The translations under genes were made by a program, and so were the position numbers. A DNA stretch of 63,074 bases, counting the filler, from Octopus bimaculoides (lineage: Eukaryota), in the NCBI RefSeq assembly GCF_001194135.2. It is 7 parts of 7 records of this genome, joined end to end, with 100 filler letters (N's around TTAATTAATTAA, not from the genome) between each part and the next. Parts side by side here need not be neighbours in the genome. Positions count along the whole stretch, not along the records: positions 23,317 to 28,987 come from NC_069001.1; 6 more parts are not named here. The stretch is one strand, 5' to 3'. The notes below the pieces were generated by a model that did not search any database, was not told the origin of the DNA, and saw only the letters and a list, made by a program, of their open reading frames with translations. Positions 1 to 63,074 of the stretch are shown here, in pieces. How positions within the stretch are numbered: the first letter of the stretch is position 1; the number at the start of each line of letters is the position of its first letter.

Positions 1-248
1 CCTTTCTGATTTGCTCTTTTTTTCTTTTCTTTTCCTTGCAAATATCTAATATATGGATTGCCACACTCAGAGTATTGCATTAGCAGTTTTCACATAAATG
101 ATATGAAATGCCGGTATATTTCCTCTTTTGCTATTTTTATTCAAACATTAACAAGGTTCAACTGATAAAAAAAACTTTGCAACTTATAGCGTACTCTGTG
201 CGTCAGCAATAAAAGTAAGCCACTAAGACGCTACGCTTGTAGTTTCTT

Positions 249-468
249 ACTTCTTTACTACCCACAAGTGGCTACACACAGAGGGGACAAACAAGGACAG
301 ACAAACAAATTAAGTCGATTATATCAACCCCAGTGCGTAACTGGTACTTATTTAATCGACCCCGAAAGGATGGAATGCGAAGTCGACTTCGGCGGAATTT
401 GAACTCAGATCGTAGTGGCAGAGGAAATACAGCTAAGCATTTCGCCCGGCGTGCTAACGTTTCTGCTA
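249..468 (-). mobile_element. SINE family A with a 19-bp target-site duplication
   Basis: Reverse complement of the family A consensus seen at 54038. TSD gctacgcttgtagtttctt at 230-248 and 469-487. Confidence 0.9.
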
Positions 469-553
469 GCTACGCTTGTAGTTTCTTTATCATTTAGGTA
501 ACAAAATATGTACCAATGTACATATCCACACATGTATACATACACCTATAATC

Positions 554-585
<32 letters not shown>

Positions 586-1417
586 NNNNNNNNNNNNNNN
601 NNNNNNNNNNNNNNNNNNNNNNNNNNNNNNNNNNNNNNNNNNNNNNNNNNNNNNNNNNNNNNNNNNNNNNNNNNNNNNNNNNNNNNNNNNNNNNNNNNNN
701 NNNNNNNNNNNNNNNNNNNNNNNNNNNNNNNNNNNNNNNNNNNNNNNNNNNNNNNNNNNNNNNNNNNNNNNNNNNNNNNNNNNNNNNNNNNNNNNNNNNN
801 NNNNNNNNNNNNNNNNNNNNNNNNNNNNNNNNNNNNNNNNNNNNNNNNNNNNNNNNNNNNNNNNNNNNNNNNNNNNNNNNNNNNNNNNNNNNNNNNNNNN
901 NNNNNNNNNNNNNNNNNNNNNNNNNNNNNNNNNNNNNNNACACACATATCAACAAAAACCTCTAATGGATCTATTTACGTGTGCACAGTGAGCATAGTAA
1001 ATATTCTCCTATTCATTAATTATCCTTTATTTCTATGTTGCACGTTTTTATCGATCAATGTAATCTTAAGCACAGCTTTAATTGAAATACGTCCTCTATC
1101 ATGCATCCCTGACATTTCCAGGTGGTATATTCTATTTAAGGTTATTGACCATCCCACTTTTAATGATGTTTACTCTTAATTAAATTTAAAGAAACTTATC
1201 CTTAATACTTTTATTCTATGTATATTGTGTTTCAGTTGATTTCAAATACACTTTTTTCTTATTCTTTCAAATTAATATACTTTTTATTCGTCGCATTTTA
1301 CTCACATTTTCCTTCAATGTAGCAAGTAAGTATTAAAACAGACACTATGCTAAAATGTTTCAAATTAGTGTGAATTTCAATTTATAGTTAAATTATTTCG
1401 TTCTGATTTTATCGCAG

Positions 1418-1536
1418 ATGACTTTCAGATGGCACTAAATTTACAAAATAATATTTTTTCTCCTAAGGTTATGGGAGTATATGCCAGACAAATCCGACCA
1501 GAATATCTGTCACAATTACAGTGCAACGTCATCTAG
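1418..1536 (+). CDS. Candidate terminal coding exon ending in a CaaX box (CNVI*)
   Basis: Acceptor ttttatcgcAG (an alternative acceptor, ttttttctcctaAG, ends at 1467). Open frame (D)DFQMALNLQNNIFSPKVMGVYARQIRPEYLSQLQCNVI-TAG, with AATAAA at about 1626. No homology recognised. Confidence 0.35.
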
Positions 1537-3153
1537 TAGAAGCAGCAGGCCGCAACATCATTTTGATAACTGCTTAAAATTGTTTCATTTAGTTTTCATT
1601 ATAAAAGCTATTTTACTCATTTATAAATAAATCCGAAATCCCATTGTATTTGCATTTATAATATTGGTAATGCGCCAGTGAAAAGACATTTCAACGAAGG
1701 ATCCTGTATGTTGTCATTTCACCATCTAAAAATAGCTACAAAACCAGTCTCGAATCATATCCTACTGCCTCAAAAAGAAGAAAGGACGCGCTAGGCAGCG
1801 TATTCCTTCACATCCGTAAAAGCGATAACAGCTGAAAGGCATTTGACCATAGATTTGTTCAATCGGGGACAAGGTGATCCAAGCAATGATAACAAACAAA
1901 AGAAACCCGTGTTTATAGGATAAAGTAATTGTTTCACACTGGCACAATATGTATTTTGTAAGGGAGGTAGGTTCATTTCGCAAAAGTGTTAAGTTTATAA
2001 TTTTCCTTCGTTCGAGTGGCATCTGTTATATTATTAATCTCTGTCTCATACAGAGTACAGGAATTAATTGCAAATGTAAATTCCAAGGGGTTTGTAGAGG
2101 GGCGATTTTGAATACCTAAAGAAAACATTGTATGCTTGGCATGACATAACGCTCAAGTAAATATCCTAAAGCTGAACTCAGTACCTCGTTGAAATTGCTG
2201 TAGTATCAACATTTAACTGTTCCATATTTCATACAAGGAAAATGTATACTGCAGTTGATACAATGCGATGGCACAGTTTTTCTCTTTCAGTAATAGATGC
2301 TGTAACTATGTAGTTAACATATTTCCTTCATTTGAAACTGAGTAGTATTGCAGTTGCAAATAAAGTTTTTGTTGTTGCTGTTGTTTTTGTTTTGTGTGTG
2401 GATAATGAGGGTAACTAAGTAAATGATAATTGGCTTCCTTCTAAAGAAAGCTGAGTTTTAGTTAATCATTACTAGAAAAAGATTAAATTTATTTGTTAAA
2501 TAGAAAGAAATTTGCTTTGAAAAAGAATTGTCAAAATTTACTTTCAAACATATATAAATATATGTTTAAAAGAAAAAAAGACTACAAATAATATATTTGT
2601 GAATAAAATAAATAAAGTTTTAATTTGAATCAAAGAAGATTCCAGCTTGAATTCACAGGAGTATGCTTCCTTTACGTCACCCTGCAACACCCACGCCTAA
2701 CCTCGGAGCTACCTTAACGACTGAGAGCTTTTCAATTTCAATTTTTACATTTATTTCCAAGAAATGTTCTTAATTTGCATGGTAAATTGTAGTTTTTATG
2801 GTAAATCACTTCTTTTCCTAAAGCTCACATCATCTGCAACTGTTAACCGTTGTTTTTCATGGTAATTTCTTCTGTTCTCACTACCCTACAGATATATTAG
2901 CTTTGATACGCATGTTATTTTACAACAAATTGATTTTCCTTTTCTTGTACATTTGAATCTAGCTTTATGCTCGATTGTTTTGTGAATGATTAACATCAGA
3001 CTTGTAAGTGGAATACCTTATAGGAAAAGTAGTTTCTTGTAAGAATTGTTTAGAATTTGCTGAATTCCTACTTCACTTGGTGTTTCAATATGTAAGTTGT
3101 GTCGATCAAGTCATGGTCTGATAATCTTCATCATTGATATTCCTTTGTGTGTA

Positions 3154-3190
<37 letters not shown>

Positions 3191-3201
3191 NNNNNNNNNN
3201 N

Positions 3202-3235
<34 letters not shown>

Positions 3236-6200
3236 CGTGTGTGCGTGTGTACCCTCACAGAAAGTTTTGTGTAACTATATATAAGACATAAACAGTTTAC
3301 GTAGGTGTCCAGAATAGATCTGGCTTCTGGCAAGAAAGTGACACTTCAAGTCACTAGAAGTAATGAAGCTGGTGTAAAACATAGACACAAAAGATTATTA
3401 TCATGAGACGCAGACCGTATTAACTCATAAGTTTAGATATACAAGATCTTGTGAGATATGAGCAAGTTCTGGGTTTCAATAAGCAGTTTGAACTATTTCA
3501 TTCTATGAGAAGCTTCTAATTTTCTTGCGAAATTTGTAGTCAAGAAGTTATCCGTAAAACATTAGGAAGATTTTCATATTAGAAAGACAAGTTGTTGAGG
3601 AGAATTTCTCAGTTCGAGTCTTGGAAGCTCTGTGCATGTTATTTCATTTCGAAACTGAGACCATTTTATTTCTTCTATTCAACAATCTCTGTATTCATAT
3701 ATATGTCAATAATTAAAACAATTCTAAATCCAGCATTTCTATATTTTTCTTAGTTGAACTGAATTTCTTTTCTTTCAATTCATATAATTCATTTTAACTG
3801 TACCGTTTGTAACAACAACGTTTTGCAATTAATAACTCTAAAGTTCGGACACGTTAATGGAGGCATTTTTTACCAAAAAGCACTTCCCTTCACATATAGT
3901 TTCGTCTTAATTCCCATGACGATCTTATTTTCAACTTCTCGGTGGTCGTTTTTTTCTTTATAGTTTAAATTTCCGTACCGTATAACATATAGAAATTAAA
4001 TTATCACCTATAAATTACCACAGTGAAATTATGTAAAGTAAACCTGACAGATTAAATATTCACAACCAATTTTAACGGCTGTTTGATTTAGTTGATAATC
4101 AATATATCTGCTGCAAAGTGGTTTCCTGGGTTTATTAAGTGGCATACTAAAAGCGAAAATAGAAATTCTTCTAAGCAAAAATATGTGAAATTATTTCACT
4201 CTCCATTAAAATTTTTCTTCATGTACAATCCTCTTCCATACAGCTTTTTCTTCTCCTGATTTTAGATTTTTCATTATTTCAATTCCCTATAGTCCGTGTC
4301 TACATCCTACCTCACTCCCGTTTTCTGTAATCCTAGCTGTTTTAGCTATTTATTTTTAAACTATTCCTTATGGTTCTTATCTAAAGCCTTATCTTCCATA
4401 TCAGACTCTTCTTTGCAATGACAGTCGATCATAACTCATTATGTGTTCTATTGATTTATAATAAAAACATGCGCTCTGACATATTTACTCACACACAAAT
4501 AATCAATATTGCATACACACGCACACTCACACACAACATACTCTCACACACAACACGCGCGTAAATGTATTTAACAAGGCATATACACATAGAAGTGTAT
4601 AGAGTGCGTATAAGAATTCATCAGCTCCGTATAAACAATACATAAAGAGAGCACATAAATTTGGCAGGTACACATGAAATCAAGAATGTATATTTAGCTA
4701 GTACTACAAAATACCTCTTCCTAAATGATAATCGATAATATTACAAGGTAAAATAAAATATACGAGAGTGCAATACTGACTGGAGAAATTTAACATACTT
4801 TGCAATAAATGTGATGTTTTTCTTCATTTTTTTATTATGTGTGTCTTCGAGTGTGTGTCTATGTGTGTGTTTGCATGTGTATGCATGTGTACGTGTGCAT
4901 GCTTGCGTTATGTCAGATAAAGCCACAAGTCAGCAATAAAATGGAGTGTAGATGAATGCATGCAAGGACAACTTCGTCCCTCTGTGTGAAATTGAGTTGC
5001 TAGCACATTTGTGGCTGTAGAATTTGTCACCAAGAAGCAATACCTCTTTTCAGTACGGACATAATAAAGACCTCTTGGAATTGTCCACAATCCTGACCTC
5101 AGAGTCTTTCAGAAGAGCGTATTCAGTTTGTCCTTGTAAACACCCAAAAGCATTCTTAATAACCACCGTCCAAATCACCTATTTGGGAAAGTATCAGAAG
5201 CATCAAGAGGAATATAATAGAAATGAGATTGGGTATCCAGTAAACTGGTACACAACTTTAGCGTCCTTGGCACGGTCAAAATCATCAGGAAATTATTAGA
5301 TGTTTGAAAAGAACAGACATTTCTGAGTAGTATTAGCCACTCTTCTAATAATCTTGTTCGACTTTCTGTCAATCTCGAAAATGAAATTCTTGGAGATAAC
5401 GACATTATTGCTTCGAACTAAATGTAAAAGACTTAATAAGAAAACATAAAAATATCGTTCATAAAACTCGAATATTGGCGTGATAACAGAAAAGCATGTT
5501 TTCAAAGAGATAAAGTAAAGGTGATCTTTCTATGTCCGAATAACACACACACGCACACACGCACAAACATACATATTCATTGATATGTGTGTCGTATTTG
5601 CACTTGCATATGTATCTGATTACATTTACACACACATATATCTATCTATCTATCTATCTATATATATATATATATATATACATACATACATATATATNNN
5701 NNNNNNNNNNNNNNNNNNNNNNNNNNNNNNNNNNNNNNNNNNNNNNNNNNNNNNNNNNNNNNNNNNNNNNNNNNNNNNNNNNNNNNNNNNNNNNNNNNNN
5801 NNNNNNNNNNNNNNNNNNNNNNNNNNNNNNNNNNNNNNNNNNNNNNNNNNNNNNNNNNNNNNNNNNNNNNNNNNNNNNNNNNNNNNNNNNNNNNNNNNNN
5901 NNNNNNNNTATATATATATATATATGCATGTATATGTTAGTGTGTAAGTTGGCGTGGCTTCATGACAGTATGTATAAGGGTGTGTACGCAAATCACACAT
6001 ACCACATGCGCGTGGGGTCTGCTAGTAGTTACCGTGGGCAGAACTTATAAATTCATGAGTGGTTTTTGGAAACATCATTAGATTCTTCGTCTCCTCACGG
6101 CGTACACAATATCATATGTCTGCAACAGGAAAAGGAACTCATCACAGTGACGAGTTTATGCCCCAGCAAAATAATTTGTGCTTTATATACTTAGGATTGT

Positions 6201-7017
6201 TAGATAAGTTCTAGTTATTAAATCTAAGTGTATGCGTTGTTTTGTTGCAAGTAAAAAGTTCTCTGATTAACAGTGATTCTCCCTCCCTTCATATTACTTT
6301 CTTGTTTTAAGGCGGCGAGCTGGCAGAATCGTTAGCGCCCGTTGCTACGTTCTGAGTTCAAATTCCTCCGAGGTCGACTTTACTTTTCATCCTTTCAGGT
6401 TCAATAAAATAATTACTAGTTAAAAACTAGGGTCCATGTACTCGACTCATCCCCTCCCCCCAAATTTCTACCCTTGTGGCAAATTTTGACACTATAATTG
6501 TCTTGTTTTGTTTTGATGTTCTGATGACAATATGCATTATGTTCATGAATTTTAAAAGAAGACAGCATGTGATACAAGAAAGATTTAGTTGATGTTTCTA
6601 GCTGGTCGAACGACGGCGTGTGGGCTACCTCATTGGTCAAACAGCTTGTAGAAGGAACTAAAGGAAAACAAGTCTATGTTCTTATTGCAGATCAACTTCA
6701 TTTGTTTTGTATATTGCAGTTTTAAAAAGGAATGGCTCCTCATCAGTTTCCGGTAAATTATTTGGCGAACCGCACCACCTACTCTTTGAATTAAGGTTTC
6801 AGGGTCCTTCAGCTACATATATTCCACCTGCGATACACGGCAAAATCAGTACAACACATCCTCAAAAAGGCGGAGATAATTTAAATAAATATAGAGTGAA
6901 TGTTGCATGCTATTTCATATGCCAGCATTCGTCTGTGTCGTTGATCTCCTCTGACTATTACTCCAGCTCAGTTGTTTTTAACATACTTATAGGAGTGCGT
7001 GTGCGCACATGGGAGAG

Positions 7018-7049
<32 letters not shown>

Positions 7050-10000
7050 ATGTTGAGCATCGCAATTTTTCGAATTCATAAAATACTTTACAATGACTAC
7101 TCTTCCGAAAATAGTTATTGTTCTATAACGCCTGATCGAGACGAGATATGATTAAATGCTTAATCAATCACGCTCATAACTTTTTATTTATTCCACGATT
7201 ATATTATGTATTGAGTAGTTTCGTTCTTTAAACCGTTGCGTGTTGTTTGAAAAGAAATTTTCTCGTTATTTGTAGCTGGTTCAACGATCACAGAATCTTA
7301 CTAGTTGATTCTGCGCGGCAATAGTTATATCTATGTCTATCGTATTTAAATTATCCTAATACAATGTATTCGCTAAACTGCTTAGTAGGTACTGCGGAAA
7401 TGCTTCTGTCATCACAGAAATTATTACATCACTTTCTGATCGACAATGAATTTTAGCGAGTGTGGTGTACTAGTTTAACATCTGCATATAAGCTATGCCA
7501 ACGTTTGCATAACGTGTTTCCTTAACTATAGATATATAATAATCAAAGCTTGAAAACTCTGCTTCAAAGCAAGACATCTCATCTAAATGGCAGTGGATAA
7601 GATATGCCAATCTCGTTTCATATTTCGTCGAAATACTGAATAACATTTGAAACTCAAACCAAATATTTTCCATACATATATTCATTTGATAAGTGCCTGG
7701 TCACAACTTTGACATTCAAATACCTAGCAATAGTGACATAACTTTAGGAGACAAAATTCAAAATTACTCAAATAAATATCTATTTTTTCATATGTTCGAT
7801 AATGGCAAATACACTATCAGAGTACATCAAACGAGCTAAACGTTTGAAACAAATACAATGCTGCCAAACCGCTGTTGTTCCAAATATTCAGTTCTTATTT
7901 CCAGCATATTATCTTCACGCTACTTACAAAATTAATGGTCCTAGCTTGTGGCCTAGGAAGTGATCCCGTGACAAAACACAAGTTTCATATATTAATTAGT
8001 GCTATGGCGGCGAGCTGGCAGAATTGTAGCGTGCAGATCAAAATGCTTTGTGACATTTCATCCGTTCTTACGTTCTACATTTAAATTCCGCTGGGGTCGA
8101 CTTTGCCTTTCATATTTCGGAGTCAGTAAGATAACAACCAGGTGCGCATTGGAATCGAGGTGATCGACTAGCCCACTCACCTGAAATTTCAGGTTTTGGA
8201 CCTATTACAAAAAGGACATTGACTTAGTCTATACTTAATACTAACCGTTGTAAACGTAAGATAATCTCCTAAAAGGTCTGGCCTGCAAGATGGTTTCCAT
8301 TCACAGTTTGAGTCATATCAATTTTCTTAATTTGAAGTATCTTAAGGGAGAGTATGTTTATAATGAGGAATATTTCTGTTATATATCAAAATAAGGTAAT
8401 TACTATGTATATTTTACATCGATTTTCTTACAAAGGACGGAGAACTGACGGAAAGTGTGGAACAACGAACGAAATTTATTGTTTTCTGTAGCATTGCAAG
8501 TTCAAATACTGCTTAGGGTGAATTTGTCAACTAAACGATCCAACGAAATGAATGACTAGAAGAGGTATAAGGTAAAGTGAGTAGGTAGGTCAATATGAGT
8601 AATTTCCGAGTTCTTTATTCTTTACTTATTTGTAACTATTACAGTGCAACTTTTGCATCATCCTTTTGTACAACTGCATCATCTTTGTGAGTACAGGTTG
8701 TTTATATTGTCGTTGCTGCTGAAATTGAGAGACTTCGAAATATAATCCGGTGACAAGTACTTTTATCAGGAAAGATTTCCTCAATTTTGACCCGATTGTA
8801 ATTGACACTGCTAAAAAAATATCTGGATGACTTTTAATGCTTAACAATCAAAAAATACTTTTCACTGTTTCATTCCAAGTCAATTTATGTTCTCCGGAAT
8901 ATCTAATCTGATAGATTTCAATTTACAAATGCCTAAAGCGGGCAAAATGACTAATGACATATTTAAATAATTTCTTCTCTTACACAGCTCGGTGTACGGG
9001 TATATCAGGAAGAGAGCCACACCAACAGGTAAAAAACCCACTCCAACAGGTCGAAGTTTCAGATTTAGACAAGTTTCGTTAATTTCATATCATGTGCCAT
9101 TTTTCCATGATTCTCTTTCATTTGACCTAGATATTTTTTCAACTATTGTTTCATTTCTGTTTTTTTCTGATGTCTAAGAATGGATATTAATATATTTCGA
9201 GTCTTTTTTATGAATATAATTCTGGAGAACTGAAAAGGCAAATTTACTTTAATTTGTCTTATTCATTTTGCCATACTAACATTTGTCTTATATATGCTCA
9301 AGGAGAAAGTAGGATCCTTTTCTGAGTGTTCTGAATGTTACAGTGTTTTTAGTGGATTTAGAGGTCAATTACTTAACTGATATAAATTTCGTCAGGTAGT
9401 AAACATTTGTAAATCTTTTTTAATCAAACTAAAAATCTTGTAAATATTACTCATTGTGCCCCACCCAATTCACTTACATTTAATCAGATTTGAACATTAT
9501 CAGATTCATGAAGTTCTTCTTTTCGCCTAAAGGAAGTTGCCTGTCTCACTCTCTCTCTATGTACGCACAAATGTAACCCTTCCATGTTTTACATTTATTT
9601 ACTAATTAAGCGAAACTTTTAATTCGCAATTTGTAATATTAATCCCTTACTGTCGATTCATTTCTTGTCATTCAAGTTATTCGACATACATGAGTGAATC
9701 AGTTGATAGAGGTTTACATTTTATCTGTTTGCTCCGAAACCGATACCACACAAATACAAAAGAAAAAATTAAAGAACATGCTTTCACATTTGCTTTGAAA
9801 TTTTCAATAGTTCAGCGGTGCGGAATAGTTTCAAACATGTCATAAATGCACACCTCACGGCAAGTCATTATTTACTGTCTAACGAAAAGGAATAGCAAAA
9901 AAGAGACTTTGAAATCTTTGTTTTTCTTCTTTTTCTTGTGCAATAAAAAGATCGAAATTAATGGAACTGTCTGATTTTGAAAAAGAAATCATTTCTTTTT

Positions 10001-10638
10001 TAAATAAATCTAGAAATTACATTTCTGTGTTTCCCCAGTTTCATTTGTTTTGCATTGCTACAATTCCAATTTCAATAAAGACTTCAATTACAAAATCTTA
10101 CGAAATTTTGCCAATGTTACTTCTGAATGTTATTATTTATTCAAAACTGAAATAGATCCTCTGGCTAATTAATAATATCGTATTACATGTTTCCAACANN
10201 NNNNNNNNNNNNNNNNNNNNNNNNNNNNNNNNNNNNNNNNNNNNNNNNNNNNNNNNNNNNNNNNNNNNNNNNNNNNNNNNNNNNNNNNNNNNNNNNNNNN
10301 NNNNNNNNNNNNNNNNNNNNNNNNNNNNNNNNNNNNNNNNNNNNNNNNNNNNNNNNNNNNNNNNNNNNNNNNNNNNNNNNNNNNNNNNNNNNNNNNNNNN
10401 NNNNNNNNNNNNNNNNNNNNNNNNNNNNNNNNNNNNNNNNNNNNNNNNNNNNNNNNNNNNNNNNNNNNNNNNNNNNNNNNNNNNNNNNNNNNNNNNNNNN
10501 NNNNNNNNNNNNNNNNNNNNNNNNNNNNNNNNNNNNNNNNNNNNNNNNNNNNNNNNNNNNNNNNNNNNNNNNNNNNNNNNNNNNNNNNNNNNNNNNNNNN
10601 NNNNNNNNNNNNNNNNNNNNNNNNNNNNNNNNNNNNNN

Positions 10639-10672
<34 letters not shown>

Positions 10673-11553
10673 ATGCATATATATATATATATGTATGTAT
10701 ATATACATATATACATATGTATATAGATATTCTTCTTCGTTTCTATCACTTTATCTCTATAGTTGACTGTTTATATTTATAATAGCTTCCAGCGAAACTA
10801 ACTAAACTAATCATAAAAATAAAGAATTATAAATGAAAATTTTGCAATTATAAATATAATGAAAATGTTAGCATCACCAGAAAATAGTTTATATATTTTG
10901 TAATATGTAGTGATCAAGTTAATTCATACTTTTAGAACGCAAGACCCTTTGGTTTATAGACAATGAATAGAAATCCTTAAGTCGCTACCATCAATTAAAA
11001 CCAACAATGTTTGATATCTCATTCGGGATAAAACTGACGTGAGACCGAGTGTTAGGTCTTACAAAGCCCATTATCAGAATGAGAGTTATATGCAATAACA
11101 AATTAGCTGGAAAAGGCTTGTAGTTCTTATTTTGAAGGTGAGTGATCCATGCAGTCATATCTTTCATCTTCGCTATTTATCCTTTGTGGTAGTTTTAGAG
11201 AGACTACTAAGCTACCACAATGGGCAAATAGCAGCACTATCATAGACTTGCGTAGGAATTTATAGGATAATATACATCCAGATTTACAGTTTGATATTGT
11301 AGCAATTTAATCCATCCATATCAAGATAGTTGCTGGATAAGGCGACTGAAATTGCAAAAAAAAGATATGCCAATTAAATAGGACTAACCATGTGAAGGAT
11401 CGATGGAGGTGCAGGGCAGGTAATAAAAATGTCTGCTGGATTATCGTGTTTCCACGACACGAAACTATAGTAGCTTTTATTTTAATGCTGAGTGTATGTG
11501 TGTGTGTGTGCATAAACATACACACATATATATATATGATAGACGTATACTTC

Positions 11554-11592
<39 letters not shown>

Positions 11593-11689
11593 NNNNNNNN
11601 NNCACTCCCTCCATAGAACTCCACATGATGAGAGATCTCCATAGAGCTAGGTCACAATCCCTGAAATGCACCTACTTCCCTCTTAGGCC

Positions 11690-11870
11690 CATATGTGTCA
11701 CGTCCTTTCCACTGTTCTTAACCAAATATCCTGAAAAGCGTGTCTCGCCTCCTGTGCTTTATCTCTCTGGTTTTCCATTCCAGAAGCTGTCTCATTAGTC
11801 TTTTCATGAGTATTCCTAGCACATGTTCGATTATCTTCTGCCACCACACAATATAGATGGATATCCCACA
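11690..11870 (-). mobile_element. Degenerate RTE-clade LINE 3' fragment
   Basis: One frame reads WQKIIEHVLGILMKRLMRQLLEWKTREIKHRRR, resembling the RTE pattern W.GHVLR...RL.RQ.LEW.P....RRRGRP. Confidence 0.5.
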
Positions 11871-13653
11871 TTTTACTGACCCGGCCTATCCATGGTGTTT
11901 TCATTCATGATGCAATGGCACCATGATATTCATAGTGTACAACGCTTTCGCAATTGGCATTGGTGGGGGATATATTGATGAGAAGACACGGCAATCCTCT
12001 TTCTGCTACGTCTCTTCACTTCTGAAACAAAGGTTGCTGCTGAAAGGGCTTCAGCATCATTTACCTAGGCATTTATTTATCGACTGAGAGAATCAACGAC
12101 AAAATTGACCGACAACATTTGAACACTAAACTGTGGGACAGAAAACTAAAGGTTGACCATTACACTCCATAACCTATGACTGACAATTCAGCGCTTGCTT
12201 GTTAAGTATATATAAGATGATGTAGGCGTATGCAATTACATACACTGTAAAAAAAAAGTACACACGTACACAAAGTCATATATATACAGCAGGCACACAT
12301 TTGTACATTGATATATTTCACACACACTCGTACACACAGACACACACACACATTCACACTTGTGTGTATGAGTGTGTGAGTGTATATATATATATATGCA
12401 CCATACACAAGTTTAGATATATGTAAACACATACACATTCTCACCTACAATACATTCACCCTTCCGCATACATTATTACTTATGTAGACATAACCATACG
12501 CGGTTACTTACTTGTAATGCTTGTATGTATGCGCCTGTGTCAGCTGTATATTATTGCGAAAGTAATGACATGACAGTTACTGAACATGATAGGTGTGGCG
12601 TCTGACATGTTCATTTTTCTTATTTCACCGATTTCAAATTTGATTATAGTAAGTAGCAATACAATTAATATAATTGTCTCAGATATCAGATTCCTTTGGC
12701 ATCCGAATGTCAACCACACCTATATCCGGAATTCAATATGCGTTGAATACCTTGTCTTCTATGGCTTAAGCTGCTGACATGCTCAATTAACAATAAGAAT
12801 TGCTACTAATTTAAGTAGAAGTCCAGTGATTTTAAAGCGAGGTGGTTAGTTGTTACCATTGATTATAACACTTCACTGGTACGAGTGCGAAAGAATGAAA
12901 AAAAACAAAATTATAGTGGGCTTTGAAATAACAGAGTAAAGTGCCGGCAGAATGAACAAAACACCACAAGGTATTTTGTCCGATATTTAAAAAGTCATCA
13001 TCATCATCATCATCATTATCATCATCATCATCATCATTATTATTATTATTATTATTATTATTNNNNNNNNNNATTATTATTATTATCATTATTATTATTA
13101 TTATTATTATTATCATCCTTATCATTATTATTATTACTATTATTGAGTGAGAGAACAGTGCATGCCATCAGAGTGAAACTGGGGTACAAATATACGAAGC
13201 CCAAACTACTCATCATGACTACCCGCCTGATAAGGGTACACCAGACACATGCATCATAACCACATGTGCACGTCATGGTGACCCCGACATATTCCGAAGC
13301 TCTAGATGGCCAATTATAAGTCGAACTCTACTCCACATGCCTTCTACACTCAAAATTGTTCTTTGGTTGTTAGAATGTACGAAAATAGTCGCATAATCTA
13401 CGAACGTAGGTATTAGTCTACGCATCCGTTTGTATTACAAGAGTTTACTCAGTTGTGATTTTCTACGGTAAGAATATGATTAAGCTCTGAGAAGTGACAA
13501 AATATATGAACAAAGATCTCGTGTATGAAAGTGAGATTGTGTACAGGCACTTAATTATATGATGATAGATAATTTCTGTCACATAATGTTAGGGACGGTG
13601 GGCAGGGAGCATCGCTAGATCATCGAACAAAATATTTTATATTGTACACTTAC

Positions 13654-13882
13654 ATATTCTAATTTCAAATCCCGGACAGGCCCACTTTGCATTGTGAAAG
13701 ACAAAGAAAGCAATTAAATAGATCCCGCACAGATTGATGGGTTCTATGTGACCGACTGAAACCATGAAAAGTTGTCTCCCAATATGATCGCAATTCATTG
13801 GTTCCAAATTCAAATAGCGATTATACACAGGTAACACAGCATTACTAGACTGCATATGAAAACTGAAGAGCGCAACACTTGT
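13654..13882 (-). CDS. Candidate internal exon, weak C1q/TNF-like beta-strand pattern
   Basis: Acceptor attatattcAG and donor TAT|gtaagt. 76 open codons: TSVALFSFHMQSSNAVLPVYNRYLNLEPMNCDHIGRQLFMVSVGHIEPINLCGIYLIAFFVFHNAKWACPGFEIRI. The fold assignment is by eye only. Confidence 0.35.
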
Positions 13883-14096
13883 CTGAATATAATTATAGAA
13901 ACATGGGTAACAATAAAATAAGAATTAAACAGAGGGTTTCTAAATGAGATAAGACACTCTCTTGGACGTATGGAGTTATGGCGAGGATTTGGAGTAAATT
14001 TGTGGAAAATTTTGTGAAATGATGTTAGTTAATTTTTGTTGAAAAGGTGATTGTGAATACCGATGTTTCGACAGATATAGTGAGAGAGACAGAGGG

Positions 14097-14167
<71 letters not shown>

Positions 14168-14840
14168 ACTCGTAAGTGGGGAAGTGATGAAGTATTGATA
14201 CCGAATTAAATAAGTACTTATTCACTTCCGGAGATGCACTAATGCAGAAAGATGTACTTAATGACCACACTACAAGGAACTAATTGTAGATAATAACATG
14301 ATTACTGAAATAAGCACGTACCACTACATTTTAAGTATAAATGTGTATACATATATGTATATATATATATGATAAATAAATTCAAAAAAGGATAAAACTC
14401 TTTTACAAGAATTTTATCAAGAAGCCAGTGTNNNNNNNNNNNNNNNNNNNNNNNNNNNNNNNNNNNNNNNNNNNNNNNNNNNNNNNNNNNNNNNNNNNNN
14501 NNNNNNNNNNNNNNNNNNNNNNNNNNNNNNNNNNNNNNNNNNNNNNNNNNNNNNNNNNNNNNNNNNNNNNNNNNNNNNNNNNNNNNNNNNNNNNNNNNNN
14601 NNNNNNNNNNNNNNNNNNNNNNNNNNNNNNNNNNNNNNNNNNNNNNNNNNNNNNNNNNNNNNNNNNNNNNNNNNNNNNNNNNNNNNNNNNNNNNNNNNNN
14701 NNNNNNNNNNNNNNNNNNNNNNNNNNNNNNNNNNNNNNNNNNNNNNNNNNNNNNNNNNNNNNNNNNNNNNNNNNNNNNNNNNNNNNNNNNNNNNNNNNNN
14801 NNNNNNNNNNNNNNNNNNNNNNNNNNNNNNNNNNTATATA

Positions 14841-14955
14841 TGTATGTATAAGAGAGAAAAGGATAAAGAGACCAATGGCAAAGTTAGATTTATCCATAAA
14901 ATATAATTCTAACTTTGCCATTGGTCTCTTTATCCTTTTCTCTCTTATACATACA
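14841..14955. repeat. Perfect 48-bp inverted repeat with a 19-nt loop (MITE-like hairpin)
   Basis: 14841-14888 is the exact reverse complement of 14908-14955. Confidence 0.93.
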
Positions 14956-15289
14956 CACGCTAATACACGACGTATGTTATATTCCCCACTCATGTTGCTA
15001 CAACGACAGGGGCAAAACTAGTCGGTATATAGCACTTATTCGGTATTGCTTGTATCTTTAGGGTTTGGTTGACTCCAATACCCTTCATAACCTTTATTTG
15101 TATATGTATGTAGTTGTGTGTCTGTGTTTGTCGCCCCACCATATATAAATATATAGTTATATTTTTTGATAACATAATAGGTTAGATAGGATGATGCCTA
15201 TATTACAATATTACAATAACCAATAATGTTGTGCATGTATAGTAATATTGTGATCATGAAATTAGCATGAGTTTATTTCACTCTTTCTT

Positions 15290-15354
15290 GAGGAACCCCT
15301 AGGAATCTGTTGCAGAACCCTAGTGTCCCGTAGAACGCCGGTTGAGAAACGCTG
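15290..15354 (-). mobile_element. Terminal fragment of a hAT-Charlie-like DNA transposon
   Basis: gttgagaaacgctg (15341-15354) is the reverse complement of CAGCGTTTCTCAAC, a Charlie-type TIR. The other end was not seen. Confidence 0.45.
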
Positions 15355-15591
15355 ATCTACGGTGTATGCATGATGTATGTAAGTAGACCGGCATAGGAAA
15401 GAAGAGGCATTTGCAAACAAAGTGAAATGTAATTAACACTGGTGAAAAATGCGTAGATAATGTTAAGAACAAGTTGAAGGTCATTGACTCAACAAAGGAA
15501 ACCCTGATGAGATTCAAAAAACTTCGGGTTAATATAATATATATCATCTATCTACGTTTGTAAGTAGGTAGGAAGATAGATAAATAGTTAG

Positions 15592-15652
<61 letters not shown>

Positions 15653-16908
15653 CACATACACACGCCAGTTGCTGTATAGAATTCATTTTTCCTCTAACGT
15701 GTGTGTGTCCGTGTTTGTTCGTGTGAGTGTGTGTGAAAGAGAGCCAATTAAGAACCTAAATTGTAGAACTGCATCTAAGTGGTGGTAATGATGAAGTCGA
15801 CAACGACGGCGACAGCGATGGTTATTTTTAGGACGTTTAATATTGCGAAATCAGAGCTATTACTGACACTGCATAAGTGACGCTCGTTACGTCGCATAGC
15901 AAATTAGCTTACATACATATATATATCTATATGTGCTTACATATGCACACGGATATTTCTATCTCGACACAGGGGCATGATTTCTTATTATATCTATGCA
16001 TAAAGAGAACAGAGGATGTAAATGAGAGAGAAAAGCCTTCAGAATTAGAGAGAGACTGGAATATTAGAGAGAAGTTTATATTTATACTCTATAATATTGT
16101 ATATACACCAATTACTAAATAATAATGTACATACAACAATAGAGAAAGAGTATATCATAGATAACTAAATACAAACACATATGGGCATAGATAAGGAAAG
16201 CATATGGACAATTGCGTGTGGCAGTTGCTAATATTTAATCGTTGCGTTCACCTTTCTCTCATCTTAACTGCAGGAAATATATACCCAAACATTATCACAG
16301 CACACACAAAGACCTTACATACGCACGCCCGCGCCTGTGTGCATGTGTTTGTGTGCGCGCATGTGCTATGTGTGCAATCATTTGCTTGGATGCGTGCACA
16401 CACACACACACACACACATACACACACATATATATGCATTTGTATATATATATATATATACANNNNNNNNNNNNNNNNNNNNNNNNNNNNNNNNNNNNNN
16501 NNNNNNNNNNNNNNNNNNNNNNNNNNNNNNNNNNNNNNNNNNNNNNNNNNNNNNNNNNNNNNNNNNNNNNNNNNNNNNNNNNNNNNNNNNNNNNNNNNNN
16601 NNNNNNNNNNNNNNNNNNNNNNNNNNNNNNNNNNNNNNNNNNNNNNNNNNNNNNNNNNNNNNNNNNNNNNNNNNNNNNNNNNNNNNNNNNNNNNNNNNNN
16701 NNNNNNNNNNNNNNNNNNNNNNNNNNNNNNNNNNNNNNNNNNNNNNNNNNNNNNNNNNNNNNNNNNNNNNNNNNNNNNNNNNNNNNNNNNNNNNNNNNNN
16801 NNNNNNNNNNNNNNNNNNNNNNNNNNNNNNNNNNNNNNNNNNNNNNNNNNNNNNNNNNNNNNNNNNNNNNNNNNNNNNNNNNNNNNNNNNNNNNNNNNNN
16901 NNNNNNNA

Positions 16909-17210
16909 TGACACATCTGGTGTATAAGAGAATTTGACATCGCTGCCCTATACTGCGTCTCATTACGAGCCATTGGTTCGTCTGGTATCATGGAGAGGAA
17001 AGCGTCAAGTTTTGTCTTGAAAACCTCCGCATCCATGTCTTGCATGTCTCTCAAATGTTTTGGCAGGGCATTGAAGAGCTGAGGTCCTCTGAAACCGAGG
17101 CTGCTGCAGTATCTCGTTCTTACGTGAGATGCAGTGGACGGCACCTTTGACACCATGCAGTAGCGACCCGTGCGGGCATTCCTGTAGTACTTGATGCCAA
17201 AGTTTGGCAT
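16909..17210 (-). mobile_element. LINE 3' end (CR1/L2-like ORF2 C-terminus)
   Basis: Translates ...SLGFRGPQLFNALPKHLRDMQDMDAEVFKTKLDAFLSMIPDEP...RAAMSNSLIHQ, the typical post-RT tail of CR1-group LINEs. It ends at an N gap. Confidence 0.75.
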
Positions 17211-17696
17211 ATATGACGGGCTTGTTTTATTTTCCGTCTAACAAATCCACTCACACGCCTTTGATCGGCCCGTGGCTATAGAAGACAGTTGCTCAAGGTG
17301 TCACATAGTGGGACTGAACCCGGAACCATGTGGTTGGGAAGGAAGCTTCTTACCACACAGCTACAGTAGTTGTGAGATGTACGTTTAAAGCTGATTAGTG
17401 GCAGAAAGAGCACTAGATACCATGGTAAGGATTACACATGGTTATATTTGGTCGATTCGTTCCTGCCAACTCTGAGTTTCACCAATCAGTGCATGGAGTC
17501 TTCAGGCAAATCATAACTTTGCTGAAGTTGCTGTATTTTGAGTTTCATCGATAGACGAAATTCAAAGTAACAAAACAAAAATATCACGTATTTATGTATG
17601 TGTGTACCTTTATATTTGTGTTTACCCGCAACCGGTGTTGCTTATGTAATGTTTGCGAAATTTGGGCGTTCGACAACGAAACTGACAGAATAAGCA

Positions 17697-18117
17697 CTCT
17701 TTTACTCTTTTACTCTTTTATTTGTTTCAGTCATTTGACTGCGGCCATGCTGGAGCACCGCCTTTAGTCGAGCAAATCGACCCCAGGACTTATTCTTTGG
17801 AAGCCTAGTACTTATTCTATCGGTCTCTTATGCCGAACCGCTAAGTTACGGGGACGTAAACACACCACCATCGGTTGTCAAGCAATCGTGGGGGGATAAA
17901 CACAGACAGACAAACACACACGCACACATATATATGTGTACATATACATATAGACGACGGGCTTCTTTCAGTTTCTGTCTACCAAATCCACTCACAAGGC
18001 TTTGGTCGGCCCGAGTCTATAGTAGAAGACACTTGCACAAGGTGCCACGCAGTGGGATTGAACCCGGAACCATGTGGTTGGTAAGCAAGCTACTTACCAC
18101 TCAGCCAGTCCTACGCC
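17697..18117 (-). mobile_element. SINE family B, near full-length
   Basis: Reverse complement of the head ggcgcaggcgtggctgtgtggtaag...ggttcagtccc, the CORE-like caccttgggcaagt motif, an internal (TA/TG)n and a (gagtaaaa)n tail. Partial copies lie at about 17215-17365, 20286-20445, 23351-23513, 32248-32410, 41420-41550 and 58861-59070. Confidence 0.88.
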
Positions 18118-18509
18118 TTTTTAAGTAGTAGATTAAAAAAATATATATGTACTTGAACCAATTTCTTCGACTAAGCCGACAAGGTGATGATCCAGCATGG
18201 CCGCAGACTAATGACTAAAACAAGTAAGGGAGTATAAACACATACATTCATCTATACATAAACACACACATGCACACATACATAATACATAGGAACATTC
18301 ATAACTACACATATACATACACACACACATTCATACATAGATATCTAGATACATGTATACATACGTAAATGTTTGTATGTGTATGTGCTCCCTCGCTCGT
18401 TACAATCTGCTTAAAACTTAGAATGTACTTTGTAAAATGAATCCATATATTGAATCCGTATTATTCCTTTCCTGTCCAGTAAACGGATTACTGAATAATA
18501 ACAGCAATA

Positions 18510-18609
<100 letters not shown>

Positions 18610-18624
18610 ACGCACCGTGTGTGA

Positions 18625-18678
18625 GAGAGGATTTTAATACACACACACAAGTGAGTGTGTGTGTATTAAAATCCTCTC
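18625..18678. repeat. Perfect 24-bp inverted repeat with a 6-nt loop
   Basis: gagaggattttaatacacacacac-aagtga-gtgtgtgtgtattaaaatcctctc. Confidence 0.9.
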
Positions 18679-19473
18679 CCACCTCTTACACAGCTTTCAC
18701 CAAAATCTTATGCATTAAAAAAAAAAACTACTCTATTCACAGCTATCAGCTTAAATGTGAACATCCTGCTCCTGTCTGTGACCGGGAAGTCTCCTGTATT
18801 AATAATGCATTAAAGTTTGTTTTTTTTGTCGATGCAGCAGTAATATTTTTAATGCTATCACAGTAAGAGAATATCAAACTTCTGTGAGGAAAGTACACAT
18901 AACATTTCTTTGTATATTCTAAATCCGTTCTAAATGTATTTTCATCAAAGGCCGATTTCGCCGGGTCATGTGATCTGCAGATACCCTTTTGTTCGAGGAT
19001 GTTGACGCCCTCCCCTCTTCCTTTATCTCAGTCGATAGATGGATGTATCTCACTCTGCCTCTGTCTCTCTCTCTTTCTCTGTCTCTCTCTCTTTCTCTGT
19101 CTGTCTGTCTCTCTCTCTCTCTGTGTACATACGTATGTGTGTGTGTGTGTGGGGGGCGGTATATATATATACGTATGTGCATTAGCATGTTTGTCTGTGT
19201 GTCTCCGTGTGTCTGTGTGTCTCCGTGTGTCTGTGTCTCCATGTGTCTGTGTCTACATTATATATATATGCATTTATATGTGTATACAGATACACAAACT
19301 CACGTATGCACAAACACACACAAAGATTGCCCGTACATTCGCTGGCTAGCAAATTGCAGCCCCAATGCGTCAGTCAGTATGTGATTTAAGCATTGAGCTA
19401 TGCAGGGGGACCGAAATCAGCAACACATGGATTGCAAGCAAACTTCTTAAACACCCAGTTGTAACTGAACCCA

Positions 19474-19522
<49 letters not shown>

Positions 19523-19548
19523 GTCTATCTATCTGTCTGTCTGTCTGC

Positions 19549-19582
<34 letters not shown>

Positions 19583-19584
19583 GC

Positions 19585-19622
<38 letters not shown>

Positions 19623-19767
19623 GTCTGTCTGTCTGTCTGTATGTATGTATGTAGCCTGCCTGCCTGTCTGTCTGTGTATCTAAATGACTTTCTATCCATC
19701 GATCTATCAGCCCATCGATTTAGCTATCTATCCGTCTTCTGTCTGTCTGTACCTTCATTCAGACATG

Positions 19768-19806
<39 letters not shown>

Positions 19807-20230
19807 ACAAATACACATACATTCCAACACACACACACTTATACACAAACACATGCACATAGAGAGAGACAGTGTGAGAGAGAATGAAATGATGACAGAG
19901 ATAGTTAGATAAATAGAAGCAAAAATATACATCCATACCTTCATACATAATTGTGCATGTGTATATGCATTTATGTATATATATGTTAGTAATCTTAGTT
20001 CTGCGTGTTATAGAAGAAGCTAGCTTTGTCATAATCTTTTGCCTCAGCCATAGGACTGCTTATTTTCAAGCCTGCTGTTTGTTCTACCGGTCTATTTTGC
20101 CTAAGTACTACAAAAAATCGATGTTTACGGGGATGTAAACAAACCAGTCCCTATAATCGAGTGTTGGTGGTGGGCAATTATAAACACAGTCACATAAACA
20201 TATTTACATGCATACACACACACGCGCACG

Positions 20231-20261
<31 letters not shown>

Positions 20262-20449
20262 ACACACACATATATATATATATAAGATGGGCTTCCACAC
20301 AATTTCCGTCAACGAAATTCACTCACTGAGTATTGGACGGCTCGCGACTATTACACAAAACACTTGCCCAATGTAGCGCGCTGTGGGTCTGAACCCGAAA
20401 TCCTGTAGATGCAAAACACTTTTCATAACCACACAATCATGCCTGTGTG

Positions 20450-20485
<36 letters not shown>

Positions 20486-21044
20486 TGGCTGTATACATAT
20501 ATACATACACACATTCTTAAATATGCATTTATATATGTATATATATATGTATGCGTATATGTGTGTGTGTTTGTGTGTGTGTGTATTTCGGGTCTTAGGG
20601 CAGCAGCAGCGCAATGGGGTGAGAGGATGGGCTGAGGGGATGGCCACACTGCTCCTAAAACCTATGACACACAAACAAGGATACATACACACATACAGAT
20701 ACCCGCGTGCAGACACACAATCAAATAAGGACACAAACGCATCCTCACACACTTACACACATGAAGATACACATCTAAAAAGAGAATGGAGTAAGTGGAC
20801 AAGAACACACACGAAAACGAAACCTGTCTCGCTGAAGAGGTCACAGATGTGTGACAAACGATTTCCGGACACTGTACATGAGTTGAAATAATAGAATAAA
20901 TAAGAACAGTAATAAACAAGTGAAGGAAAAATATATAATGTGTGTGTTTATTTGGCAAAAAAAAAGCAAGCAAAAAACAATGACAATCCTGATATACAAC
21001 AGTATATGTGTATGTGTATGTGTATATGTATACATATACGTGTG

Positions 21045-21103
<59 letters not shown>

Positions 21104-21165
21104 ATATATATATATATACATGGTGGTTGTCTACTCCTTACACAGAGTTTGACCACCTCCTGTAC

Positions 21166-21365
21166 CTACACCTTAGCCCCTTCATGGCGTCTGATGTGGC
21201 TTTTTAAACCAGACAATGTTCTGAAAAAACACCCACATAGATTGCACCTCTGATTTGAAACAATACTTGCAGGTAAGTTCTGTTCATTGTGGAGCTTAAT
21301 ATGTCTTTTAAGATCCCCATTGGATTTGCAAACCTTCTGGCATACACCACATTCAAAAAAGGTAG
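21166..21365 (-). mobile_element. Two C2H2 zinc fingers, probably a LINE ORF2 C-terminus (RTE-like)
   Basis: CGVCQKVCKSNGDLKRHIKLH...CNLCGCFFRTLSGLKSHIRRHEGAKV*. There is no TGEKP linker, it is flanked by microsatellites, and it has the same style as the finger at 39801-39985. Confidence 0.55.
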
Positions 21366-21458
21366 AAAATAACGAGAGTGAGAGAGAGCGAGACAGGGAG
21401 AGAGGGACACAGAAACATAGGGAGAGAGAAACATAGGGAGAGAGGAAGACATCGGGCG

Positions 21459-21489
<31 letters not shown>

Positions 21490-22040
21490 CAGAAGAGTAA
21501 GAGAGATTTGGGAGAGAAAAAAAGTTTGCTTATACATACATAATGTAAAACTACAGAATAATAATAAAAGTGTAATTGAAGAACTGCTCAAAGAACAATT
21601 GCTGCTTTGCAAATATTTAGATTTATACTACATGAAAAGAATGTATTTCTCAAAGATAGTATTTATGCAGATAAGAAAAATCCGAAATATGAATTTTTAA
21701 AGATTGATATGTAGGAAATGCAAAAGTACCCTTTTGACCGAAGTAAATTTAATTGGAAACAAGACAGAGCTGGAAAAATGACAAACGACTCTGTTTAAAT
21801 GATGTCAAGTAGGCTTCAGAGAAACTCAGTTCTCGTGTGCGAAAATCAATTTTCACGACAAGTGGTTGACCTTTTTATTCATGTGACGTGCAAAATAGAA
21901 TAGCATGGATTTTTTTTTGTTTGTTTTTTCTCTTCAGTATTTCAACATCCATAAGAATTCTCTGCATACGTATATATCTATATATATATATAATTAAATT
22001 AGTCAGCAGTTTAGCGATGTTTCACCAAAAAGGAAAATTA

Positions 22041-22320
22041 TAATTGTCATCATATATGACAGCGTGTGTTAGAACAACTACAATGCTAGAAATAAGAGCT
22101 AAAGCGCTCTGATGCTGTAGTCAACTGAAGAGGTTTGGGTCTTGGAGCCGAAACCGTCAACGGTATACGGACATCATGACTGCCGATTTCGACCGTTTAT
22201 GGTCGCTGTCAGTATTTATGTATACAATTATGTGCATTGACTGCAGTACCAGAGCTCTTTAGCTCTTATTTCTAGCCTAGTATGTTTTCTAACACCTTCT
22301 ATCATATTTATTGACAATTA
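22041..22320. repeat. Imperfect inverted repeat (about 84-bp arms) enclosing the HHR motif; probably Penelope-derived
   Basis: 22041-22124 is approximately the reverse complement of 22237-22320, e.g. gctagaaataagagctaaag / ctttagctcttatttctagc. Confidence 0.75.
22120..22172 (+). ncRNA. Type I hammerhead ribozyme-like motif (Penelope-type minimal HHR)
   Basis: CTGAAGA (22125-31), stem II GGTTT/GAGCC closed by G-C, GAAA (22150-53), stem III CCG-tcaa-CGG, then U-A cleavage site (GUA, after 22165). Stem I is weak beyond the first A-U pair. Confidence 0.55.
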
Positions 22321-23216
22321 AATACACATTCACGCGCGCGCGTACGCATATGTATGTATGTATGTTTGTGGTGGTTCAATTTTATTTTAAGATTTCTTGC
22401 CAATAGAGGAAGAGCTGGATCCAAGGTTCTTTCATTGGCATTTCAACATCAACANNNNNNNNNNNNNNNNNNNNNNNNNNNNNNNNNNNNNNNNNNNNNN
22501 NNNNNNNNNNNNNNNNNNNNNNNNNNNNNNNNNNNNNNNNNNNNNNNNNNNNNNGAGAGAGAGAGACAGACAGAGAGACAGACAGACAGATAGATAGACA
22601 AATAGATAGATGGATAGATGTAAAGGTTTCAGGGCAGTTTCTGTTTACCAAATTTCAAATTTAGCTATGGCAGCAATGAAACTCAGGCCACTTGAAAAAA
22701 CATTTGCCAAAGGTACGGCGCATTCGGAACGAACCAGCACCACGTTGGTTATGATACTACTTTCTTAACCACCGAACAACAACAAATATATATATACATA
22801 TATATATACATATATAAAATCGAGCGAACGATAATGCACTCTGGGATACCACATTTTATTTCTATGTTCAGAAATAACAGCAATGATAAATTTAAAAAAA
22901 AAAAAAAACGAAGGAAAACAAAAACAAAAATCATAAATAAACGGTAAAGAAAACAAAATCTAGATACAAATAAAAAACAATTAACAACAAGAACGGTCAA
23001 AATCAGCAGATAAACTAAAGACATCAACATAGAAATTAACCATTGAAATAAGTGAAAGACAAAGGAGGCCCCGTGAGGTGAGATTGACGAGAATTGTGAA
23101 AGATTGCCGAGATATTTCACGTTGAATAAATTAGTCGTATTAGTCAGGTTTACTTGTTTCGTATTCAACTCACCAATGGAAGTCATTTGTCAATGTTTTA
23201 GTTGGCAGTGGTGGTG

Positions 23217-23316
23217 NNNNNNNNNNNNNNNNNNNNNNNNNNNNNNNNNNNNNNNNNNNNTTAATTAATTAANNNNNNNNNNNNNNNNNNNNNNNNNNNN
23301 NNNNNNNNNNNNNNNN
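23217..23316. other. Artificial 100-bp scaffold spacer
   Basis: 44 N + TTAATTAATTAA (stop codons in all six frames) + 44 N. Confidence 0.95.
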
Positions 23317-23349
<33 letters not shown>

Positions 23350-23924
23350 TACGACGGGCTTCTTTCAGTTTCCGTCTACCAAATCCACTCACAAGGCTTT
23401 GGTCGGCCCGCGGCTATAGTAGAAGACACTTGCCCAAGGTGCCAGGTAGTGGGACTGAACCCGGAACCATGTGGTTGGCAAGCAAGCTACTTACCACACA
23501 GCTACTCCTGCGCATACTGTTTATTTAATTAGAAAATCTGATCTCACAAGAATACTCTACAATTTACATATTTTCATTCGTAGATATTTTTCTGAAGAAA
23601 GGTAAAAATGAAGAATATACGACACAGAGAAATAAATGTTAAGATTTTCAGACAAATCGTTAAAATAATTTTCATAGTTTGAAATTTAATGAAAACGTTT
23701 GTTTAAATATTCAGGTTTTCTTGCTTTTAAATATAACCTGGAAAAATAAAACGTAAAATTTCAATATTATCATACATGAACTCTGAAGATTGTGTGATAA
23801 GAAATGGAAACGTTGCACTTTCTGAACGACCACTATCAAGACTATACGTACGTATGGGTACGTGTATATGCATGTGAGTGTATGTATATGGTGTCTGTGA
23901 TGTGAAATGTATGTGTGCGCGCGC

Positions 23925-24236
23925 GAAGGCAGGTGGCTTAGCGGTTAAGGCATTTGGTTCACAATCCTAAGGTTGTGAGTTCGATTCCGGGTAGTGCGTT
24001 GTGTCCTTGAGCAAGACACTTTATTTCACGTTGCTCCATTCCATTCAGCTGGCAATAATGTGTAGTACCTGTAATTCAAAAGGACCAGCTTTGTCACGTA
24101 CCGTTTCGTGCTGAATCTCCCTGAGAACTACGTTGACGCTAAGCGTGTCTGCGGAGTGCTCAGCCACTTGCAGGTCAATTTCACGTGCAGGCTCTTACGC
24201 TGATCAGATCACCTGGAACAATCGTCGTCGTAACCA
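23925..24236 (+). mobile_element. SINE with a tRNA-like head, a CORE-like tgtgtccttgagcaagacact segment and a 3' half shared with family C
   Basis: A-box-like tggcttagcgg and B-box gagttcgattcc. Related heads lie at about 47875-48040 and 53590-53801. Confidence 0.75.
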
Positions 24237-24863
24237 ACGGAAAGCCAGTGTGCATACATATGCATATATGTGTATAAGTGTATGTATGTATGCATATGTG
24301 TATGTATGTATAGACTGCTGGAAGCAGTATACAGATTCTATATATTAAGAAAAAGAAGTTAGTCACGATTTGGATAAAGAATATTTATTTAGCGCTTGTG
24401 ACCCTTTTCCGAATTATTGTAAATCCCTAAAATGGATTAAAGTGTTAAATAGTTTTTATCCAAAATCAACTTCCTTTGTTTCATATATATNNNNNNNNNN
24501 NNNNNNNNNNNNNNNNNNNNNNNNNNNNNNNNNNNNNNNNNNNNNNNNNNNNNNNNNNNNNNNNNNNNNNNNNNNNNNNNNNNNNNNNNNNNNNNNNNNN
24601 NNNNNNNNNNNNNNNNNNNNNNNNNNNNNNNNNNNNNNNNNNNNNNNNNNNNNNNNNNNNNNNNNNNNNNNNNNNNNNNNNNNNNNNNNNNNNNNNNNNN
24701 NNNNNNNNNNNNNNNNNNNNNNNNNNNNNNNNNNNNNNNNNNNNNNNNNNNNNNNNNNNNNNNNNNNNNNNNNNNNNNNNNNNNNNNNNNNNNNNNNNNN
24801 NNNNNNNNNNNNNNNNNNNNNNNNNNNNNNNNNNNNNNNNNNNNNNNNNNNNNNNNNNNNNNN

Positions 24864-24926
<63 letters not shown>

Positions 24927-24976
24927 ACGTATGTATACAAAGAAAAAGAGCGTTTGCAATGTCCATTGTAACATAC

Positions 24977-25157
24977 CTAACGTTATACGTTCTTTAGAAT
25001 CTGGCGGTAACAAGAACAGAAAAGGAACCAGCACACCGATTAGCATAGCGGGGAAAACAAGCACGTGACTGAAATACGCTGACTTCCGGCGCAAAACAAA
25101 TGTGACGCGATAGCTGGGATAGGGCTCCACGCAACAGGTGTACATTTTGATGTTTAC
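24977..25157 (-). CDS. nAChR-like subunit exon (loop C, M1, M1-M2 linker)
   Basis: Acceptor tttttgtcacAG and donor TTAG|gtatgt, phase 0 in and phase 1 out. Translates VNIKMYTCCVEPYPSYRVTFVLRRKSAYFSHVLVFPAMLIGVLVPFLFLLPPDSKERITL(G). The YxCCxEPY motif marks an alpha-type subunit. M2-M4 exons were not found. Confidence 0.96.
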
Positions 25158-25289
25158 CTGTGACAAAAAGTACAAAAACATATTCTGGTTTCAGTTCAGT
25201 GCTGACGTGATGACAGAATGACGGTAACAAAAAAATCATAGCCATAGAAACAACAACAACAACAATAATGCCCGGATGCAGGCAGTGGC

Positions 25290-25819
25290 TCTCATGGCTT
25301 TTCATCTTAACTGATTGGAAGTGTTATTATGTACATTGTCTTGTCTTGGTATAAAAGATGGGCTACAGCAAATATTCTGCTCAATACCACAGATTTGCTT
25401 GTCAGTTGTTTGACCTTAACTAGTTGAGCATGTCTCTTAGTGGGTGACGATATGTGCATCTCTGATCACGAGCAGAAGTAGTGGGGGAGCATCATAGACG
25501 TGTATTGGGAAGAAATCTTTGGGGTTTGAGCAATTCACCTCTGAAAATATGGGTGTTTTGCTCAACATCCTTAAACAATCCTCATTTAGGCACCTTTTGG
25601 GCGGGATGGGCTACTCGACCTGAATGAAATTCTAACTGGGCCCCTCCTGCAAGTTCATGCGCCGTTTATCTTGATATTAGATTACAATATCACACATATA
25701 TGGTTGTGATGCATGTGCCCGGTGTAACCCTTATCAGAAGGGTAGTCATAATGGATATATTGAGTTTCGTATATTTGTACTCCAGTGTCCCTTTGAAGGC
25801 ATGCGCTGCTCTCTCACTC

Positions 25820-25822
<3 letters not shown>
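25290..25822 (-). mobile_element. Interspersed repeat next to an (AAT)n tract, inside an nAChR intron
   Basis: 25680-25822 is the reverse complement of 13140-13280 (ttattgagtgagag...ataagggtacacc...catgcatca). Both copies abut a (TTA/AAT)n microsatellite. Confidence 0.65.
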
Positions 25823-25890
<68 letters not shown>

Positions 25891-25950
25891 TAACAGTAAC
25901 AACAACAATAATAATAATAACAATAATAATAATAATAATAATAATAATAA
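25820..25950. repeat. (AAT)n/(AAC)n microsatellite
   Basis: Directly visible. It accounts for the poly-L/N/Y ORFs in the track. Confidence 0.95.
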
Positions 25951-26262
25951 TTTTGGCACAAGGCCAGCAATTTCGGGTGAGGGACTAAGTCGATTATATC
26001 AATATCAGTAATCAACTGGTATTTATCTTAACGACCCTTACAAGATGAAAGGTAAACTCGACCTCAGCTGAATTTGAACTCAGGACGTAAAGACGGATGA
26101 AATGATGGTAAGCATTTCACCCGGCATGCTAACGTCTCTGCCAGCTCGAATAATACACACACACACACACACACACATTCATGCACACACATACTCACAT
26201 ATGCGCGCGCGTACACACACGTAAGCATGACAACAATAACAGTAAGAGTTATCTCTCCTTAC

Positions 26263-26530
26263 TTCGGTTTCTGCGCTGACGAGTTCCCATTTGTTGTTTG
26301 GTACATAATCTGAAGTAACAAGCGAACTGAAATGTGAGGAGATGTTTACTTCCAGACCGTTGTACACCATCGATCCGTAAATCAAGTTGCACGTCTGTGT
26401 GTCGAATGGGAATTTTGACATATCAGGTACACAAACTGCCGTCTCAACCAATCGGTGCATGTAGAATACACTGCCAGAGTTTAGCACAAGCACGTCGTCG
26501 TTGGCGGTAGAAGGAATAGCCTGTTCGACA
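26263..26530 (-). CDS. nAChR-like subunit exon (Cys-loop and loop B)
   Basis: Acceptor ttttgtcaacAG and donor GAA|gtaagg, phase 2 in and phase 0 out. Translates (F)VEQAIPSTANDDVLVLNSGSVFYMHRLVETAVCVPDMSKFPFDTQTCNLIYGSMVYNGLEVNISSHFSSLVTSDYVPNNKWELVSAETE, with the C-x13-C Cys-loop and FPFD. Confidence 0.96.
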
Positions 26531-26687
26531 CTGTTGACAAAATAGAACACAGATGAAAAGACAATAATTTTTGGCAGATAAACTGTAGTGGTGGTCATTA
26601 GCTATTGTAATTATACACTCTGATAAAAATCACAGAACGGACTAGATTGAAATGCAGGGTAGTATAGATATAAATTTGTTGTAAAGA

Positions 26688-26737
<50 letters not shown>

Positions 26738-26742
26738 ATACA

Positions 26743-26807
<65 letters not shown>

Positions 26808-27156
26808 GCATATATATATGTATGTATATACATGTTTATACCCAAACATACATATAATGATAGAATATTGCTTGTACGATGTTTGTAGCATATTGTGTGC
26901 AATATATTATATTGTGTTGGTTTGGTTTCGTTGAAATTATTTTTAATAAATTAAACTTGAAATAACTGAATATCATTAGATATTCTTGTATTTCTTCATT
27001 TTTTCTGTGTTTGTATTAATTGCACACTTCTTTGATTGTTTTTGTTGCTATGTACTTTCACACTTTGTTTGGAACACACTTTTCCCCCTTGTTTGTATCG
27101 CTTTCTTTGATTGGTTATCTACTCTTAATCATAATTTTAACCCGTTATTTGTGTGC

Positions 27157-27195
<39 letters not shown>

Positions 27196-27729
27196 GTGCA
27201 TGTAGATTTATATAAGGGAAGCACCCAATGCTACAGTTACTGACAGATTGCCTCCCTTTACTCATTCAGACCTTTCGTCATCGTCATCATCATCATCATC
27301 GTTTAGCATCCGTTTTCCATTCTGGCATGGGTTGGATGGTTTGACTGAGGTCTTGAGAGCCAGCGGTTGCACCAAGCTCCAATCTAAGTCTTTGTTTTAC
27401 CCGTTAGGTCACGAATTTTCGTTTGCACTTTCTTATAAACAAGATGACTGAGCTGTCATTAATATTTTCCCCACTACTATTCAATAACTGCGATATTGCT
27501 CGCATGAAACCATTGATATCTTATTCAATGCAGTCTTCTAGTTAAGAAAAATATATTAATCCGCCTATGAGGTATTGACCGCTTGCTTTCTAGTTTGTAA
27601 CTTACGTTTACGTGAGTGTGTATGTGAAATTTAGATTGTAAAGGGGAATGCATTCCTAATCGAATAAAATTCTACAATTTTTTTTTGCAGATATGCTTCG
27701 ATATACCAAGACTGAAGTTTTGGACTTAC

Positions 27730-27884
27730 AAGTTGTAAAGAACTATATCAGGATACCAAATATTTTGCACAGGAATTCGGATATTTTCTTGGTTGTTGTA
27801 TTCACTGGGCTTCCAATGAAATCTGGCATCGTCCCAGGTTTTTGTGAGATATCCATGGATTTTAAATGTCATCGAATGTTCATC
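27730..27884 (-). CDS. nAChR-like subunit exon (loop D region to loop A)
   Basis: Acceptor t-rich caatAG and donor TT|gtaagt, phase 0 in and phase 2 out. Translates DEHSMTFKIHGYLTKTWDDARFHWKPSEYNNQENIRIPVQNIWYPDIVLYN, containing the WxPDIxLYN loop A motif. Not reported as such by the ORF track. Confidence 0.95.
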
Positions 27885-28699
27885 CTATTGAAAAAAAAAA
27901 AGAAAAATCAAATGTAGGAAGCATTGGTAAGGAATTAGTGGGAGAAAGAAAGAAAGAAAAGACATGGATTTGGAGAAGGAGAAGAAGAAAGAAAGGTGGT
28001 GATTGTAGTGGTTGTGGAAGAAGAAGAACGATCGTCGATGTTGGTGGAGAAGATATTCGTAAAAGGTTTTCCATTTAAACTGAATTTAAAGTAATTAATT
28101 TCTTATTAATTTCTTTATTGACCACAAGGGGCTAAACATAGAGGGGACAAACAAGGAGAGACAAAAGAATTAAGTCGATTACATCTTCCCTAGGGCGTAA
28201 CTGGTACTTAATTTATCGACGCCGAAAGAATCAAAGGCAAAGTCGACCTCGGCGGAATTTGAACTCCGAACGTAACGGCAGACGAAGGGTACCAATAAAT
28301 GCTTTATTCTTATCACTCTCTTTAGTTGTGGGCCGCAGGCCAATTAGGCCCTCCGCAGGAACTCTCAAAAGTCCACAAGGAGTGTGTCGTTTAAGTTAGT
28401 ATGTATATATATATATATATACAAATATATAATGATTACGCTTAGATATAGTGATACCAAAACTACCTGTTTATAGCTCAACAGACTTTTATGTCACAGC
28501 AAATTAGTAAGGTCCTGAACTGTGGCGAGGCTGCATAAATATTTTAGTTGTTTTCCGCTCCACTGGACTCATATATAAACCAGCAAGTCATTAGAGAGAG
28601 AGAGAATGAGAGAGAGTACAGATTGATGACTAAATTAATGATACAAGAATTGGTAGTTACGGAGAAAGAGAGAGAGAGAAAGAGAAATAAAGAGGTTAC

Positions 28700-28851
28700 C
28701 AGGTCAACAGTATGTGGAGAAAGTTGCAAGTTAACGAGAACCGGTCCGTTGACGGAAGGTCTGACGTGTCGGTTGTAATTCGTGAGGAGGGTGTGGTACA
28801 AATGTCCTTCTGTTTCAATCAACGTTAAATTCGGTTTTGCCTTCAGCCATT
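28700..28851 (-). CDS. nAChR-like (Cys-loop) subunit, first visible exon (N-terminal helix, beta1-beta2)
   Basis: Acceptor tttgcaacAG (phase 1) and donor CTG|gtaacc (phase 0). Translates (E)WLKAKPNLTLIETEGHLYHTLLTNYNRHVRPSVNGPVLVNLQLSPHTVDL, matching the nAChR LYxxLLxNYNxxxRP motif. The signal-peptide exon was not found. Confidence 0.93.
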
Positions 28852-28987
28852 CTGTTGCAAAATAAACAAATAAATAAATAAATAAATAAATAATAAACAA
28901 TACAGTATGACATTAAGAGATACACGTTTATATTTTATACATACGTACATATATATATATATACCACATCGTTTTCTCTCTCTCTCT

Positions 28988-29087
28988 NNNNNNNNNNNNN
29001 NNNNNNNNNNNNNNNNNNNNNNNNNNNNNNNTTAATTAATTAANNNNNNNNNNNNNNNNNNNNNNNNNNNNNNNNNNNNNNNNNNNN
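28988..29087. other. Artificial 100-bp scaffold spacer
   Basis: 44 N + TTAATTAATTAA + 44 N. Confidence 0.95.
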
Positions 29088-29147
29088 ACATGTGCACAAC
29101 TTAAACATTGTGAGTGTACATATAAATATGTTCAGGAATGTGTGTAC

Positions 29148-29190
<43 letters not shown>

Positions 29191-29409
29191 ATACTCTTTT
29201 ACTTGTTTCAGTCATTTGACGCATTGGTGCTGATGCCACATTAAAAGCATCATGGAGGGTACCACATTAGAAGCACTGGTGCTGGTGCCACATAAAAAAA
29301 AACATCCAGTACACTATAAAGCGTATTATATACATCTGCACCAACCGTGTTGTTGTGTTCCAAATATTGTCCTGTTTCAACTCTGATCTCTTTCTTCTCT
29401 CCATTTCAG

Positions 29410-29505
29410 ACATAGTCCTGCTCTAAGCTATTCACCACCGAGTCCCCATCTCAACCAGTCCCTGTATTCCGGCTCCCTGCGAGATGGTGACCACCACACA
29501 AAACG
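29410..29505 (+). CDS. Unidentified plus-strand gene, candidate internal exon A
   Basis: Long polypyrimidine tract + ttcAG; the donor ACG|gtactt is weak. 96 nt, phase 2/2, open: HSPALSYSPPSPHLNQSLYSGSLRDGDHHTK(R). In frame with the exon at 33360. Confidence 0.5.
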
Positions 29506-30130
29506 GTACTTCCTCCTCACTGTCTTCTCTCTTTTGTTGGTCTGCTGCATGCTTGTTGGGCCCTCCCCGCTCGTTGTCTACCTGCCTGAGTCCCTTATAA
29601 ATAACTCTTGTCCATGTCCGTGTGTCCCCCTTCTCTTGTCACCATCACTGTCTACTTGCGTCGTGTCAGTATTATTGTCCCCCCCCTGTGTGCCCCTTTA
29701 CTTGTTTGCTGTCTCACTGTCCACCTGTTGCAACATTTGTCTTGGCTGTCCACCTATTAAAGTGTTTGTCTCCTGTCACCTTGTCTTGCACTCATTTGTT
29801 GGCCACTTGTCAGCCGTTGTCCACCCTGTCTCCCATCGTTCCTTGTCAACCTAAGTATCCACCTGTCAACCTGTCAACCTCAGTGTCCACCTTTGTGTCA
29901 CCTGTCAGCATGGCTGTCTGCATGTGCCTCTTGTCAGCATTAGTGTCCACCTGTCTACGCATCCTCTTGTCAACATCAGTGTCCATCAGTGTGGCCACTT
30001 CTATCAGCATGACTGTCTACACGTTCCCGTTGTCCACTTGTCAGCATTAGTGTCCTCATAACTCCCCCCTATCAACCTCAGTGTTTATCTGCATGTCACC
30101 TGTCAGCATGACTGTCTAACATTACCTCTC

Positions 30131-30342
30131 GTCAGCATCAGTGTCCACCTGTGTCTCCCTTCCTGTCCACATCACTGTCTGCATGTACCTCCTATTCACT
30201 TCTCAGCATCAATGTCCACCTGTGTCTCCCTTCCTGTCCACATCACTGTCTGCATGTACCTCCTATCCACTTATCAGCATCAATGTCCACCTGTGTCTCC
30301 CTTCCTGTCCACATCACTGTCTGCATGTACCTCCTATCCACT
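30131..30342. repeat. 71-bp minisatellite running into an N gap
   Basis: cagcatca recurs at 30133, 30204 and 30275 with near-identical units. More diverged units extend back to about 29850. Confidence 0.92.
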
Positions 30343-31776
30343 NNNNNNNNNNNNNNNNNNNNNNNNNNNNNNNNNNNNNNNNNNNNNNNNNNNNNNNNNN
30401 NNNNNNNNNNNNNNNNNNNNNNNNNNNNNNNNNNNNNNNNNNNNNNNNNNNNNNNNNNNNNNNNNNNNNNNNNNNNNNNNNNNNNNNNNNNNNNNNNNNN
30501 NNNNNNNNNNNNNNNNNNNNNNNNNNNNNNNNNNNNNNNNNNNNNNNNNNNNNNNNNNNNNNNNNNNNNNNNNNNNNNNNNNNNNNNNNNNNNNNNNNNN
30601 NNNNNNNNNNNNNNNNNNNNNNNNNNNNNNNNNNNNNNNNNNNNNNNNNNNNNNNNNNNNNNNNNNNNNNNNNNNNNNNNNNNNNNNNNNNNNNNNNNNN
30701 NNNNNNNNNNNNNNNNNNNNNNNNNNNNNNNNNNNNNNNNNNNNNNNNNNNNNNNNNNNNNNNNNNNNNNNNNNNNNNNNNNNNNNNNNNNNNNNNNNNN
30801 NNNNNNNNNNNNNNNNNNNNNNNNNNNNNNNNNNNNNNNNNNNNNNCCCCCCCCCCCGTCTACATTTATCCAGTGATGTACCCCTCTGCCATGTTAGGAT
30901 TGCAATCCCCCATGCTGTCAGTTCACGTTTGTTTTTGTATTGTTCCTGTCTGTCTGTTTGTCAGACAGCTTGTTTCTTGGAGAGTCTGTCCTCTTGTTGA
31001 TAAGCCTGTCCCCTGTCCCTTTGTCTGTCTTTGTCACAGCTTATCTATATGTCCCCTTATTGGCTGTTTAGTGTGTCTCCACCAGTCTGTCACTCTTTAT
31101 CATATATATATATTTATGTTTATGTCTGTATATGTAAATGTGTTTAGGTATATATATATATTTATGTGTGTGTGTGTGTGTGTGTGTAAATGTGTATAAA
31201 TATGCATATACATGAATATGTATATAGGCATGTGTGTTTGTGTGTGTGTGTGTAAATATATATATATATATATAATCATCGCTATAAGAGGTTTATATTC
31301 TCAAATTGACTATATATATGTATCTGTGTATATATATATGTATGTGTGTGTGTATATATATATGTGTGTATATATATATGTATATGTATAGATATGTGTA
31401 TGTATGTATATATATATATATGTATATTTATATATGTATGTGTGTGTGTTGGCGTTAGGAAGGGCATCCAGCTGTAGAAACTCTGCCAAATCAGATTGGA
31501 GCCTGGTGTAGCCATCTGGTTCATCAGTCCTCAGTCAAATCGTTCAACCCATGCTAGCATGGAAAGCGGACGTTAAACGATGATGATGATGATGATATTG
31601 GTTAGTGAGATCCAACAGGTTGGTCACAGTTGGATCTTTGTTGATGATAGGCAGCCTCTGTTGAGGTGGCAACTCATTCATCAGACAGGGAAATATTGTG
31701 GGGGTCCCTAAGGAAATTGGATAGGCTTACACATGCACACACAGATATACAGACATGTGTTACACACACACATACA

Positions 31777-31826
<50 letters not shown>

Positions 31827-33359
31827 TGTGAGTGACTGTCACACACTGTTTACATAAATAATTGTGGGTGTATACATGTAACACTAAAAATAAACTGTTT
31901 GTGTATTTTAGTAAGTGTGCCGATGGGTGTATATAAATGTTGTGTGTGTGTGTGTGTATCTATACGTACATATGCATACCAGCACACGCATACCAGCACA
32001 CGCATACTAAGACACACTCACACTTTCACACACTGAGCCAGTGTTTAAACAGGTGTCAAGTTTTCAACACAAACCAGGCACCGATATAAAAATATATACA
32101 GACATACGTTTGTATATGTGTGTGTGTGTGTGTGTGAAGAGACAGATGTGGACATGTATATATAAAAGTGTTGATAGATGCACATGTGAGTGAGTGTGTA
32201 TGATTATATATATGTGATGTGTAATTGAAGTCTATATGTATATATAGGTGGAGGCGTGGCTATCTGGTAAAATGTTTGCCTCCCAACCACATGGCTCCGG
32301 GTTCAATCCCACTGAAGCACGCCGAGGAGGTATCTTCTATTATAGCCTCAAACCAGTCAAAAAGCCTTGTGAATGGATTTGGTAGATGGAAACTAAAAGA
32401 AGCCCCATTGTAAACATGTGTATTTGTCTGCCACTATTACTTGAGAAACTGGTGATGTGGTGTGTTTACAGCCCCATAACTTAGCTGTTCAGCAAAGGAG
32501 ATTGGTAGAATATTTATATTTCATCATCGTCATTATCATCATCATCATTTAACATCTGCTTTCCATGCTGGCATGGGTTGGACGCTTTGACATAGAGCTG
32601 GCTAGGCAGAAGACTGCACGTGGCTCCACTGTATCTGTTTTGGCAGGGTTTTTAGGGTTGGGTGCCCTTACTAACACCAGTCACTCCGCAGAGAGGAATA
32701 GTGAAAGCTGTCTGATAAGAAGTTCCCTTCCCAATCACATGGTTCCAGGTTCAGTCCCACTGCATGACACCTTGAGTAAGTGTCATCTATTTTAGACCTG
32801 GCATTATAAGTGGATTTGATAGAGGAGAGAAATGAAAGAAGCCCTTCGTGTGTGTGTGTGTGTGTGTGTAGTGCAAAGATTAGAAATAGCATGAAAAATG
32901 CGTTGTAAAACAGTGTATTAGTTTTATGCTCTGGAAAAATAGAAGGAAAAGTCTTTTACATTTTGAGTATACACTCATCTACAGAAAGAATAGACGAGGG
33001 GAGAAAAAAAATGAAGGAAGAAAAGAACAAGCATACGTCAATTAGATGGCATCCGCATACTGAAATGACTGGAAGAGGAAGAGGTTGCTATATCTATGTG
33101 TGCCTATGTGTGACCAGTGTTTGTTTTTGTTCCTGTAACTTAGCAGTTCAATGAAAGAAATTAATAGAATATGTAAAAGTCTTTCGAAAAAAAAGAAAAA
33201 AAAAAAATTCTTGGGTCACTTCATTTGAGTAAAACTCTTCGAAACAGTGCCCCAGAATGGCTGCACTCCAATGACTGAAACAAGTAAAAGAGGTTTGGAT
33301 GATTTTGCACTGATCTTCTCAGCTTCCTATTATTTCTCTCCTACTCTCTCCATCCACAG

Positions 33360-33404
33360 AAAAGAAAATCCAGAGACAAAAAAATCTGCAACTACAAAAG
33401 ACAG
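33360..33404 (+). CDS. Unidentified plus-strand gene, internal exon B
   Basis: Strong acceptor (ctctctccatccacAG) and strong donor CAG|gtgagt. 45 nt, phase 2/2: KENPETKKSATTKD(R). Confidence 0.7.
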
Positions 33405-33495
33405 GTGAGTCCATCTTTATATTCATATTGTTACCGTTGTTGTTTCTGAAAGTGGTTGCCCCAACATGGCCACTGTCTAATGACTGAAACAAGTA

Positions 33496-33913
33496 GGCAC
33501 AGGAGTGGCTGTTTGGTAAGTAGCTTGATTACCAAACCACATGGTTCCGGGTTCAGTCCCACTGCATGGCACCTTGGGCAAGTGTCTTCTACTATAACCT
33601 CGGGCTGACCAAAGCCTTGTTAGTGGATTTGGTAGATGGGAACTGAAAGGCCATCATATATATATATATATATACACACACACATACATACATATATATG
33701 TGTGTGTGTATGTTTGTGTGTCTGTGTTTGTTCCCCCAACATCGCTCGACAACTGATGCTGGTATGTTTACATCGCCATAACTTAGTGGTTCGGCAAAAG
33801 AAACCGATAGAATAAGTACTAGGCTTGCAAAGAATAAGCCCTGGGGTCGATTAGCTTGACTAAAGGCGGTGCTCCAGCATGGCTGCGTTCAGATGACTAA
33901 AACAAGTAAAAGA
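33496..33913 (+). mobile_element. SINE family B, full-length, intronic
   Basis: Same head, CORE-like segment and tail as 17697-18117. It lies between exons B and C of the plus-strand gene. Confidence 0.88.
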
Positions 33914-34558
33914 ATATGTGTGTGTGTGTGTGTGTNNNNNNNNNNNNNNNNNNNNNNNNNNNNNNNNNNNNNNNNNNNNNNNNNNNNNNNNNNNNNNNNN
34001 NNNNNNNNNNNNNNNNNNNNNNNNNNNNNNNNNNNNNNNNNNNNNNNNNNNNNNNNNNNNNNNNNNNNNNNNNNNNNNNNNNNNNNNNNNNNNNNNNNNN
34101 NNNNNNNNNNNNNNNNNNNNNNNNNNNNNNNNNNNNNNNNNNNNNNNNNNNNNNNNNNNNNNNNNNNNNNNNNNNNNNNNNNNNNNNNNNNNNNNNNNNN
34201 NNNNNNNNNNNNNNNNNNNNNNNNNNNNNNNNNNNNNNNNNNNNNNNNNNNNNNNNNNNNNNNNNNNNNNNNNNNNNNNNNNNNNNNNNNNNNNNNNNNN
34301 NNNNNNNNNNNNNNNNNNNNNNNNNNNNNNNNNNNNNNNNNNNNNNNNNNNNNNNNNNNNNNNNNNNNNNNNNNNNNNNNNNNNNNNNNNNNNNNNNNNN
34401 NNNNNNNNNNNNNNNNNNNNNNNNNNNNNNNNNNNNNNNNNNNNNNNNNNNNNNNNNNNNNNNNNNNNNNNNNNNNNNNNNNNNNNNNNNNNNNNNNNNN
34501 NNNNNNNNNNNNNNNNNNNNNNNNNNTTTTTTTTTTTTTTTTTTCTTTCTTTCTACAG

Positions 34559-34645
34559 ACCCAAAAAATCCTCTTTAAGCATGTCAAATGAGAAACCAGC
34601 TGAATGTACTGACACATCGAATGATAAAGAATCCGGCATCATCAA
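34559..34645 (+). CDS. Unidentified plus-strand gene, internal exon C
   Basis: Poly-T tract + ctacAG and donor CAA|gtgagt. 87 nt, phase 2/2: PKKSSLSMSNEKPAECTDTSNDKESGII(K). Confidence 0.72.
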
Positions 34646-35236
34646 GTGAGTAGGCTCCCCAATCTCAGGCCATTTGGTCTCATATGAGACGTATCGGCAC
34701 AGCTGTTTTGGCCCTGCCGCTATATGGCGGCACTGATTCAGCTCTGACTTGTATGATATCAGACACCCTAACATTTCTCTTGTTCTCTCTGTTTATTTGT
34801 GCAAATAGACTCCATGTTAATCATGTCCACTCGATAATGTGTAATGTACGTGTGTGTGTGTGTATGTTTATTTGTCTGTGACTATACATGTGTGTGTGTG
34901 TGTGTGTCTATCTGTATGTAAGTGATTGTATATGTGTGTATGAGTATGTCAATTTGTATGTAAGTGATTATACGTGTGTGTGTGTGTGTATGTCTATTTG
35001 TAAGTGATTGTACATGTGTGTGTGTATGTCTATCTGTATGTAAGTGATTGTACATGTGTGTGCGTATAGCCATCTGGTTCACCAGTCCTCATGGAAAGCG
35101 GACGTTAAACGATGATGATGATGCTGTTTGCGTATGTCTATTTGTATGTAAGTGATTGTGTATGTGTGTATGTGTGTGCATTTATACACCCAGTCCTGTA
35201 TCCATCCTCATATATGCCTCTAAATTGTTGTTTCAG

Positions 35237-35323
35237 AAAACGAAAGTCTCACCTGACACCTACCAGTGCCAAACTGTATGAGTGGACCGATTCCCCAGAT
35301 GATGAATGTACTTCTCTTAGCCC
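35237..35323 (+). CDS. Unidentified plus-strand gene, internal exon D
   Basis: Acceptor ttgttgtttcAG and donor CCC|gtatgt. 87 nt, phase 2/2: KRKSHLTPTSAKLYEWTDSPDDECTSLS(P). The three exons 33360-35323 splice into one stop-free frame. Confidence 0.72.
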
Positions 35324-35550
35324 GTATGTAAAAAATCTTTAATTTACACACACACACTTATTCAAACACGAATTTAAAATTCTTTAATATAATCATATTA
35401 CCAAATATTCAAAGCAAAAAAAAAAATATTCATTCAACTTCAATCACACGTTAGTTTTTAAAACTCTTCCAAATATGTTGGCACTCCGTCGCTTACGACG
35501 TCGAGGGTTCCAGTTGATCCGATCAATGGAACAGCCTGCTCGTGAAATTA

Positions 35551-35650
35551 NNNNNNNNNNNNNNNNNNNNNNNNNNNNNNNNNNNNNNNNNNNNTTAATT
35601 AATTAANNNNNNNNNNNNNNNNNNNNNNNNNNNNNNNNNNNNNNNNNNNN
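35551..35650. other. Artificial 100-bp scaffold spacer
   Basis: 44 N + TTAATTAATTAA + 44 N. It truncates a family C SINE. Confidence 0.95.
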
Positions 35651-36984
35651 TATATATATATATATATATATATCTATGTGTGTGTGTGTGTATCAAAACA
35701 AATACACAACCAAAAGATCTACTGATAGTTTCATTCTATTATGATACTTGAAGAGGCATATTTATAAAATATGCCATGTATCTTAAAACAAGCTTTCATG
35801 CTCTTTTTATGCATTATATATAATTTTCAAAAACAAAGTGTGTTCTACATGGGTAGAAATATAGAAGAAAGAAGTTGAAAATGCACCAAGATTCATTTAA
35901 ATAAAATCATTTAATAGGCAAATTTGATGCCTGCATGCACAGACACAAACCATAACTATTCAGTCACTAGACTACATGGAAACAATTCCTGTTCACTCTA
36001 CCACTTGACAGATTAAATTTAGAGAACCTTATTCTGAGACTGTCACTAGACATGTTCATTCAACTGTATCAATCTTGATTTTCAGGACAAAAAATATTGT
36101 CACATATTAATAGGGAAGTAGTAGGAAACCTACAAAAATTTTAAAGATTACTACTGATCACAAAATCTTTCTCTACTACACCTGACAGATAATTTTGAGA
36201 CAGCCCTGACTGCTAAGGATTGTCACTAGACATGCTCACTCAACCATGACAGTTTTAACTAACAACACCAAACATATTGTCACATGGCATTAAAGAAAAG
36301 ACATAGTGGAGACTTTGCAAAAATTTCTGAACCTGATCTCATGATCATCCTGGACCAATCAAAACATATCCAAAATAGATATGTTTGATTGTTTATTGTA
36401 TGACATTGTAGGGTAGGTGTGAGATGCTAGATCTGGCCAGTCTGAACATAGAACAGGTAGAGTATTTGGGACTGACATGTTTGGTTTGAATATAAAATGG
36501 TTAATCATGTTACATTCTTTTCACTCTAGCAAATTTATCTACCCACCCTTCTGTTCATCTATCCTACCCCCCTCTCTCTCTCTCTCATATTTCCCTTATA
36601 CATTGACCTTACATGCTCTCTCTCTCTCTCTCTCTCTCCCTCTCTAGATGGGGAAGCCATGTTTCACCTGTTCAGTAAGAAATTTGTTCCTGTCACTACT
36701 CTATCATACTTTCATACCACATTCAGTTGAGGGGTTTTGTCTTGCAAGTGATCTCACCAATGCTGGTACCACAAACACTCTGTGAAGTGGTTGGCATTAG
36801 GAAGGGTATTTAGCTGTAGAAACCATGCTGCAGCAAAAACTAGAGCTTGGCATAGTCCTCTGGTTCATTAGTTCATGCTGAACCATTCAACTCATGCTGT
36901 GGAAAAAGGAGATTAAATGATGATGATGATATATACACATACACATATATGGTCCTGTGTAAGTATGTATGTATATGTATGTGA

Positions 36985-37018
<34 letters not shown>

Positions 37019-37379
37019 GCATACATACAGAAACACACACACAAATATATATGTATATACATATATATATGTATACACAGATAAATGGGCATAAACATGT
37101 ACATATATACATATATATACTTCCCACACCTACCACCCCTCCTTACTCCCCCCCAATCACGTGACTGATATCTTGTCCACCACATAGTTGATTTCCTGTT
37201 CACTACACAGTTGATTTCCTGGTCTCCATGTAGTATTTCCTATCTAATCGTTGTTGCTGAAATACTAACACCAATACGGTGTGACATTTCTCAACCGTTG
37301 CAGGCTAATGTCCAGTAATAAACATTGACTCTCAGGCAATATGATATGCTTAAGAACTGTTGAGACAACTAAAACCAAT

Positions 37380-37862
37380 ATCGTAGGTGTCACCAGTGCC
37401 CCCTGGCTGGCTACCATGCTGCTGACACATAAAAGCACCATCTGAACATGGTTTATGCCAGGTCCACCTGACTGGCTGTCATGCCGGTGGCATGTAAAAA
37501 GCACCATCCAAATGTGGCTGATGCCAGTACCCACTGACTGACTCCTGTGCTGGTCGCATGTAAAAAGCACCATCTGAACATGGCTGATGCCCATATCCAC
37601 TGACTGGCCCCAGTGCTGGTGGCATGTAAAAAGCATTATCTGAATTTGATTGATGCTAGCCCCACCTGACTGGCTCCTGTGCCTGTGGCACGTAAAAGGC
37701 ACCCACTACACTCTTGGAGTGGTTGGTATTAGGAAGAGCATTCAGCTGTAGAATCATTGCCAGATCAGATTGGAGCCTGGTGCAGCCAATGGCTCTCTAG
37801 ACCTCAGTCAAACCGTCCAACCCATGCCAGAATGGAAACGGATGTTAAACGATGATGATGAT
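37380..37862 (+). mobile_element. Retroposon 3' segment (family D) with an internal 66-bp tandem array and a (gat)n tail
   Basis: The tail ttggt.ttaggaag.gcat.cagctgtag...ccatgc.agcatgga.a..gga.gttaaacgatgatgatg also occurs at about 31449-31595, 36770-36930 and 40560-40700, and in reverse at about 27290 and 32550. Confidence 0.7.
37420..37705. repeat. 66-bp tandem repeat, about 4.5 diverged units
   Basis: aaaagcacc recurs with its g at 37435, 37501, 37567, 37633 and 37699. Confidence 0.9.
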
Positions 37863-39800
37863 GATGTATGTATATATATATATATATATATATATNNNNN
37901 NNNNNNNNNNNNNNNNNNNNNNNNNNNNNNNNNNNNNNNNNNNNNNNNNNNNNNNNNNNNNNNNNNNNNNNNNNNNNNNNNNNNNNNNNNNNNNNNNNNN
38001 NNNNNNNNNNNNNNNNNNNNNNNNNNNNNNNNNNNTTCTTAGCTTTCTTTCATCAGTCAAGTCCCAGAAGTCATGACTATTTCGGGCAGTTACACTTGAG
38101 ATGGTTTGATCTGGTTGCCCCCAAAAAAGTCTAAGGTAAGAGCATCAGCCCCTTTTGTAAGAATAGTGAATGTGTACGGCAACAAAGACAAAAAAAAAAA
38201 AAAAAACCGAGAACATGGTACACAATTACGAATACAAACAACAAGAAATAACAACTGGTGTCTTTCGACTGAGAACGAATCAAAGTGAGCTGCCATTTAT
38301 GAAGTGAAAGCCTAAAGGTAGGAACATAGGAGATGGACACAAGATGTGTTGGTGGTTGGCAGTCAGGTTAAGAAAGATCATGGCTGGCCGGACACTGGTC
38401 ACGTGGAAGGAGGGGAGATGGGTAGGGGGCAGCAGGATTGAAGGATTAGAAAAAAAAAATCAGAGACAAAGAGAAAGGTACAGGGTAGATAAACGATAGG
38501 GAAATAGTGGGAGTTAAAGAGAGATGGCCAAGAAATGTGAGAAAGGGGGAGCGAGAAAAAGGAATAAAAATGAGAGGGGGAATAAAATATAGAATAAAAG
38601 TCATACAAAATTTAGATACACAACAAATACAGATATATATGCATACACAAACACATTTATATATAAATATATATATATGCGTGTGTGTGTGTGTGTGTGT
38701 GTGTGAGATGAAGAGTGAAAACACATTTTGTTTGTATTTTACTGAATTAAATTATTTCTAAGTGAATTGTTAAAATCAAATTGTTTCAAAATAATGACTG
38801 GCTTTAAGCCTTCAGTTAAGACAGACAGATATACTACAGCACAATGACGGCGGGGTAGCAACATTATAAATACATTAAGATATCTACATTATTGATATCT
38901 CCATCAGTGACCTATTTTTTTCATAAATATACTAGATAACAAGAGAAGTCACGTTATGTACTTTAAATATTCAATGTGAAATGGAGCATATATTTTCAAA
39001 AAATGTTGATATTTGAATTAAACATAAGTGTCATAATTGATTATTGAATAAAATTTGGCTATATTTCGCAATAAAAAGAAAGTTCTTTTATATTTTTCTT
39101 GTTCTGTCATATTTGTTGGACATTGGTAAATAGTTTAAAATTTGGCTGTAAATTCCCCACACAGAGGACTCATAGGGGGATTGGTCACAATAGAAGTGGC
39201 TCAGAAGGTGTGGAAAATGTAGTAGAGAAGCATAAAGTGGGTAAAAAGTAAAGGAGATGCACAAGAGAGAAGGGATTATAGAGACATGAGGATGTGTTAC
39301 TGCAGTTTCTTATACATAGGTCTAACGAGAGAATGAAGGTGATATATGATTTTCGGAGGTTACTTTAAGTTTTTGCATATACGTACATATACATTTGGTA
39401 CCAAATGAGACAGAAACATGTATCCATGACTGACTTATTATCACGCGATAATAAGACTGTCTCTTTCCTTAATGAAAATCTTGAGATTTTCTGCCCTTCT
39501 CATATGGAGCTAGTCTTCATTGTCATTTGGTACTTGTACCATATCCACAAGAGACAGAGATGATTTTAACAAATAAAAAAAATTATGTTCTATGGTATTT
39601 AATATACCTGTCTTTGCCTATGCTGTTGATATACAAGCCACTGACCATGCTGGATTATTTCTCTTAACTAAACTAATTTCTGCTTAATTAATTAATTTAT
39701 GCCTGCCTGACTGCCTGCCTACATACATACATACATATACAAGGAAGACCATTGCTGACCTTCAGGAACATTGTGCGCTCTACGACTAACTTACACTAAC

Positions 39801-39985
39801 TTATATTTTGCATTTGTGGCTCCGTTGGTGGCTGATGAGCCCTGCTCTCAACAAGCATACATGACTGCAAACATTGCAAACCAAGCTTTCCTCATTCACT
39901 ACACCAGCAGTGCACTTTCGAGCAGCACGCTTAAGTTCTTCATGCAGAGTACGTGCTCTCTCAAAAGTGTCACCCCACTTCCATA
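39801..39985 (-). mobile_element. RTE-like LINE 3' end with terminal C2H2 finger
   Basis: FERARTLHEELKRAARK...LVCNVCSHVCLLRAGLISHQRSH. Confidence 0.65.
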
Positions 39986-40735
39986 CATACATGCATACAT
40001 ACATCTCATCATCATCATCATCATCATTCTAATGCCCATTTTTCTATGCAAGGAAAGGTTGCCCAGAATTTGTTGAGCTAGATTTGCTATGGCCAGAAAA
40101 TTTTCCTGTCACCAACCGTCATCTGTTTCCCAGCAATGTAATATTTCCGCACACCATGGCCCGACAGGCTTTCATAGAAAATTGGAAACAAAAACAAGCA
40201 TGTATGACAATGACAATCATTTACAACTTTGAATGTCACTACAAGGAGACAGTAGCACACATGTGTACACACACAATGTACACACACATGTGCGTGTGCA
40301 GACACACATACACACACTGAAGGGCAAGCTCAGGATACTGAACCTTACAGAGGAAACGACGAAGGACCAAGATATCTGGCACATTGCTGTACTCAAGAAG
40401 ACCTGTCCTCCACACGAGAAGTGTTAAAGCTGCTCCTTCCTGATGAAGAGGATTGCCCTGAAAGAGCCCTGTGTTGGTGTCAGGTAAAAGGCATTTGTGC
40501 TGGTGCCATGTAAAAAACAGTTGTGCCAGTGCCACATTAAAAGCACCCAGCATAAAATGTAAAGTGGTTGGTGTTAGGAAGGGCATCCAGCCACAGAAAC
40601 CAAGCCAAACCAAACTGGAAATAGGTGCAGCTCTGGCTTGCCAGCACTGATCAAACTGTCCAACCCATGCCAGCATGGAAAACAGACATTATATGATGAT
40701 AATAATGTATAATGATGATGACAACAGGGTGTGTA

Positions 40736-40820
<85 letters not shown>

Positions 40821-41560
40821 GCAGTGAGCTTGCACAATCGTTAGCACGCTGGGCGAAATGCTTAGCAGTATTTCATCAACCGTTATGTTCTGAGTTCAAA
40901 TTCCACTGACGTTGACTTATCCTTTCAGGGTCGATTAAATACGTACCAGTTGCATACTGGGGTCGATGCAATAGACTTAATCTCTTTGCTTGTCCTTGTT
41001 TGTCCCCTTTATGTTCAGCCCCATGTGGGCAATAAAGAAATACACATATATATAACAAATGAAAGACAGAAGATGGAATATACGAGAATTTATTATTAAT
41101 CACGACAATCGCTTTGACACAGCTAGCATCAATCCTTCTTGGGTAGGACACTCAACAACTGGCTCGGAGCATTTGATGGTGCAGATGTATCTCAGTGGAT
41201 AATAAATAAATAAATAAATAAATACAACTTGTTAAAATGACTGTCCCGCAATGTAACTTTCAATTTTGTAGAGAGAAAAACAGCCAGACGGTGGAAATAA
41301 CTTCATTTATATGGGAGATCAAAGATAAAATCACAGATGACAAAAAGAGAAACGAACATGCAATCCAGCAAGAAAAGTATATATATATATATATATACAT
41401 ACATACACACACACACACGTGACAGACTTCTTTCAGTTTCTTTTGTGCGAATCCACACAAGGCCTTGGTGAAACAGAGGCTATAGTAGAAGACAAACCAA
41501 AGAGTCATGCGATGGAACTGAAACTAAAACCAAGTGATTGAGAAGCAAATTTCTCATCTA

Positions 41561-41767
41561 TATATAACAAAACAGGAAACTGTTCATTTTTTGGTATTAT
41601 TTTCTTCACCATCACATGTGTTTCATTTGCTAACAGGAATTACAAGGAATTTGTGATAAGAAATTCCTTACATGCCTATCTAACATGTAAAACATTTAGC
41701 AAATGAAATGTGTGTAATGGTGAATAAATAGTACCAAACAATTTGCAATTTCCTGTTTTGTTATGTG
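41561..41767. mobile_element. MITE-like element with about 72-bp imperfect terminal inverted repeats and a nested internal hairpin
   Basis: ataacaaaacaggaaa...tttcatttgctaa pairs with ttagcaaatgaaa...tttcctgttttgttat. The internal hairpin is aaggaattt/aaattcctt, and the ends are TA-rich. Confidence 0.7.
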
Positions 41768-42554
41768 ATAACTCTGAAAGTAATATTTCCAAATATTTCC
41801 ATATTTCTCAATTCTAATATGTATTATTAACTGGACTGCAATAATAGAATAACCAGATGTGCTTCAAGAAGGAACAGCTGGGACTTACCCTAACTAAAAC
41901 AATATACATACACATATATATATATATTTATATATATCATTCAACTATAGTAGTAGTTGAATAATATTCTTAAGGCCACAATTTCCTCACACGCAGCATC
42001 TTTCAGAGCTTGTCGCTAACTCAGTTCTTAACCAAATTGAAAACTCTTAACATTTTTGAAGAGTGCTGGTCCCTAGCTACATTTTGGCATTAAAGAAATT
42101 GATATTTGACCCAGTAGAAAAAAGTTTACATCAAAAGTTGTAGCAACGTTATAGGAGAGTAAGTAACACCACCAATACAACTTTAGATCTAAATAACTTT
42201 TTATATATATTTACCTCATATAATATATTTATCTTAGCTTCAATGATAGAAGAAAGCATGAAGAATTTTATAGTTTTGATTCCATGCAACAAAAATCTGT
42301 ATAAAAGAACTTGTGAGGTACATACAATATCACGAGAAAATATAACCAAAGCAAAAAAGTATAATTAAGTTCTTCATTTTAAAAGCAAACTATATTTTAA
42401 TTAACCTTGAATGATAGAGCTCAATTCAAGGAATTTTATTGTATCAATCTCATGCAATGAAGTTCTAAAAGTAAAAAGTTATGAGTTTTTCTTTCTTTCT
42501 CAAATTTGAAGGGTGATAATATAGTTCTATACATTTTTAGAGGCATCAAGCTGT

Positions 42555-42932
42555 TAGATCAGGTTATGAAAGTTACAACTAATTAGGGAGCGAATCAATT
42601 TAGATGAGATGCAGTTTGGGTTCGTGCCAGGTAAAAGCACTACTGATGCCGTATTTCTAGTGAGACAGCTGCAGGAGAAATACCTAGCTAAGGATAAACC
42701 TCTGTACCTGGCTTTCGTTGACATGGAGAAAGCCTTTGACAGGATCCCCCGATCCCTTATCTGGTGGTCAATGAGGAAACTTGGGATAGAAGAATGGTTA
42801 GTGAGAGCTGTGCGAGCCATGTACAGAGATGCTGCCAGTAAGGTGAGGGTTGGAAATGAGTACAGCAATGAATTCCGGGTAGAGATAGGGGTCCACCAAG
42901 GTTCCGTCCTCAGCCCCCTCTTATTTATCATA
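42555..42932 (+). mobile_element. RTE-clade LINE reverse transcriptase fragment, stop-free, truncated at an assembly spacer
   Basis: QFGFVPGKSTTDAVFLVRQLQEKY...LYLAFVDMEKAFDRIPR...GVHQGSVLSPLLF (RT motifs). Confidence 0.93.
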
Positions 42933-43032
42933 NNNNNNNNNNNNNNNNNNNNNNNNNNNNNNNNNNNNNNNNNNNNTTAATTAATTAANNNNNNNNNNNN
43001 NNNNNNNNNNNNNNNNNNNNNNNNNNNNNNNN
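42933..43032. other. Artificial 100-bp scaffold spacer
   Basis: 44 N + TTAATTAATTAA + 44 N. It truncates the RTE RT fragment. Confidence 0.95.
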
Positions 43033-44117
43033 ACAGTTTATACCACACTTCACTCAGAATCTTTCCTGCGTTGGATTTTGAGCCTACAGGGGACTTCGTA
43101 AGTACGTGAGTGTCCGTACCCACTGTTAAGATACAGGTGCGTGGTCCCCGACTTTACCTTGAAGCCTTTATTATTAAAATATCTTGATTATATTGTGAGG
43201 GTGCCTGGCATATGCGTTCCTTTGATTAGAATTTGGAACCTTTACATATTCTAATAACGGCTTCTACACAAAGAACGCATCACCATCGTATGCGGTTAGA
43301 AGTTCGCTTCCCAACCACATGGTTCCAGGCTCAGTTCTACTGTGTGGCACCTTGGGCAAGTGTCTTCTATTATAGCCTCGGGCCGGCCAAAGCCTTGCGT
43401 GTGGATTTGGTCGACGGAAACTGAAAGAAGCCTGTCGTATATAAATATATATGTGCGTGTGATGTACACACACACACACGCATACACAAACACAGACACA
43501 CATTTCTGTGTATCTTTGTGCTTGTGTTTGCCCCCAATCACCGTTTGACAACCGGTGTTGGTGTGTTTACGCCCCTGTAACTTAGCGGTTCGGCAAAAGA
43601 GACCGATAGAATAAATACCAGTAAAAATATAATAGAACCCAGTAAAAAATTAAAAGAAATAGATAGTCTGAATCCGATTAGAATTTCTAGGTTATAGGTT
43701 CGAAACCCCGCTTCACTCAAAAGAAGGTTTACATTTTGTATATCTTAGAAATGCATGTTCGCTTGTGTGTGTTTGTAAGACTCCGATGCAGTGACTTGGT
43801 CGAGCTGCGCTGTAAGTGATTGCTGTATCATTTTTTGTGGCTGTAGTAAGCAAGCTGCATCAGTGTGAGAGAGATAAGTTGATTTTAAAGGAGGGAATTG
43901 NNNNNNNNNNNNNNNNNNNNNNNNNNNNNNNNNNNNNNNNNNNNNNNNNNNNNNNNNNNNNNNNNNNNNNNNNNNNNNNNNNNNNNNNNNNNNNNNNNNN
44001 NNNNNNNNNNNNNNNNNNNNNNNNNNNNNNNNNNNNNNNNNNNNNNNNNNNNNNNNNNNNNNNNNNNNNNNNNNNNNNNNNNNNNNNNNNNNNNNNNNNN
44101 NNNNNNNNNNNNNNNNN

Positions 44118-44195
<78 letters not shown>

Positions 44196-44200
44196 TAGAA

Positions 44201-44236
<36 letters not shown>

Positions 44237-44334
44237 GGGGGAGAGAGAGAGGGGGAGAGAGAGAGAAAGAGAGAGAGGGAGAAAGAGAGAGAGGGAGAAA
44301 GAGAGAGAGAAGGAGAGAGAGGGAGAAAGAGAGA

Positions 44335-44370
<36 letters not shown>

Positions 44371-44832
44371 CAACCTGAAATTAAAGACCTTGTCAACCCC
44401 TCTAACAGCACTCGAGTGTAGACCAAAGACCATTTCTTTTCTGGATTCATAAGCAGTCTTTGGCTTCCAAATTTACATCCAATTATATTTAACAGATGTA
44501 AATAACCATCGTCCTTTTGATTTATTTATCTTATCACTACATTGTTCTTTATCTGCAGTTATCGTCATATCACTACATTATGGAACTGTTATCTCTGTCT
44601 CTTTTAGCTGTTTATAGTATGTACCTACTGTTTATTCATCTTCTTAAAACTGTTCTCTGTCTTCTTTTAAACCAAATTCCTTTTAGATGTATAATTTATC
44701 TGCTGTTGTTTTTCAATTCTAAATTATATTTGCCTAAGCGTTATCATTTTAGTTTTGTACAATATCTAGCTGAAATTTCTATATAAGTTGTAATGTTATA
44801 CAGCTGTACGTATGCCTGTGTTGTACAGTTGT

Positions 44833-45202
44833 TGTTGGCACTCCGTCGCTTACGACGTCAAGGGTTCCAGTTGATCCGATCAACGGAACAGCCTGCTCGT
44901 GAAATTAACGTGCAAGTGGCTGAGCACTCCACAGACACGTGTAACCCTTAACGTAGTTCTCGGGGATATTCAGCGTGACACAGTGTGACAAGGCTGACCC
45001 TTTGAATTACAGACACAACAGAAACAGGAAGAAAGAGTGAGAGAAAGTTGTGGTGAAAGAATACAGCAGGGTTCGCCACCATCCCCTGCCGGAGCCTCGT
45101 GGAGCTTTTAGGTGTTTTCGCTCAATAAACACTCACAACGCCCGGTCTGGGAATCGAAACCGCGAGTCCGCTGCCCTAACCACTGGGCCATTGCGCCTCC
45201 AC
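44833..45202 (-). mobile_element. SINE family C (tRNA-derived head) with a 12-bp TSD
   Basis: Minus-strand head gtggaggcgcaatggcccagtggttaggg...gtttcgattccc (A and B boxes) and a (caa)n tail. TSD ttgtacagttgt at 44821-44832 and 45203-45214. Confidence 0.92.
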
Positions 45203-46479
45203 TTGTACAGTTGTAGAAGCTGTGTTAATGTGAGAGCTGTATGTTTTGTATGTAGTTGTCGTGGTGCACTTCATATGTAATTCTTTATATTATCTTCGCC
45301 ATTGAAAGGTTACAAATGTTTTGATATGTCCTGTCAATATTTCTTTCTGGTGTCGTCTTTTGGCTTCCATTTGTCCAGGGGTTAGGGTTTCAAGCAGCCT
45401 CGACTTCAGGTATGTCTTCTGAGACTATAAAAGATTTTACGCTTAACCAAACAGTGCTTTTCACAATTGATTTACAGTTGTCATACCTGCTGCAATGAAG
45501 GACAAAATTTGGTGCAGCATCAGATTGAATGAATAACAAAATCCTTTGGTTCCCATGATAGTGGTTCCGGAAAATAAAGCATTTCTGTGAATTCTTCAAG
45601 TGTAAGAAATTCCGGTTTCCAAGACTTGCAGAGCTCTGAACCAATTTTTCAGTACAATCAGCTCTAAAAACCAGCGGGAAAATAGTGACTGAGACGAGCG
45701 GAAAATAAGTGTATTTACGTTTTCCTAGGGGGAAATTCTAATAAGAACCTGGGATCCTTCTATCAAGGTGGTTCATCTGCTTATTGACCATTAGCTGGGA
45801 CCTTAACCGGTGCTATTACTCTTGGTCAGAGTAAACTTAGGGACAATCTTGACCGACAGGTGAGTTCAAAAAAGCAAACATGCAAAAAAAAAAAAACCAC
45901 TTCAAGACATACATATATACATAGACACACATACACACATACACACACATATACACACATGCACATACTCGTGCATACATCCATACACACAAGCATGCAG
46001 CTGGGTATGCATACACAAACGCTCATATATGTGTAAATGTGCATATGTGCATGCAAGCGCATATGTGTATGTACGTGTCTTCGCAGAATTGGTGTATCGG
46101 TATAGACGAACATACATACACACAAGCATATATAGATACATACAATCAATTTTTTTTTTCTCCGTGTTTTTCTCCTTGTTTTTCTCCTTATTCTTTCTGT
46201 TGAAGAGCGTAGCTCGAAACNNNNNNNNNNGTATTCCCGAGCGTCATACTAATATATCCTTTTGTTATTTACACCACCTGTCCTCGTCTGTTGTTATTTT
46301 TTGTATATTCTCCCCCATAGATACATACAAACATGTATATCTGTGCATGCGTGCCCTTACTTGTGTGTATGTGTGTGTATGATTGTGTTTACAGGTATTG
46401 CGTGTGAATTATAAACATAAACACACACCATACACACTCATGTATATACACACAGACATATATACATAAATATACACAT

Positions 46480-46634
46480 ACGCAAATATATATATATATA
46501 TATATATACATATACATACATTTATATGTAAATATATGTATATATGCATATATATATATTCATATACATATATCTATGTACATATCTATACATACATATA
46601 TATATATATACATATATATTATATATATGTATAC

Positions 46635-46686
<52 letters not shown>

Positions 46687-47208
46687 NNNNNNNNNNNNNN
46701 NNNNNNNNNNNNNNNNNNNNNNNNNNNNNNNNNNNNNNNNNNNNNNNNNNNNNNNNNNNNNNNNNNNNNNNNNNNNNNNNNNNNNNNNNNNNNNNNNNNN
46801 NNNNNNNNNNNNNNNNNNNNNNNNNNNNNNNNNNNNNNNNNNNNNNNNNNNNNNNNNNNNNNNNNNNNNNNNNNNNNNNNNNNNNNNNNNNNNNNNNNNN
46901 NNNNNNNNNNNNNNNNNNNNNNNNNNNNNNNNNNNNNNNNNNNNNNNNNNNNNNNNNNNNNNNNNNNNNNNNNNNNNNNNNNNNNNNNNNNNNNNNNNNN
47001 NNNNNNNNNNNNNNNNNNNNNNNNNNNNNNNNNNNNNNNNNNNNNNNNNNNNNNNNNNNNNNNNNNNNNNNNNNNNNNNNNNNNNNNNNNNNNNNNNNNN
47101 NNNNNNNNNNNNNNNNNNNNNNNNNNNNNNNNNNNNNNNNNNNNNNNNNNNNNNNNNNNNNNNNNNNNNNNNNNNNNNNNNNNNNNNNNNNNNNNNNNNN
47201 NNNNNNNN

Positions 47209-47260
<52 letters not shown>

Positions 47261-47435
47261 GTATATATATATACATATATACATATATACACATACATAT
47301 TTATGCATACGTATATACATATAAACATACACATACATACATATATATATACACATATATACATATATATATATATATACATATATATACACACATACAT
47401 ATATATATATACGTATATACATATATATGTATATG
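46480..47435. repeat. Long compound (TA)n/(TACA)n/(CATA)n tract with an internal N gap
   Basis: Directly visible. Similar dinucleotide and tetranucleotide tracts occur throughout, e.g. 14091-14165 (GA)n, 18512-18601 (CA)n, 19475-19680 (ATCT/GTCT)n and 61035-61122 (TC)n. Confidence 0.95.
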
Positions 47436-48263
47436 TATGGCTACTGGTACTTATTTTATCGAATCCGAAAGGATGAAAGGCAAAGTCGACCTCGGCAGAA
47501 TTTGAACTCAGAACGTAAAGACAGACGATATACCGCTAAGCTTTCCCTTCCAGCTCACCCGCCTTGTATTTCAAGAAAGAATGACGAAACAATCCAATCA
47601 GGAACTTACAAATCCTCAAGATCCTGATGGCTGTATCGACGAGTTGGTCATTATTTGGAATACTTTATTCTGTTTCTCGTTTCAGACGTGATTAAATCAA
47701 AGATGCTGAAAATTTATTTACGATTTCAATATTTATCTAAAATCCAAAATCAAGAAATCACTTTTGAATTCTTCTAAAAGCTTTATCTTGTAATCCTGTC
47801 GGTTCTTTATTCAATCTAAAATATAATCCACAGGACTTTTTCTTTTACAGCCGCGTTTCATTGGTGAAGGATTTTGGTCTCGTGGTTACGGTGTCGTACT
47901 TACGATTGCAAGATAACGGTTTCGATTCCTGGCCGGGCGGTGTGTTGTGTTCTTGAGCAAAACACTTCATTTCACTTTGTTTCCGTCCCCTCAGCTGTGA
48001 ATGAATAACCCCCACAACAGAGTGGCGGCGTTCCGTTCAGGTGGAATGAATGAATGACTTCGCTACCATCAAATTACCGCGAAATGCTTTGCGGCATTTT
48101 TTCTGTGCTTACGTTCTGAATTCAAATGCTGCCGAGATCGACTTTGCCTTTCATCCTTTCGAGATCGATAAATTGAGTACCAGGGAAACGCTGGGGCTGG
48201 GGTCCATGTAATAGACTATCCCACTCTCCTAAATTTCAAGCCTTGTGCTCTTTGTATAAAGGA

Positions 48264-48357
48264 TTCTTCTTCTTCTTCTTCTTCTTCTTCTTCTTCTTCT
48301 TCTTCTTCTTCTTCTTCTTCTTCTTCTTCTTCTTCTTCTTCTTCTTCTTCTTCTTCT
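48264..48357. repeat. (TTC)n microsatellite
   Basis: Directly visible. It accounts for the poly-E ORF 48216..48524. Confidence 0.95.
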
Positions 48358-49342
48358 ACTGCTTCTTTCTCGTCAAAAATGTAGGTGACTGATGAAAAAA
48401 TATACGTATGTTTGTGTATGTATGTGTGTATGTATGTGCATGCGTATATGCACGTACATTGTGAATATATGCGTATGTTCATGTGAGTATATGCATATAT
48501 GTGCACGTATGCGTGTATGCGCATATGTGTGTGTGTGTGTATGTGTGTGTATGTGTGTGTGTATGTATGTGTGTGTCGTTATGTACACAATTTCGTCTTT
48601 GTGTGTCTGTATGTGTACCAGAGAAAAAAGCCGCCTATATTTTTTTATGTAACAAACAAACAAAGAACAAGTTTTACAATATTGCTTTTTTATCATTTAT
48701 TTTTCCCATCATTTAACGAAAAAAAAAAAATAAATAAAACGTTGAAGCAATTAGGATGTAATTAGCAGCAACCGTGTCGTTTTATGCTACGAATCACAAA
48801 AACAAAACAAACAAACAAACAAACAAACAAACAAACAGACATGCTAATAACAAAGCGCCACATACATGAACGAAAAACAAAGCAAACACAATGAGATAGA
48901 TGGAGAAATAGATGATGGAATAACGAAGAAGCTTCTAGCAGTTGACAAATTTTATCTGCCTCAAATATCTAATTAGATCTTTAACGGTTTGCCGCCGCCA
49001 AACGCTTGTGGTCTTCTTCTGCATTCAAAGATTTTTTTTAGAATATGGCTTTTTTTTTTCTTTTTTTTTTTTCGGAAGGTACAGCTATACAGATATCAAT
49101 TGATATTTCTTTCGTAGTGTGTGTGTGTATGTATGTATGTATGTATGTATGTATGTATGTATGTATGTATGTATTTATGTGTGTGTAAATATTAGGTTTG
49201 TATATGTACATGTATGTCTATATGTATGTATACGTGTATGTGAGAACATATGTATTTATATATATATAAATGTATATTTATGTATCAATTTATATATACA
49301 CACACATATATATGTAATATATGTATATATATGTATATATAT

Positions 49343-49442
49343 NNNNNNNNNNNNNNNNNNNNNNNNNNNNNNNNNNNNNNNNNNNNTTAATTAATTAANN
49401 NNNNNNNNNNNNNNNNNNNNNNNNNNNNNNNNNNNNNNNNNN
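49343..49442. other. Artificial 100-bp scaffold spacer
   Basis: 44 N + TTAATTAATTAA + 44 N. Confidence 0.95.
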
Positions 49443-49549
49443 AATCAAAGAAAACCTTAAATCAAAAATAGCTTATAAAGAAGGGCAGAGCCTGAATACC
49501 CAGAATAAATAATTAACTGTAAAATATTAATAAATTAATGAATTAAGAG

Positions 49550-49744
49550 ATATATCCGTTTAAAAAATGTTCACGCTAAATTGCATATACATTTAGCAAT
49601 ACATACACATACTAAACAATCTATAATATACGTATATACACTAAACATACAGACGTAGGTATATGGCTACATATATATACAGACATATATAGGCAAAACA
49701 TACGTACGCGCACAAAACCTCCTGGCGTATGCTTATCCAAGTTA
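49550..49744 (+). repeat. Direct repeat, copy 1 (copy 2 at 50793-50971)
   Basis: atatatccgtttaaaaaatgttcacgctaaattgc...cctggcgtatgcttatccaagtta. The two copies differ mainly by two short indels. Confidence 0.92.
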
Positions 49745-49959
49745 GTTGTTAAAGGCGAAAGAAAGAAAAGGAAAAAAATCAGGGAATAACAAGTGGGTGG
49801 GGTGGGGAGAAAAAAGGAGAAAAGAAGAAAAAGAAATGAAAGTCAAAGAAACAGAAAATTAGAGAGAGAAAGGGAAATATAGATAGAGGTAGAGAGAGTG
49901 AAATGATTCGTGTTCCAATAAGTATCTAATGAAAACGAAGCGTACACATATGGAAAAAA

Positions 49960-50480
49960 ATGAGGAAAATCTTAGAAAAACAACTCATCAAATGTAAAAG
50001 GCAACCCAAAACACTAAAACTCATTCTCACTGGAGCAAAAACACACAAAGAACCCCCAACTACCGCAAAATGCCGAAGAACAAACTGTAACATTTGCCGT
50101 TACTTAATTGAGGGACCAAAATTTAAATTCAAAGACGGCCAAAATTAAATCCAATCTCACCTGTGACGCAGAAAACCTGATCTACACAATCACATGCAAT
50201 GGTTGCCAACATAACTATATAGGTTAAACGGGCAGATCGTTACGCAACAGAATGACGACTCATCGCCAACAGATCCGAGACACAGACACAAGGAAAATTC
50301 CTTTAAGCAGTCACAGTGCAACCTCTGCAAGAATGGACTTGACCAATTTCAAAATCTTTCCCCCTCTACAAGTGCTCGGATCTTTTCAACCAACAACAAA
50401 GATTAAATAAAGGCAATTTATTAACAAATATGAGTCACAATTGAATATAGAACCAACCACTACCAATCAATAAATTAGAA
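49960..50480 (+). mobile_element. Penelope-like element remnant, GIY-YIG endonuclease
   Basis: KCRRTNCNICRYL (frameshift) IKSNLTCDAENLIYTITCNGCQHNYIG*TGRSLRNRMTTHRQQIR...PLSSH. Confidence 0.88.
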
Positions 50481-52279
50481 CGGACACTTAAAAAAAACAT
50501 TCATACATAGTACTGATTTGGAAAATACACACACAGACACTCAAACACACACACACAAACACACACACATACACACAGCTGGAGACACTCGAAAGAAAAC
50601 ATTGCAAAATACACACACATATATACACAGCAGGAGACAATCAAAAGAAAACTTCGCAGTTCAAACCCACACACACCAAAAAGGAAAACCTTAATTCCTT
50701 AATAGAATTCTTAATAAGACATTTATCACAAGATACATACCCATTAATACACAGCTGGTCACATTCCAAACATTGAAAGGACATTCAACACAATATATCC
50801 GTTTAAAAAATGTTCACGCTAAATTGCATATACATTTAGCAATACATACACATACTAAACAATCTATAATATACGTATATACACTAAACATACAGACATA
50901 TATAGACAAAACATACGTACGCGCACACACGTACGCGCACAAAACCTCCTGGCGTATGCTTATCCAAGTTATGCTTATCCACACACACACACAAACACAC
51001 ACACACACACACTCACACACACACATACACACACAAACACTCACATACACACACACACACACACACACTCACATACACAAATGGACTTAAAACGCATTCA
51101 ATAAATGCTTTTAAGCCACTCCCTTGGCAGGAACTCAGAGATTGTTTTAGACAATAGACAATCATACCCCCTCTCTTTCTCTCTAACACCTTTAACTCTA
51201 TACCAAATTATTTACAAACAGACTATATTGAAAGTAAACTTTACGGAAAAACTCCAGACATGTTCTAACTACCAAACAGAAGATAAATACAAAGTATTTT
51301 TACTTCAAATTCCAAATTTTCATTAATATTTGATAAGATGAAATTAATCATCGAAACAGACAGTATTTTATAACTTCCAGATATAAAAAAAATGAATAAA
51401 TGAATAAAAAATTTTTATCATTTTATTCATTTCTTTCTAAATTAAAATGTCTTAAATTTACTTCTGTGCTGTTTCCACATCCATCTTTTATACATAAAAA
51501 TTTGACTTGTATGGATTTCTAATCTTTTCTTAACTATATATATTGCTCCAGCATGACTGCAACCGCATAGCTGAAACGAATAAAAGTTTATATACACATG
51601 CATACATATATATATAAATATATATACGTATATGTTTATATACATATATGTATACATATGTGTGTGTGTGTACATACAACACACACAGAAGGGGGGAGAA
51701 GCTTAATCGATTTCTATGACGTGTAAGTAACTGAGAGCACAAGACACACCACTCTGTCACAGAGTTAAGCCCTCAGCTGATGGCACTGATGGTACTCTGT
51801 AGAAAACAAAGAGACTCTGCTTTTGAAGATGGTTAATTTACATGCGGCGTGTTAAAAATAGTTTTGCTTTATACTTTTCGTGTGGATTCATTAAGATTAA
51901 GCATACTTTGCTTTAGAAGTGTATTAATTTGTACCTGTACCTGTATCATGATCTTCCTTTTCTTTGCTTAATTTTCATCTTAATAAGCACTATACTGTAT
52001 ACCTTGTACAGAATAATATATTTTAAGAATTTTGAATGGATTAATAAATATTAAACAGACTCTACTTTAGAAGTGTATTAATTCTAATCCGTTAATTACG
52101 ATTTAATTTTGTTTTGTTTTGTTTTTTTACTTTGCATGTATATTTAAACTGTCTCCAGAAAACCATAATATCCAGAAATCTTGGTCACTTTCGATCCCAG
52201 ACTTTCCAGATAATTGGTACGGTACGCGCTAGAAGATACTTAAGTGATTGACAGGGAGAGTAGCTTCTCCTGAATCTGT

Positions 52280-52530
52280 GATAAACAAATCGCATCCCAT
52301 CTCGAAGGATATGCCTCTGCTATTCAAGAACAGGAGATAGCAAATAAATACCTGATGAATAAAAGAGATAAATATGCCTTCAAACCTCTTCGTTGTGATA
52401 GGAAATATCGATTTTTCTATACCAATGTGGAAGATATCACACACATCAGCATGCCCAAAATATCCGCAAGATATTACCTTCCCATGATGATATTATTGCC
52501 AAAACTGTTTGTAATGCTACTCGCAGTAAG
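52280..52530 (+). mobile_element. Degraded R4/Dong-like LINE fragment (AIQEQ and zinc-knuckle region)
   Basis: EGYASAIQEQEIANKYL...CDRKYRF...VEDITHI (frameshift) SACPK...(frameshift) HDDIIAK, matching the EG.I.AIQEQ...CRLC...ETI.HI.S.CP...RHD pattern of restriction-like-endonuclease LINEs. Confidence 0.7.
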
Positions 52531-54037
52531 GTTTGGCTTGATGGTCATACCAAAGGCATACTATATCTAGAATGTAGTGACACCTTTAAAATAAGGAACA
52601 CTGGTGAAACATTTCGTTAAAAAAAGCAGCAATCCAATACAAACCTAACAGATCTGATGCTCTTTTGATCATTTTTATATTGGTCAGCAGATGTTAATGT
52701 ATTGTCTAAAGTTATAGTAAAAGACAATGTCGATGATGAACAAACACAGAAATTGTAACTCTTATACTTGGTCATAGATTTTCATTTGTACCTGTTATCA
52801 CAGCTGTCCTGGTTGTGAAACAATTTATATAGCAGCCTAGAAACGCCGAGGATTTCCTAGAAAGAACAAAACAAACTGACATGCATCTTATACATCCAGT
52901 GGACTTGTGTACAGTGGAGTTTTGTAAGCAAAGACTAGCTAATTGACTCTCTTTGGATAATCATATGCACACAATCATATAGCACACACATAGGTACACA
53001 GGTATACATACGTGTATGCATAAATACAAGAGGAAGAGGACATCTACTGACCATTGATAAGGAGCTTAGAAATCCAGTACCGAAGATGTACTTTCAGTTT
53101 CATACCTATTATTAGTGGAGCAACAGTTTGCATACCAACCCGTCTGGAGTTAAGTATTCTTTGAAATTGGGATCTTGTGTGGGGTAGGCAAGCAAATCCT
53201 TAATTTATACACTACAAATAATCACGATATCTGGGACGATAAAAATCTGTAAGACTTTCTTAAGATGTTAAGGATGATGGTTAAAACAAGACACTTGCCT
53301 TCACAACCTTACTATCAAGCAAGTGGCCGGTCAAAATTTACTCTAAACTAAAAAGAGAAAGAGCAGACCATACATACATACATACATACATACATACATA
53401 CATAATGGCTGCTTCCTCGTTCTCGAGTGTAGCCATTGCTTGTGCCAAGCGATACTTGTGTATGATGCTTTAACCTCGAGATGGATTCCACAAGTTTAAA
53501 GTTGTCTTTTCTTCTTACGAAGTAAATAAAATGAAGTGTTAATAAAATACTGGAATTACTTTAGTATTCCTGTGAAGCATTCTAGATGTGTGAAGGCGCG
53601 TGGCTTAGTGGTTAGGGTGTTGGGTTCATGATTGTAAGCTTGTGATTTTGATTATTGGACTAGGCGATGCGTTGTGTTCTTGAGCAAAGCACTTCACTTC
53701 ACGTTGCTTCGTCCCATTCTGCTAGCAAGAACGAGTAATCCTGCAACGGACCGGCGCTTCCCGGTGGGGAATATATACACTACGGAAACCGACCCTATGA
53801 GACCATGCTTTTATGGTTCATTTCTTAAGTATGTGTCGCAACGGTATCCGATTCTGTTGAGCGAATCAACAACATCACGATGATGAGAGATCGTATTGAG
53901 TCCTGACCGCGAAACAGGTTTTTCTTTAAAATTTGTTCCTCCGCCTGTAACGAATGTAAGAAATCCATTGAGGATCGTTCTAGAGAGGTTTAATAACTTC
54001 TTAAAGAGGGACTCAATACTTTCTGAGTGATTCTTAA

Positions 54038-54269
54038 GGCGGCGAGCTGGCAGAAACGTTAGCACGCTGGGCGAAATGCTTAACAGTATTTCGTCTGCCG
54101 TTACGTTCTGAGTTCAAATTCCGCCGAGGTCGACTTTGCCTTTCATCCTTTCGAGGTCGATAAATTAAGTACCAGTTACGCACTGGGGTCGATGTAATTG
54201 ACTTAATCCCTTTGTCTGTCCTTGTTTGTCCCCTCTATGTTTAGCCCCTTGTGGGCAATAAAGAAATAA
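54038..54269 (+). mobile_element. SINE family A, full-length, tRNA-like head
   Basis: ggcggcgagctggcagaa...gagttcaaattcc (B-box-like)...aataaagaaataa. Further copies lie at about 6311-6480(+), 8005-8210(+), 25950-26148(-), 28122-28290(-), 40820-41040(+), 47441-47560(-), 48075-48245(+), 54345-54520(-), 54934-55135(+) and 56462-56790(+, two tandem). Confidence 0.92.
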
Positions 54270-55160
54270 GGAAACCGACCCTATGAGTCGAGAAGGAGAT
54301 TTATCCTTTTTTATCCATTCCAGATATGAATTATTATACTTTCTAAATTTGGCACAGAGCCAGCAATTTTCAAAGGAGGCCGAAGTCGATCACATCAACC
54401 CCAGCACCCAACTGGTACTTGTTTTATCGGTCCCGAAAGAATGAAAGTCATGATCGATCCCGGTGGACTCGGAACGCAAAGCCAGGAGAAAAGCTGCTAA
54501 GCATTATGTCCAGCGTGCAAACGATGGTGTCGGACAAGATGCTTAGCTGTGTTTAATTATGACTCTTTACGGTCCTATCCCGCTGAGATAAACTTGGTCT
54601 TTCAATTTGTTGGGATCGATAAAGTGCCAGTCGTTTTATAACAATATAGCTTCAGAATATCCTAGATGTAATGGAGTTTAAAATAGAAGTCAAGAATATT
54701 TTATTACATTGGTTAAGACTTATTCTATATAGAAATCCATCCATCCTTAACTCTTTAACTGCGAAATTAAATTTCATGATTACTCCAGTTATGATGTTAA
54801 ATATCTGCCAAAAATAGAAATGGCATTTACTGCAAGTCACATTGTCTGAATAAACTTGACAGCTCTCAACAAGAAATAGTTTCAAATATTGCATTCCTCA
54901 ACAAAAGATATATTGGTATATAAAGCTGCTTAAGGCGGCGAGCTGGCAGAAGCGTTAGCACGCCGGGTGAAATGCTTAGCGGCATTTCGTCTGTCTTTAC
55001 GTTCTGAGTTCAAATTCTGCCGAGGTCGCCTTTGCCTTTCATCCTTTCGGGATCGATATATTAAGTACCAGCTGTGTACTGGGTTCGATCTAATCGACTG
55101 GCTCCTCCCCAAACATTTCGAGCCCTGTGCCTAGAGCAGAAAAGAATATATATAAATATG

Positions 55161-55545
55161 GGGCGCAGGCGTGGTTGTGTGGTAAGGAAGCTTGCTTCCC
55201 AACCACATGGTATTAGGTTCAGTCCCACTGCGTGGCACCTTGGACAAGTGTCTTCTACTATAGCCTCAGGCCGATCAAAACTTTGTGAGTGCATTTGGTA
55301 GAGGGAAACTGAAATAAGCCCGTTGTATGTGTGTGTGCGCGCGCGTGTTTGTCCCCTCCCCTGCCATCGCTTGACAACCGATGCTGGTGTGTTTATGCCC
55401 CCTGTAAATTAGCGGTTCATCAAAAGATAGCGATAGAATACATACTAGGCTTACAAAGAATAAGTTGATTTCTTCGGCTAAAACCCTTTTGGGTGGTGCT
55501 GCAGCATGGCCGCAGTCAAATGACTGAAAGAAGTAAAAGAATAAA
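55161..55545 (+). mobile_element. SINE family B
   Basis: ggggcgcaggcgtggttgtgtggtaag...aagaagtaaaagaataaaag. A similar copy lies at about 43287-43620. Confidence 0.85.
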
Positions 55546-56084
55546 AGAATAGATGCAGACATGACAGCAGGGTTAAGAAACTCACTTTGCAACCACGTGA
55601 TTTCAAGTTCAGTCTCACGGTTCGCACTTTGGGCAAGTATCTAGTTATAGCTCTGGGCCGACCAATGTGAATTTGATAGACGGAAACTGTATGGAAGTCT
55701 GCCATGTGCGAGTGTATACACACATACATACATATGAAACAGGGAGAAGTAAAACCGTCGACAACTGATGAGGAGTTATCCTCTTTTGGTATTTTGTCCT
55801 GTACTTATCTCTCGTGTGTTTACATATTTTTCACTCGTTGGTGATGTCCTGTACTTTAAGTGTATTATTCATTTATTTTTTATTTATTTATTTATACATA
55901 CATACATACATACATACACAATGGCACCGTCAACATCGGACGTGCAGGTGTAGACGACCGTTTAAAAAGGCCGTTTTGAACGCCTTCCTCTTGAAATATA
56001 CCGACTTCTCCAGCCTAAATCGGTAACTGGTTTATTTCTTGAATAGTTAATAAGAGAAACACCTTTTTACTCACCAACGTAGCG

Positions 56085-56361
56085 TTATCCTTTCTCTAGT
56101 TCCTTTTGTGTTGATCTACGCCACGAGTTCTTAGGCCTACCCCTCTTTCTATATCCATCCGGATTCCACTGTAAAGCACTTTTCTCTACATTTGGTGTGT
56201 CTTTTCTAATTGTGCTACCAATCCACTTCCACTTTTTCTTAAATATTTGCTCCCTAATCGAAACTTGATTCGTTCTTTGCCATAGCTTCATATTGCTTAT
56301 GTGTTCGGGCCATCTGATTTTAAGTCTGCTATGTAAGCATCTGTTGATGAATGATTGTATT
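56085..56361 (-). mobile_element. RTE-clade LINE ORF C-terminal fragment
   Basis: IQSFINRCL...IRWPEHISN...KKKWKWIG...ALQWNPDGYRKRGRPKNSWRR. It starts at the spacer at 56362. Confidence 0.88.
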
Positions 56362-56461
56362 NNNNNNNNNNNNNNNNNNNNNNNNNNNNNNNNNNNNNNN
56401 NNNNNTTAATTAATTAANNNNNNNNNNNNNNNNNNNNNNNNNNNNNNNNNNNNNNNNNNNN
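56362..56461. other. Artificial 100-bp scaffold spacer
   Basis: 44 N + TTAATTAATTAA + 44 N. A LINE is cut on the left and a SINE on the right. Confidence 0.95.
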
Positions 56462-58275
56462 TTGACTTTGCCTTTCATCCTTTCGGGGTCGATAAATTAA
56501 GTACCAGTTACGCACTGGGGTCGATGTAATCGACTTAATCCCTTTGTCTGTCCTTGTTTGTCCCCTCTATGTTTAGCCCCTTGTGGACAATAAAGAAATA
56601 AGAAACGTTAGCACGCCGGGCAAAATGCATGGATGTATTTCGTCTGTCTTTATGTTCTGAGTTTCAATTCCCACGACCTTGCCTTTCATCCTTTGGGGGT
56701 CGATAAATTAAGTACCAGTTGCGTACTGGGGTCGATCTAATTGACTGGCCCTGTCCCCCAAAATTTCGGGGGAAAGGGCCTAGAGTAGAAAAGAATATCG
56801 TAGAAACAACATATTTTACTTTAGTTTTCTGCTTGTACTCTATGAAAAACCGTAACTGCGGATTCATTACAGGCGAAACAAATACAATTACACGGAGCTC
56901 GAAATACTGGTTATATATATCGCAATTTAAGGTTGAAATTGTACTAGAGGAATACACGCCCAAAAATACTTCTTACCCACTCGTATATATACGCACACGT
57001 TGTTAACGTCATAAAAAACATATACACACATATATACATATATATGTACGTAAAGATAGTTGGACAGATAGATAAATAGATAGGTAACAGATAGATTGGT
57101 AGATAGACTGACAGACAGAAAGATAGATGTGCATACACACGCACACACGCACACATACACACACACACACACACACGCACGCACACATATCCTGTGTGTG
57201 TGCGTGATTGTTTCTGTACTGGACTACTTAAACCAAAACAAACTGTTTCAAATTCCCTTAGGATATTGAACACCACGCCATCGCAAACAAATTCTCCTCT
57301 AGAAAACCATTTCAAAATATTATCATTGTACACCTTTCCAGAGCAAAAAAAAATCTTTTCTATACGAAAACAAACCATATCACACAAAACAACAGGAAAA
57401 TAAAAATAAAGACTATTTTATCGTAATTACCTATTCTATTCGATTAAGGATAACGGCAGGATTGATGTGCATATGAAAGGTCAGCTAATTCAATTATATG
57501 TCAGACTCTGCTGCCGCGCCGTCTTGGTGATATCTTTGCCGTATGTATGGTCGGTCTCCCTACACTCCTTTATAAACGTTTTACAAACTTCCCTGGTGCT
57601 CAACACATTTTCCTTATCTCTTGTAAGCAAAGCTATTTTCTTTTCTCTTATTTTTTTTCCTTTAATTTCAATGCTATATGGTACCTAGAATACACTCCAC
57701 TCGCTATCTGTCAATTTAACGCCATTTAAGCACTTCTAAATCCAAGCAAGATATAAAGAACACTTAACGCCTTTTAAATGCCATAAGTACATGCAGCCCA
57801 GGTGACCCCTTTCTTCTCTAATTGAGCTTCGTATAGATAAACGAATGCTTGCCTTAATCTAACACTTCAGATTTTAAGCTGGCTCTACTCTACTCTCAAT
57901 TAACAACCTATGTTCAGATCGACAAACTCATACATCAAATAAAGAGCTGGGGGGTTTTTTCTCCTATTTTTCAAGGTTAAATCTGACTTTTGTTTGAGTT
58001 TGGGTATTTAGATTAGAAGATATTTCTACGCTCTAGCTCATTTCTTCAATTTGTTGTTGAAATAAGATATTTTTAAAACCCACGGTTATAAGTCGCTTTG
58101 AGATTTATATCGGGATAAATCTAGGCTATTATTCCTGGTCAGAAAATGATCGAGCATCACAAAATCATCATTATTTTCGGGAACTATAAGTTCAAGTTTT
58201 TTGTTAGCAAAACAAGTCAATTGTTGAACTGAAAGTCTAGGAATATTATTGCTGTTTTAGCTGTGATTGTTCTAT

Positions 58276-58665
58276 TGTTGTTGTTGGCACTCCGTCGCTT
58301 ACGACGTCGAGGGTTCCAGTTGATCCGATCAACGGAACAGCCTGCTTGTGAAGTTAACGTGCAAGTGGCTGAGCACTCCACAGACACGTGTGCCCTTAAC
58401 GTAGTTCTCGGTGATATTCAGCTTGACACAAAGTGTGACATGGCTGACCCTTTGAATTACAGGCACAACAGAAACAGGAAGTAAGAGTAAGAGAAAGTTG
58501 TGGTGAAAGAGTACAGCAGGGTTCACCAAAATCCCCTGCCGGAGCCTCGTGGAGCGTTAGGTGTTTTCGCTCAATAAACACTCACAACGCTCGGTCTGGG
58601 AATCGACACCACGATCCTATGACCGCAAGTCTGCTGCCCTAACCACTGGGCCATTGCGCCTCCAC
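58276..58665 (-). mobile_element. SINE family C with a 9-bp TSD
   Basis: Near-identical to 44833-45202. TSD ttgttctat at 58267-58275 and 58668-58676. A truncated copy lies at 35478-35550. Confidence 0.92.
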
Positions 58666-60364
58666 GGTTGTTCTATAGGCCTAGATCAACCTTGTTCGAG
58701 TAGATCAATTTTCAGTGACTTTGCCGCCGAAAAAAATATCTCCTTTTTTTCAGATATGCTAAATCAAAGACTACATGAACCAAAGTGTCCTTCATAAGTT
58801 AAGGGGATGGGGCGTGTAGTTTAAGTGGAATCAGGATACTATATTAAACAAGACATTTTTACTCTTTTATTTTTACTTCTATTTTACTCTTTTATTTTTG
58901 CTTCAGTTATATAACTGCGGCCATGTTGGGGCACCACCTTTAGTCGAACACATCGACCACAGGGTTTATTCTTTGTAAGCCTAGTAATTATTTTATCTGC
59001 CTTTTTTGGCCGAACCGCTGAGTTACGGGAAACATGAACACGCCAACATCGATTATCAAGTCATGGCGTAGGAGTGACAAACACAGACGCAAAAATACAC
59101 ACACATACACACACGCACAAACACACGCACATACGCAAANNNNNNNNNNNNNNNNNNNNNNNNNNNNNNNNNNNNNNNNNNNNNNNNNNNNNNNNNNNNN
59201 NNNNNNNNNNNNNNNNNNNNNNNNNNNNNNNNNNNNNNNNNNNNNNNNNNNNNNNNNNNNNNNNNNNNNNNNNNNNNNNNNNNNNNNNNNNNNNNNNNNN
59301 NNNNNNNNNNNNNNNNNNNNNNNNNNNNNNNNNNNNNNNNNNNNNNNNNNNNNNNNNNNNNNNNNNNNNNNNNNNNNNNNNNNNNNNNNNNNNNNNNNNN
59401 NNNNNNNNNNNNNNNNNNNNNNNNNNNNNNNNNNNNNNNNNNNNNNNNNNNNNNNNNNNNNNNNNNNNNNNNNNNNNNNNNNNNNNNNNNNNNNNNNNNN
59501 NNNNNNNNNNNNNNNNNNNNNNNNNNNNNNNNNNNNNNNNNNNNNNNNNNNNNNNNNNNNNNNNNNNNNNNNNNNNNNNNNNNNNNNNNNNNNNNNNNNN
59601 NNNNNNNNNNNNNNNNNNNNNNNNNNNNNNNNNNNNNNNNNNNNNNNNNNNNNNNNNNNNNNNNNNNNNNNNNNNNNNNNNNNNNNNNNNNNNNNNNNNN
59701 NNNNNNNNNNNNNNNNNNNNNNNNNNNNNNNNNNNNNNNNNNNNNNNNNNNNNNNNNNNNNNNNNNNNNNNNNNNNNNNNNNNNNNNNNNNNNNNNNNNN
59801 NNNNNNNNNNNNNNNNNNNNNNNNNNNNNNNNNNNNNNNNNNNNNNNNNNNNNNNNNNNNNNNNNNNNNNNNNNNNNNNNNNNNNNNNNNNNNNNNNNNN
59901 NNNNNNNNNNNNNNNNNNNNNNNNNNNNNNNNNNNNNNNNNNNNNNNNNNNNNNNNNNNNNNNNNNNNNNNNNNNNNNNNNNNNNNNNNNNNNNNNNNNN
60001 NNNNNNNNNNNNNNNNNNNNNNNNNNNNNNNNNNNNNNNNNNNNNNNNNNNNNNNNNNNNNNNNNNNNNNNNNNNNNNNNNNNNNNNNNNNNNNNNNNNN
60101 NNNNNNNNNNNNNNNNNTATATTTATTTATTTATTTATATTTATATAGATAGATAAAACAAAAAAAAATAGCTAGCTAGATAGACAGACAGACAGACATA
60201 TAAATAGATAGATAGATAGATAATTGGTGTAACAAATATATTTAAGTTGTGTTGCTTTATTTCATCGTGTTATGGGCGCAGACCATTATATCGGGTTTAA
60301 AAAATGCTTTGGAATGACGTGGTTCAACTCAGTCAAAGAAAAGCGCTCAGTCAAAGAAAAGCTC

Positions 60365-60575
60365 AGTCAAAGAAAAGCGCTCCTTAAGACATCCAGAGAC
60401 TCCTCAAGAATGACTGCATCATCAGGAAAATCAAGGTCTGTCTGTAATCGTAGTTTCACCAATGAGTGCGCTACAATTCGATTGAGCCACCATTTGGCCG
60501 AGTATCCAATCAATTCAGGCATTGAAAAGAGTGGGAACTAAAACAGTCCTAACGGACGCCAGATCTACCTGGGAA
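60365..60575 (-). mobile_element. Degraded RTE-like RT fragment (catalytic region)
   Basis: With frameshifts and stops it reads SGVR*(G)C-VLVPTLFNA*IDWILG...DLDFPDDAVILEESLDVL, i.e. the GVRQGC and (F/Y)ADD regions. It includes a short local tandem duplication (ctcagtcaaagaaaagc x3). Confidence 0.7.
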
Positions 60576-61026
60576 AAAGTTAGATGTTAAGCTTACAATC
60601 CGAACATTCAATGGGACTGAAACCAGAACCATGTGCTTGGGATGCAAGCTTCTTACCATACAGCTTCACCTGCACCTAAAAGCATAACGATTTTTTTTTG
60701 TTTTTTGCGTATCTAAACATTTTCGTTGCCCTGTTTATTGAGGGCACAATTATTACAGAAGAGCAAAATTGATATTAGGATCAGATATCGGAATCGTTAT
60801 TTATTGAAATTTTCACTGAAAAAATAATTCACTTTCGTAAGTAGTCGCCAAATCAATTTCAATGAAAAAAAGACAAAAAAAAAAAAAAATTATACTGAGA
60901 AAAAGAATAACTACATGTAAGTGTAAGCTTGGATCAATAAGCTTTGAAATCAGTACTGATATTGTAGAGCATCCATCCTTGCCTCCCACCTCTTTCTCTT
61001 TCTCCTTTCCTCTCTTTATTTCTCTT

Positions 61027-61125
<99 letters not shown>

Positions 61126-61849
61126 ATGTGTCTCTTTATTTCTATCACCATCATCACAATCACCACAAATCCTAAAACATATTTATGCCAAACTCATTTC
61201 GTCAATCTCTATATGATTGGTTTCCAAGGCTGCCCTCTGAAATCACATTCTATTGTCTTCAAAATAGAAAAAAAAATGTTTTAATGGAAATGAAAAAAAA
61301 AAAGAAAAGATGAATAAAATAATGGAATCCGAGATGCACAAAACCTCAATGAAAAGGACGAGTTGGTCACGGTTTGAATAGAAATGGCACTAAAATACAA
61401 CGTCAATAAAATCAAAGATAATACGTTGCAAGCGTAAAACGATTTCATATATTGTAAGGCTCCTCCTACATATCTGTTTTCATTTCTCTGCGTTTTAAAC
61501 GCTAACATCTTTAAGTACACTTGCACTTAATAACATGAACAATTATTGTATTTTATTATTTATTTATTTATTTATTTATTTTGCACAAATATTTTCTGTT
61601 TATGGAAATCCCGAATCAACAAGTATACATTTCATGCAATTGAAATGATACAGTTATAACTAGCTTCGTCATCATCATAGTAGATGTCATCATCATAGAC
61701 GTCATCATCTCCCGCTTCTCCTCTTATACCTCTTTCTCTACCTCTTCCTCCGCCTCCTCGTAATCATCATCATCATCATCCCCATATCTCTTTTCCTCCC
61801 TTTTCTTCCTTCTATTCTGCAATACATTATATGTGTGTGTGTGTGTGTA

Positions 61850-61881
<32 letters not shown>

Positions 61882-61903
61882 GGTGTGCGTGTGCGTGTAT
61901 AGG

Positions 61904-62334
61904 TTCGTCACATCACAGCGTTCAGTATCTCATCACGTTCAGCTTAACGGCCCTTAATGTTGTNNNNNNNNNNNNNNNNNNNNNNNNNNNNNNNNNNNNN
62001 NNNNNNNNNNNNNNNNNNNNNNNNNNNNNNNNNNNNNNNNNNNNNNNNNNNNNNNNNNNNNNNNNNNNNNNNNNNNNNNNNNNNNNNNNNNNNNNNNNNN
62101 NNNNNNNNNNAAAAAAAGTTCATTTTTTGTGCTTTGTTTATGTTCCCGTTACTTTTTTTACGTCCTGTACCCGGATATGCATCTATATATACATGTAGAT
62201 GTAGGTATGTACATATATGTATGTATACATGCATAAGCTCATATATCATTTGTATTATTATATTATCGAACGCTACACGTCCATTTACAAGTAGGTTTTA
62301 ACTTTATATTTCTGACGCGCACTCTATTTTCCTG

Positions 62335-62366
<32 letters not shown>

Positions 62367-62367
62367 C

Positions 62368-62401
<34 letters not shown>

Positions 62402-62453
62402 GTCTGTCTGTTTGAATGTTTGTCTGTCTTTCTATCTATCTATCTATCTATCC

Positions 62454-62497
<44 letters not shown>

Positions 62498-63074
62498 TTC
62501 TTTCTTTCTTTCTTCTTACCTATCTCTCCCTCTCGTTCTGCATCCTTCTGTTGTCCTGGCTTCTTCCCTTCACTGTTATACATATCCCTGTCTTACACTT
62601 CCTCCCTGTCTCTCGTCAGTCACATTTGTTCCACTACCTCCCTTTTCCTCTCTCTACCACTCCTCGTTGATCACGTGTGACCTGTGATCACCTCTCCCTT
62701 TCTCCCTTCAACCAGCATAAAGGCAAGACGAACTACTGTCTCGGTCTGCTCAGATTCGTCACATCACAGCGTTCAATATCCCATCGCGTTCGGCCTAAGG
62801 ACCTTTAATGTTGTTTTCACTGTTTAATTTTTCCTGTCTTGGTATTTGTTTGCTACTTTGGAACCCTCCGCTTAGCAGGTTAATCCACTTCGCAGGAAGA
62901 GCTATTCTAAGAGCGCGTTCTGCCTCGCCTTCGAAGCGCCTAGTTTACAATAGAGGCAGCTGATGAAGGAAAAGTTCCATAAGTGGCTTGTCTGTTTTCC
63001 TATGTGTTCATTCTGTTGTCCTTTAAAAAAGTCCATTTTTTGTGCTTTGATTATGTTCCCGTTCCTCTTTTGAC
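61904..63074 (+). mobile_element. Two direct copies of a Penelope-like terminal segment (about 61904-62180 and 62755-63074)
   Basis: Both copies share ttcgtcacatcacagcgttca...tttaatgttgt and aaaaaagtycattttttgtgctttg.ttatgttcccgtt. The second copy has a degenerate CTGATGA-A-GGAA/TTCC hammerhead-like motif near 62960. Confidence 0.45.

Follow-up and report, generated by a model that had tools for sequence, protein, structure and literature searches.

The 63,074-nucleotide stretch of Octopus bimaculoides DNA analysed here (the window; RefSeq assembly GCF_001194135.2) contains, in its part from NC_069001.1, a nAChR-like gene in which two tryptophans of the agonist pocket seem to be replaced. A sequence-only reading had suggested that the subunit may be an intermediate between neuronal nAChRs and the chemotactile receptors (CRs), or may respond to a non-ACh ligand. 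The locus raises the question of whether this unusual pocket is genuine, to which receptor family it belongs and what it may recognize.

Four minus-strand exons with AG/GT borders were found to give a spliced frame of 251 codons without a stop (Table 1), in agreement with the approximately 250 codons counted beforehand, and all of the coordinates proposed for them were right. The exon description needs a single correction: the first base of exon 3 is 26530, which makes the junction codon Phe (LYNF/VEQ, with the slash at the junction). The 152-nt exon is exon 2 of the gene; it has the same size in O. vulgaris and was matched by tblastn of proteins P0008 and P0009. The exon for the signal peptide is found outside the piece, about 24 kb further upstream. 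No exon was detected by tblastn in the intronic sequence downstream of the 373-N gap; its repeats have many 75-94% identical copies elsewhere in the searched genomic sequence, and ARAGORN found no tRNA-like gene in them.

Table 1. Positions in the window of the exons, pocket codons and flanking features of the gene
Feature	Position	Strand	Remarks
Coding exon, 152 nt	28700..28851	-	N-terminal helix end and beta1 of the extracellular domain; AG acceptor, GT donor, open frame
Coding exon, 155 nt	27730..27884	-	Encodes beta2, loop D (KIHGYLTKTW) and loop A; 155 nt in O. vulgaris and Argonauta as well
Loop D Tyr codon TAT	27849..27851	-	Position of alpha7 Trp55 (NIW)
Loop A WYPDIVLYN	27732..27758	-	Translated spliced frame
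Coding exon, 268 nt	26263..26530	-	Encodes loops E, B and F and the Cys-loop; 268 nt in O. vulgaris and Argonauta as well
Cys-loop CVPDMSKFPFDTQTC (C-x13-C)	26389..26433	-	Cys codons 26433-26431 and 26391-26389
Loop B Met codon ATG in GSMVY	26368..26370	-	Position of alpha7 Trp149 (GSW)
Coding exon, 181 nt	24977..25157	-	Loop C, M1 and start of the M1-M2 linker (PPDSKERITLG); 181 nt in O. vulgaris
Loop C vicinal cysteines TGT TGC in YTCCVEPY	25131..25136	-	Alpha-type signature
Assembly gap, 373 N	24491..24863		Lies in the intron that follows exon 4; another gap, of 7 kb, just past the piece
Intronic sequence	23317..24490		Downstream of the gap; mostly dispersed SINE-like repeats

As read from the codons, loop A, the Cys-loop and loop C are canonical, as had been described. 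The HMMER alignment of the window peptide with human alpha7 (E = 4e-43) is far beyond chance and places the loop D Tyr on W55 and the loop B Met on W149, while the equivalents of alpha7 Y93, Y188, C190, C191 and Y195 are kept. The canonical aromatic box is thus represented by the loop A Tyr and both loop C Tyr, and the tryptophans of loops B and D are absent. The loop B Trp is usually the main cation-pi partner of acetylcholine. The C-x13-C Cys-loop, together with the domains PF02931 and PF02932 recorded for P0008 (100% identical) and for P0009 of Argonauta hians, identifies the protein as a Cys-loop pLGIC of the nAChR-like branch, and the vicinal Cys pair in loop C (YTCC) as alpha-type. Codons and alignment both uphold the initial description of an alpha-type (YxCC) nAChR-like subunit that has lost the loop B and loop D tryptophans. 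Its pocket is probably not a canonical ACh site.

The window encodes M1, while M2-M4 were seen in the spliced O. vulgaris ORF and in Argonauta P0009. In gap-free O. vulgaris DNA the gene consists of eight exons, all with GT/AG borders, which together encode 460 aa in an intact ORF. There, 3.9 kb separate exon 4 from the M2 exon, and M3 and M4 follow within the next 3.5 kb. P0009 is a full-length orthologue, also with eight exons and with shared intron positions. Relaxed tblastn of the O. bimaculoides assembly detected none of the M2-M4 exons. They are missing because of the 7-kb N gap, in the region of which the M2, M3 and ICD/M4 exons are expected to lie. Since this assembly lacks the 3' half, the integrity of the O. 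bimaculoides gene is deduced from O. vulgaris. For the same reason, the RefSeq protein XP_052831251.1 ("alpha-7", O. bimaculoides) is a chimera of two tandem genes. The sole O. vulgaris annotation of the gene omits exon 4 and yields a truncated model. Hence both public gene models are defective, and no transcript-derived octopod copy was found in the protein collection searched. Recognition of the RefSeq fusion and of the exon-skipped O. vulgaris model corrects the record for this locus, at which any count or tree of octopus nAChR-like genes that relies on those models will go wrong. The AF2 model of the orthologue (pLDDT 81.8) showed the canonical pLGIC fold with visible helices, and the matches listed by Foldseek against the PDB were 50 nAChR chains. 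From the M2 residues E(-1'), T2', L9' and D20' of the O. vulgaris ORF, a cation-selective channel is predicted.

The Met, the Tyr and the CC pair are kept in all three species (O. bimaculoides, O. vulgaris and Argonauta hians), and the 12 pocket positions are identical across these octopods (12/12). The loop B codon is ATG in each of them amid flanking codons that differ synonymously, and the loop D Tyr codon is TAT in O. vulgaris and TAC in Argonauta. Between O. bimaculoides and O. vulgaris we counted 20 synonymous and 2 nonsynonymous differences, giving an omega (dN/dS) of 0.026; the comparison with Argonauta gave a pS of 0.81, which is saturated, and a dN of 0.14. Because the three residues are kept in three species and dN/dS is this low, the Met is neither an error nor a sign of decay, and its recurrence in a different assembly (O. 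vulgaris) and in Argonauta hians establishes it as a genuine codon. Two base changes separate TGG from ATG, and A-to-I editing is unable to turn ATG into TGG. The pocket change is therefore real, fixed and under strong purifying selection, which makes a non-canonical or non-ACh function plausible. To this extent the suggestion of a non-ACh ligand finds partial support.

The gene lies in a cephalopod-specific tandem cluster of paralogues, and this cluster falls within a molluscan family of bivalve, gastropod, chiton and cephalopod proteins of about 450-460 aa, database-named "type H" sequences included. Its members share a short ICD bearing the motif RGPRRxKVP...FLRSLKRLVCLG, with near-invariant alignment columns. 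NJ bootstraps were 100 for the octopod orthologues, 84-99.7 for the coleoid orthogroup, 96-99.5 for the cephalopod cluster and 88 for the molluscan family. By sequence comparison, the octopus gene is a new addition to this old, uncharacterised molluscan nAChR-like family. Every family member examined is devoid of the loop D Trp. Thus the loss of that Trp is ancient and no cephalopod step towards CRs. Loop B varies in the family between Trp, Tyr and Phe, with Met in octopods only. Nearly all of about 150 diverse representatives have the loop B Trp, and it is kept in all cephalopod paralogues and in the probable cuttlefish co-orthologue (P0011, which we take to be a cuttlefish protein from the accession series of its cluster-mate CAE1242235.1). 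An exon 3 search of the representatives gave distant matches only, 12 of them at E <= 1e-10, and none with a loop B Met. Between the octopod and the probable cuttlefish protein, identity is 46% in the ECD and 83% in the TMD and ICD, and the pocket differs (cuttlefish to octopod) by P to M and I to L in loop E and by H to Y at loop B+2. A literature search on this gene cluster, or on deorphanisation of Alpo4-like receptors, found nothing relevant.

Several known receptors resemble the octopus protein in part. Alpo4, an orphan nAChR-like receptor of the annelid Alvinella pompejana (PDB 8BX5 and related), ranked first in the PDB with the family profile, matching it over the full length at 395 bits. 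In the complete list of 48 matches to the ICD/M4 signature, it was the only specific one (E = 2e-10); it has a KERIT-type M1-M2 linker and a cationic-type pore as well. In trees, Alpo4 grouped with Capitella as sister to the molluscan family, with a bootstrap of only 57% and an Alpo4 identity of 29-31%. Alpo4 keeps both tryptophans and has no CC pair, whereas the octopus protein keeps the pair and has lost both tryptophans; at pore position 16', a Met ring in Alpo4 stands against Tyr in octopus. Alpo4 does not respond to ACh or serotonin (PMC10338036). The molluscan type H group (named in Biomphalaria; also Lymnaea, Aplysia, Physella and Bradybaena) shares the length, the ICD motif and the loop D Tyr at 35-40% identity. 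In this group too the loop B Trp is replaced, but by Tyr (FASYVYHG) instead of the octopod Met, and its members occur as single genes, not in a tandem cluster; no functional data on them were found in the literature searched. Vertebrate alpha7, the best single-sequence PDB match at the E-value given above, shares the fold, the Cys-loop, the loop A Tyr and, in loop C, YxCC and Tyr, but identity is only about 29-30%, the ICD of the octopus protein is short and different, and the pocket carries W55 to Y, W149 to M, Q117 to F and L119 to M.

The DopC channels (DopC1/DopC2 of Octopus, Aplysia, Daphnia and Apis), nAChR-like invertebrate cation channels that are not ACh-gated, formed the nearest well-populated outgroup in the searches. 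Orthology to them was considered after a dopamine-gated channel of Daphnia had come up as one of the next-best matches, and was ruled out by identity and trees. This Daphnia pulex protein, DAPPUDRAFT_55424 (P0316), which is listed as dopamine-gated, shares 38-48% identity with the alpha-10-like clade and 27-32% with the molluscan orphan family, and the DopC clade and the family of the octopus gene are separate in trees. DopC channels keep SWTYDG in loop B (Trp, Asp) and a conserved loop D, in contrast to GSMVYNG and the loop D Tyr of the octopus gene.

The CRs of octopus and squid (CRT1, CR840, CRB1) are also nAChR-derived and cephalopod-expanded, and do not rely on a canonical ACh pocket. PMC13174522, citing van Giesen 2020, reports them as intronless retrogenes, whereas the present gene is interrupted by introns, with four exons inside the window and eight in each of O. 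vulgaris and Argonauta. The proposal of an intermediate between neuronal nAChRs and CRs is thus not borne out, given at least eight exons and a pan-molluscan loss of the loop D Trp. PDB searches contained no CR chain in their best 60 matches, the presence of 8EIS in the searched set being unconfirmed, and none was found in the complete 48-match ICD/M4 list; the family-profile search reached 5-HT3A at about 250 bits, yet listed no CR chain. Candidate CRs turned out to be other proteins: P0142, with a loop B Leu, is alpha7-like, P0126 and P0140 come from nematodes, and P0133 belongs to the paralogues of the cluster. In gene structure and in the PDB match lists, there appears to be no specific link between the octopus gene and the CRs.

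With a probability of about 0.5, we favour a functional octopod alpha-type subunit with a pocket that is used but non-canonical, most likely gated by a non-cholinergic small molecule. The piece would then hold exons 2-5 of a functional gene, which cover the extracellular domain and M1. In the octopod lineage (Octopus and Argonauta) its loop B Trp became Met, on a family background without the loop D Trp, and the channel module was conserved while the extracellular pocket diverged. Strong purifying selection afterwards maintained the new pocket. We infer that the orthosteric site is still in use, though not as a canonical acetylcholine site, and that the subunit most likely forms such channels either by itself or together with cluster paralogues.

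Neither a decaying duplicate nor an assembly or sequencing artefact at the loop B codon fits the data. The missing 3' half and the two defective models might suggest one, but the 7-kb gap explains the missing exons, and the omega value, the intact O. vulgaris ORF and a Met that persists in three species amid synonymous change essentially refute it. A subunit that has no principal-face agonist site of its own, but co-assembles with paralogues bearing the loop B Trp and tunes their channel, like vertebrate alpha5/beta3, deserves more weight, though we consider it unlikely. At least four GSW paralogues (genes B, C, D and E) occupy the same cluster or chromosome, cluster paralogues share a conserved TMD/ICD module, and octopus DopC2, reported to form no homomeric channel, offers a precedent; the invariant pocket, the very strongly constrained ECD and the retained alpha-type CC pair speak against such a role. 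Accessory subunits, too, show strong pocket conservation, which counts against the non-cholinergic reading.

Three aromatic-box Tyr and the CC pair remain in the pocket, which are points against a non-cholinergic ligand. In alpha7, the cation-pi contact with ACh is made by TyrA and not by TrpB. Cholinergic gating hence keeps some standing: a neuronal subunit still responsive to ACh or choline could draw its cation-pi contacts from loop A, C1, C2 and the aromatic of loop D, and alpha7 and alpha4 are the best PDB sequence matches. We regard it as quite improbable, as the otherwise near-universal loop B Trp is lost here together with that of loop D, and as Alpo4, probably the nearest solved relative, keeps both and is still silent to ACh. 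A CR-like sensory role with poorly soluble ligands, or descent of the retroposed CRs from this intron-bearing lineage, is very unlikely in our view. Judging by consistent numbering offsets, CRT1 would have Tyr (Y58) in loop D and an aliphatic Leu (L153, "back wall") in loop B, which parallel the octopus Tyr and Met, and its L153M mutant still answers norharmane (EC50 158 vs 76 uM). The loop E residues here (L, F, M) are hydrophobic. In published trees, a "CR-like" clade extends broadly across molluscs, which the taxonomic spread of the present family fits, and another group is sister to CRs. Against this stand the intron-rich structure, a loop D Tyr ancestral to the whole molluscan family, the PDB lists without a CR chain (subject to the unconfirmed 8EIS) and the retained CC pair; CRT1, judging from its listed mutants, has E190-L191-F192 in loop C instead of YTCC. 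It is similarly doubtful, though conceivable, that an octopod ancestor re-tuned an orphan receptor of long standing, whose loop D Tyr was in place beforehand, through the loop B Met to a new non-cholinergic, possibly hydrophobic ligand, with the cluster as the CR parent lineage. If so, the octopod Tyr/Met pocket converges on the CR Tyr/Leu pocket or shares ancestry with it.

A degraded ACh pocket in an octopus nAChR-like gene need not mark a step towards CRs, as the loop D loss predates cephalopods. Under the favoured non-cholinergic reading, ligand specificity would have shifted when the pocket was remodelled in the octopod ancestor. The gene is a target for deorphanisation: within one orthogroup, loop B has Met in octopods and Trp in the probable cuttlefish protein, and the channel modules are 83% identical. 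As the family also contains natural loop B Tyr and Phe, residue swaps would reveal the role of loop B in a non-cholinergic nAChR-like receptor.

The minus-strand gene of the window was shown to encode an alpha-type pLGIC subunit that is intact and of the cationic type. Its four exons give a spliced frame of 251 codons without a stop. The exon layout of the sequence-only reading stands, except that the start of exon 3 was corrected to 26530, and codon reading agreed with its positions for the loop D Tyr, the loop B Met and the vicinal cysteines, and with its Cys-loop and loop A (WYPDIVLYN). Its nAChR-like assignment was also borne out by HMMER: the spliced peptide matched human alpha7 at E = 4e-43, with Tyr aligned on W55 and Met on W149, and Y93, Y188, C190, C191 and Y195 of alpha7 were all kept. 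The pocket lacks both tryptophans.

Features of the gene and its introns (window, or locus L001 of O. bimaculoides and L003 of O. vulgaris)
Feature	Sequence	Coordinates	Strand	Basis or remark
Coding exon	window	28851-28700	minus	AG before, GT after
Coding exon with loops D and A	window	27884-27730	minus	AG before, GT after
Coding exon 3 with Cys-loop and loop B	window	26530-26263	minus	AG before, GT after
Coding exon with loop C	window	25157-24977	minus	AG before, GT after
Loop D codon TAT, Tyr	window	27851-27849	minus	codon reading
Cys-loop, C-x13-C	window	26433-26389	minus	codon reading
Loop B codon ATG, Met	window	26370-26368	minus	codon reading
Vicinal Cys of loop C	window	25136-25131	minus	codon reading
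SINE-like repeats	window	23317-23530; 24061-24249; 25944-26220; 28103-28286		dispersed, intronic
Microsatellites (AAT)44, several (TG)n, (ATAT)n	window	25820-25951; 24864-24922; 26689-26856; 27159-27198		long, intronic
Assembly gap, 373 N	window	24491-24863		adjoins a (TG)n run
Signal-peptide exon	L001	10001-10084		gene models only
Signal-peptide exon	L003	10001-10085		gene models only

Copies of the SINE-like repeats at 75-94% identity are numerous in the loci of both O. bimaculoides and O. vulgaris, with some in Argonauta as well, and ARAGORN found no tRNA fold in them. The 373-N gap is probably due to the (TG)n run beside it.

With an alignment as the query, O. bimaculoides protein XP_052831251.1 ("neuronal acetylcholine receptor subunit alpha-7", 715 aa) was found to be 100% identical over 100% of the window peptide. 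A single-sequence protein search missed this protein, so negatives from that search do not mean absence. The model is a chimera of two subunit genes. After exon 4 it reads through 13 intron codons, GMLQWTLQTLFFFV, equal to the window sequence beyond 24977 (24936-24976), and then continues into a second, complete nAChR-like paralogue; the whole model spans 10001-67431 of the chromosome locus (L001, CM046621.1). The two genes were fused because assembly gaps separate them there: N makes up 38% of the locus, and the window piece (34429-40099) has a gap on either side, followed directly by the 7-kb gap at 40100-47109, around 4.83-4.84 Mb of CM046621.1. No M2-M4 exon of the gene was found in the assembled O. 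bimaculoides sequence of the locus.

The second gene begins at 56 kb (56091-67428, plus strand), and the third, XP_014769463.1, lies on the opposite strand at 74-77 kb (74111-77429). With XP_014769464.1 on the same chromosome, the tandem cluster holds at least four intron-bearing paralogues, whose pocket residues are highly varied and whose TMD and ICD are conserved (mean identity 41% vs 56%). The signal-peptide exons of the window gene and paralogue D (P0001/P0204) are nearly identical. Between the exon assigned to the window gene and the first ECD exon downstream of it there are about 24 kb in O. bimaculoides and about 51 kb in O. vulgaris; a nearer, unannotated first exon may exist.

The gap-free O. 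vulgaris locus contains eight exons with GT/AG borders and an intact 460-aa ORF. Exon sizes 152/155/268/181 are common to both species, and in O. vulgaris the M2, M3 and ICD/M4 exons follow 3.9 to 7.5 kb past exon 4, where the O. bimaculoides assembly has its 7-kb gap. In O. vulgaris, annotation CAI9738548.1 passes straight from exon 3 to the M2 exon (L003 65920 to 71832), skipping exon 4, and its odd tail is reproduced exactly by reading M2 out of frame to the stop, ESPSCWRVCCKYI; exon 4 may truly be skipped in a transcript, or the gene prediction may be at fault. The Argonauta hians orthologue is full-length (472 aa), shows 77% identity across the window peptide, and shares its intron positions as well as the 155- and 268-nt exons.

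KIHGY, YGSMVY and YTCC were read in all three octopods (O. bimaculoides, O. vulgaris and Argonauta hians), and the codons flanking Met differ synonymously among them. Between the two Octopus species, 20 synonymous and 2 nonsynonymous differences gave an omega of 0.026, and the gene is under strong purifying selection; against Argonauta, dN was 0.14 and pS 0.81, with synonymous sites saturated. Since Met is shared by three octopods, has synonymous flanks and lies in a gene of low omega, it is real, fixed and selected. This rules out both an error at the codon and decay of the gene. That the gene is non-functional is scarcely credible against this omega, the intact O. vulgaris ORF and the Met in three species.

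The gene adds a new, mis-annotated member to an nAChR-like family that is known but has not been characterised. An exhaustive search with exon 3 returned an isolated group, 12 representatives out of 1.84 billion at E <= 1e-10; of about 150 representatives, nearly all had Trp at loop B, and no representative beyond the orthogroup of the window gene had Met. NJ trees (245-433 columns, 200-300 bootstraps) joined the three octopod orthologues at 100, these with the transcript-derived protein P0011, presumably from cuttlefish, at 84-99.7, all cephalopod paralogues at 96-99.5, and a pan-molluscan family of bivalves, gastropods and a chiton at 88. Proteins of this family measure about 450-460 aa and have in common the ICD motif RGPRRxKVP...FLRSLKRLVCLG; for one gastropod member the source gives the name "subunit type H". 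Against solved structures, the family profile matched Alpo4, an orphan receptor of the annelid Alvinella pompejana, best (395 bits, full length), followed by alpha4 (362), alpha7 (331) and 5-HT3A (about 250). Alpo4 was also the only chain that specifically matched the ICD/M4 (E = 2e-10), and with a Capitella protein it grouped as sister to the family, at only 57% bootstrap and 29-31% identity. Neither ACh nor serotonin elicits a response from Alpo4 (PMC10338036).

Loop D Trp was found in 0 of 30 family members, which have mostly Tyr, otherwise Phe, Leu, Met or Ile. The loop D change is therefore ancient; both tryptophans are indeed replaced, as first read, but this one is family-wide and not particular to the window gene. 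At loop B, about half of the members keep Trp, heterobranch gastropods have Tyr (FASYVYHG, "type H"), three transcript-derived proteins have Phe, and only the three octopod orthologues have Met. On this alignment, Met is an octopod novelty at a position replaced several times in the family. These replacements by Tyr, Phe and Met were independent, and pteriomorph bivalves have lost the loop C CC pair. Relative to P0011, the octopod pocket differs by P to M and I to L in loop E and H to Y at loop B+2. P0011 and the octopod orthologue are 46% identical in the ECD and 83% in TMD plus ICD, which shows an ECD remodelled upon a conserved channel module; the octopod-decapod split is put at about 250 My. 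The orthologue M2 carries E(-1'), L9' and D20', as in a cationic-type pore.

We suggest, at a probability of about 0.5, that the gene product would form a channel, homomeric or with paralogues, gated by a non-cholinergic small molecule. The orthosteric site would still be in use, but not as a canonical ACh site. A role as an accessory subunit is doubtful, and residual cholinergic gating via the tyrosines is more doubtful still. Identity with the dopamine-gated channels (DopC) was rejected: P0316 of Daphnia pulex, listed as dopamine-gated, is 38-48% identical to an alpha-10-like clade including an O. sinensis protein but only 27-32% to the molluscan family, and in DopC channels loop B still has its Trp and loop D is conserved, whereas the window gene lacks both Trp.

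A chemotactile-receptor-like sensor, or the parent lineage of these receptors (CRs), is less probable than either of the roles called doubtful. For CRT1, purifying selection is reported on Y58 and L153, as are a place for L153 in the pocket back wall and a response to norharmane that L153M keeps; because numbering offsets to alpha7 are consistent, these residues probably correspond to the loop D and loop B positions, and on that equivalence they resemble the Tyr/Met pair. In published trees there is a "CR-like" clade of broad molluscan spread, besides a group that is sister to CRs, and the molluscan family might be one or the other. However, the window gene has eight exons and CRs are reported to be intronless retrogenes (PMC13174522), and no CR chain appeared among the best 60 matches of each of five PDB searches or in the complete ICD/M4 list. 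The sequence observation is confirmed, and its original interpretation is supported in part.

Because about 78 nAChR-like genes are reported in O. bimaculoides (PMC6896357), and modified binding residues in several molluscan clades (PMC13174522), a remodelled pocket is not surprising in itself. Tightly constrained as it is, the octopod-specific Trp-to-Met change makes a good if modest deorphanisation target.
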